A stretch of DNA of 63,915 nt, counting the filler, from Rhabdomonas costata (lineage: Eukaryota), in the NCBI GenBank assembly GCA_019059605.1. It is 48 parts of 48 records of this genome, joined end to end, with 100 filler letters (N's around TTAATTAATTAA, not from the genome) between each part and the next. Parts side by side here need not be neighbours in the genome. Positions count along the whole stretch, not along the records: positions 2,669 to 3,902 come from JAHMHO010022554.1; 47 more parts are not named here. The stretch is one strand, 5' to 3'. Shown here in pieces: positions 1 to 63,915 of the stretch; the first letter of the stretch is position 1, and each line of letters starts with the position of its first letter. The translations under genes and the position numbers were made by a program. Below the pieces are notes generated by a model. That model made no database searches. It was given only the letters and a program-made list of their open reading frames with translations, and was not told where the DNA came from.

Positions 1-1234
1 TGGGAGCACCCAGGATGCGCGCGTCTTAGGTTAGGGGTAGCTTTTCTTTCCATCATCGCACTCCTTCACGTGTGTGTATGTGTGTGTGTTGTGGCTGCAA
101 TGTGCCACGTGCAATGTGGTTTCGCTCTGAATTGGTCGGAAAACAAGGCCCTTGGTGCCATCACGGTTTGCGTGGGTACGGTTTGTGTACTTTTAGGTGA
201 GCCCGTGTGCTCATGCACTTCGAAGTGAGTTGACACCTTTTGTCGCCGCCTTCGTATATTTACGATCTGTGCCACTTGCCTTCCTATTGGTGTGCGCTTC
301 AGATTCTCGACTACTCCCCCTTTCATTACTGGTTATGGTGTTGTCTTCTTGTGGGTTACTTCCAGGTGATGCCACGTTGTTATTGCGTTTGGCATTTGCA
401 AACGAGGAGGAGGACGCAGAGGTCGCTGCTCCTGCCAAAAGCTTCTGACCAAGGAGAAAGACTTGGTGGTCAAGTCCTTTTTCAAAGAGGAGTTTTATTG
501 TGAGTTGAGTTGAGCGTCCAATTTCTTTGTCGGCCGAGGAACGCTCTTGAACACAGTCCACCATGGTAATGGACAAGGGAAGCATAACACACAGAGAAGA
601 AATTGGTTGGATGGACGTCCACGTGAGTCATGTTGTCATGCGTCTGTTCTGTAACATGCACATCTGCGCTCTTGTGTCTCCCTCCGTCCTTCACGCTCTC
701 TGAAAAAATGCACGGCTCGGCTCGGTTTTATTTTACTTCACAATAGATAAAAATTTGCGCAGTTGATAATTTAACGCCTTTCTCCGGAAATTCTGGTGAA
801 CCGATTCCAGGCATCTTCCCACTCGCTTAAGCCCGCGGTAACGGCCTCAACATTTGAATGGTGGTGCACATGTGCATTACATTTCTTTCTATCTGCAACC
901 AAAAAGTCTCTGCTCCTTCTGTGAAATGTGAGATTGCGGCAGTGTCCTCTTCTCGGCCTATTCAGCTGCGGTGCGGTTTGCATGTCTTTGGGCCATCGTT
1001 CCGCATACTTTCTGTTGCAGTTATCGCGTATACAAGGTGCCCTTCATTGAACGGAAAAGGAATCCCCCCGCTTCGAGCAGCACTGCGGGGAGAATGAAAC
1101 CGCGTCCCCTACTCGTGCTGTCGCCGTTAGGGCAGCGGGGGAGCAGGTTTACTGCTGTTACCGCTGTTGCATGGCTGTATGGCAGGGCAGTGTCGGCTAA
1201 TTGAGTTTCCTTCGGCTTCCCTCCCCCCACCCCC

Positions 1235-1334
1235 NNNNNNNNNNNNNNNNNNNNNNNNNNNNNNNNNNNNNNNNNNNNTTAATTAATTAANNNNNNNNNN
1301 NNNNNNNNNNNNNNNNNNNNNNNNNNNNNNNNNN
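1235..1334. other. Artificial contig spacer (44 N + TTAATTAATTAA + 44 N); first of 47, recurring about every 1334 bp up to 62583-62682
   Basis: Identical 100-bp linker with stops in all six frames between contigs of near-identical length. Confidence 0.99.
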
Positions 1335-1363
1335 GTTGGGGGGTGGCGGAGGGTGGGTGGCGC

Positions 1364-2568
1364 TTAAATGGCGGCGGCGTACGCCATTGGCGAAGGGAGT
1401 GTCAGGGTCGGGGTATCCGCAGGGCTGGGTGCAGGGCAGCCCATAGGGGCAACAAAGCAAGGGCTGCTACATGTTGCCACGGGCATTGGGCAGGGAGCAG
1501 GCATGGGGCAGGCCACGACGGGAATCGGGCAGGAGTACGGCAGCGGCGCGGGAGCGGAGGGTGCGCAGCACTTGCGGCACTTCAGGCACCACACGATGTC
1601 CAGAATGTGCGCAACCACGGCCAGCGGGAACGCCGCGACGGCCAGGCACCACCCGCTCCCCAGGGTAACCCCGGGGTCGACGACCTCAAAGTCCGTTTGG
1701 AAGGCGGGCCCATAGAATTGCGAGCCGATCACGCACTCGCCTCGGAAGCCCAGGTACACCGCCCACGTGATCAGCGCGAACACCCACTGCGAAACAAAAA
1801 AGAAAAAAATTGTAAGGAACAGGCAAGTCCATATGGGTACAATTGACCCCCACAGTTGATGAACAAGCGCAAAGTTTGGAAACGCGCAAGGTTGCATTTT
1901 TTCAAGGTCCGGCGCAAGCAACAACAGCCACAACGGCAAAAGTCGAAAAACAATTAAGAACGGGCTGACTTCCGGGTGCGCAACCGTAAAGCTATGAAAG
2001 GCATAAACGTTTTAAAGGATATCCTGAAGGGGTTGGACTGCTGCACTGTTGGTTCGAACATATCTGATCCAAACGGGGAGCTATACTTGCAGTCTAGAAC
2101 GAAAACGCCGTGCAATACCACACCAAACGAAAAGACTGTACAAGTGAGTAAACTGTTACCGACAAGCCGCAAGCAGCCATAAGAACAAAGCAAGGAGAGA
2201 GGCGCGACAAACACACACACACACACACAAAGCGAACGGGTAAAGGTGCAAAACCGTGAAAACGCCAATGAGCAGGGCTGGGTTCAGTGCAAAGCTCACG
2301 CAGAACATCAGAAGAATGGACAGCACGAAGTTGAAGAAGCCGAAGATGATCGTCATCACGGAGAACGCACGCACCACCCGCAACAAGTTCATGCAGCCTC
2401 CCGTGTACCCGTTCGAGGGGATGCAGTTTTGCGCCCAGCACGTCGACCACAGACCCTCGTGAACCCCGGAGGTCGAGTCTATCCACCACCACCAGTCCGG
2501 GATCGACGTGCTGATGATGCTGATCACCCACACCACGAACCAGAAGAACGCCGCCGCCCCCACAAAAC
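1364..2568 (-). CDS. Claudin/PMP22-superfamily four-TM protein with Cys/Pro-rich tail, 5' partial; exons 2568-2255 and 1786-1364
   Basis: W..GLW..C..C loop (DWWW..EGLWSTCWAQNC..C) and four hydrophobic segments. Phase-0 GT-AG intron 2254-1787 (ACG|gttttg ... tttcgcag|TGG). Stop at 1364-1366. Confidence 0.75.
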
Positions 2569-2675
2569 NNNNNNNNNNNNNNNNNNNNNNNNNNNNNNNN
2601 NNNNNNNNNNNNTTAATTAATTAANNNNNNNNNNNNNNNNNNNNNNNNNNNNNNNNNNNNNNNNNNNNGGGGTGG

Positions 2676-2774
2676 GTGATTATAGGGAAGATGCCTGGAG
2701 TTGCAGTGCTTCGCTCGCACCCGACCGCCGTGCGAGCGAAGCACTGCAACTCCAGGCATCTTCCCTATAATCAC
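2676..2774. repeat. Perfect 45-bp inverted repeat (9-nt loop) at contig end; probable fold-back artefact
   Basis: 2676-2720 is the exact reverse complement of 2730-2774, and CitF similarity stops where the copied arm takes over. Confidence 0.9.
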
Positions 2775-3460
2775 ACACCACAATGACGGGTCGGCGGCCC
2801 AGGTAATTGGGCATGCTTCTGGCCCTTGCTTTAGAAGATTTTTTTGCAGCATTTTCTTTGTGGGGCTCCGCAACATGGTATGCAAGGACTCCTCTGCATG
2901 ACGAAGCAAGTGTGACCAGGGGATGAGCTGAGACGTTGTTTGCCGGGCAAAAAAAGTTGAGAGTTCAACGCGTTTCCTGGTGGCCGGAAGGGAGCGAGAG
3001 TGGCACAGGAGTGTTTCGCACTACATTATCATTTGCTAAATTGGGGAGTGAGCGACATGGTCAGTTTTGCGTTTTAATACAAAATCAATTTACACCACAC
3101 CTAGACTGTGAAAAAGTGCCATTATCCAAAAAGACGCAGAATGTTGTTGAAGATGACGTGCCAGCGGCAGCAGCTCATAGAGCGGTTAGTGGAGAGATTC
3201 ATGGGTCGATGATCGTCGATCCCATCAACAGAGCGGCCTGGCGACGGGGTTCGTATGCGCAATGGGTGATGGGTGGCCTATGGGGGTTGCTGACTGACCG
3301 TGCGACCTTCGGAGACCAAGCGGCCGACCATGCCGTTCATCGAGCCCTGGATCTGGTGCACCACGCCATCTCTGAGGTGCTCCGCGAGCACCGTGCCGTG
3401 GACCTCAAACAGCGCTGTGGGAGCCAGCGTGAGCCCAGTCACTTGCAACTCTCGGGCAGC
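2711..3460 (-). CDS. citF: Citrate lyase alpha subunit / citrate CoA-transferase, internal fragment; exons 3460-3307 and 2764-~2711
   Basis: Spliced peptide AARELQVTGLTLAPTALFEVHGTVLAEHLRDGVVHQIQGSMNGMVGRLVSE|GKMPGVAVLRSHGGRVRA is colinear with bacterial CitF as I recall it (LTLA..L..H..L.EH...GVV..I.....G.....S.G....SHGGR). Phase-1 GT-AG intron 3306-2765 and upstream acceptor tttttctcaacccaag. Confidence 0.85.
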
Positions 3461-5535
3461 CTTGGGTTGAGAAAAAGCTCCCATTCAGCATGGTATTTGA
3501 GCTGATCACTACCAAAACAACCATGAAAATACGAAAATGGATAAACGTGAGCCACCCCCAGGGTATGGATGCAACTTGAGGGCAGCAGCACACGCTAACG
3601 GAAAACAGAAGACTCAAAGAGTTCCCAAAGCGTAGAAACGGATCAGAAAGACGCCAAGAACCTCACTGCGCTCCATTTCCATATGTTCTCCCAGCTCTCC
3701 CGAAAAAGCACGGGATGTTTTCCGGCCGTTCAGTCCCTTGGCCCGCCGTCTCTTGATAGCACCTCTTTGACTCAGCAATAGGTCCAGGTAAGTACATAGG
3801 CTGTCATAGAGTCTTCTCATCCGAGGCAGCCTCTTAAACAACCTACCTCCAAAATAAGTACTATCCAATATCTCGGTGGCCAGCCCGCACCTCCACCCCA
3901 CANNNNNNNNNNNNNNNNNNNNNNNNNNNNNNNNNNNNNNNNNNNNTTAATTAATTAANNNNNNNNNNNNNNNNNNNNNNNNNNNNNNNNNNNNNNNNNN
4001 NNGGGTGGGGGGAGAGACCAGTGCGCGACGCGGTCGGAGCCGTCAGTTGGGTGGGTCTTTTCATGAGGTGGGGGTGCTCAATCTGAGATTCAGTGACTTT
4101 ATCAATGTTCTTTTGGGGGCACGGCTTTTCTAGAATTCCGGCATTTTCAAGGCGCCATTGCCAAAACCAACAGAACTGTTGTGGAAGGGACCATGCTGCG
4201 CTGGCCCCGCCCACCCATTTCTTCCCAAAAAAAGACATAAAAGACATCGACCATCAGTATGCCCGAGGAAAATTGAAAACGGAGTGACAATTTACAGACA
4301 GTATCAAGCAAAACAAACCGACAAAAGTGGAGGAAAGTCACCCATTCACCAATTTGGTTATTGCATCATGACTTCAGGGAATCCTTGCTTCCAAAAAACG
4401 ATGTGAAACCTATTGCTTGGTTTATTATGGTCACGCATTGAGAAGTTAACCAGTTGACACGAGCAGAAACCGAGTGTCAAATGCTTCCTTGCTCTTTCAT
4501 GGGCACCAAGCGTCCTTCCATACTTTATGAAATTTTTGGCTGGTCCATCGTATCAAGGTTTGCGTGTCACTCATTTTAGCGGCCGCTAATCGCGCATTTC
4601 ACAAATCGCCACACAGTAAACAGCGAAGAGAAGAACACCGGGTGGTGTCTACCATCGTAATTGGTCATTTTCGCTACTATCGCCATCGCGATGCCTATCT
4701 ACTGTAGTATCTGGTGCAGAAGCCGAAGTGAGCTTCATGTACCTATGCACCAGGTGAAATTTTTACAGCATCCAGGAGCCCTTCGAGTCCGTATGCACAC
4801 GAGAGTCGCTACAGCAAGTGGTGTTAATAGTGGTCTTTAAACTCTCAAATCGGTCAGCAGCGGTATGAGACATTCCCCCCTAAAAAGGCGGAGTTTTTCT
4901 GCGGAGTTTAGGGTCAGGACTGAGGGCAGCAATGCTCTCTGGGACTCCGCTACTTCTCGTTGTTTTGGCGCCATTTTTTCACTGTTAGTTATCTTCTCTG
5001 CTGTGTGAACCCGCAGGTGCTGTCCTCCAGCCCTTCACCTACGGGCACTATTCCTCTTCCTCCTCTTCCTCCTGGACCCTCCGAGCACGGAGCTGCGCCA
5101 GCTGAAGGCTTGGCGGTGTGCTTGGTTGTGGCGGTTCTCGTTGGGCCTCCCATTGTCCCTCTCTTTGATCGGGTGTTTCATCGACCATGAGAGAATTTGA
5201 AATCCAAGTGCGTCTTTTTGAAGTCGAACAAACCACNNNNNNNNNNNNNNNNNNNNNNNNNNNNNNNNNNNNNNNNNNNNTTAATTAATTAANNNNNNNN
5301 NNNNNNNNNNNNNNNNNNNNNNNNNNNNNNNNNNNNGGGGTTTGGTGAATTTGATGAAATGTCTTCTCGAGTCTTTGGCTGCAGAAACACTGCTCCTTAA
5401 GGACTTGCCTTCATGCGGATTTTTTCACACTAGATTTTGTGGTAATTCTTCCTTCCCTAGCAGCCCTTCCGCCAACCTCCTTCCCAATCTAAATTGCATT
5501 GGACAGAGCTTTTACTTGATGTCCTCCTGGTGTTG

Positions 5536-5569
5536 CAAGTCAAGTCAAGTCAAGTCAAGTCACGTCAAG
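5536..5569. repeat. (CAAGT)n microsatellite
   Basis: caagtcaagtcaagtcaagtcaagtcacgtcaag. Confidence 0.9.
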
Positions 5570-5892
5570 CCAAAGGCAGTGTTCAAGTACTTGAAATCTT
5601 GCTTTCTTTGGTTGCTTTTGTAACTCCAAGTGCAACACAAAGCCGGTAAGGAAGGTGGGGTTAGCATCTGGGCATTCCGATCGCGGTCACTGGAGCCTAT
5701 GTATGCCATTTTTTAGTTTTCCAGACGAGTGCAAATGGTAGTTTCTCTTCTCACGTCGGCCTCCTGTGCTCCTTCAGAACTTACTCGTTCTTTGGGAGTG
5801 GTATGGGTTGTACTGACTAGAGCGGTGAACAGCAGACAAGGTAGGTTGGTCAGTGAGAGTGCGAGAAGAAGGGCGGCTGCTGGTGCGGAGGG

Positions 5893-6030
5893 ATGGCGGG
5901 GGCAGAGGAGGAGATGGATGCCTTCCTGGCAGCACAGCTACCCACCCGTTCCGAGCTGAACGCGCGGCACGGGCCGGCAGTGAGGCAGTTCCTGGAGGCC
6001 CACGCCGGGGTCCGAGTCGCTGTTGTTACG
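5893..6030 (+). CDS. PPCS: Probable first coding exon of phosphopantothenate-cysteine ligase
   Basis: MAGAEEEMDAFLAAQLP...VRQFLEAHAGVRVAVVT|gtgtgg ends exactly where PPCS has RVVLVT-SGGT. The diagnostic SGGT is not in this contig. Confidence 0.5.
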
Positions 6031-6050
6031 GTGTGGAGCGAGGGAGAGAT

Positions 6051-6307
6051 AGACCTTGCTCAGTGAGTATCCTAAGTCTCGCTACTGCTCGAGACTCCGG
6101 TCATCTTCAGGCAACTATGTCCCCAACCAGGCGCCTGCTCTCCCCCATGTTCCACAGGGGAAGTCCTGGTTGGGGTGGGGGGCCAGAGTTGCCTTTAGCC
6201 TAACGCTTAATCGAGACCAGCGTTTTGGACTCTTACATTCGATTCGAGCCGATTTCGGTGCCTGTTAGTATTCGTATCAATGTTCACCCTTACATTCAGC
6301 TCAGTGT
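6051..6307 (+). repeat. Structured dispersed repeat, copy 1 (in the putative PPCS intron)
   Basis: Aligns end to end with the reverse complements of 54722-54983 and 56580-56804. Confidence 0.9.
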
Positions 6308-7082
6308 TTCTCACACGCCAGTGGGGGTTCCCAAGACCCCAGCGTACACATGGGGAAGGCCAACTCCCTGCGCGGTAAGAGAGAGAGGGACAAGTCAATT
6401 CCAGGCATGGAGTGGACCGTCATGAGTTGGAACCCCCGCCCAAACAAAATTGCCCTTGCCAAGTGCACAGAGTGTGTTTCTGTGTGTGTCGCGGGAAGCA
6501 CACAGCGGTGGAGCCCGGTAAAAAAAAAACCAAACACACCCACCCACCCCCAAACACACTCAATACANNNNNNNNNNNNNNNNNNNNNNNNNNNNNNNNN
6601 NNNNNNNNNNNTTAATTAATTAANNNNNNNNNNNNNNNNNNNNNNNNNNNNNNNNNNNNNNNNNNNNCACAATTTTGCGAATGTGTGTTTGGCCTCAGAA
6701 GGTATTGGTTCGGGAGACAAAGTTGTATTTGCACACGTGCTTTCACTCGCAATATATCCACCTTTGTTTGCGTTTACTGTATTGCTTACGATGACGAGTA
6801 GGAGTTCTGTGTATATATGATTGGTTTGTGTGTGTCAGTGTGCTTCGGTGAGGTGTAGTGCTTTAATGTGGTGTTGCGGTACAATAAAGTGTGAACTGTG
6901 CGCTTTGTGGGTGATGGTGGTTCATTGTGTGCACTCAAATATGCTTGTATGAGTTCCGGTGGTGTGGTGACGAGTGTTTGTGGACATCAGTATATAGCGA
7001 GAGTGCTGCTTTCTCAACGTGATGTCAGGTTGTTTGTTGTGGAACGGCGTTGGTTGTAGAACTCAACATCGCGTTGCTATAT

Positions 7083-7880
7083 TAGAATATAAATTTAGAA
7101 TATAAATTTGCCCAAACACCATCTATGCCCTGGGTGCTGATAACGCGGATATTGCCACTGATGAGCTCCTTCCTGGTGTATTTGCCAGCGCCATGATCAA
7201 CAGAATGTAGCGAGAGGCCATGTTCCTTCGCAGGACCAATGTAGGCCTTCACAGAATAGAACCGGCAGCAATATGGTCGAACAACCCATCAGCCTCCACC
7301 TTGTTCGGCGGACCAAATCTGCGCTCATCAGAATCAGAGCATAGCTTGTCAAATGTTTCCAAGTAGAGCCTCGCTGACTTCCTTTCAACGACACCTTGAA
7401 CGTCAGACAAGACTTTCTTGTAATGACAGTGCAAGCCTTTGCGTTTACAACCAATCTCTGTTTCATCCGCCTCCACTTCCAGGTCATTGCCACCTAAGAC
7501 ATCGAACAAAGCATCCTGTTGGTCAATGAAACACTGCCTGAACCTGGAGGACCAAGAAACCACAGTTGCAGAGTAGTGGCCCAGCATCTCTTGAGCACGT
7601 AAACCACCGAAATCGTGAGCCCAGAAGTAAGCCAAGATCAGGAATCTTTTTCCGAAAGATTTGAGCCCTCCAGGAGACCTCCGGAAACCGCATACACCCT
7701 CCTTCGACAGTTATTGTCAGAGCATTGAAAACCAGCCTTGCCTCTATAGTTGTCAGCCTTCAAAACAGCTACACAAGAGGGGCAACCATCACATGCAGGA
7801 TGAATCACATACTTCTGCATCCATTTTCGTCGCTTAAATCATTCTCGGCGATTTCCATAACATCGTAAAGCGTCAACACT
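7083..7880 (-). mobile_element. Merlin / IS1595 (ISXO2-like) DNA transposase pseudogene
   Basis: Zn ribbon CPSC..FQCSDNNC, first catalytic motif GGNDLEVEADET, GVVER, GSIL, then KAY...HSVDH...STQGIDGVWANL. In-frame stops and frameshifts; the second catalytic Asp segment is missing. Confidence 0.85.
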
Positions 7881-8180
7881 CACCCAAAGAAACCCAACAC
7901 ANNNNNNNNNNNNNNNNNNNNNNNNNNNNNNNNNNNNNNNNNNNNTTAATTAATTAANNNNNNNNNNNNNNNNNNNNNNNNNNNNNNNNNNNNNNNNNNN
8001 NGGGTGTGTTGAGAAAAGCAAAAAGAAGGGACCCGAGAGAGCTGCACTTTCTCCCTGCCACTACGTTATTCCGTTTACCCACATCACAATGAGCGCTGCG
8101 AGTCATAGGTCGCTGGATGAGTCTTAATTTTGTGTGCGAGTGGCCCCATTCCTCTGCTTTTCTTTGCTTTTCCTCCTCAG

Positions 8181-9043
8181 GACAGTGCTCAGTGGACGAA
8201 GAACCAGGCGGAGCTGCTGCTGCGGTCGAAGGCCATCGCGACGCGGTTCCGGCGGGTGGTGCTGAAGGCCCAGGTGCAGGCCAGCCTGCGCAGCGGGGAC
8301 ATTGGCGCTGCGCTGACGCTGCGGATGCGGCTGCACATCCTGGACCAGCAGAGGCAGCAGATCATGGTGAGTGGGTGCGCGGCGTCGGGAGCTGCTTACT
8401 CTGATACCCTCACTTCCCTACACACAGGGAGAAGTACACCGCAGAACAAGCTAGTGAGCATATCCCCGGCGAAATGCCTCAACACCCACGACACACATCC
8501 CTGCCGTAGCAGAAAGTCGAGCAGACTTGGATGAGAGCGGCTCCTGTGTGGTCAGTTTTTTTTGAGTTCCTTGGGGGGGGGATCCGAAGACCTGGAGGAA
8601 TAGAGTGTTGTATGAAGAAATGCGGATGGGGTGGGATGATTCGATGTGGAGGATGACCGGGAAAAGGTTGAACTTGTTCTGTCAAGTTCTTGCATGCTAG
8701 AAACCGACTGGAAATATGGCTTTCTCACTGCTGCTGTGATATCCTTTTGCTACTGAAGTCTCCCGCTGGCAACTATTATGTTGAAAAACATGGTTTTGCG
8801 GCGACTAACGACAATGTGATTGGCAGGACTGAAACCGCTTCGCTACTTCCCATTTCCCTTTCCCTGCACTTCAATCCGTACCCCGCACTTGCCCACACAT
8901 ACTATCTCTCTCAGGTGCACCGGCTGAGCAACCTTGTCTCGATCCGGGCCCTCACCAGCGGCACCGTGGACACGGCGATCCACACCGCTATGCCCACTCC
9001 CCGCGGGGGCAGTCCAGAGGCCTCACCTGACGACCAGACCGAA
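8181..9043 (+). CDS. Hypothetical protein, internal exons 8181-8366 and 8915-~9043
   Basis: tttcctcctcag acceptor, ATG|gtgagt donor and ctctctcag acceptor are phase-0 consistent. GC3-rich; no family recognised; 3' end approximate. Confidence 0.55.
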
Positions 9044-9397
9044 GGTCCTCCCCCACACGCAGCATTGATGGCCCCCCATGGCCGTGCCCGAACGTTTAAT
9101 TTCCCAGAGCATGGGTTTTGGATCAAACAAAACAAAGGGCTAAAACGCTTAAACGCTTTGAAACTTCTGCTGCGTGACAGGTTGTCTGTGAGACCACGGT
9201 CGCCATGGATACCTGCTTCACGGACACACCACCCNNNNNNNNNNNNNNNNNNNNNNNNNNNNNNNNNNNNNNNNNNNNTTAATTAATTAANNNNNNNNNN
9301 NNNNNNNNNNNNNNNNNNNNNNNNNNNNNNNNNNGGTTGTGTGGATGGATGCCGTTTGGTGATGATGATGTTGTCCTTGCTCTTCGCGTCGTCGAGC

Positions 9398-9460
9398 TCC
9401 TGAAGTTGGGGGCCCGAAGGCGCCACGAGGATGGCTGGTGGCGGATTGCCGAGGGGTTTG

Positions 9461-9492
<32 letters not shown>

Positions 9493-9748
9493 GCCTGCTC
9501 TTCGATGTGCTTGCAGGGGCGGTTGGAGGGGAGGGAAGGCTGATCTCAGGGCTACTTCCTTCTTGTTCTTTGCGTTTTCGTTGTGGTTCTTCTTCTTCTG
9601 CATGTTGCAGCCCGCCTACAGGCTGGTGGCCGCCGATTCTCCCCCCACCGATGCGATCGGCTTCCGGCAGAACGACGGGGACATGTTGTACGCTGCTGTA
9701 GTCGAGACCGCTCAGTGCGACATCCCCGGGTTTTCCTTCCGCACCAAG
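9398..9748 (+). CDS. Hypothetical protein, exons ~9398-9455 and 9611-9748; the intron carries (CTG)n
   Basis: GGG|gtttgg ... ttgcag|CCC in phase 0 gives WLVADCRG|PAYRLVAADSPPTDAIGFRQNDGDMLY; GC3-rich. Confidence 0.45.
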
Positions 9749-10061
9749 GTGCCGTTGCTCTTTGAGCATGCATGACCCATGTGCTGCTTCTGGTGGTGGT
9801 CAATCTGTGTGAGTGAGAGCGACCGTCCTAAAAGCAAAGAATGTTCTTCTCCAATGTTCTCAGCAGAATCCCTGGGATTCACGCGGTGCTTGCTGCAGAG
9901 AGGTCATTGCGTGTTGCTTGGAACCAAACATGCAAAGACATCCACAGTCACTCACAGTCATGGTGCCCTCCTTTCTCAGAGTGATGAGTGATCACTTCGG
10001 GTTCTAAACTAATGTTTATCTGCGAGTGTCATAGGCAGACGAAAGGAGTGGGGGCGCACTT

Positions 10062-10122
10062 GTCTTGGTCTTGGTCTTGGTCTTGGTCTTGGTCTTGGTC
10101 TTGGTCTTGGTCTTGGTCTTGG
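10062..10122. repeat. (GTCTTG)n hexamer microsatellite, about 10 units
   Basis: Direct reading. Confidence 0.95.
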
Positions 10123-11282
10123 GTGCACTTCAGGGGACTGGTTGACGCCCCACCATAAATACAGCACAACCAATGAAAAACACAGTGAGGAGTCCCGCAA
10201 AGCACGCCGTAATGCTTGAAGGTGCCAGAGGAGTTTTTGCCAAGCCTTTAGGACCTGCCCTGGGGCACCCTCCGGAGGAAAGCTGAGCCATACCGTTAGT
10301 TCTCTTTTCGGAAAGTATCCCCATCCACACGTTTATTTCACCCGGGAAATGGTCAGTAATCGTCACTCGCCAAGTTTTTCAAGTTTTCCAACCGCCGTGA
10401 CAGAACAGGAAAGGAAAGCTTTTCTCCCAAAAACCTGACTAAAGATAAAAAAGTGGGCGAGCATTGTCACAAAACCCATGCATCAAAACGTCGGTGAAAT
10501 CCCGGTATCCACTGCGGTATACCGGAACGCTTAGGCACACATGGCCCGGCAACGGCCTCCACAACACCNNNNNNNNNNNNNNNNNNNNNNNNNNNNNNNN
10601 NNNNNNNNNNNNTTAATTAATTAANNNNNNNNNNNNNNNNNNNNNNNNNNNNNNNNNNNNNNNNNNNNGTTGGTGGGTATTGGTGGCATATGCTGTTCTT
10701 TCATGAATACGCAACGTTGCAAAGTCTCGATATATGGTGTAGCCTGCCATAGTATCGCCATGGACACGTATATTTGGATAACCAGAAACCTGGAGCAAAC
10801 TACTACAATAACGGAAAAACAAATAGCCTATTGGGTTTGCGGACAAACTACCTCGATTTTCGGTATTATTGTTCTTCAGAATCAGCACTACACCACGATA
10901 AGTGCATCGTTTGTTCAAAAAAAACCTAATTCTTCTCGATTCGGATGCAAAACGTGCCAACATGAAAAGACCAAGAGCCAGAAAGAAAGACAAAATTCCA
11001 CGCAAAATTCTTACCCACCTAAACTCCTGATTAGGTAAAAAATCGTCCCAAATTTGGCACAGCTTCCGCGCATTACGCAGTTATCCAAATAAACGTGTCC
11101 ACGCCGATAAAAGACAGGGCATTTAAAAGCGGGAAGCCGGACCCACGTGCCGAGACCAAGCGCACACGCAGTGTCAAACATCTTAGGCCCAAGACATGGG
11201 GTTACCTGCTCACCACCACGTTCGCTGAGCTGCTAAAAAGTGTTCCATGCCCAAAGAAAACAAAGGTCAACGGATTCAACTC

Positions 11283-11900
11283 TCAATCCCAGGGCACAGT
11301 CACTCCCCTGCCATTAGGTAACACCGTGAAGCTCGGGTCGACAGATTGGGCGTATGACGTGCCAGGGTTCATATACGGGCGAGATTGCACCCCCTTGAAA
11401 ATCTCGTCCAGGCTGCTGCCGAAGTCCACGTACTGGTTCACCGGGGCCGCGGCCCACATGTGACTGAGTAGGGGTTTCGACAACGGCCCCCCGCTGACCA
11501 GAAACAGCGTACCCGGGCGAGCAGCACGGGCGAGTGCAGTCACATTGGCAATTAGGGCCTTTCTGACCTCCCCCCGGTACGCGCGGGGGGCATCGTCGGG
11601 CAAGGGGAGTGCGGCAAAGCCCGGGGGAAGAGCTGCCAACCCAGGGTGTGTGGTCGTGAACCGATTCACGGAGACATGATTGGCGATCAGGACGAGCCTT
11701 CGGGGGGGATTGCTGTTGAGGATTTCCGTCAGCAGGGCTTTTGTGAGGGGGTAGTTCTTGTTTACAAAAACGTTCGCGTAGGTGATGAACGCGCAGTGCT
11801 GCTCGGTACGTCTCAGAAACCACAACATTCCTTCCTCGTCATCCTTTGGGCTGGCAAAGCCATAGAAGTAGGGCTGTCCAAAGTGCCCGGTGAGGCTCCA
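11283..11900 (-). CDS. GT-D fold (DUF1792-like) glycosyltransferase domain protein, C-terminal exon
   Basis: Open frame of about 205 codons to the contig end. LFLVSGGPLSKPL...QYVDFGSSLD..KG..SRPY resembles the GT-D 'GP.AK.L ... D.G..D' motifs. Confidence 0.6.
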   Translation of the reverse strand, partial: WSLTGHFGQPYFYGFASPKDDEEGMLWFLRRTEQHCAFITYANVFVNKNYPLTKALLTEILNSNPPRRLVLIANHVSVNRFTTTHPGLAALPPGFAALPLPDDAPRAYRGEVRKALIANVTALARAARPGTLFLVSGGPLSKPLLSHMWAAAPVNQYVDFGSSLDEIFKGVQSRPYMNPGTSYAQSVDPSFTVLPNGRGVTVPWD

Positions 11901-12428
11901 AANNNNNNNNNNNNNNNNNNNNNNNNNNNNNNNNNNNNNNNNNNNNTTAATTAATTAANNNNNNNNNNNNNNNNNNNNNNNNNNNNNNNNNNNNNNNNNN
12001 NNTTTGTGGGGGGGCGCGTGTATCGGGCTCGCCGAAAAAATCGGCTTCAGCAGACTCGAGAGCAGATCTTAAAGGAGGTATGCAAAGACTGTTCAAAAAT
12101 AGAGCCCCCTCCCCCGAAAGGTGGAGCCCTGTCCGTCGGTCTTTCCAAAAGGGAAGATACATGAGAATAGGTTTTGTTGGTGTTAAAGAAATTCCAGCTC
12201 GCAGTTCCTAGCATGGCTTCTTCTCCAATGCAACGTTGTGGGGTCCGAAATTACTCCATTTAACTCCATTTAAAATCGAATCTCCGTTTAGTTACAAAGT
12301 CCGTGCCCGCTTCATTTCTATTTATTTTGAATCTAAACTGAATCTTAACTGAAAAACGAACACCGCCTACAAAGTTGAGGGGGCCCTATATAGAGGAATG
12401 GCGCCTCGGATGAGGTTCTGTTAAACAG

Positions 12429-12924
12429 GCACATGACTCTTGCGCTGCAAAATGGCTTGTTGACTCAAGGCACCAAGTGCGCTGTGGTAGACACATCCGA
12501 ATCTGCTTTTACCTCTCTCTTCAAATGCTTTTTTTCTGGCTTTCCCAATTGTCCCTGCTTCTTGACATGGTTTTTTTGTAGGAAGGCTTCGATGATGAAG
12601 CGCCTCCACTGAAGCTGGTCAGTCCGCCAAAGCAAAAGGGGACTGTCAAGAGCAGCAGAGCTGCTTGTGAAGCGCAGGTACTCCCAGGGATGGGGGGTAA
12701 ATGCTATGTATTTCGCTGTTGAGCTGGTAGAGTGCCTCTGATCTCTTCCGCCCAGTTCTGTACAAGAATTGAGGGAAATAAGAATTGCTGGTGGCACGAC
12801 TGGCACACCTTCCCAGTGGAGAAAGAAAACTCCAACAAAAAACCTCAAGACCACCTCGAGGACATCAACAGAGAGAAGCAATTCGGCCCACTCCTGGGCT
12901 CCAAGCACGCACAGCCATTGGCAG
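12429..12924 (+). CDS. Hypothetical protein, exons 12429-12476, 12582-12677, 12756-12924
   Basis: Three phase-0-compatible GT-AG-bounded exons give one open frame; no family recognised. Confidence 0.45.
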
Positions 12925-13879
12925 GTGTCACCTCATCTTCGTGCGGGCGAACCACGACGAACCATGATGAGCCATTTTAACCAACGAAAGGAAAAAGGTA
13001 AAGGCCGTAGTTGATGCCTCCCCACCCCTCCCGAAAAAGACACAAAAGGGCACAGCCTTGCCTTAGTCTTGCCAATTTACCTGCCATCCTATTTTTCTCG
13101 GACTGGTAACAGGGTTGGATTGAACTTGGTAATTGAATTTGTTGCTTGCTCTGTTTTGTTTTTGAAGCTGATGCACCATTCACTGAAGTCACTGAAGACT
13201 GACGGCGCAGTGACGGTTTAATAGACAAAAACACCCNNNNNNNNNNNNNNNNNNNNNNNNNNNNNNNNNNNNNNNNNNNNTTAATTAATTAANNNNNNNN
13301 NNNNNNNNNNNNNNNNNNNNNNNNNNNNNNNNNNNNTGTTTGTGGTTCCTTCCTTCTTGACCTTGGGGCAAAAAGAACTTTTCGGACAAAAAATCAAAAG
13401 ATTATTAACGCCAAGCTGAGCAAACAGAAAACCAGTCTTTTCCTTCGGGAGGGATTGATGAAAACCATGGCTATAACCAATGAGGTTTTTGTTCCTGCCC
13501 TTCAGGTGCTTCACCCACCTGTTGCCGCCGCTCCGGTGGGCACCTTGCGCAGATCGCCTGGCGTTGCGCTGAATGGGGCGTCTGATTTCTCGACGACACG
13601 CTTCTCAAGGGCACCCGCACAATCTCACCTTACCTCAGCTTCATCACAGCATTGTGCACAGTTTGTAGGAAAGGAAAGGATTTGCAGAAAAACCGAAACT
13701 GTCGCCAACAAAAAGAATCTTATTAAATTGTTCCTGTGCGGTGGTCACCACGCGGCGGAAAAAAACCGTGAGGCAGAAGCTGCTTGGAAAAGAGCAGGAA
13801 GGGGGATGCAGTTGTTGTGGTTTGTCTGTTTTTTTGAGGGCAACCCAGCACAGCTTTCACACGCCCTCCCCGCTCTCAA

Positions 13880-14330
13880 ACGGCACGGGCTTCGCTGAAC
13901 TGGACCAAGTCTCGAGTTTGGAGTGAGGCTTCTCTTTCCGTGTGAGTCTCTCGTTGATCGCTTGTCACACGTTCCCCTTTCGAGCGGAGTTGGGTTGCTA
14001 TTTCGGTCCACCCTCCCACTTTGAGGACGCAAACTCAAAGAAGGCTGCGAACACTTCTTAGACATTTGTTTCCTTCTCTTGCGTTCCTGTCTTGGTGCAT
14101 AGAAAATCACCTACCGAGCGCGCACCATCCCCTTTGCAGTCGGAGGTTGGGTTCTCCCTTGACCTCCTCCCAGTGGTCCCAGGCCTGCAAACCCCTATCT
14201 GTGGGCGGGCTCGGAATTATTGACCCCGTGGTGATGGGTCCCTCGCATTCCTTGCGAGCTCCCTCAACTTCGCCTATGACGCGGGCACTCTGTGCTGGAG
14301 TCGACCTCTCCGTTGCCCCGAGGGTTTTTC
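13880..14330 (+). mobile_element. Degenerate non-LTR retrotransposon (RT thumb region, CRE/R2-like)
   Basis: QWSQACKPLSVGGLGIIDP matches the 'W.QA.LP...GGLG' post-RT motif; surrounding frames are broken. Confidence 0.6.
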
Positions 14331-14452
14331 GGATGCAGCACAACACACCGACGCTCTGCTTATATGTTTTTTGAGCAGCAAATAAATGTACGTGATGTGA
14401 AAGTGGAAGGTCCAGCTGTGGCAGGTCCTCTCCACCAAAGAGATGGTGTTGC

Positions 14453-14565
14453 GGGCGATGAATGTCAGCATGAAGACGCAGCTGGAATCTTTTGAGCCTC
14501 ATGAACAATGCTTGGTATGGTGCAAAAAGATTCCAGCTGCGTCTTCATGCTGACATTCATCGCCC
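14453..14565. repeat. 41-bp perfect inverted repeat at contig end; probable fold-back artefact
   Basis: 14453-14493 is the reverse complement of 14525-14565. Confidence 0.9.
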
Positions 14566-15237
14566 CCAACNNNNNNNNNNNNNNNNNNNNNNNNNNNNNN
14601 NNNNNNNNNNNNNNTTAATTAATTAANNNNNNNNNNNNNNNNNNNNNNNNNNNNNNNNNNNNNNNNNNNNGTTTGTGGGGAAGGCACAGCCGGCCGGCAT
14701 GTGGTGCAGCGGATGGAGACCTGCGGGACGCGGGATGGCTTCCTGTTCCCACTGAAGGATTAGACGTCGCAGAGTTTGGTCCCTCCTCGTCGAGTTCACC
14801 GGATGGGCTGAAAGCCAGGCCATGGGGGAGGGACCGCCAAAGAACTCAACTGCTTCTTCGTTGAATCGGGAGGAAAGGTACGCGGACCTGTGCAGCCTCA
14901 GCGTCCGGGAGCTCTCAAATGATGCACGATTTTGCACGCGCCGAAACAGTATTTCAACACCATGCACGCCGAATCGATCGCGGAGCCGAGAGTTACCAGT
15001 CCCTTCGTCCCAACTGGAATACTTCGCTTGGGCTAAAAGTGTCCCAGCTGGTGGTGGGCCTGAGGATCAGCTGCAAACACAATTTCCAAGTTCAAGACTC
15101 GGGAAGGGAGTCTTGGCAAAAAATTCAATTGTGAACCCTGACTGGGGTGAACCGGATACATGCAGTTTTCGAATCTTTCACAGCGTTCATCAGCAATGTA
15201 ACCGAATACTTTGCCACCGTTGCGCACTTTTTTTCAG

Positions 15238-15793
15238 CATTGCTGTCGAGGCAGTTTGTTGAAATGAGTCGAATTCGAATTGAGGGTCTACTTTCGGCCT
15301 TTCCCAAACTGATGGGCAGTGGAAAGCAGTACACTTACTTCGAGACAGGTGTGAAAATTTAGTGAGGTGTTATGTTGCCATTTTGCCTGCTACTATTTCG
15401 TCCTTTTGCGGGCACATTGCTTTTTAGACACGGTGAGATATGTCTACCAGCCTATCGAGACGTTATTTTTGGTTCTTGTCACCAACCGCTCCAGCAACAT
15501 TGTTGAAGATCTGGAGACCTTGAGGCTTCTGGGACGCATCGTCCATGAGTACTGTCAAAGTCTTGAGGAGGACGCGGTGACGAAGAAGGCTTTCGAAATC
15601 CTATTCGCTTTCGACGAAGTGATTCACCTCGGTTATAGGTGTGTTGAGGAGAGCACTACCACGTACATGGCTGTTCGAGCATTTCCTCATTCGTTGTTGG
15701 TTTTTATCAAGGGAGAACCTTACCCTCGAGCAAGTCACCACATTTCTTGAGATGGACTCCCACGAAGAGAGGCTTGCACAGGCTATCAAGCAG
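15238..15793 (+). CDS. ARCN1: Coatomer subunit delta (delta-COP), exons 15238-15348, 15428-15638, 15712-15793
   Basis: [67 protein letters not shown], with two short phase-consistent GT-AG introns. Confidence 0.95.
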
Positions 15794-17338
15794 GTGAGTT
15801 ACTCATAACTCTCCTTTATATTTAGCGCTTGCTAAGGTATCGATGTACTGAAAATGAAATGCCTTTCGTCTGTAAAACACATTCTTTTGCGCACCCACCC
15901 ACCCNNNNNNNNNNNNNNNNNNNNNNNNNNNNNNNNNNNNNNNNNNNNTTAATTAATTAANNNNNNNNNNNNNNNNNNNNNNNNNNNNNNNNNNNNNNNN
16001 NNNNTGTGCGGCACTGCATCCAAGCATGCTACACGGGAGGCACTCTCGGGGATGTGCACAATCCCTCCGCTTGGTTTTTCTTCTCAGACTCCCCGCAGTG
16101 GACCAGCCGCCAAACTTCGGAGCTTGTTCTGCCTCCCAGAGATGATGACGAGGTGTCCTCCACTGGGCAGCCCTCTGAGTTCGTCAGCCTGGTTGACCAC
16201 AGGGGGCACGGCCCGGAGGTGCTGTGCTTGTCTTGTGTGTTGTGGTGGGGGGCGCTACTAGAGGAATTTTTTGGCTCCGGATAGTTGGGGGATTTGCACC
16301 ATTGTTCTGAGACATCACCTGGATTAATTTTCCCCGGCAGTGTGGCGGCGAAATATGGGAAGCTGTGGAGTGCATAAAAGGCGTTCACACTGCCACAGTG
16401 GAAAGATTCAAACTGCTAAATTGCACAGGAAGGTTAGGAAATACCTCTGGTAAGTAAGGGTGAGAGTAATCTCTGGTAAGTGAGGGTGGAAACTCGCTGA
16501 TGGGATGAAAGGCTAAAAAGAGTCAGTGAAGGTGCCATGAAAGTTTTGCGAGCGAAGGCGGTGGGAAACGTACCCCCCCCCCCCGATACCCCATCATGCT
16601 TAAATCAATGCTTGTAGAGGTAGTTGCCACAGTATCTAACCACTTGTCTTAAAAATGACATCGTTAAAAAGTGAACGGTTCGGTCGGTTAGCAGTGCTAA
16701 CGGTTATCCAATATCAAAATCCTCAAAAGCCAAGAACGTTTTGCAGTGCTCAACGAGAGAACCACAACTTTTTTTTTGGCGCCGTCATTTTTAGTGCACG
16801 GGTTCAGGAAAACATATCAACTGCCTCAAAATGCACACTATTTTTTATAGCACAATAGCACAATTCCCAACCCCTAGACAAACATCTTTAAGGGGAGTTA
16901 TTTAGGGGAGTTATAAAGTATACGACCACTTGGAAGTGCTAAACGTTAACGCACCCCCCCCCTCCTCCAATACAAGAGGCTCCCTTTGGGGGTAGTGTGA
17001 GTGAGTGCGTGTGTACACGCGCTGTTGTTTCCCTCAGGCAACTGTTCATTAAGCCTGCCATACCAGCTCCATTCCAATCCGATTCCGACGAATTCGGCTC
17101 GATTTCAAAAAGAAAGACCTCCCATTGCTTTGCATCTCCGTCCGTCCGTTAGCTTGTCAAACGCGACACGTCTGAACGTAATTTATGAAGGTGTTCCGAG
17201 CTCTTGCCCTCCCCTCTCTCCTCTCTCTCAACACACCCNNNNNNNNNNNNNNNNNNNNNNNNNNNNNNNNNNNNNNNNNNNNTTAATTAATTAANNNNNN
17301 NNNNNNNNNNNNNNNNNNNNNNNNNNNNNNNNNNNNNN

Positions 17339-17431
17339 TGTGGAATCTCGGGAGAAGGCCTCCGGGAAGGCCTGGAATGGATTTCTGAGACCGTTGGCCA
17401 CCCGGCCCGAGGTCAAGTTTTCCGAAGCTAA
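17339..17431 (+). CDS. ARF/ARL-family small GTPase, C-terminal end
   Basis: CGISGEGLREGLEWISETV...* matches the ARF 'CA.SGEGL.EGL.W' terminal motif. Not in the supplied ORF track. Confidence 0.7.
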   Translation, partial: CGISGEGLREGLEWISETVGHPARGQVFRS

Positions 17432-18672
17432 GAAGACCAGAGTGGAGTCACAAGCACCGCCTGTGCTCCGCCCCCATACACCCAACTGGCGTGGACTCGA
17501 CTTTCACCTTTTCGATTTTTTGGGTCATGATCTTCCTTTCGTTATTTATGCTTTCAGTTGCGATGTCTTCCCTTTTTCTTTTTGTGGTCCTCTCTGGGTG
17601 CTTCATATTTGAATTTGTTTGTTGTGTATATTACCTCGCAAACCCGTCGCAATGCCCCCCACAGCCTTTTCTTTCTCGCGAATTCTTTTGAAAGGGTGGC
17701 AATGACCCATAATAATCCAGTCCCGCCACGCCACGGTGTCCGTTGGTGGATTTTCGCTTTCCCGTTGCCTGGTTCTCTCGCCCTTTGGAAGCCACCAGGA
17801 ATTGTTATTGCGCGTCTGGCGTTGCACAGAGAGTTACCCGTGTGTTTGGAAGGAGTCCCGTTTTCCATTGATGTCTTTCAACAGGTCGGCCGTTTGTCTG
17901 AGGCATTGTTCGTTGTCTGTTTCCGATGGGTTTACTGAAGTGTGTTTCGAAGCTTGTGAACATGAAGTGCCATCAATCGGGCTTCATAATCTGGCTGTTT
18001 CACTCCGGGCCAACTATGTTCTGTCGAGTAAAATATTTATTGGTGTCCCAAAATATACGGATGAGCTAACCTCCAGCGCAAAATCCCTTAACCTAAAAAA
18101 GAAAGTAAGTGATGGGATCACCCGACGCTAATGCACTTGTTGCTTCGCGCTTCGAAAAGGACGCGCGCGAAAAGTGTCCGACAGGCTCCTCAAGCATCGC
18201 AGTCTTATACTTGGGTTTTTGTCAAGGCCGGGGCCTACGTATATATATCCCAATGCGGTGCTAGTGGAGGACGGATTGTCACTTGGACATGTGATGGAAC
18301 CAGCCGCCTCAGCACCGCCTCTGCCGCTTCCCAGCCCAACCTTGTACCTGATGCCAGGCTGTTCGGAGCACGGATCTTCGATACTCGCCTGCCGATATGC
18401 GCGCTTGTGGCGCAGCGGTTTGATTTCGGCTGTTTACCCACCTTACTTTGAGATCTCACAGAATGAAATTCCGGTTTACGGGTGGTGTGGACTGCCCAGA
18501 CTGGCTCCTGGTGGATGTGGCCATTCTATCCACACTGGTGTGCAGCGGTTGGTTGAGTACATCTCTGGCTGANNNNNNNNNNNNNNNNNNNNNNNNNNNN
18601 NNNNNNNNNNNNNNNNTTAATTAATTAANNNNNNNNNNNNNNNNNNNNNNNNNNNNNNNNNNNNNNNNNNNN

Positions 18673-19906
18673 GGTACGGTACGGGCTGACTGTACACCGT
18701 GGCGTTGATCAGGGCCTTCGTGCTGGTGTTCGCGGAGAGGATGCACCTGCGGGCACAATCGGAAGGGTACATGATGTCGGACTCGATGAGCGGATGCGCT
18801 TATTTAATGAGCCAGCTTGGCTTAGGTGTGCTTCGGTTTGGCTGTTGGAACAAACCCTTTCTTGGATCCAAAAGAACGGTCTCTTACCCCCACCCAGTTC
18901 TTCATTCTCCATCTCCCGAGACGTTCCGAGAAACGCAGCGAGAGTTCTATTGTGTTCTATTTCCACTGACTTCCCTCTTTTCCCCTTTTGTCACCCACTC
19001 TCTTTTCTCCTGAGGTCGTTGAAAAAAGGCAAACGTCCTCGTCGGTCGCCTCACATGGTCTTGGGTATGCAACAAGTAAACCCGGTCAGTACCTCACCTC
19101 GATTAAAAAAACAGTGTACCCGCGGTTCACAAGCCAAGTGCGTCCCGGCCCTGTGAGGCCGTAGGAGGCCGCCAGGTGCACCACGTCGTCGCAGGGGGTT
19201 GCCGTCAGCACCACCACCCTGGGGTTCTGCCGGCGCAGGACGTCCAGCGCAGTCCGCAGGTCCGCAAGCCGGGAGAAGGTCTGCGGAGAGTGAGGAGACG
19301 GCGAGCGGAGGACTTCACCTCCTCAGATCTCAGGAGTTTGGCGAAGGAGGTGTGTGGTCGAGGAAATTTCGATTTTTCTTTCAACTTTTGTCCAACCATT
19401 TTCTTAGCAGTTTCTTTAATAAATTCCCATTCTCACATGCTTCTCCTCTTCTTCGGAATCTGTCGATCGTGCTTCTCTTCAAGCTCCCGTGGCTACACCT
19501 CCTCACCCCTGGGGGTGTAAGTATACCCACTCCGCAATGTCCCGCTCCGCTCGGTACCACCCTTTGCCTCTGATCGGCGACCTTAGAGATCCCTATTTCA
19601 GGGGAGTTCCGCAGGCAGGATGCATGCAACGAAGTTGACCCCATGGCCCCGACTGACACCGACCCAACCGATCCCAAGAGACGTGGGACCTGGTGGACGC
19701 TGACGGAGACCCCAAGCATCACCGCTGTGGCGCGGAAGAACACGCTGAGGCGCAGGGGGTAGGGGTCCGCGGAGCTCAGGCTGGCCGCGGCCTTCCACCC
19801 GAACCACTGCACCAAAGTGGCCAGCAGGGCCCCCTCGCGGCGGGCGGTGTGACCCATGTACAGCACTGGGGGGCTGAAGTCGGACAGGTCCAACTCCACG
19901 CCGTAG
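18673..19906 (-). CDS. ANF-receptor / type-1 periplasmic-binding-fold domain protein; exons 19906-19690, 19280-19120, 18746-18673
   Basis: LVQWFGWKAAASLSSADPY..., LRRQNPRVVVL...AASYGLTGPGRTWL resemble 'FGW..V...S.D.Y ... RVIVL ... A...GL.G..YVW'. GT-AG introns are phase consistent. Confidence 0.65.
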
Positions 19907-20216
19907 NNNNNNNNNNNNNNNNNNNNNNNNNNNNNNNNNNNNNNNNNNNNTTAATTAATTAANNNNNNNNNNNNNNNNNNNNNNNNNNNNNNNNNNNNNN
20001 NNNNNNGGGTGTGTGGAAGAAAACAGCAGAAAAAGACTCCAAGAGCTTGCGGACCACCGAGGGGCATGATGTTCCTTGCATCGAGAGTATCTGTAGGGAT
20101 GAAGAACTTGGTGCTGGAAGTGGCCACAAAAATTATCCAAATCTGACGAAATCAATACCCACAAAGGGGGCAGCAGCAGGCGGCGGACAGTCACATAAAA
20201 CCGGAGAATGGCAGAC

Positions 20217-20918
20217 CTTCAGACATGACTAACCAGTGATGCAAGATCGGCGTGATGACGTCCTCCCAGTGCCGGAACCGATGCGTGCTGGTGGTTCTTA
20301 TCTCCGCGGCCCACCGCCTGCACGCCAGCACCAAAGTGTATCCACGAATGGCTGTCAGCAGCCAACAGAACCTCGGCACACAGGAAATTCTCCGTCGCCC
20401 AAGGTCACACTACTCGGGAACACTGCTATTAACGAAAGCAACCAAGAGTAGGCCTAACTTCACCAGAGCTGAGCAAAGCCAAGCGTCATCGCTTTCTCAG
20501 CTTTCTCAGCTCCTTCTTTTTAAAAATGGGGTGCGAGAATGCTGAAAAGTAGGGCGGCAACTGCACACGGAACTCTTGTGTCGCGATTGCAGAGGCCGAT
20601 AACTTCCACTGCCCCAGCTAAGGAGGAGCTAAGGAGGGGACGTGCACGCAATTTCAGGGGTCTTTTTTGGATGGAGTGTATGAGCCTCCCACAACTTTTC
20701 TCTTACACCTCTTTTGCATCCCCTACCTCCGTTCCAGCCCAAAAAACCAAGATGAAACTCAGGAAGGAATACCAGTGCATGTGCGGGAAGGCGTCCCTGT
20801 GGTAAACAAACGGGGCATGCTTCAGGAAGTACCCCGCCGTGGGGCCATACTCCCGCTCCACGACGTCCCACGTGTGCAGCGTGCACCCCTTCCAAATGTG
20901 CTTCTTGGGACTCCACTC
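20217..20918 (-). CDS. Stealth-family hexose-1-phosphate transferase (CR3 region); exons 20918-20773 and 20317-20217
   Basis: LKHAPFVYHRDAFPHMH|WRWAAEIRTTSTHRFRHWEDV fits Stealth CR3 'H.P ... T....FR...D'; phase-2 GT-AG intron. Confidence 0.75.
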
Positions 20919-21592
20919 CTGAGAAGGCAGAAATGCAACGGTCACTTACTCCGGCTGCGGCGGCTTAACACGTCGAAAAAAAAAGTCCAGCGCAAAAGCC
21001 GCCCAGAACGACATAAGAAGGCAGGCACATGCTCACGCAACCCCAACCCTGACTTGACTTCCCTGCCGTCGCCTGGATAATTTGCTAGAGCATATAAAAA
21101 ACACCACGGTCTTTCATTACCACAATTCAAAAAGAAGAGTGCGCTTCACTCGCGAAACGGGAAGCGGTGTTATCACAGTAGGAGGCAGCCCCAGTACCCC
21201 AAGAAAAAGAGGCATTCTGTTGGGCAAACAGGCATACCCTTNNNNNNNNNNNNNNNNNNNNNNNNNNNNNNNNNNNNNNNNNNNNTTAATTAATTAANNN
21301 NNNNNNNNNNNNNNNNNNNNNNNNNNNNNNNNNNNNNNNNNTGTGTGTTTGAGGTCCCGTGGTTAGTTTTTGTAGTATTATAGTTTCAGCTGTAACTCTC
21401 ACTTTTGACATGACCCGCACTATATCAATCGATCGGCGCTTTCGTTTTTTTGGTCTGATGATCGACTAGGAGTTCAAGACCTCTCTGCGCGTCATGAGTC
21501 TTTGAGCGTGAGTTGCTGTTGCTGCGGTTGGCGGTTACCAGGCCACAAAAACAAAGACCTGCAATGCTAGTGTGTGTGGGTGAGAAGCGGAC

Positions 21593-22412
21593 CTTGTTGA
21601 CCTCCAGCAGCTTCCACAGCAGCACCAGAACCTCCGCGTGGCAGCCCAGAAGCTTCTGCGACGAGGGCAGGTAGGTGTTGTCCGCCTTCAGGAGATTCCC
21701 CAGAAGAGTCACAAACCCTGTCCCCCGAACCACACACACACACATACATGCACACGCACATAGCTATGCCGCTAACCGCCAACCGCTAACCGCTAATTGC
21801 TACTCACTTTTGGGGTTGCACGGATGGCGAAAATAAAAAATCACAAAAAATCATAACACACTACAGCTGACTGACCAGAAGGGGATGACTGACATCAACT
21901 CAAGTAGCAAATGGAACCTTCAAACGCATGGGCGTTCAGGATGGGGCAAATGCGAAGCGATTTTGGCTTTTGTGGATCGCTGGAATAGTCCAGTCCTTGC
22001 TAGGCTTTGAAGGACAAGTGGACAGGATTGAGGCGGGGGGAGGGGGTGCCTTGAATTTCTAAAAGTAAGGTCCAAACTGAAAACCACCCACCGCACCACA
22101 CCCAATGTCCAAAGTACTCAGTCTTTGACAAATGAAGAACCAGTAAAACCGAATGGCACAGCGATGCGCACACCCGCAGACACAGGCACCCACACACAGA
22201 GATGCCCCACACGCCTTTGAAGCAGAAGTCGATGTCCGCGGCAGAGGTCAGGGACTGCAGCACCCCCCAGAACACGTTGTGCACGTGCGAGGGCGACGGC
22301 AGGGGGTCCGCAGCCCCACCGCCACTGCCATGGCCACTGCCCGTGCTGTTGGCCGATGTGGGGCTATTCCCACCACCCTCCACCGCAATGGGCTCCGTTG
22401 GGGCGCAGTAAC
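21593..22412 (-). CDS. HID1: HID1/Ecm30-family Golgi protein; exons 22412-22215 and 21717-21593
   Basis: NVFWGVLQSL...DIDFCFK|GFVTLLGNLL..NTYLPSSQK....EVLVLLWKLLEVNK is colinear with HID1 (TYLP.S.K....ELLVLFWKL...NK). Requires a GC-AG intron. Confidence 0.85.
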
Positions 22413-22764
22413 CTATTCGGTGAGTGCAAGTCTGTGTACGTGTGCCCTGAAGCAGCTATAAAAAAAAAGCTCAGTAGCAAAACACTTCATAGAAAAACCT
22501 CCCGGCATTCAAACGGAAATCAAAGTGTGTTTTCCGTAGGTGCAAAGTGCACTGGCTGTTGGCCAACCACCAAAANNNNNNNNNNNNNNNNNNNNNNNNN
22601 NNNNNNNNNNNNNNNNNNNTTAATTAATTAANNNNNNNNNNNNNNNNNNNNNNNNNNNNNNNNNNNNNNNNNNNNAACAGCAGCACCGTGAACGCGCCAA
22701 AAAACCAACAGGTGTGCAGAACAAGCAGCACAAGGACACGCCACAGCACACCGCGCCAAGGCGC

Positions 22765-22766
<2 letters not shown>

Positions 22767-22802
<36 letters not shown>
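22767..22802. repeat. (TG)n microsatellite; others include (GAGT)n/(GT)n at 24085-24132 and (GCA)n at 26744-26770
   Basis: Direct reading. Confidence 0.95.
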
Positions 22803-22803
<1 letters not shown>

Positions 22804-36700: not shown

Positions 36701-39700
36701 GGGTATGCCGATGTTTTACCGATCTGCGTGTGACACTAGCTCTAGTTTTTCGCATCTCACTATGTGGCGCGGGCCATATATCACCCTATATATATTGCCC
36801 TCAAACCGGGAGGGTGAGTGGTAACGGTGATGATAACGCTATGCAAAACGCTACAAAAAATGTGCCAGTGAATGAAAGGGCTTTGTGTGAAAGCGTTTGT
36901 TTTGAACCAAGGGAGCTGGTCGAGCAATGACGGTTTACGCAGGGTCGGCCTTTTCAACATTTTTTTGCCGCAATTTAGATTCTTTTTTATAATTTCTTAA
37001 ATGCATTTTAAAAAATTATAAATTATAAAATTATAAAATTGTCGCTCCAAGAAATATTTTCACGCAAATATGTACTGCCTTCGAGCAGTCACAGGGCCTT
37101 AAAAACCATCAACACGATATAAATCCGTTTAATTTACAATATTTGTCAAGCAGTGTTCCAAAGAAAGGAAGAAAAAAGAAACATTGTTCACGAGTGTTCC
37201 GTGCTTGGCACAATTATTCAAAATTACGATAAATCCCTTCTCCCCACACTGCTANNNNNNNNNNNNNNNNNNNNNNNNNNNNNNNNNNNNNNNNNNNNTT
37301 AATTAATTAANNNNNNNNNNNNNNNNNNNNNNNNNNNNNNNNNNNNNNNNNNNNAAAAAACTCGAAAACAAAAATAAACATGTGTAATGTGACGACAGAG
37401 TGCAACAGAGATGTACACAGAGTGCTACAGTGGAATGTAGCCTGTAGAGGTGAGCGTAGTGGTAGTGATGGTTTTGGATGGCCTTGCGTGTATTTGGCAA
37501 CGCTGGTGCAACACAGAAGTAGCCGATCAGGTTAACAATCGATGTCTACTGAGCAAGACTCGTGGTAAATTTTCCAATGTTTACGTTGACCAGTTGGTGA
37601 ATGCAGTTGGAAAAATTAACTCGATTTAATTTCTAATGTTTTGAATTCACATGCTCTGTACAAATTACGAAAGCAATAGAATTCACACTATTTTGAATTT
37701 TCAACACTGTAAACACTGATGCAACGTGTTTCCGTTTCCGTTTCCGTTTCTGCATCTGTTACACTCGAAAGTCGAATATTACGATTGCATCTCCGCACCA
37801 TTTACTTCAGCACGCTTGCACTTTTGAAAGTTCAACCAATTCAGAATCCTAAATAAACCTAATCTAACCATTCCCAGATTGACTGACAGGAAATGTACCA
37901 TTTAGAATTTGGGAGGGAATTCTGATAGTGCTGTTGTTTATCCATCCAAATGCACAGTTTTGCAAAGTGTACGCTATAAAAGATTTATGGAGTAAGACAA
38001 GATATATCTGGAAGTAAATAAGAAAATCAGTTTCTGCACAAATGGGAATTCCGTAACCGTGACACCGTTTCCAAGCGTAGTGCCCCCCCAATGCTTTGCA
38101 TAATGAAGGTGAAGGGATGACCCTGGACCTTGTGCTTTGGGAACTCATCTGAACCACTTTTTTGCGTTTGTGTATGTGTGTGTGTTTTCACCCCTTACAC
38201 CCAAAAAAAGAAACCTTCCCGTTGACTCCTCCTGATGCGCAGTAAATAGGTCCTTCGCCGCTGCCGTATGCTCTCGTGTTGGTGTGATGTGAATGGTATT
38301 AGCCCCCATCCACTTGTGAACACAAAGTTCGATTCTCAGGCCCTAAACGTACCAGGACTCATCTTGCGTCCCCCCCCTCTTACACGGCAACGCGAGCAAA
38401 TAAATGCCCCACATTACGTCTTATAAGTGCCAGTCATGTCGTCCTCCACCCCTGCAGCACGGAGAGCTCTGTGTTGTCTGTAGTCTGCGTGTGACAGAAC
38501 AAATGGGTGCAGAGTACAACATCCCCTGGTTTAGGGCACCCCCCATCCGCTCTCGCTGTATCGGTGTCTGCATCCTTACACACCCCCNNNNNNNNNNNNN
38601 NNNNNNNNNNNNNNNNNNNNNNNNNNNNNNNTTAATTAATTAANNNNNNNNNNNNNNNNNNNNNNNNNNNNNNNNNNNNNNNNNNNNTGTTAAAGGATAC
38701 GGGTGGAGAGCGCTCTCATGTGGAACTTTGTTTTTTGGTTGTGTCTGTCTTTGGTAGTGGTGGTAGTTTGGCCTTTATTATTAAGAGCATAATACCTCAA
38801 CGGCATTATGCACGCTCTATAAGTTCATTGTAGTGCTACCTGTAATTTCACATGTGTCGCACTGTAAACTCAGAGCATGTGATTTAAATCTGTCAAGCCA
38901 ACACTGCACACACCAGACAGCAGTTGAAAGTCACCGTGAAAAACCTTCGCAAATCGTTGCGCACTGTTCTCTTAGTTTTGGTGTGTTACCTGCTTTCCTG
39001 CTTGCGTGCTCACTTTCCCAGATTTTGCAGTACCTCCCTTTGCACAGGCTTGCTCCACTGTCTCTCTCTCACCCTCTCTTTCTCTATCTCTCTCAGGGCT
39101 GTGGCGCATCACTTTTTCAGGAGGTGTTCTGCCTTTCCGTTTACTTTCCGAGTGCCTTGCTTTTTTCAGTAACACGACAGAAGTTTTCAATAAAACATGC
39201 CGTTTTCTTCGGCAGTCTTACAACAGGTCATCTGGGATTATCCGTGCCGCAAGAAGCGTTAATTTTTTCAGTATCGCTGTAACACTGGGATTTTCACCCA
39301 TTTGTCTGATGCAAAGGGTTTTGACGCAAAACATGAACGCATTTTATTTTAAGAGAGAAAAACTGGGGCACGTCAAGTGGGTTTTCCGTCCTCGAGTTCT
39401 TCCGTGCAAGCCTTGGTCTTTTTTGCCTTTGGCCAGTCATCAGCATTGACCTTTTCCTGGGTGGGTGAAATAAACGCAACCATGTCGATATTTGCAGCCA
39501 TGGGGAACGCTCCCTGATATTTCATAACGACCATTTACGGGATCACTGGGCGCTCACAAACGGAAGCTTTAGGATTAATAAACATCTCTGGATTATTCCT
39601 TCAGGTTCTGAATTTACGCTGTACTTCGTCTTGGAAACTGCATCCTCTTGGTAACAAGGTTACACAACAATAGAATAAATCCTGAATCCTCTTCCCGCTC

Positions 39701-40329
39701 CCAACATTGATCAGTGGGGAAAGGCGGGACTTGTCGGGGTGATGCGGGGAGGTCGTCCACAATTTTTACTAGTATTCGAGCATACGTCCACAAGTGCGGA
39801 CGGTCTGTGCGATTGTGCCCTTTGTGGGGCTGTGCACGCGGGGCCAGTACAGGGAAGCCCCTCTATTAGGGGTCCTGTTTATAGGCCCGTGGCCTATTTG
39901 GTGTGTAGGGGCACAAACACNNNNNNNNNNNNNNNNNNNNNNNNNNNNNNNNNNNNNNNNNNNNTTAATTAATTAANNNNNNNNNNNNNNNNNNNNNNNN
40001 NNNNNNNNNNNNNNNNNNNNTGTTGTTGTGTTTGTGTGTGGGGCGCTTTCTTTCAAAACAAGAAGATGCCCATTCTCAAGCTGAAAGAAAGCGCCCCACA
40101 CACAAACACAACAAGAAAAAAGACACGAACAAACATCTTCTGCTGATTTGGGTGAGCTGCTTCAGCTGTCCATTTCGTTTTTCAGAGGTTGCAGCGTGCG
40201 CTCCGGTGCTGCGGCTGGACTGAAGAAGTTAACCGGATGCCGCCCGCCAACGTGAGAGCAGGAGTGGCGGATACGCCTGCGCAGACTGCATGCTGGGCTG
40301 GCGTGGAAGTTGCTGCGATACTTGAACTC

Positions 40330-40760
40330 TGAGGGTGGAGGCCTTCCGCCTGACCAGCGTGGGAACCACGCGTACCACCATGTGGACATTCTCGCAGCCT
40401 ACGCAGTGGGCTCTTTTCGGCCGTGGAGTTCAGCTCGGAGCTGAGGCACGTCACTGGAGTTCCCTTTCGTTCAGTTCCTTGCAGATGCCCGAGATGCGGT
40501 GACCATGCCGACGCCCTTGAAATCCACGCCGTCTGTTGCCAGCTGAGATGGCAAATTACGCGCTCCCACTTGCGCTGCGCGACCAGTTGGCAAAGAATTC
40601 CGAGGACGACAAAGACCAGAACGCCCCGCCGACATCAACGTGCAAACATGGAAGAGGCGTCCCATGGACATTGACGTCACCGCGTAACGCCGACGGCACT
40701 CTCGGAGGCCCAGAAGGTCCAAGCAGCAGAGCTCCTACTGCATGCAGAAGCTGTGGCAAA
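40330..40760 (+). mobile_element. Degenerate RLE-type non-LTR retrotransposon (CRE/SLACS-like) 3' region
   Basis: CCHC knuckle CPRCGDHAD...HAVCC followed, after a frameshift, by restriction-like endonuclease motif RPADINVQTWKRRPMDIDVT at about 40622-40682. Confidence 0.8.
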
Positions 40761-41354
40761 ATGCAATCTACCCCAGAAACACGATAGTAACGCATTTCTG
40801 CATAGTGAGAAAAATGCTGATAGTGTTCACTGGTTACTTTTTTGTCTTCTTTGTGTTCACTTTTTTCCAGGAACCCAAATTGGACGCTCCCTCTAATGAA
40901 CTTTGGTAAAATGTTGAAATTATCTGGGCATTAAAGAATAACCATCCCTCCTTGAGAAATTTGCCTTGGTCATGACACTCACCCACCCTGTCTTTGGATC
41001 TTTGGCCGCTGCGCTCCGCGGCCCAAGAAATCTTGGACCAGCAAAAACTGGCCATTAGTGTGGGGCAAAGGTCACCAACCCTGTTTCAACCCCCACCGCC
41101 CTCCCGCTTCGGACTGGCCTCCGCACCAAAAAAAAGTACTTTTGCACTGCAATCTCCTGGGAACCGCTCATCGCCTCTCTGGGGTAAAAACCTCTCTAGG
41201 GTAAAAACCACGGAAGACCACTGCACCCACGGGCACTTCCCCGCCCACGCACANNNNNNNNNNNNNNNNNNNNNNNNNNNNNNNNNNNNNNNNNNNNTTA
41301 ATTAATTAANNNNNNNNNNNNNNNNNNNNNNNNNNNNNNNNNNNNNNNNNNNNG

Positions 41355-41729
41355 GGGGTGGGTGTGGGAGCCAAGGGGAAGAATCAGCCTAATGTGTGGA
41401 ATCTTGAGCGCAGTTCTGCGCTCCACCGAACCCGGGAGTACGACCACAGCTGGTATGAAGACTTGATGTTCCACCACAACACGGTCACACGAACCACGCA
41501 CTTCCCCCACGCCGTCGGGCTGGACGAGGGGGTTGGGCTGGACCACTGCTACGACTGCGCCGCAGAGCTGTTTCTGCTGCAGAAGTATCTCGTCGACTAC
41601 CACGGCGGGCGAGAAGTCAGTGCGGACCTGCTTTGGGATGTGCTGGAGTTGAGCCGGGAGGTCTCCCAGTACTGCAGCAGCGCCGGCCGCACGCTAAGGC
41701 TGTGCGCTGGGGAAAAGGACGAGGAGTGA
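41355..41729 (+). CDS. VP39-like (poxvirus poly(A) polymerase regulatory subunit family) cap 2'-O-methyltransferase, C-terminus
   Basis: YDHSWYEDLMFHHNTVTR...LDHCYDCAAELFLLQKY fits the 'YD...YE..M...N...R ... CYDC..E..IL..Y' tail of this family. Confidence 0.7.
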   Translation, partial: GVGVGAKGKNQPNVWNLERSSALHRTREYDHSWYEDLMFHHNTVTRTTHFPHAVGLDEGVGLDHCYDCAAELFLLQKYLVDYHGGREVSADLLWDVLELSREVSQYCSSAGRTLRLCAGEKDEE

Positions 41730-42258
41730 GGGCGTAAATGCAGCAAGGGCTGCCCTTTGTACAGTGGAACATTGCTGCCCTGCTTGGTTCAGGGATGTTA
41801 TCTTCATGCTCTTCGCTGAAAAGCAGAAGATTTTATGAGAACACCGGCTGGGTTACCCATTAACGCCATCCTACCACTTCAGGATATGATTCAGTGATTT
41901 TAGCCAGGCTACCCCAACCGCGCTTAATCTAACAGAAGTACTCCGCAAGGTTGAGATCTGGTTTCCTTCTGGTCTCCGCTGGGCAGTTAAGATTTCAACA
42001 CACGAAAATTCGGGTGTTGGGGGGAGGGTTCAACAAACACCCCAAGTCAGTGCTATGGCCAACCAAGTTCTTGGTTTTAGTAGGATTCCGTTTCCGAGCT
42101 GTAACCACAACTCTAGCGCCCCTGGCAAAGGATGTAAGGCAGTTTGGGCCTACCGCTGTGCCAGGTAAATCCAGTGCTAAGATTGCTGTGCATGACGTTC
42201 GGCGTCGGCTTTGCTCTTGGTGTGCCTCGTGGGATTTCTCTCGGAGGATTCTCCGCCT

Positions 42259-42304
42259 CCGAGCAGCGGAGGAATCCTCCTCGGAGGATTCCTCCGCTGC
42301 TCGG
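42259..42304. repeat. Perfect 22-bp palindrome with 2-nt loop
   Basis: ccgagcagcggaggaatcctcc-tc-ggaggattcctccgctgctcgg. Confidence 0.95.
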
Positions 42305-42495
42305 GAGACCTTGGTGGCCGCCCTGCGAGAGGAGCGCGTTCAGACCTTTGTGTGGCCCTCGCAGTGGGTCCAGCCGTGGGAACCTGCGGGAAGTCCAGCC
42401 CATCAGCGGTATCAAGAGCAGCCTGTGGTCTCCAGGAGACCGTGTTCCACTGGAACCACGCCGCCATGGCGCAAGCGTGACTGAACCCTTCTTGG

Positions 42496-42587
42496 GGGTG
42501 AGAACGTGTCAGCCTAGGTAAAGGTTTCTCAGGATCATATGCATGGGGTCCAGCAGAAGGTTTTCCTAGGCTGACACGTTCTCACCC
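42496..42587. repeat. 23-bp inverted repeat reaching the contig end; probable fold-back artefact
   Basis: 42496-42518 is the reverse complement of 42565-42587. Confidence 0.85.
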
Positions 42588-42687
42588 NNNNNNNNNNNNN
42601 NNNNNNNNNNNNNNNNNNNNNNNNNNNNNNNTTAATTAATTAANNNNNNNNNNNNNNNNNNNNNNNNNNNNNNNNNNNNNNNNNNNN

Positions 42688-42931
42688 GTCCACCACCGGC
42701 ATACCGCCACCGAGAGCTGCTGCTGCGGAGTGGCATCCCTGAAACGCTCGCGGGCCCAGCACAGGCACTGCGTGGCGACCTCCTCGGGCTGGAAGCAGTT
42801 GAAGTTCAGGAAAGGCCGGGCCACCTTCACCAAGGTTTCCGCGACAAGCGCGGTGCGGACATCACGGCCAAACCGCTCTCGAATCAGCGCGAAGTCGCGC
42901 TCCCACTTCTCGTCTTGCCGGCAGAAAACCT
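42688..42931 (-). CDS. Hypothetical protein exon
   Basis: ctgctctcag acceptor and GC3-rich open frame to the contig end (EVFCRQDEKWERDF...). Confidence 0.4.
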
Positions 42932-45900
42932 CTGAGAGCAGCACATGTGGAGAGAGGGTGCAACTCAAGCCCAGGTGGGTGCTAAACAAACCCAAGGGCC
43001 CAACTCTTTTGGGACAGGCTTTTGTTGTCGAAAGGAGCCCGGAAGGCTTTATACGGGTGAAATTCAATCAACATAAGCTGGGGTCTGGTTTAAAGCAGTC
43101 TACGGGTTTGCCTGTATACCGCGGTGGACACTTTAATTTGGCGAACTGCCTGATGTAGAAGAATAACATGGTGGTTGTGAAGGAGGGCGTTGGGATTCTT
43201 GCGGGACGAGAATGATCCAGGATGTCTTGGGCTGCGGAGAGCAGCGGAGCGTCCTAAGATCCTAATTAACACTGGGCAAGTTGATATTTTCTCTGCTTCA
43301 AAAGGAGCCCAGTGGCACCAGGGTACGGGGATCACACCACACACTACTGGACCCACCCAGGGGATACAGGCATCGCCACCTAACCCCCCGATAGACCATC
43401 TGCTTGAACCATTGCATCATTGACTGCATAAAGACAGGTGAACCCGGGTACCAGTGGTCCCTGGTACCAGGTGGTACTGTGGTTCCCAGTTGTACCCCCC
43501 CCCTACACACTACGAGTCGTGACAGGTTACACGGAGACCCGCTTTCCAAGCAAAAACATCTAAACGTAGCTTGTAAAATGCACTTCAAATATTCTGGGGG
43601 CAGTTCTGGCAACCGAGAACAATATAATCATTGCTGGCAAACCGTCGTGCAGGTGGACGGACGGTGCGCCAGCCTACAGTTCTTCCTCTTATCAGTATGC
43701 AGGCCTGCAAAGGGCCAAAAAGGGCCCTTGCAAGCCTGTATAAAGGCAAAAAGGGCTCAAAAATTCCCCAAAATGGCCCTGAAATGGCTTCTAGCGTGGC
43801 TCTAAACCGAAGCATTCCGGCCCACTCCGGTGCCAGCATGCAGTACTCCTGGGCTCTACCCTTAGGGATGCTAAATAGGCCCGGCCGAAAGCTTAGACTC
43901 CGCATGCAGGCCTGAGATCGNNNNNNNNNNNNNNNNNNNNNNNNNNNNNNNNNNNNNNNNNNNNTTAATTAATTAANNNNNNNNNNNNNNNNNNNNNNNN
44001 NNNNNNNNNNNNNNNNNNNNGGGTTGGTGGTTTTGGATTTTGGACGGAAAACTTTGGATGGCAAGCTTTCAGCTGTCTTTCTTATTTTATTGATTCTTTT
44101 TTGTCTCTTGTTGGGTGGCGACCTCGTCGCACTTGCGGCATTTTTGCAACTACTGCTTATTTGGGTGGGGCTCTCCGTGCACATGTGTGGGTTTTCATGG
44201 GGGGGGAGTGAAGGTTATGCATTATTGCTATTGCGAGGCACCGAGTCGGGGTAAATTATGCCAAAATATGCGCCCCTTTTATCGCAAATTGGGGCAGTTG
44301 CATGTTTCCGCCCCATAGACGAATATATCTATTTATATTCGTCGGGGTTTAGAAAACTTCTCCCAATTAAACACCCCCCCCCCCTCGAAACTGCAATAAC
44401 TCCGTTTTCTTGAACTGGGACTGTCGTAAACTTTCAGAGCAGGCTGGAGGGCGAATGAGCCATCGTCGTGGGTGCGTTTTGCTTAAGCTGCAAAATCTCA
44501 TTGCGTGACTGCTCTTGACACACGCACATACGATCCCCCTCTCACTTTTTCGTGCACCTGCGCAGTCGCTGCTGAGGTTCGAGGATGACCCCCAGTCCAC
44601 TCTGCTGGCCTCGCGGTCGCGGTTCACGGAGATGTCGATGTGCGAGTGTTCATTTGTCTCCCTGGAGAGGTTTTTATGCAAGGGGCGGGTGAATCGTGGG
44701 GCGCGGCGATGATTCAAGTTTCCAAAGTCTGCACAAAGTGAGTTTGGTGCAAGTGTTGTTCCTTGCCCTTCCCCGTTTCAGTTTTTGAAGAAAATCGCCT
44801 TTTCTCGGTGTTTGCTCCAATTGGACCGAGGAGGTCTTGACAGCATGGCTTAGTATTTGGTCGATTCTTCAATGTTGGTAGTGACCCCGTTTAGGATGCA
44901 GCGGCTACCTAAGTGGTGAATACAAGCCCACGATTCCTGGCACGTGTTCTTGCTCCCCTGCAGGCTTCCTTCGTTTTAGAGCATTCTGGCTGATGGCTCA
45001 TCATGATGGCAACACACCATTTAAATTGTAATGACGTTCTCGCTGCACGACCCCTGCAGAACAAGCCAGAGGATTGCTCTCAGCAGATGAGCAGCTATCA
45101 TGCACATCTTTGCCTCCACAAACAACACACACACACACACAATCAAATGTAATTCTAACTTCGGCAAGTTGGAAAAATGGTCAAAATCATAATAACAAGA
45201 GCGGATGCACGCAGTGCGACGTGCCCCCACGAGACTCTCGGACCCACACACNNNNNNNNNNNNNNNNNNNNNNNNNNNNNNNNNNNNNNNNNNNNTTAAT
45301 TAATTAANNNNNNNNNNNNNNNNNNNNNNNNNNNNNNNNNNNNNNNNNNNNGTGGTGGGTGTGTTTGGGGGTGTGGGGGTGCGGTAGAAGAGCGTAACAT
45401 ACTAGGGGGCAGAAGAGTCGGATGAAACTATAGACAAGTGAAGGGAGAAAGACGGGGAATCGCTCGAAAGCCACGGGCACACCGCGCGCCCCCATCCAGC
45501 ACCGACAAACACACACAGACACACGCACACAACTGACAGCAGAGACGAAAGGGGAGGGCGGAGGAGAGGGGCGCACTGCGCCAGGCGGTCAGTCCGTTCA
45601 AAGGGTTGAATGCGACTGCGAGTGCGACTGAGACTGAGACGGGTCCATCGTGTCCCACAGCACACAACGCGCAACCGGAAAGCGAGCGATCGAGTGAAAG
45701 GAATGTATCCCCCTCCCCCCGCAGTTAATGAGGAGGCTTCCAATGGGGGGAGGGTTCACTCGACAAACGGCATGACAAGGCACACTCGTGCGCCATGCAA
45801 CGCTCGCTTGGTGGGGTTCGGGACCTCAAGCACTGTCCGCCTATGGGCGCCGGGTACCGGAGAAGGGAGGGAGACGAGAGGGGGCCACGGCCAGCAGGTG

Positions 45901-48846
45901 GAAAGCCTGTTCCTGAAGTGGTTTTTTTGAAATACAGCAGACTTTTCTGTACCAAACGTCTTGCAGTTTGCCAAACCAGAGACAGTGACCTAGCCCAATG
46001 GTCAGCCCTTCAAGTTTAGATTGGGGTGCATTTCGGTGGTTGGGTGTGCTGCTGTCAGCAGCACGGATAAGCATTGAAATTGACACCCCTCCCAACTACA
46101 TCCCGAAACGGGGAGTTCCTCGAAACAACACTCCAAGGCAATCGGATTAGGCATTGATATCTGGCCAATGCCCTACCGTTGCTTACAGGTGCTTATTGAG
46201 TCCACGCTCAGCTACAAACTGCCAAGGGTTTCCACCCCAGCCTAGTGGAGCGTGGGGAGGAGGGAAAATGCTGAAAAGGAAGTTACAAAAGACGGTACGT
46301 GCCACGGAGAGCACAGAAAAAGGCCAAAATGGGCCACACACACTGTTGTGTGAGCTTACAAGCGGGAACGAATCCAGGACGGATACAAGGGAGTGGGTCC
46401 AGGAGCGGGATTTTGTGTTTCCGAAACACAAGGAGAGAAAAATGCAAAGCTGAAGAAGAGGAGGGCACAACCAACGGTGGGGGGATCGGGTATTATCACA
46501 GCAGATCCTAAGGAGATTCTCGGCGGCCTTCGAAACAAATTTTCTTCTTATTTTTGAATAAAACTTCGGCTTTAAAGACAACGANNNNNNNNNNNNNNNN
46601 NNNNNNNNNNNNNNNNNNNNNNNNNNNNTTAATTAATTAANNNNNNNNNNNNNNNNNNNNNNNNNNNNNNNNNNNNNNNNNNNNGTGGTGGGTGCCAGTT
46701 GTGGTTCTCCGATGAGAAGTAGGTACTACAACTGAAACCATTCCTGCAGAAGGACGAAGGAAAAGACAGAGCGGAGAAAAAAAACGAGGCCCAAAACGGA
46801 CAGCGAAGAGCGTCCCGAATGACAGGCAGCAGAGGAGGAAATCCGCGGCACGGAGTTCTGCCCAACACCTCAGTGGGTTCGCAGAATGGAAAAGGAAGCC
46901 CCACAGGCAGGCAAACAGACGCGCGAACCATCAGCGGTGTACGGAGAGTGCACGAGGTGGACTGCCATGTTTGCTGCTGCGAGGGTCGAAAACCAGTGCA
47001 GCCCGAAAGTGGGAAGGATCACAGAAACCCCACGGAAAGGATGGAGTGAAGCTCCGCGGCGAGTTCAAAAAAGAGTTTCCTGAGAGGAAATGTCGTCATT
47101 TTGATCTCAACGTGAGTTTCCGCTGTAGGCCTCAAACAGAAGCAGCGAGATCGTTTTACCCTTCTCCTCTTGACATCTTCCCCGCCCTTCCCGACAGCTT
47201 ACCAAGGCCAAAAGAGACAGGACACTCAGGTGACTTTGGCGCACAGGACCCGAGTGAAGGCCTTGTGTGTACGAGCTTCAATAGCAGCGCGCACGTTTTC
47301 CGCGTTCCTGCCCCCTCAGGTCCTTTCCACGGGAAAAGCAGCTTCAAAGCAAGGAGGGAACACAGCGGTCTACATGGGTCAGTCAAAAAGTCAAACGTGA
47401 CGCAAAAAGAGGAGCCAACCACGCTGGAACAATGGAACACGGGGTAGACACAATCGCCTCGGGTACAAGGCAAGCCCTCCCATGTTATAAAAGCTGGGAT
47501 GCTTTCAGGCTACTAACTGGTGAGCTATTGGGTTACCCCACACCACACCAACCCACGCCCTACCCCTCTCACACACGAACTCACACACACACTATAGTGA
47601 AGTCATACAAGAAAGGATGATGGGTCCTGAGAGGTCAAATACTCAATACTCTGTGCAATCCACATTTCCTCGAAGGAACACACAGACAAACCCAAAATTG
47701 CAGTCGGTCACCACCCACACCACGGCTGCCACCCCGAAGCTTGAGAGGGAAGGGAAAGGCAAGGCGCCGTCCCTTCGCACAGTTTCCAGCCTCTCTCATT
47801 TACTGGAGAACACTCACCCGTAAACCCCTAAAAGTGGCACAGCATAGACGCAAGCGTGTGTCGTGTGTAGCCCAAGGGTCCCCATTACATTACAGCGCGA
47901 AAATCCCCCAACCCCCCNNNNNNNNNNNNNNNNNNNNNNNNNNNNNNNNNNNNNNNNNNNNTTAATTAATTAANNNNNNNNNNNNNNNNNNNNNNNNNNN
48001 NNNNNNNNNNNNNNNNNGTGTTGTTGGGGGGACGGGGGGGAACGATTACCAGTGGTAACGATTTTTACTATGGGAGCATATTTTAGAAGTTGTTAAAGGG
48101 ACCCCAGGTTACCTCCCCGCCCCAGCCGCCGGCTCCGGTCGCGGCGCGGACTGGCCTTCGCCCCTAAACAAATGCTGTCCTTCTCGTCCGCTCACATCCC
48201 AGCCATTGCCGAGTCCTTAGCCAGGTGTAGGTTTCAGCTGCTATGCAAAAAGCAGTCATCGAGGGGGCACTGGCAAAGCTTACCTAAAGCATACTTTACG
48301 TCACCGCTTTTAATTAATTCAGCAAAAGAAAAAAGTTTAGGCCAGTTTTCTGTTACCATTCCCCCCCCCCAACTCCCATTGGGCCGAATTATTGCATCTG
48401 TGTTTTGTGGAGAATCTAGTGTCCGAACGTGCTTTGGCTGGAACAATGCTTATGTTCATAAACGCGCAGTGTGTGTGGAAAGCACAAGATAATCCCAGCA
48501 AAAAGGCGGTGGAGTGCTGGGTGTTAAAATCTCGCCAGAAGGTACGCTTCGTTCTCCTCTTCGGCCTCCTTTATTTATGCAATTTGTCCCCGCACACTAC
48601 TCCTCGTTATAAGGTCTAGATTATCCGAGATCAGTAGATCAGCCCCTCAAACTCTCTTGTGTTTGTGTGCTTGCTTGCTTGCATACTTTTATTCTTTTGT
48701 TTCCTTCCTTGATCGCCCCCTTCTCTGAACAATGAGTGTTTCAACACCCCTACCTCCCTCCCTTTCCAGCTTTTTTTGTTCTGCCAAAGTCCCTTGCTGT
48801 CACTATTTTTGCTTGCACACACACACACACACTTTTTCAGTTTTTC

Positions 48847-49160
48847 AGCAGCTGCGCAACAAAGGCCCGGGGCAGAAGCGAGGTCACCAGAGGTGGAACG
48901 TTCGGCGGTGAGGTGCTGTCAGGGCAACGCCTGTAGATACCGGTGCTGCCCGTTCACCCATCCGAAAGAAAAGCGCCAAAGGGCATTCCGACGAGAAAAG
49001 GCCCGAGCCCCTCAAGGAAGGAGTGTGGAGTCGCAGAGACCGGTGTGGAGCCGCAGTGGAGCAATGCAGGTAGCCGCTGGAAAAGAGCAGCTGCGCGACA
49101 ATGGCCCGGGACCCGTGGGGCAGATGGGAGGTTACCAGATGTGGAACGTTCGGCGGTGAG
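48847..49160. repeat. Two diverged direct repeats of about 65-75 bp (48847-48912, 49086-49160)
   Basis: Shared agcagctgcgc..ggcccggg..gtggaacgttcggcggtgag. Confidence 0.85.
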
Positions 49161-49352
49161 CCGGTTTCGGTTCCCCACGGCACCGTTCGCTCCAACGGCA
49201 CCTCTCGCGAGCACCCGTGGCCAACAGCGCGTGCGCCAGTCAGTCCCCAGTGNNNNNNNNNNNNNNNNNNNNNNNNNNNNNNNNNNNNNNNNNNNNTTAA
49301 TTAATTAANNNNNNNNNNNNNNNNNNNNNNNNNNNNNNNNNNNNNNNNNNNN

Positions 49353-49514
49353 GGGTGTGGGGCGTTCCGGAATGACCCCCGGGCTGTGGCGAGGATGTTC
49401 CGGGAGAGCCTCCAGGGACCCTTCCGGGGGTGCTTCCAGCACGTCGTCTTCGCGGTGTTCGCGCCGCGGGGCGGCGAGAACCTGGACGCCTTCCGCGCTG
49501 CGTTCCCGCCGTGA
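49353..49514 (+). CDS. Microbial-type PARG (TIGR02452/DUF2263 macrodomain), C-terminus
   Basis: GCGAFRNDPRAVARMF...F.GCFQHVVFAV...NLDAFRAAF* matches the family tail. Not in the supplied ORF track. Confidence 0.85.
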   Translation, partial: GCGAFRNDPRAVARMFRESLQGPFRGCFQHVVFAVFAPRGGENLDAFRAAFPP

Positions 49515-50685
49515 CTGAGTTTTGGTTCTTTGCGCGTCTCGAAGGGTGCTCGGTTTTTGTGTTGTGTGGAATGAGCGCCACAAGGTAACTGGAAAAGAAT
49601 GGAATTCACAGCTCTTTTTTTAGTTCACGGTTTGTGTGATGCGGTGGTGCTGGGATGAGTTGCCCAGCGTAATTATGCTGCAGCCTTGCTGAAGCTTGGG
49701 TGTGGGTTTGCCGTTGGTTCTCTTCTGGACCACAGGCGAGGGCGGCGTGCGGAGAGATGGGGCTCGCCAGCTCTGCTGGTGCGTTATTGTTTTTGTGAAC
49801 GGCCAGGTGTGGTGATTCTGTCGGTGTGACTGGGTCGGAAATTGCACTTGGTTTCTCACTCTGCTGTTGAATTGCTGAGTCATTGTTACTCGGTGCATCT
49901 CATTGTTGTTTTCGGACGCAGACAGTTGTTTATAATGCTGTTGTCATTTCAAAGGTTCACAACCCACAAAGGAAAATTGTTTTCAGGCAGCAAACAGAAG
50001 CGAGACGTGTCCGGTGTGTCTGTGTGTGTGTGTGATTCCTTGTACGGTGGAGCGCGAGATGCATAGAACCACAGAGGCGAATGTATGTGTGAGCAAGGAG
50101 GGGAGACCAGGTCCAACCAAAAGGAAGGCGCCGGGTGGAGAGAATGCCAAGGGGACTGGAGAGTGAAGCACCCACGCACGGCAGGAGGAAGAGAGATTGA
50201 CCACAGCAATTTGCTATATCGAGATTGGTGAAGAAGGTCGGGGGGCCAGCGCGCGGAGTGAGAAGGGATACAAGTTGGGGTAAAGAAAACGTTCGCGGTT
50301 TGGGGAGGATCAGAGAGAAAATCGAATTGTAAAGTTGAAGATCGCATATGAGATGCGCTTTTGAGGCCGTTTTGTAGGTGAGAAAGGTGGGGGTGCCGTG
50401 TGGGTATGACGAGGGAGAAAGGAGAGAAGCGTCACTTAGAGAACGAAAGAAGATAGCGGACCGAGGCTCATCTTTCAGATGTGGAGGAGGGTGGTGTCAT
50501 CATTTGGAAGCAAAAACATACAGGCGAAGAAACTCGTCATGATGAGCACCGCACCCCTTTTTATGGGCACCACTCACCCCCCCCCNNNNNNNNNNNNNNN
50601 NNNNNNNNNNNNNNNNNNNNNNNNNNNNNTTAATTAATTAANNNNNNNNNNNNNNNNNNNNNNNNNNNNNNNNNNNNNNNNNNNN

Positions 50686-51918
50686 CCACATGGATGACAT
50701 GGAGTGGCACGGCAGGCCGAATCTCCTGTTCCGCAGCTACTCCATAGCAGCGTGCTTCTACCCGAATATGGCAGTCAACAGCCGAAGCTGGCGAGATGAT
50801 CGAGGAGGAAGGCCATTCCGAGCATCTCACCATGACACAGGCCCCACATCTTTGAGCCAGTGTTGTCACCAGCCGGAGGTCATACTCCACGAAGGAGGAC
50901 TTGGAACCACAGTTCCGGCAGGAGTACGAGGCCTTCAATGCCTTTTGTGGTAACCGCCGGTTCGATATCTGGTCGGGATGGTACAAGAACGAGCGCCGCT
51001 TGGTCTACCTCTCCAGCTGGCTGCGGCTCGCCAACTGCAGCTGCGCTGGAATTGGCAGATCAAGCACGCGACGCGTCGCGCCAAGGAAGTGGACAGTGAC
51101 GACGAGGAAGAACCAGAAGACTCGTCCCTCCAAAAGGCCTCCTCCCCAGCACGGACAGCAAGGCGGTCACGCTCATACTTGAAGTCGAGAAGAATGCGCA
51201 GCTGATGCACGTGCTGGACAAGACAAATATACGCAGTAACCACCACTTGTGCCACAAATGACTCCCTATCCATGGCGCGCGGTCCCATCCCCACAACCAC
51301 AGATTAATTATCAGGACACAAGAAAGAACCAGGCTACACGTGTGTGTTTGTGTGTGTGTGTCAGCCTGAGAGGTCGAGGTGGAACCAATGAATGAGGACC
51401 ATTAGCCGCAAGTGACTTCTCAGGTGGATGTCTCTGAGACACGTGAATCAGTGGTCGTAGAAAATCTGGTGTACCAGCTAGATGTCTCTGCTTCCTCCAA
51501 CCTAGTAGCAGATAAGCGTCTCTGAGGAGCAGGAAGTCCGAGCAATTCAAGTAAGCGTCAACAGCTCCTCGCTCCATGCGGGCAGTTATCGGTGACACAC
51601 TTGGCCGCCAAGAGTCAGAGACGATCTCTCCAATTGGACATGATCTCTGGTGTGACCGAGATGGATGAAGTGGAGAAGTCGCATTGGAGGTTGTTTGCGG
51701 ATCTGGTGGTGCATGAAAACCCGTAACCCGAGGCTTGGGATCCATTGGGTGAACCACTGTCGCAGCCAGTCAAGTGGCAGAGTAGCCGGTGCCACATGGA
51801 TGACATGGAGTGGCACGGCAGGCCGAATCTCCTGTTCCGCAGCTACTCCATAGCAGCGTGCTTCTACCCGAATATGGCAGTCAACAGCCGAAGCTGGCGA
51901 GATGATCGAGGAGGAAGG
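50686..51918. repeat. Self-overlapping contig: 1106-bp tandem-repeat unit or circle
   Basis: First 127 bp (50686-50812) are identical to the last 127 bp (51792-51918). Confidence 0.92.
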
Positions 51919-52018
51919 NNNNNNNNNNNNNNNNNNNNNNNNNNNNNNNNNNNNNNNNNNNNTTAATTAATTAANNNNNNNNNNNNNNNNNNNNNNNNNN
52001 NNNNNNNNNNNNNNNNNN

Positions 52019-53230
52019 TATTCAGCCAGCGATGCGTCCCGCGGGTGACTTTTGTGCTCACCGTGCAGCCGCTGGAGCCGCTGCAGGGGCGTTGTTGCGG
52101 GCTGACAAGCCAAACATGCTGCACGCCAAATGCCTCTGCGCTCCGAAACACTGCCTGCAAAAGAAAAGAATCGAAAAGAATCAAAGCATCCCACCCTGCC
52201 CTTGATGTTGATGGGGAGATGGAGGGGGTGTGGATGGTTAAAGAAGTCCTCCAGATGTGGTCCTATTTGCCGCGAAATCGGGCGGGCCCACACCTCCGTG
52301 TTGTGAGTGTCCGAGCACCGCTCCAGAACAATTAGAAAGCGGGCGGTGCGGTGCCTCAGCACAGTCTCCGCGCGGCGCATCCGAGCCATCACGCTCTCGG
52401 GCACAACAGGCACCCCGTCACTGCTTACCGAGGGCTGTGCCGAGGAGCACCCACTCCCCAGGCCTGAAAAGCCCGCACCAAACCGGAAACAACCGAGCCC
52501 CCCTTCCCCCGCCAAAAAAAAAGCAGAAAGCCATCCCTACTGTGCACCACTTAACCCAAGCCTTTCTGGGCAGGGATAGTTGCCATCCCTGATGTGCAAA
52601 AAATAATCCGGTCAATGGTGCCTGTAATCGCAAGTTGTAATTGCGGGAAAATAATTACCGTTGCAACTGTCAAAGTTACTCTCCGTGATTACCCGGAAAC
52701 GGCGATCACTGGAAATCTGCAGTTGAGACTCCCAATGGGTGAGGAGGTGCTAAAATGTAAGAGGTTGGTGTGCCTGAAGGGGTTGCCCTTGGAGTTGTCA
52801 TTGGTCGTTGTCGGCAGTGGAGAACCTCCACACAAACAAACAAAAGACACGCATACACGTACAAACACACACCAGAACTGCCGCTGCGGTCTTGGGTAGA
52901 GGCAAGGTCGGGGATGCTCAGTCCCTCGCAGAGTTGACGAAGTTCCCCGAGAACTTTCCGTTGGGACTCCGAGAACAGTGCGGCCGCTGGAAGTGCGTCC
53001 AGGGCAGCGACAAACCGGCACAGCTCGCGCCTAACCGCCGACTTCCGGGGTTCCTCTGCACACAACGACATGGGTATCGTTTTTTTCCGCAACTCGGAGA
53101 AGGCAAACTGAGGGCAAAGCCGAAGCAGGACCGCAAAATTCTTGAGCCTCCCTGGCCGGCCCCCTTCACCCTTTGGCCGGAACTCACCCGTGCCTACTGC
53201 GGCGATTCCTTCAAAGGGCATCGTTTCCAA
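52019..53230 (-). CDS. trmH: TrmH/SpoU-family RNA 2'-O-methyltransferase with N-terminal extension; exons ~53230-52873, 52463-52294, 52154-52019
   Basis: RAETVLRHRTARFLIVLERCSDTHNTE|AVFRSAEAFGVQHVWLV...G..RWL is SPOUT motif 1; both GT-AG introns are phase consistent. Confidence 0.85.
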
Positions 53231-53351
53231 ACCCCACCAAACACACCAACANNNNNNNNNNNNNNNNNNNNNNNNNNNNNNNNNNNNNNNNNNNNTTAAT
53301 TAATTAANNNNNNNNNNNNNNNNNNNNNNNNNNNNNNNNNNNNNNNNNNNN

Positions 53352-54584
53352 GTGTTTGTGGTAATTGGATAAGACGGAGTTGGTTCAGAGAATTGTAAAG
53401 AAGTGGTCAGTTGGAGAATTTCAGAAGAGTGTAGATCAGTCAAACTAGAGGGGGCAGAAGGCAGGGCCGCTCCCGCCCCACCAAAGAGCCAGCGCAAGTG
53501 TTATGCAGAGAGCTCCAGGCACATTCCCGCTAAGAATTTTGCAGAGACCACAAGAGGCCTGGTGGAAGCTGGTCCGTAAACCTTCCGCTGAGGGTCCAGC
53601 CACCACTCTCCGCAGAAACTCCTGTGTAAGATCGTGATTGGCCAGCTGCTGCTGCTGCTCCATGCTCTGGAAAAAGGATACCATTTGGGTTAAAAAAATT
53701 CTGCTCCATCTGTGGTGCAGGGGCTGCGCTCGGCTTAGGAGGTGGCAGATTTCCTGACATCAAATCGGAACCCACATCTGGAATTGAGCTGACCTCCACT
53801 CAGGGTGGGATGAGATAAACTCGATCCCTCTGAAATCAACCGTCCCCTGAACTCTGTGGACTCGGTCGCCTGCGGCCGAACTCTGAAACTTACCCGCACC
53901 CTGAAGATGGTTATTCCACGCAGGCCATTCTCGCCGGATCTGAAAATTTGAAGTCGGATCTTTTCCTGGTGCACCCTGGAATCAATCTGCACCACGTGTC
54001 ACTGGATTCCTTCACTGCCCACTGCGCCCAAATTAGGTCGTACACTTCCTCTGTTACCACGTGCCACAAAGTGATGCGTGGTAATTCAACAATGAACTGA
54101 GCTCCTCGTGCCGCACAGGGCTTTCTCGACTTATCCCTCTGCTACCACGTGTCACACTCCAACTATATTGCGGGAACACTTACGTGGCTGGAAGCGCCTG
54201 AATGTCGTAAATCCTTTCGCCTCTCCAAACCTTGACACACCTACGCTTCCAGTCAATCTGTGGCTGTAGCCTCGTCAAAAACGGATAGCCCAGTACCACT
54301 GGAATTGCCGTATGAATCACTCTCAAGAACAACTTAATCGGCATGGTACCTAATTTCCCAACAATTCGCACAAATTGGGTCACGGGGAGTCCTTATCCAT
54401 TCGCTACTCTCACCGTGAGCCTTTGCTGCAACGGGTACTTCTGCAAACGGAATCTCTGCACCACTTTTTGACTTATAAACGAATCTGAAGCTCCGGAATC
54501 TAACAGAGCTCTTACCTGCATATTCCCAATTCACAACGGAAGGAACATCAGTGGATGAGGGGAGAGGATCTGGAAGATCAGAAA
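53352..54584 (-). mobile_element. Ty3/gypsy LTR-retrotransposon relic (aspartic protease at about 54530-54180)
   Basis: QVRALLDSGASDSFIS...VRVANG*...VVLGYPFL..LQPQIDW is a retropepsin with in-frame stops. The extent beyond the protease is inferred. Confidence 0.85.
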
Positions 54585-54721
54585 NNNNNNNNNNNNNNNN
54601 NNNNNNNNNNNNNNNNNNNNNNNNNNNNTTAATTAATTAANNNNNNNNNNNNNNNNNNNNNNNNNNNNNNNNNNNNNNNNNNNNTTCGAGATAGCTACCT
54701 CTGACACCCACCCTCCTACGC

Positions 54722-54983
54722 ACACTGAGCTGGGTGTGAAGGGAGAACACTGGTACAAATACTGTCAGGCACTGAGGTCGGCTCGAATCCATATCAAGGT
54801 CTAACACACTGGTCTCGATTAGGCGTTAGAATAAAGGCAACTCTGGCCCCACCCCAACCAGGACTTCCCCCGTGAAACAAGGGGGTCAGCAGGTGCCTGG
54901 TTGGGGACATAAGTTGGCTGGAGATGACGCAGTCTCGAGCAATTGCGAGACTTAAGACCTAAGAAGATGACTGAGAAAGGTCT
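54722..54983 (-). repeat. Structured dispersed repeat, copy 2, abutting a (TC)n tract
   Basis: Reverse complement aligns with 6051-6307. Confidence 0.9.
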
Positions 54984-56211
54984 CTCTCTCTCTCTCTCTC
55001 AAAAACGGGGCATTCTTCTGTCGCCCCTTTCCATGGCTCCTTGGTAACTGCACTGCTTTTCAACTCGTTTGCCATTGAACGCCTTGCCCCCCCGTTCTCC
55101 TACGCACACACCAATGCGGTTAGTGGACAAATGAAGAGTTGTTACAGGCGGGGAACGCCACCGTGAGTAGTTGGGATGGGTTTTCCTTGGATTAGTTCGA
55201 GCAGTGTATTGCCGAGCACCTGATCCGTCTGTCCCTCACTTACTTGCTGCACCTTGGTCTCAATCGGGGAAGCATATCCAGGGCCTTTTTGACATGAGGT
55301 GGTTCCACCCGAAAACACAGATCGCAAGGCACTCGACCCTCCATCCCGTCTGTACAAGTACAACTGAGTGGTGAACACACCGCTCCATTCGCTTCTTGAG
55401 GTTGCCCTCCTTGGTGGGCCGCTTGCCCAGCAGTGGGGTGCTCTCGCCCTTCTCCATTGCACCCTCTGCACACCTCTTCACACACACAAAATCACACTCC
55501 TTCTCTGTGACTCTTCGATGATCAGGTCAGCCCCTACCGCCCCACTCAGAAGAGACGGTGCGCGGGCGCCTTGCAAAAACCCCACGAGCAACACAAAAAG
55601 CCAACCATCCGCACCTACCTGAGTAAAAAAATCACCCCACAAGCCATGGCACCCTATGACATTTAGGGGACCAGTCGCCCATTGTTCCATTTTCACGAGA
55701 AGGAAAACGGAAACAGAAATGACAACACATCCGTTTCTCCCCCTTTCAGGGACATTACGGAACCCCTTCTTATGGCAGTGCCCAACGGAGAGGTTATTGT
55801 TCAAAGGTTTAGGAGGACATGCATAAAAGCTCGAAGTGCGTCACTGGATACACGCTATTAGCCGCCAGCAGAAAAAATAATAACACATGCGCAGTTCAAA
55901 CATGCGCCCAAACCACANNNNNNNNNNNNNNNNNNNNNNNNNNNNNNNNNNNNNNNNNNNNTTAATTAATTAANNNNNNNNNNNNNNNNNNNNNNNNNNN
56001 NNNNNNNNNNNNNNNNNGGAGGAATGGCAAGGCCCTGAATCACGCCCCAACCTTCTAAAGAGGGGTGCTTCAGGGGTATTTCTTTTGGATGGTGCTACTT
56101 CCATTTTTGGACGGAGTGTGTTCACCATGGACTTTCAGAAAAGTAAAAGAAACAATTCGGAGCGGGTTGAAAAATAAACTGTCGGGGGCTTCAGTGCAGT
56201 TGGTGCAGTAC

Positions 56212-57250
56212 GTCCAACACAGAGTTTGGTTCTGCTGACCAGGGTGTTGCAGACGGGGTGGTTGACCGCGGGGTGGGGGTGGGGATGCTGTACCAGGCGG
56301 CGAGGGAAGGTACGACGCCAGCCACTGCTTCATAGTGTTCTGGTACTCCATCTCAAAGATCGTCTCCGAGGCCTTCTCGTAAAAGTCCGAAAGCTTCGAA
56401 GCGGGTGAGGACCTAAGCCGGCAAGAGGACCAGCTGAATTTTAACGTTCTTTTCGAGCTGAAGTGGACTTCGGTCCACCAGCTCAGCAAAAAGTTAGCTT
56501 ACGGACAAAAACGGACCGACTTCTGACAATCACGCTGGTGCGCGAGTCCGTTACAGCCAACTACGAACCACAGAACTCTACACAGTTGGGTGCTCTAAAG
56601 GTACACAGTGATACAGATACTCTCAGACAGTCCAGACAGTGAAACAGGGTTAAGGTAAGTCCCGCCTCCACCCCCAAGACTTCTCCTGCCAAACTTGGGA
56701 GCCAGAAGGTGCCTTAGCTTAGGGGACATGAGTTGCCCAGTGCTAAAGACTGACCGGAGTCTCAGGACGCAGTACCCAACTTGAGATAATGGGTGAGAAG
56801 GGTCACACACACTTGGGGCAATTTGCCACAGTGAATTTTTTGGGGAAGACTTGACGTCCACTTCCCCGTAGGCTCCCACCTTTCGATGGCGTGGGCCGTC
56901 GGGCCTCACGCCTTCTCCCTCTCATGTCACGTAGAGTTGGCTTACCTCATGTGACCTCCAATCCAAACATACAAACATACATACATACACACCGGTCCAC
57001 CGTGCGAAGGATGACCTGGCGGGCCTCCTCGGTGAGGTTGTTGCAAATCGTCGGCTTGCGGAAGTATACCTGCACTCCACAGACACACTCCTCGTAGCGG
57101 AGGACCGATGTGTGCAACGGTACGGTACGGGTATGGGAAGTAAAAAGAGATATGAAAATGCGCAAGAGGAAAGGAGGCGGAGAGTGAATGGGCAGGGGAA
57201 GTGCACGCCTTCTCCACGGTGTGGTCGCGGGCAATCTCAATCACCACCCC
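56212..57250 (-). CDS. ITPR: Inositol 1,4,5-trisphosphate/ryanodine receptor family channel; exons 57250-57209, 57069-56993, 56412-~56212
   Basis: IEIARDHTVEK|VYFRKPTICNNLTEEARQVILRTVD|RSSPASKLSDFYEKASETIFEMEYQ is colinear with IP3R 'IEIVR...EQIVFP.P.IC..LT ... SK..DFF...E.L..EM.WQ'. First intron is GC-AG; 3' end of the last exon is uncertain. Confidence 0.85.
56580..56804 (-). repeat. Structured dispersed repeat, copy 3 (diverged), within IP3R intron 56992-56413
   Basis: Shares gactt..., ggggacat.agttgcc and tgaccggagtctc blocks, in order, with copies 1 and 2. Confidence 0.75.
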
Positions 57251-57672
57251 NNNNNNNNNNNNNNNNNNNNNNNNNNNNNNNNNNNNNNNNNNNNTTAATT
57301 AATTAANNNNNNNNNNNNNNNNNNNNNNNNNNNNNNNNNNNNNNNNNNNNGGGTGTTTGTAGGGAAACATACAAAACCAGTGTTCGCAGGGAAGAAGTGA
57401 ATACAATTTCAAGTGATGAAAAGGACGCGTAGTACACAGCTGCAGGGGCCTGCTCAGTAAAACCGCCAAAAGCGGGCGAGGAATTACAGAGTGGAGCGCG
57501 CGGAGTGCTGAAAGCAGAAGATCCGAGAAATGCACAGAAGCCGGGAGCCTTCCGGAAGCTCACAGTATAACGTGAATGGGGCTCAATTGAAAACGAATCC
57601 TACAAACAGTTTTAATGGGCAAAGGGTGTCAAATGTCATCAGAGCCAATGTGGGGGAGGAAGAACGTCATAC

Positions 57673-57819
57673 CGGGGTGAGGTCGGTCCCGGTGGCAACA
57701 CGGGCCTTCCAAACGGTGAACTGGGCCTCCCAAGTCTCATCGAAGCGCTCGTCCGCAGAGGGTGGAGCGGTGGCGTAGCGGCGCACCCATCCCTTGGCAA
57801 ACTCAAGGTCCACAGTTTC
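57673..57819 (-). CDS. Hypothetical protein exon
   Basis: gtgcag|GAA...CCG|gtatga; 49 codons, GC3-rich. Confidence 0.4.
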
Positions 57820-58828
57820 CTGCACGGTAATTTTTTTTACCTCGGTTGTCAGTCTTTCACCCTTAACCCTTCTTTCTTCGGGAGGCACATGGGGGCAGTC
57901 ACCGCAGGACAAGCTTTATAAATATGGCGCGCCTTCCTGCGCGGGGTAGGTTTCCTTTCACGGTTGACCGGTACGAGGGCCCCTTGAAAGCTTCTTTTTA
58001 TACTATTTTTGTGCCCCTTCTTGCCCCTGCTGATCTCACGCACACTTATGCACAGCCGCGCTTATGCGCAGCTCCAATCCCAGGTCGCTCGAAGGATTGA
58101 GTCTGGAATGTCTGCGCCGAATCCCCCCCCCGTTTAACTGCTATTGAAAGCCAAGCCAGAAACCTGGAGAAAAAGGGAGAGCTCAAATCTTGGTCAACCC
58201 TTAATTCCTAACAAAAAAGGAAGGAGGTACAACAGGGACTGATTCCGCGTGGTTTCATTGGTATCTTGGCAAGCCTCACCAATCTGACGTTTTCCTGCGG
58301 TCAGACACATTTCCTTACCAATGATTCCAAGGAGAAAGCAATTCGAAGTGACGCAGACACCCGTCTCCGTTTTTCTAATCAATTTAAACAGTAAAATCGA
58401 AAACAACCACTTTAATATCGCCGACACAGCGATACTAGACAACCCGCCATATTGCGCCCCACTTTGGGGATGGAGGATGGGAGTTGACACCGAAACTGCC
58501 CCAGAGGATCCCCGAGCACTTCGTCCGGTCTGCCGGGACAGCACCTCGCTCCCTCTGCTCTCAGGTACACTGCAGAACACACCNNNNNNNNNNNNNNNNN
58601 NNNNNNNNNNNNNNNNNNNNNNNNNNNTTAATTAATTAANNNNNNNNNNNNNNNNNNNNNNNNNNNNNNNNNNNNNNNNNNNNGGTTTTATATTTTGGTG
58701 TTACCGAGTGCTAATTATCGGACCGTAAATCCCTGGGGCGGCCTGCTTTTTCCATCGTGCTGATCTGCATCGTTCATCCCATATCGCCCTCTTGTCCCCA
58801 TCCCATATCATCCAAAAACCAAAACTAG

Positions 58829-59161
58829 GGGTGATGATGTCTGGGCCGGACATCAACCCCACCATCGTGCACGTCGCGATGATCGCTGCGGTGTCCTCCG
58901 CGATTCCCGCCCGAGTGCTGCCTGCACAGCTCCTGCCCACGATGCTGGTGCTGATCGCCAGCTCCACGCTTTGCGTGGGCGTGGTGCTGGCGCTGATGGG
59001 CGCCCTGCGGGCCACGCACTACGTGCAGTACCTGCCCACGATTGTGATCCGGGGCTTCCTGGCGTGCATTGGGGTGGAGATTATGAAGCTCGCGCTGGAG
59101 GGGGCCACCGGAGAGGAGTTCTCGTCGCATTTCACCCCGAACATCATGCTGATGACCCAAG
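58829..59161 (+). CDS. SulP/SLC26 anion transporter, internal exon
   Basis: SGPD..P...TM...LMGALR....VQYLP..VIRGFLACIG; donor G|gtgagt. Confidence 0.85.
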
Positions 59162-60104
59162 GTGAGTGACCGATGAGGGGGGGGCACACCAAAATTTCAG
59201 CAGTGTTACTTTCTCCTGCTTACCATTGATCCTGAAAGGGGGATCACAAATTAGGAGAGTAGTGCGGTCGGCGTTCACATTGTTCTGTGAGCGAGTAGGG
59301 GGTTCCCTCTTACAGACGTACAGTGTAGAGTGTGATCGCTGATTCAAGGGCCAGAGGAGACCTTGAGCGACCTTTTTTATGAATTGATTTTTTCTACAGC
59401 GTGTCTGAAATGTGCGCTGACGCCATCTTACGTCATCTGACTCATCTGTCCTCTGTGAGAGGCCACTGTGTCGGAGTCGTCAATTAAATGACTGGCCCGG
59501 GGTGCAAGGAACAGGGTGCAGCCGTTTCTTGTGCTTGAGCTTAAGCCCCAGTGTTCAATCCATTGACCCCAAATTCTCACCACGCAGCGAACCATGCCAT
59601 GGCCGGAGAAGCGCCATCTAGTCGGCGATTCGGCAGACACCCACAGACTTGAAGAGATTGCCCATTTGCCACACACACATCTGGTATGGTCACCGCTGTT
59701 CAGTTTTTTTTTTCGCTTTTCTTCCACGCCTTGCACTCACTGTGACTCACAAGGCGGGAGGAGATAAAGCCTTTTTGCTGCTTGTTCCGTTGTTGGGACG
59801 ATGACTCATGAACCATCAAGCGCATCTGGTACCTGCACTGAGTCGTGTGGTGAGACAACCTGCTCCATAACCCTTAACATCACTGTCTGAATCCCTGAGG
59901 CGCTCTCCCAACACCCNNNNNNNNNNNNNNNNNNNNNNNNNNNNNNNNNNNNNNNNNNNNTTAATTAATTAANNNNNNNNNNNNNNNNNNNNNNNNNNNN
60001 NNNNNNNNNNNNNNNNTTGTTGGGGGAACCACAAATGAGCGCAAGCGATCGCAACGGAAAAACAAAACTGTGCAAATTACGTACAAGCACTTTAAGCGAG
60101 GAAC

Positions 60105-60827
60105 TTAATGAGCCCTACGGGCCGGGCCCGGGTCGCTATACAGCATCTTCCGGAGCACTCTCTGGGTCACCTCGTAAGTGACGAAGATGGTGGCATTGCA
60201 CGGGGCGACGCGCATCATCGTGGGCAGCCAGCCGCGGTACAGCCCTCGAAAGCCGTGCTCGTGCACCACGCCCTTCATCAGCGCCCAGGCAGAGGTAGCG
60301 GGGGCACAGCAAATCTGTTGATGGGCCTTCACCACATCCTACAACAGTCAAAGATCAGCAATCTGTATATAAAGAAGCGTCTCTTTGCTTTCAACCTCGA
60401 TCTTCAACCACTGCAAGCCACTTTGCTCTCCGCGCACTTCACTATCTGATCGTTCGACATGGGCACAGGAGAAAGACTGAAGATGGCTGCAAAATGATAC
60501 AGCACAATTTTCGGTTATTGGCTGAGGCGAACACCAATATAACCCTTTCTGCTACAACCCTTCATAATTCTGGGCACAATACCACAATCAGGCATCTTGA
60601 TTTCTAAAGAAGCAGTGCCACGCGTTGACACGTTCTCCCATGTTACGAGACACAGGCACCCATCCAAATGCACAAAGGAACCGCAGGGTAGGTCGCCGAC
60701 CAGGCCGTCACCCCGGCAGCTGCGCCTGCGAGCATCAAGTGCGGGGCATTTAGGTCGTCCTTGGACCCACCGGCAGGGGCCATCCTCCGGCACATCGACT
60801 CATAGGTTAGGAACCAGAGCGAAGTTC
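60105..60827 (-). CDS. Mitochondrial carrier (SLC25, carnitine/basic amino-acid-like), last exons 60827-60682 and 60338-60105
   Basis: LAGAAAGVTAWSATYPA|DVVK (PxDxxK signature) ... GFRGLYRGW.PT..R..P.NA..F.TYE; stop at 60105. Confidence 0.92.
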
Positions 60828-61737
60828 CTGCGCGCGCAGCAGCCGATGAAGCGTGCGCGTACGGACGTCCATACAGAAAACAACTTGGAACGAAAACGAG
60901 AGCGGTTGCTAACACGAACCGTCAGAATGTTTAGACGAAACACTTCCACAATTTTATTCGGGAGTTTTTCTTGCTTTAATCAAAATGCTTGAGCATCAGT
61001 GCTCCCACTTGCGGCTTTAATTAGCGCCTGCTGGTGGTTATTGTCATGGTGCGCACACGGTCAACCAAACAGTATGGAATTGGACCACCAGATTGTTGTG
61101 TGTTGGCATGCCAGTGGTAGTTTCATCGCCCTTCGCCGTGTTTGCCCCGTTGCGCTAAATTCGTTTGAAGATTGGAAACCAACCAACCATGCCCCCAGTG
61201 CATAAAATATTTCTCACCGTTGCCCACCGTAGAGATAATTCGGGACCCGNNNNNNNNNNNNNNNNNNNNNNNNNNNNNNNNNNNNNNNNNNNNTTAATTA
61301 ATTAANNNNNNNNNNNNNNNNNNNNNNNNNNNNNNNNNNNNNNNNNNNNGTTGGGGTGGTGGAGGCCACAGCTGCGCAGCGGCAGGCCGCGGAAGCCAGC
61401 CCGCGGCGCGGCCGAAGTGGACGGGGACGTGCCATGGGACGGGGATTATGCAAAATTTATACTTTTGGTGTTTGACGGTGTTTATCGTTTAACACCGTTA
61501 ACGACGAAACATTATCGTATTTCGGTTCGGGGAAGTTATTTTTCCCACTTTCGGGGTCAGGTATGTTTGTGCTGTTAAACGTTTAAAGCCCCCCCCCCCC
61601 CAAAAAAAATACAACAGCATAGATCCAATCACCTCTCTGTACCGATACGAATCCTTCGAAAGCTCAATCTCTCGACCGATCGAGCAGGTCAACTCACCCG
61701 TGTGCAGTTATCGTTGGGAGGACGGAACATAGCAAAC

Positions 61738-62255
61738 CTGGAAACGCCGCCAAAAACCGAAGCGGCCCCGACCAAAGCCCACAGCCCGGGGTCCATCCAC
61801 TCCTGCACACACACAACGCGGGGCAGCAAAAGGGAACAACCTCAAAGTTGGGCAGCAACGAGGGCCGAAAACATGTGAAGGCCTCACATCACGATGCTCG
61901 TCACGGGAATATATTCAAAATTACTCTGCTTATAGTGTGAGGTTGTGTTTTTGTGAGACCGGGTCGCCACACCCTTCGTCACAAACGTGCAAAACATTTG
62001 ACACCCCGAAAGCTTTCCACAATAATGTTAGATATGACAGTACAAACACAATGTATAAGGAGTTGCGCATATTTTGCGAGACGATGGACCCTAAGGCACG
62101 ATGGACCTACATGCAAACCCAAAGTAACATCTTCCCAGAGCCACTGACCTGCTGGTACGCCGGGGGAAGCAGCTCAAACATGAAGCCTGTCAGCCGCCCC
62201 AAGGTGGCGCCAATCACCATGGAGGGAATCACAACCCCGCACGAAACGTTGGTGC
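61738..62255 (-). CDS. CLC chloride channel/exchanger; exons 62255-62149 and 61802-61738
   Basis: GTNVSCGVVIPSMVIGATLGRLTG...|EWMDPGLWALVGAASVFGGVSR; phase-0 GT-AG intron. Confidence 0.9.
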
Positions 62256-62789
62256 CTGCGCGCCGAAGGCAGAAAGAATATAGCAGGCAAATAACGACCA
62301 TTAATTTCTAACGTCCTACCCATCCGGAGGTGCAATGCCATCGAGCGCGGAAGCATGACGCTGGGAGATGAGCCAAAGCTAGTGGGTGAACCCCTTTCGC
62401 CTGCTCCTTTACTCACTCACCTCTTTTGGCATGGCTCATCTGCTCCCATCACCTGCTCCCAGCACAATGCTGTTATCCATCTGAACAACAACCCCTGCAG
62501 CCAACCTGCCAGTATCACTTATTGGCAACATGTATGTATTTGTGAAGGTTTTTTTTACCGTAAACGGGAAAACAACCAACACNNNNNNNNNNNNNNNNNN
62601 NNNNNNNNNNNNNNNNNNNNNNNNNNTTAATTAATTAANNNNNNNNNNNNNNNNNNNNNNNNNNNNNNNNNNNNNNNNNNNNGGTTGGTTGGATGGTGGT
62701 GGGTGGGGGTGGGTCCCGTCGATACATCAATCCGTGACATATCAAGTTGAGATGAGAGAGGTATCCCAATTGTGCAGACGATCGCAAAC

Positions 62790-63490
62790 CTCGAACTCTC
62801 TGTGGGCTGCCGCCAAGCGCTTTTCAGGGTGCTTATCAGAGCCCACAGTAGCGCTGTCCATCAAGGACAGTGCCTGATCGAGGCCCGTGGCCAATTCCAC
62901 TGCAAGAAAGGCAAATCGACATCTCGAAAAAAAAATACACAAAAAAAGCAAGAGCTGACGAAACAACGGAATCCGCACCGTCCCCGCCAACACGGTTCGG
63001 ATTTTCCATCGGAAGAGCAACGACAGCTTCCTTGGAAGATTTCTTTGCACTGTAAGAGCAAGAACACCCCCCGCCCCGTTTGCAGAAGTCCCGATCATCC
63101 CTGCAACAACTGAAACCCAACCATAGTGGCTGCGGTGGTAACGGACTACCTTGACATTCCCTGCTGGATCTGGTACAGGGTCATCCGAGCGGGAACTTCC
63201 GCTTTCCCACCCAAGGTGGCTTTCTCTTCCTCTTCCAGTTTCTTCAGCTCTGCACTTCTTTGGAGCTTGCTCTGCCTCGCAGACTCGATGTCTTTCTGCA
63301 CAAAACAAAAGACGTCTCTCCCTGCAGAATGCAGGTGCAGGAGAAACCAAAGAGGGAAAGGGAGACAAACCTGTCGCTGCAACGATTTGAGAGCTTTCTT
63401 ATCAGTTTCAGCCCACTCCGCGTCTTCTTTTTGTTTTCGTTGACGCTCGTGGGCTTCATCTTTGGCTGCCTGTTTCCGCTCCCGTGCTTC
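62790..63490 (-). CDS. CCDC124: CCDC124/Lso2 ribosome-binding protein, four exons (63490-63371, 63295-~63150, ~63049-62980, ~62899-62790)
   Basis: EARERK...EDAEWAETDK, LEEEE..LGGK, ENPNR, GLDQALS..DKHPEKRLAAA..EFE; GT-AG introns. Confidence 0.88.
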
Positions 63491-63915
63491 CTGAAAGGAC
63501 ATTAAAGGATGTGACAGCCCAAAGAACCCCAGTACCCACTATTTACACAAAGAGAGGTAAGGGGGTGCAGGGAGCCAGCCCCCATTGCACGGGCCTTCTG
63601 CCAGCTCCACTCTTCAAGGAAAAGTTCTACTCTTCCCCAAGCCCAACGCACGTTAGTTTGGGTGCGAGGCTGTAACTCGCCCCCCCCCCACCTCAAGCAA
63701 GCGGTCCTCACCCACCACCAAGAAGTACCGCGGGGCAGGTACCCCCATGGCCCTGTGGGGGGACAAGCTCAACCAAGAGTACGAAGATTATCGCCGAGCC
63801 TCCACGGCGAGCAAAAGGAAGATGTGGAGGAGCTGGACCCCCAAGGAGAAGGGCCTGGTGTACGTGGTGAGCAAGCAGACCTTCAAGGCAGAACAGAAGC
63901 AGTGGAGAGGCCAGC

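What the first reader, a model, noticed from the sequence alone, without database searches (positions are those of the whole stretch)
2711..3460. Bacterial-type citrate lyase alpha subunit (citF) carrying spliceosomal introns
Seen: two exons, split across unrelated-looking ORFs in the track, join in phase over a 542-nt GT-AG intron to give LTLAPTALFEVH..EHLRDGVV..GSMNG..VSEG|KMP..LRSHGGRVRA. Established: CitF is the acyl-transferase of the ATP-independent CitD/E/F citrate lyase of fermentative bacteria. It needs an ACP activated by CitC/CitG/CitX, whereas eukaryotes normally use ATP-citrate lyase. Inference: the introns argue against contamination and for a laterally acquired, domesticated gene. 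That could mean an unrecognised ATP-independent citrate cleavage or CoA-transfer route in this protist. I do not know of a description, but could not search the literature.
Basis: partly seen in the sequence, partly recalled or inferred. Interest (0 to 1): 0.85.

Follow-up and report, generated by a model that had tools for sequence, protein, structure and literature searches.

The report
Euglenid citrate-lyase alpha gene fragment with introns
A small genome fragment of the colourless euglenid Rhabdomonas costata carries two intron-separated exons of a bacterial-type citrate lyase alpha-subunit gene, whose closest relatives are similar and so far little-discussed genes in several oxygen-poor-habitat protists.

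Summary
The window is 48 unrelated ~1.2-kb contigs joined by spacers. The finding lies on contig 2669-3902, minus strand. Exon A (3460-3307) and exon B (2764-2712) join in phase over a 542-nt GT-AG intron. The joined peptide is collinear, without gaps, with CitF proteins. It scores 64.6 bits against a prokaryote CitF profile, against 33.9 and 12.9 bits for the exons alone.

Exon A is 100% identical to a transcript-derived protein of Rhabdomonas costata (EukProt RCo018399, Pfam CitF). That protein continues upstream, so a second intron lies 5' of 3460. The last ~45 nt of the contig are a fold-back artefact.

The gene is not unique. It sits in a fully supported clade with CitF genes of Mastigella, Barthelona, Kipferlia, Paratrimastix and Anaeramoeba. 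Most of those are CitF-CitD-CitE fusions. The nearest prokaryote relatives keep citD/citE but lack citX and citG, so dependence on that cofactor machinery is doubtful.

Whether R. costata has the lyase (CitE) part could not be determined. I found no paper describing any of these eukaryotic genes. Verdict: a real gene, the first euglenozoan member of a database-annotated but undiscussed eukaryotic citrate-lyase group.

The parts
3461..3902 (-). 3' part of an upstream intron, at least 442 nt and cut by the contig end, ending in AG at 3462-3461
   Evidence: The transcript-derived protein P0001 has 94-95 further N-terminal residues (...SFHHHLREGDQVVGLALK) that tblastn does not find anywhere on the contig. 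Identity starts at residue 95 = 3463/3460. A pyrimidine-rich tract plus AG directly precedes 3460.
3307..3460 (-). Exon A of the CitF-family gene (51 codons plus 1 base)
   Evidence: 100% identical over 44 aa to R. costata protein P0001. Pfam CitF profile positions 45-93. 54-66% identical to P0002, P0003 and P0011.
2765..3306 (-). 542-nt GT-AG intron, phase 1
   Evidence: GT at 3306-3305 and AG at 2766-2765. The frame stops 8 codons after the donor. Homologues are collinear across the join.
2712..2764 (-). Exon B, partial (2 bases plus 17 codons): KMPGVAVLRSHGGRVRA, with the SHGGR motif that is invariant in the family alignment
   Evidence: 13/18 identical to P0004 and 14/18 to P0011. H155 G156 G157 R158 are invariant in alignment A2.
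2669..2720 (.). Fold-back arm at the contig end, the reverse complement of 2730-2779. From 2711 outward it is not gene sequence.
   Evidence: 50-nt inverted repeat, 98% complementary, 9-nt loop. Translation beyond VRA (KHCNSRHL...) no longer matches homologues. The same kind of terminal fold-back occurs on 5 of 48 contigs of the window. The DNA was whole-genome amplified (PMC8219788).

Best explanation
Shown:
- Contig 2669-3902 is a piece of a nuclear, expressed gene of the euglenid Rhabdomonas costata.
- The gene encodes a CitF-family protein (citrate lyase alpha subunit / citrate CoA-transferase, Pfam PF04223).
- It is interrupted by at least two spliceosomal-type introns.
- The contig breaks off in exon B at an amplification/assembly fold-back.
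- The known N-terminal 164 residues start where prokaryote CitF proteins start, with no presequence.
- They belong to a fully supported clade that holds the CitF genes of Mastigella, Barthelona, Kipferlia, Paratrimastix and Anaeramoeba.

Inferred:
- The gene came to eukaryotes by lateral transfer from prokaryotes that carry the short citF + citD-citE form of citrate lyase without citC/citX/citG. It was then inherited or passed on among protists of low-oxygen habitats.
- In R. costata the protein most likely acts in the cytosol as the CoA-transferase half of an ATP-independent citrate cleavage. In step one, citrate + acetyl-thioester gives citryl-thioester + acetate. In step two, a CitE-type lyase, fused or separate, releases oxaloacetate and regenerates the acetyl-thioester.
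- The thioester is probably free acetyl-CoA, or an unconventional carrier, rather than the classical phosphoribosyl-dephospho-CoA arm.
For: - Gene call and splice.
- Organism and expression: P0001 = EukProt EP00906 Rhabdomonas costata RCo018399, 100% identical to exon A and carrying PF04223.
- Assembly properties match the published WGA-based draft, with N50 1194 bp and a monoeukaryotic culture (PMC8219788, passages).
- No N-terminal extension: residue 1 of the composite aligns with residue 1 of P0003, P0004, L002 and others.
- Solved relatives are 2HJ0 and 1XR4, both putative citrate lyase alpha chains.
- Careful IQ-TREE tree, 39 rows chosen from 210: a 20-row clade with support 100/100 holds all 9 eukaryote rows. 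R. costata is sister to Mastigella a at 83/92, with 61% identity over 157 columns. The 51-row quick tree and the 210-row FastTree give the same picture.
- Partners exist in relatives. CitF-(ACP)-CitE fusions occur in Mastigella, Barthelona, Paratrimastix and Kipferlia. Separate CitD-CitE proteins occur in both Anaeramoeba species. The CitD-CitE tree also puts the 8 eukaryote rows in one 10-row clade at 98.
- Prokaryote relatives: CitE lies next to CitF in 67 of 80 loci and CitD in 59 of 80, but CitC/X/G in only 27/26/25 of 80. Five genomes near the eukaryote clade gave CitX 0/5, CitG 0/5 and CitC 1/5, the last a weak 20.6-bit match.
Against: - Only 164 of about 520 CitF residues are known for R. 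costata. The C-terminal half, any fusion, and any CitE/CitD partner are unseen.
- The 3307/2764 junction rests on homology only, with no transcript or reads.
- No R. costata CitE turned up among the 10 of 150 best CitD-CitE hits whose names I could look up, nor in the other 47 contigs of the window.
- Sister placement with Mastigella has moderate support (83/92) and rests on about 157 columns.
- The five prokaryote genomes are metagenome bins of unstated completeness, so absence of citX/citG is not proven.
- The substrate (citrate versus a related acid) is untested for this whole clade.
Confidence: 0.7

Rival explanations
1. Orphan CoA-transferase. R. costata kept only the CitF part and uses it as a free-standing acyl-CoA:carboxylate CoA-transferase, for example for acetate production or activation of another acid, without any citryl-CoA lyase.
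For: - No CitE or CitD of R. costata was found.
- The closest unnamed relative, P0002, is an unfused 546-aa CitF.
- Some prokaryote loci with 10 kb of flank show CitF without an adjacent CitE or CitD, e.g. L014, L017, L021, L022, L060.
Against: - Every named eukaryote in the clade has a CitE domain, either fused or as a separate CitD-CitE gene.
- The CitF and CitD-CitE trees both give one eukaryote-rich clade, which suggests the parts travel together.
- My search for the partner was very incomplete.
Confidence: 0.15
2. The enzyme belongs to a citrate-lyase-like system that acts on another substrate (homocitrate, citramalate or a similar hydroxy-tricarboxylate/dicarboxylate) rather than citrate.
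For: - Substrate specificity is untested for the short two-gene type and its eukaryotic offshoot.
- An earlier, unchecked note of this scan (e1-4689179) proposes a homocitrate-type role for a citrate-lyase-like pair in a Cloacimonadota lysine operon.
- Members of the wider clade include Cloacimonadota sequences (P0027, L013).
Against: - Pfam and source annotations all say citrate lyase, though these are names and not tests.
- The clade is nested within CitF of classical citrate fermenters such as Enterococcus, Clostridium and Fusobacterium, which have full citCDEFXG sets.
Confidence: 0.1
3. Dead or decaying gene fragment. The locus is a pseudogene or a truncated relic, and the inverted repeat at 2671-2779 is a real genomic rearrangement that ends the gene.
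For: - The contig ends in an inverted repeat inside exon B.
- The only transcript-derived protein is 3'-truncated at GSMNG, before the donor site.
Against: - The known 164 residues have no stop or frameshift and keep the family's invariant motifs SFHHH and SHGGR.
- The gene is transcribed.
- Terminal fold-backs occur at the very ends of 5 of 48 contigs, as expected of an artefact of amplified DNA.
Confidence: 0.05
4. Contaminant. The contig and transcript come from another organism in the culture.
For: - The culture held uncharacterised bacteria, and the authors found some bacterial contaminants in the transcriptome (PMC8219788).
- The nearest named relative is an amoebozoan, not a discoban.
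Against: - GT-AG introns exclude a bacterial origin.
- The culture was monoeukaryotic, and the DNA came from FACS-sorted or laser-microdissected cells.
- DNA and RNA preparations agree at 100%.
- Contig GC of 0.529 is close to the assembly's 51.6%.
Confidence: 0.03

Closest known systems
CitF, alpha subunit of the ATP-independent citrate lyase CitDEF of E. coli / Klebsiella (EC 4.1.3.6; CoA-transferase part EC 2.8.3.10), Pfam PF04223; solved relatives 2HJ0 and 1XR4
   Same: - Same Pfam family.
- Same N-terminal start.
- Same SFHHH and SHGGR motifs.
- PDB hits 2HJ0 (E=5.5e-13) and 1XR4 (E=5.3e-12).
   Different: - Only 37% identical to E. coli CitF over 107 aligned residues.
- A nuclear eukaryotic gene with introns.
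- It belongs to a branch whose prokaryote members lack the citC/citX/citG genes that accompany E. coli citDEF.
Fused CitF-CitD-CitE proteins of anaerobic protists: Mastigella eilhardi P0011/P0073, Barthelona P0017/P0043, Paratrimastix pyriformis P0091/P0129 (NCBI: 'putative Citrate lyase alpha chain'), Kipferlia bialata P0145; and the unfused CitF plus CitD-CitE pairs of Anaeramoeba ignava and A. flamelloides
   Same: - Same fully supported clade (100/100).
- 61% identity to Mastigella a over 157 columns, and sister to it at 83/92.
- 14 of 18 residues of exon B identical.
   Different: - R. costata is a euglenid (Discoba) whose mitochondrion the authors describe as facultatively anaerobic (abstract of PMC8219788). 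That the others are anaerobes with reduced organelles is recalled.
- Its domain architecture beyond residue 164 is unknown.
Short prokaryotic citrate lyase: citF plus a citD-citE fusion without citC/citX/citG
   Same: - Nearest prokaryote sequences in the tree: Thermoplasmata, Calditrichota, WOR-3, Krumholzibacteriota and others.
- CitD-CitE fusions of about 400 aa dominate the best hits to the Mastigella C-terminal part.
- The column of the E. coli carrier serine holds K, R or I in the eukaryote linkers.
   Different: - These are prokaryotic operons without introns.
- The eukaryotes have in most cases fused all three parts, in the order F-D-E.
ATP-citrate lyase (ACLY / ACLA+ACLB), the usual eukaryotic citrate-cleaving enzyme
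   Same: It performs the same overall task, cleaving citrate to oxaloacetate and a C2 unit, through a citryl-CoA intermediate (established knowledge).
   Different: - An unrelated family (succinyl-CoA-synthetase-like plus citrate-synthase-like domains) that needs ATP and yields acetyl-CoA rather than acetate.
- Not tested whether R. costata has it.

Membership tests
CitF (Pfam PF04223, citrate lyase alpha subunit / citrate CoA-transferase) | Significant match to the family profile | tested here: met
   - P0001 (R. costata, 100% identical to exon A) carries a precomputed PF04223 hit.
- Exon A alone scores 20.8 bits, E=2.2e-4, below Pfam's 27-bit cut-off.
- Against my own HMM of prokaryote CitF, the spliced peptide scores 64.6 bits and the 164-aa composite 129.4 bits.
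- The composite was not run against Pfam's own model.
CitF (Pfam PF04223) | Conserved N-terminal motifs (DGMT-SFHHH-R-GD and SHGGR) in family order and spacing | tested here: met
   P0001 has DGSTLSFHHHLREGD and exon B has LRSHGGRVRA. These columns are invariant in alignments A1 and A2.
CitF (Pfam PF04223) | Full-length two-domain CoA-transferase fold (about 510 aa) | not testable with these tools
   The contig ends at residue 164, the transcript-derived protein ends at 138, and no genome is held.
ATP-independent citrate lyase complex CitDEF (EC 4.1.3.6) | A CitE (citryl-CoA lyase, HpcH_HpaI) partner in the same organism | tested here: inconclusive
   - No credible hit in the other 47 contigs. 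One tblastn hit at 18764-18988 (E=0.01) has no Pfam family.
- No R. costata entry among the 10 of 150 best CitD-CitE representatives whose names were looked up.
- All named eukaryote relatives do have CitE.
ATP-independent citrate lyase complex CitDEF (EC 4.1.3.6) | CitD acyl carrier protein with the serine that bears the phosphoribosyl-dephospho-CoA arm (Ser14; residue number recalled) | tested here: inconclusive
   - Unknown for R. costata.
- In 6 of 6 fused relatives aligned, the E. coli serine column holds R, I, K, K, a gap and I. Three of the six have a serine one column later.
- The alignment of this short stretch is uncertain.
ATP-independent citrate lyase complex CitDEF (EC 4.1.3.6) | Holo-ACP machinery CitC, CitX, CitG | not testable with these tools
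   - It cannot be searched in R. costata.
- In five prokaryote genomes next to the eukaryote clade: CitX 0/5, CitG 0/5, CitC 1/5 at 20.6 bits. The control genomes rang as expected.
Eukaryotic (protist) citrate-lyase clade | Branches inside the clade that holds the protist CitF sequences | tested here: met
   20-row clade at 100/100 in the careful tree, 21-row clade at 100 in the quick tree, and 100 in FastTree.
Eukaryotic (protist) citrate-lyase clade | CitF-CitD-CitE fusion architecture | not testable with these tools
   The sequence beyond residue 164 is unavailable. The nearest named relative is fused (P0011), the nearest unnamed one (P0002) is not.
Spliceosomal GT-AG intron | GT and AG boundaries and an in-frame join confirmed by RNA | tested here: inconclusive
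   - The boundaries and the in-phase, homology-exact join are met.
- The upstream junction at 3460 is supported at the protein level by transcript-derived P0001.

The most novel reading that the evidence does not exclude
A euglenid with a respiring, facultatively anaerobic mitochondrion shares a citrate lyase with at least five lineages of anaerobic protists. The enzyme was acquired once from prokaryotes of the short citF + citD-citE type and then passed among eukaryotes. Often welded into one F-D-E polypeptide, it would work without ATP and without the classical CitC/CitX/CitG-made prosthetic group. It would use free acetyl-CoA or an unknown carrier chemistry, giving these cells a cytosolic citrate-to-acetate-plus-oxaloacetate fermentation step that has not been described for eukaryotes.
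Probability: 0.3. Interest if true: 0.7.

Novelty: new member of a known kind. Interest (0 to 1): 0.5.

Why it matters
Textbook eukaryotic citrate cleavage uses ATP-citrate lyase. A bacterial-type, ATP-independent citrate lyase in nuclear genomes of protists would add a fermentative branch point (citrate to acetate and oxaloacetate) to models of low-oxygen eukaryotic metabolism. It would also be another example of a metabolic module spread by lateral transfer among unrelated anaerobic or microaerophilic protists.

R. costata extends this module to Euglenozoa and to an organism that still respires. The relatives also pose a biochemical question: how does a citrate lyase work when its carrier serine and its cofactor-loading enzymes are missing?

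I found no paper that discusses these genes (full-text searches). Several are, however, already labelled 'citrate lyase alpha chain' in public protein records. Supplementary tables of the genome papers, which I could not open, may list them.

Tried and rejected
- Searching the window's own genome for CitF: no genome is held.
- Exon B alone, and the whole ORF around it, against Pfam: no family.
- Upstream exon on the contig: none. P0001 residues 1-94 match nothing in 3461-3902.
- CitE, CitD, CitC, CitX, CitG and fusion proteins against all 48 contigs by tblastn: only the two known exons, plus one E=0.01 hit at 18764-18988. That hit has no Pfam family and lacks the lyase motif, so I judged it chance.
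- Search for an R. costata CitE with the CitD-CitE part of the Mastigella fusion against 1.84 billion representatives: 11042 hits at E<=0.001 and 150 listed. Names could be looked up for only 10, and none is R. costata. The other 140 were not looked up. P0143, an unnamed NCBI record (401 aa, unfused), falls in the eukaryote CitD-CitE clade, but its origin is unknown to me.
- Context of the unnamed 8-row sister group of the eukaryote-rich subclade. The first metagenome scan with P0028 found nothing. The second, with alignment A3, returned 80 loci of at most 53% identity, none from that group. Whether that group is prokaryotic stays open.
- Earlier notes of this scan for this genome: none. By words: none.
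- Literature: no paper with 'citrate lyase' plus Paratrimastix or Kipferlia. The two listed papers with Anaeramoeba: passages of PMC11976288 concern ATP-citrate lyase; PMC11216029 was seen only in the listing. The R. costata genome paper has no word beginning 'citrate' in its main text. The euglenozoan comparative paper PMC7052976 has no 'citrate lyase'. Passages in PMC8611851, PMC8887013 and bioRxiv 10.64898/2026.09.23.753574 all refer to ATP-citrate lyase.
Full report
WHAT THE WINDOW IS. The 63,915-base window is not one locus. It consists of 48 stretches of 1231-1246 bp separated by N runs with a TTAATTAATTAA stop-codon spacer. Only 2669-3902 (1234 bp, GC 0.529) is real context for the finding.

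THE OBSERVATION. On the minus strand, an exon starts at 3460, directly after a pyrimidine-rich tract and AG (3462-3461). It reads AARELQVTGLTLAPTALFEVHGTVLAEHLRDGVVHQIQGSMNGMVGRLVSE and ends at 3307 with the first base of a glycine codon. GT follows at 3306-3305, and reading on gives a stop after 8 codons. AG lies at 2766-2765, and from 2764 the frame gives (G)KMPGVAVLRSHGGRVRA, ending at 2712.

Exon A alone matches Pfam CitF at E=2.2e-4 (20.8 bits, below the 27-bit cut-off, profile positions 45-93). Exon B alone matches nothing. The join is confirmed by homology:
- In tblastn, P0002 residues 113-163 cover 3460..3305 and residues 163-182 cover 2765..2706.
- P0003, P0004 and P0006 behave the same way, with no residue missing or added at the join.
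- The Mastigella protein P0011 is 35/53 identical on exon A and 14/18 on exon B.
- I built an HMM from prokaryote CitF only: the ORFs longer than 480 aa, 74 of 80 by the length list, plus E. coli. The spliced peptide scores 64.6 bits (E=8e-19 among 2080 sequences), against 33.9 bits for exon A and 12.9 bits for exon B. No window ORF other than the two that contain these exons scored at E<=10.

WHOSE GENE IT IS. A word-indexed search with exon A found one protein, P0001 (138 aa). It is 100% identical over the overlap and has a precomputed Pfam CitF hit. Its record is EukProt EP00906, Rhabdomonas costata, RCo018399. The R. costata paper (PMC8219788; passages seen) describes the source material:
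- a transcriptome-derived protein set;
- a very fragmented genome draft (N50 1194 bp, GC 51.6%);
- DNA from whole-genome-amplified, FACS-sorted or laser-microdissected cells;
- a monoeukaryotic culture.
This matches the window. P0001 continues upstream of exon A with 94-95 residues (MATVTNSLGRVLP...DGSTLSFHHHLREGDQVVGLALK) that are nowhere on the contig. So 3461-3902 is the 3' part of another intron, and the transcript confirms the exon boundary at 3460. P0001 ends at GSMNG (3332), before the donor at 3307, so it does not test the second junction.

THE CONTIG END. Positions 2671-2720 and 2730-2779 form a 50-nt inverted repeat, 98% complementary, around a 9-nt loop that encodes GGR. Translation after ...SHGGRVRA (KHCNSRHL...) stops resembling any homologue. 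Terminal fold-backs that reach the very end of a contig occur on 5 of the 48 contigs. With amplified DNA this is best read as an amplification/assembly artefact. VRA still matches the homologues although it lies in the copied arm. I infer that the native sequence has a 9-bp inverted repeat (RSH/VRA codons) at which the fold-back was primed. Sequence from 2711 outward should be ignored.

WHAT FAMILY, AND WHO ELSE HAS IT. The 164-residue composite (P0001 plus the spliced exons, built in a script) aligns from its first residue with the first residue of prokaryote CitF proteins. There is thus no N-terminal extension, and I infer a cytosolic location. It is 37% identical to E. coli CitF over 107 residues and 44-51% identical to the best full-length hits. 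Solved relatives are 2HJ0 and 1XR4, both putative citrate lyase alpha chains.

A search with the closest full-length hit, P0002, listed 120 of 7997 CitF proteins. Among the best are eukaryotic entries, identified:
- Mastigella eilhardi, P0011 and P0073 (943 and 944 aa);
- Barthelona sp. PAP020 and PCE, P0043 and P0017;
- Paratrimastix pyriformis, P0091 and P0129 (NCBI name 'putative Citrate lyase alpha chain');
- Kipferlia bialata, P0145 ('citrate lyase, alpha subunit');
- Anaeramoeba ignava and A. flamelloides (521-531 aa, 'citrate lyase alpha chain').
Pfam shows that the long proteins are CitF, then a linker of about 110 residues, then CitE (HpcH_HpaI plus C-C_Bond_Lyase). The linker reaches the ACP/CitD family in Barthelona: 26.9 bits in PCE, over the cut-off, and 21.6 bits in PAP020, under it. 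Both Anaeramoeba species also have separate CitD-CitE proteins, P0147 and P0152, named 'lyase beta subunit'.

TREES. Three analyses agree:
- FastTree on 210 rows. These were all proteins then held, minus P0001 and 13 near-identical cluster members, plus the 80 locus ORFs and E. coli. It puts R. costata next to Mastigella a (95), inside a 21-row clade (100).
- IQ-TREE quick on 51 chosen rows gives the same 21-row clade (SH-aLRT 100) and the same sister pair (93).
- The careful run used 39 chosen rows, with Kipferlia added. It gives a 20-row clade at 100/100 holding all 9 eukaryote rows and 11 unnamed rows. Inside it is a 12-row subclade (83/63) with all eukaryote rows plus P0002, P0010 and P0048. 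R. costata plus Mastigella a has 83/92.
R. costata fills only 30% of the columns, so its exact sister is uncertain while its membership in the clade is not. A tree of the CitD-CitE parts (63 rows) likewise unites the 8 eukaryote rows with P0048 and the unnamed P0143 at 98. The two halves of the enzyme seem to share one history in eukaryotes.

PROKARYOTE RELATIVES AND THE COFACTOR QUESTION. I scanned species-representative genomes, kept the best 80 of 585 confirmed loci, and searched them with the E. coli Cit proteins (reference operon L001).
- CitE lies directly upstream of CitF in 67 of 80 loci and CitD in 59 of 80. CitC, CitX and CitG appear in only 27, 26 and 25 of 80. Several loci are cut by contig ends, so some absences are technical.
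- The complete citCDEFXG sets are in Clostridium, Enterococcus, Desulfosporosinus and similar fermenters.
- The branches nearest the eukaryote clade (Thermoplasmata, Calditrichota, WOR-3, Krumholzibacteriota) show only citD/citE/citF.
- Whole-genome searches of five such genomes gave CitX 0/5, CitG 0/5 and CitC 1/5, the last a 20.6-bit match to a family that also rings in 7 of 14 control genomes. These are metagenome bins of unstated completeness.
- In an alignment of CitD sequences with the linkers of six fusions, the column of the E. coli carrier serine holds R, I, K, K, a gap and I. A serine sits one column later in three of them. That this serine is Ser14 is recalled, and the short alignment is uncertain.
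- Most of the best hits to the Mastigella C-terminal part are CitD-CitE fusions of about 400 aa.
- An earlier, unchecked note of this scan (e1-3363545) reached the same reading for a bacterial two-gene citrate lyase: serine replaced by lysine, no citC/X/G, probably runs on free CoA. My searches agree with it but are not independent proof of the chemistry.

MECHANISM PROPOSED.
- Shown: a CitF-family N-terminus, expressed and intron-bearing, within the protist clade.
- Inferred: the protein transfers the CoA (or carrier) thioester from acetyl to citrate, releasing acetate. A CitE-type domain or partner then cleaves the citryl thioester to oxaloacetate and regenerates the acetyl thioester. The net reaction is citrate to acetate plus oxaloacetate, without ATP. 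That isolated CitF and CitE can work with free CoA esters is recalled knowledge. For an osmotroph from freshwater sediment, whose mitochondrion the authors call facultatively anaerobic (PMC8219788 abstract), this would be a plausible fermentative use of citrate. Nothing here shows flux, substrate or localisation.

WHAT REMAINS OPEN. Four things are unresolved:
- whether R. costata has CitE/CitD, fused or separate;
- the 3' two-thirds of the gene;
- RNA proof of the 3307/2764 junction;
- the substrate.
My one indirect search for an R. costata CitE could name only 10 of 150 hits and found none. The other 47 contigs of the window hold nothing credible. The metagenome scans did not reach the unnamed sister group.

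NOVELTY. The protein is already in a public protein set with a CitF label. Homologues in other protists are named citrate lyase in NCBI records. So the kind is known to databases. I found no paper that discusses a bacterial-type citrate lyase in any of these eukaryotes (searches; passages). I rate the finding as a new member of a known kind, the first from Euglenozoa as far as my searches show, with moderate interest. The wider pattern is the more interesting lead: a laterally spread, often triple-fused citrate lyase that seems to lack its classical cofactor system.

Noticed in passing
window 1-63915: The window is a concatenation of 48 separate contigs of 1231-1246 bp (apparently sorted by length), joined by N runs with a TTAATTAATTAA spacer. 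Features that span a spacer are not real.
   Followed up: yes
window 13337-14570 (right end), 36022-37254 (left end), 40021-41253 (left end), 41354-42587 (right end): Four further contigs end in terminal fold-backs with arms of 22-48 nt and loops of 24-38 nt, like the one at 2669-2779. They are probably artefacts of whole-genome amplification, and contig ends in this assembly should be distrusted.
   Followed up: partly
window 1335-2568, minus strand: The neighbouring, unlinked contig encodes a multi-pass membrane protein in what look like two pieces, about 2566-2247 and about 1790-1366. The first piece matches Pfam PMP22_Claudin (E=1.6e-9, 38.3 bits). The second has a Cys/Pro-rich tail and no family.
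   Followed up: partly
proteins P0011, P0073, P0017, P0043, P0091/P0129, P0145, P0048: Several anaerobic protists (Mastigella, Barthelona, Paratrimastix, Kipferlia) encode all three citrate lyase parts in one polypeptide of about 920-1005 aa, in the order CitF-CitD-CitE. The bacterial operon order is D-E-F. I found no paper on this.
   Followed up: partly
loci L004, L005, L007, L009, L016 (genomes G001-G005): Archaeal and bacterial genomes close to the eukaryote clade have citD/citE/citF together, but no CitX or CitG anywhere in the genome bins (0/5 each) and CitC only as one weak match. In L009 CitD and CitE are one ORF. In L004, L005 and L043 the carrier-serine column holds lysine.
   Followed up: partly
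protein P0143 (unnamed NCBI record, 401 aa): This unfused CitD-CitE protein with a GC-rich amino-acid make-up is the best hit (49% identity) to the Mastigella C-terminal part. It branches at the base of the eukaryote CitD-CitE clade (98). Its organism is unknown to me, and it may be a eukaryotic partner gene.
   Followed up: partly
loci L014, L017, L021, L022, L024, L029, L060: These prokaryote CitF genes have several kb (L024, L029) to 10 kb of upstream flank but no detectable CitE or CitD next to them. They may be stand-alone CitF-type CoA-transferases.
   Followed up: no
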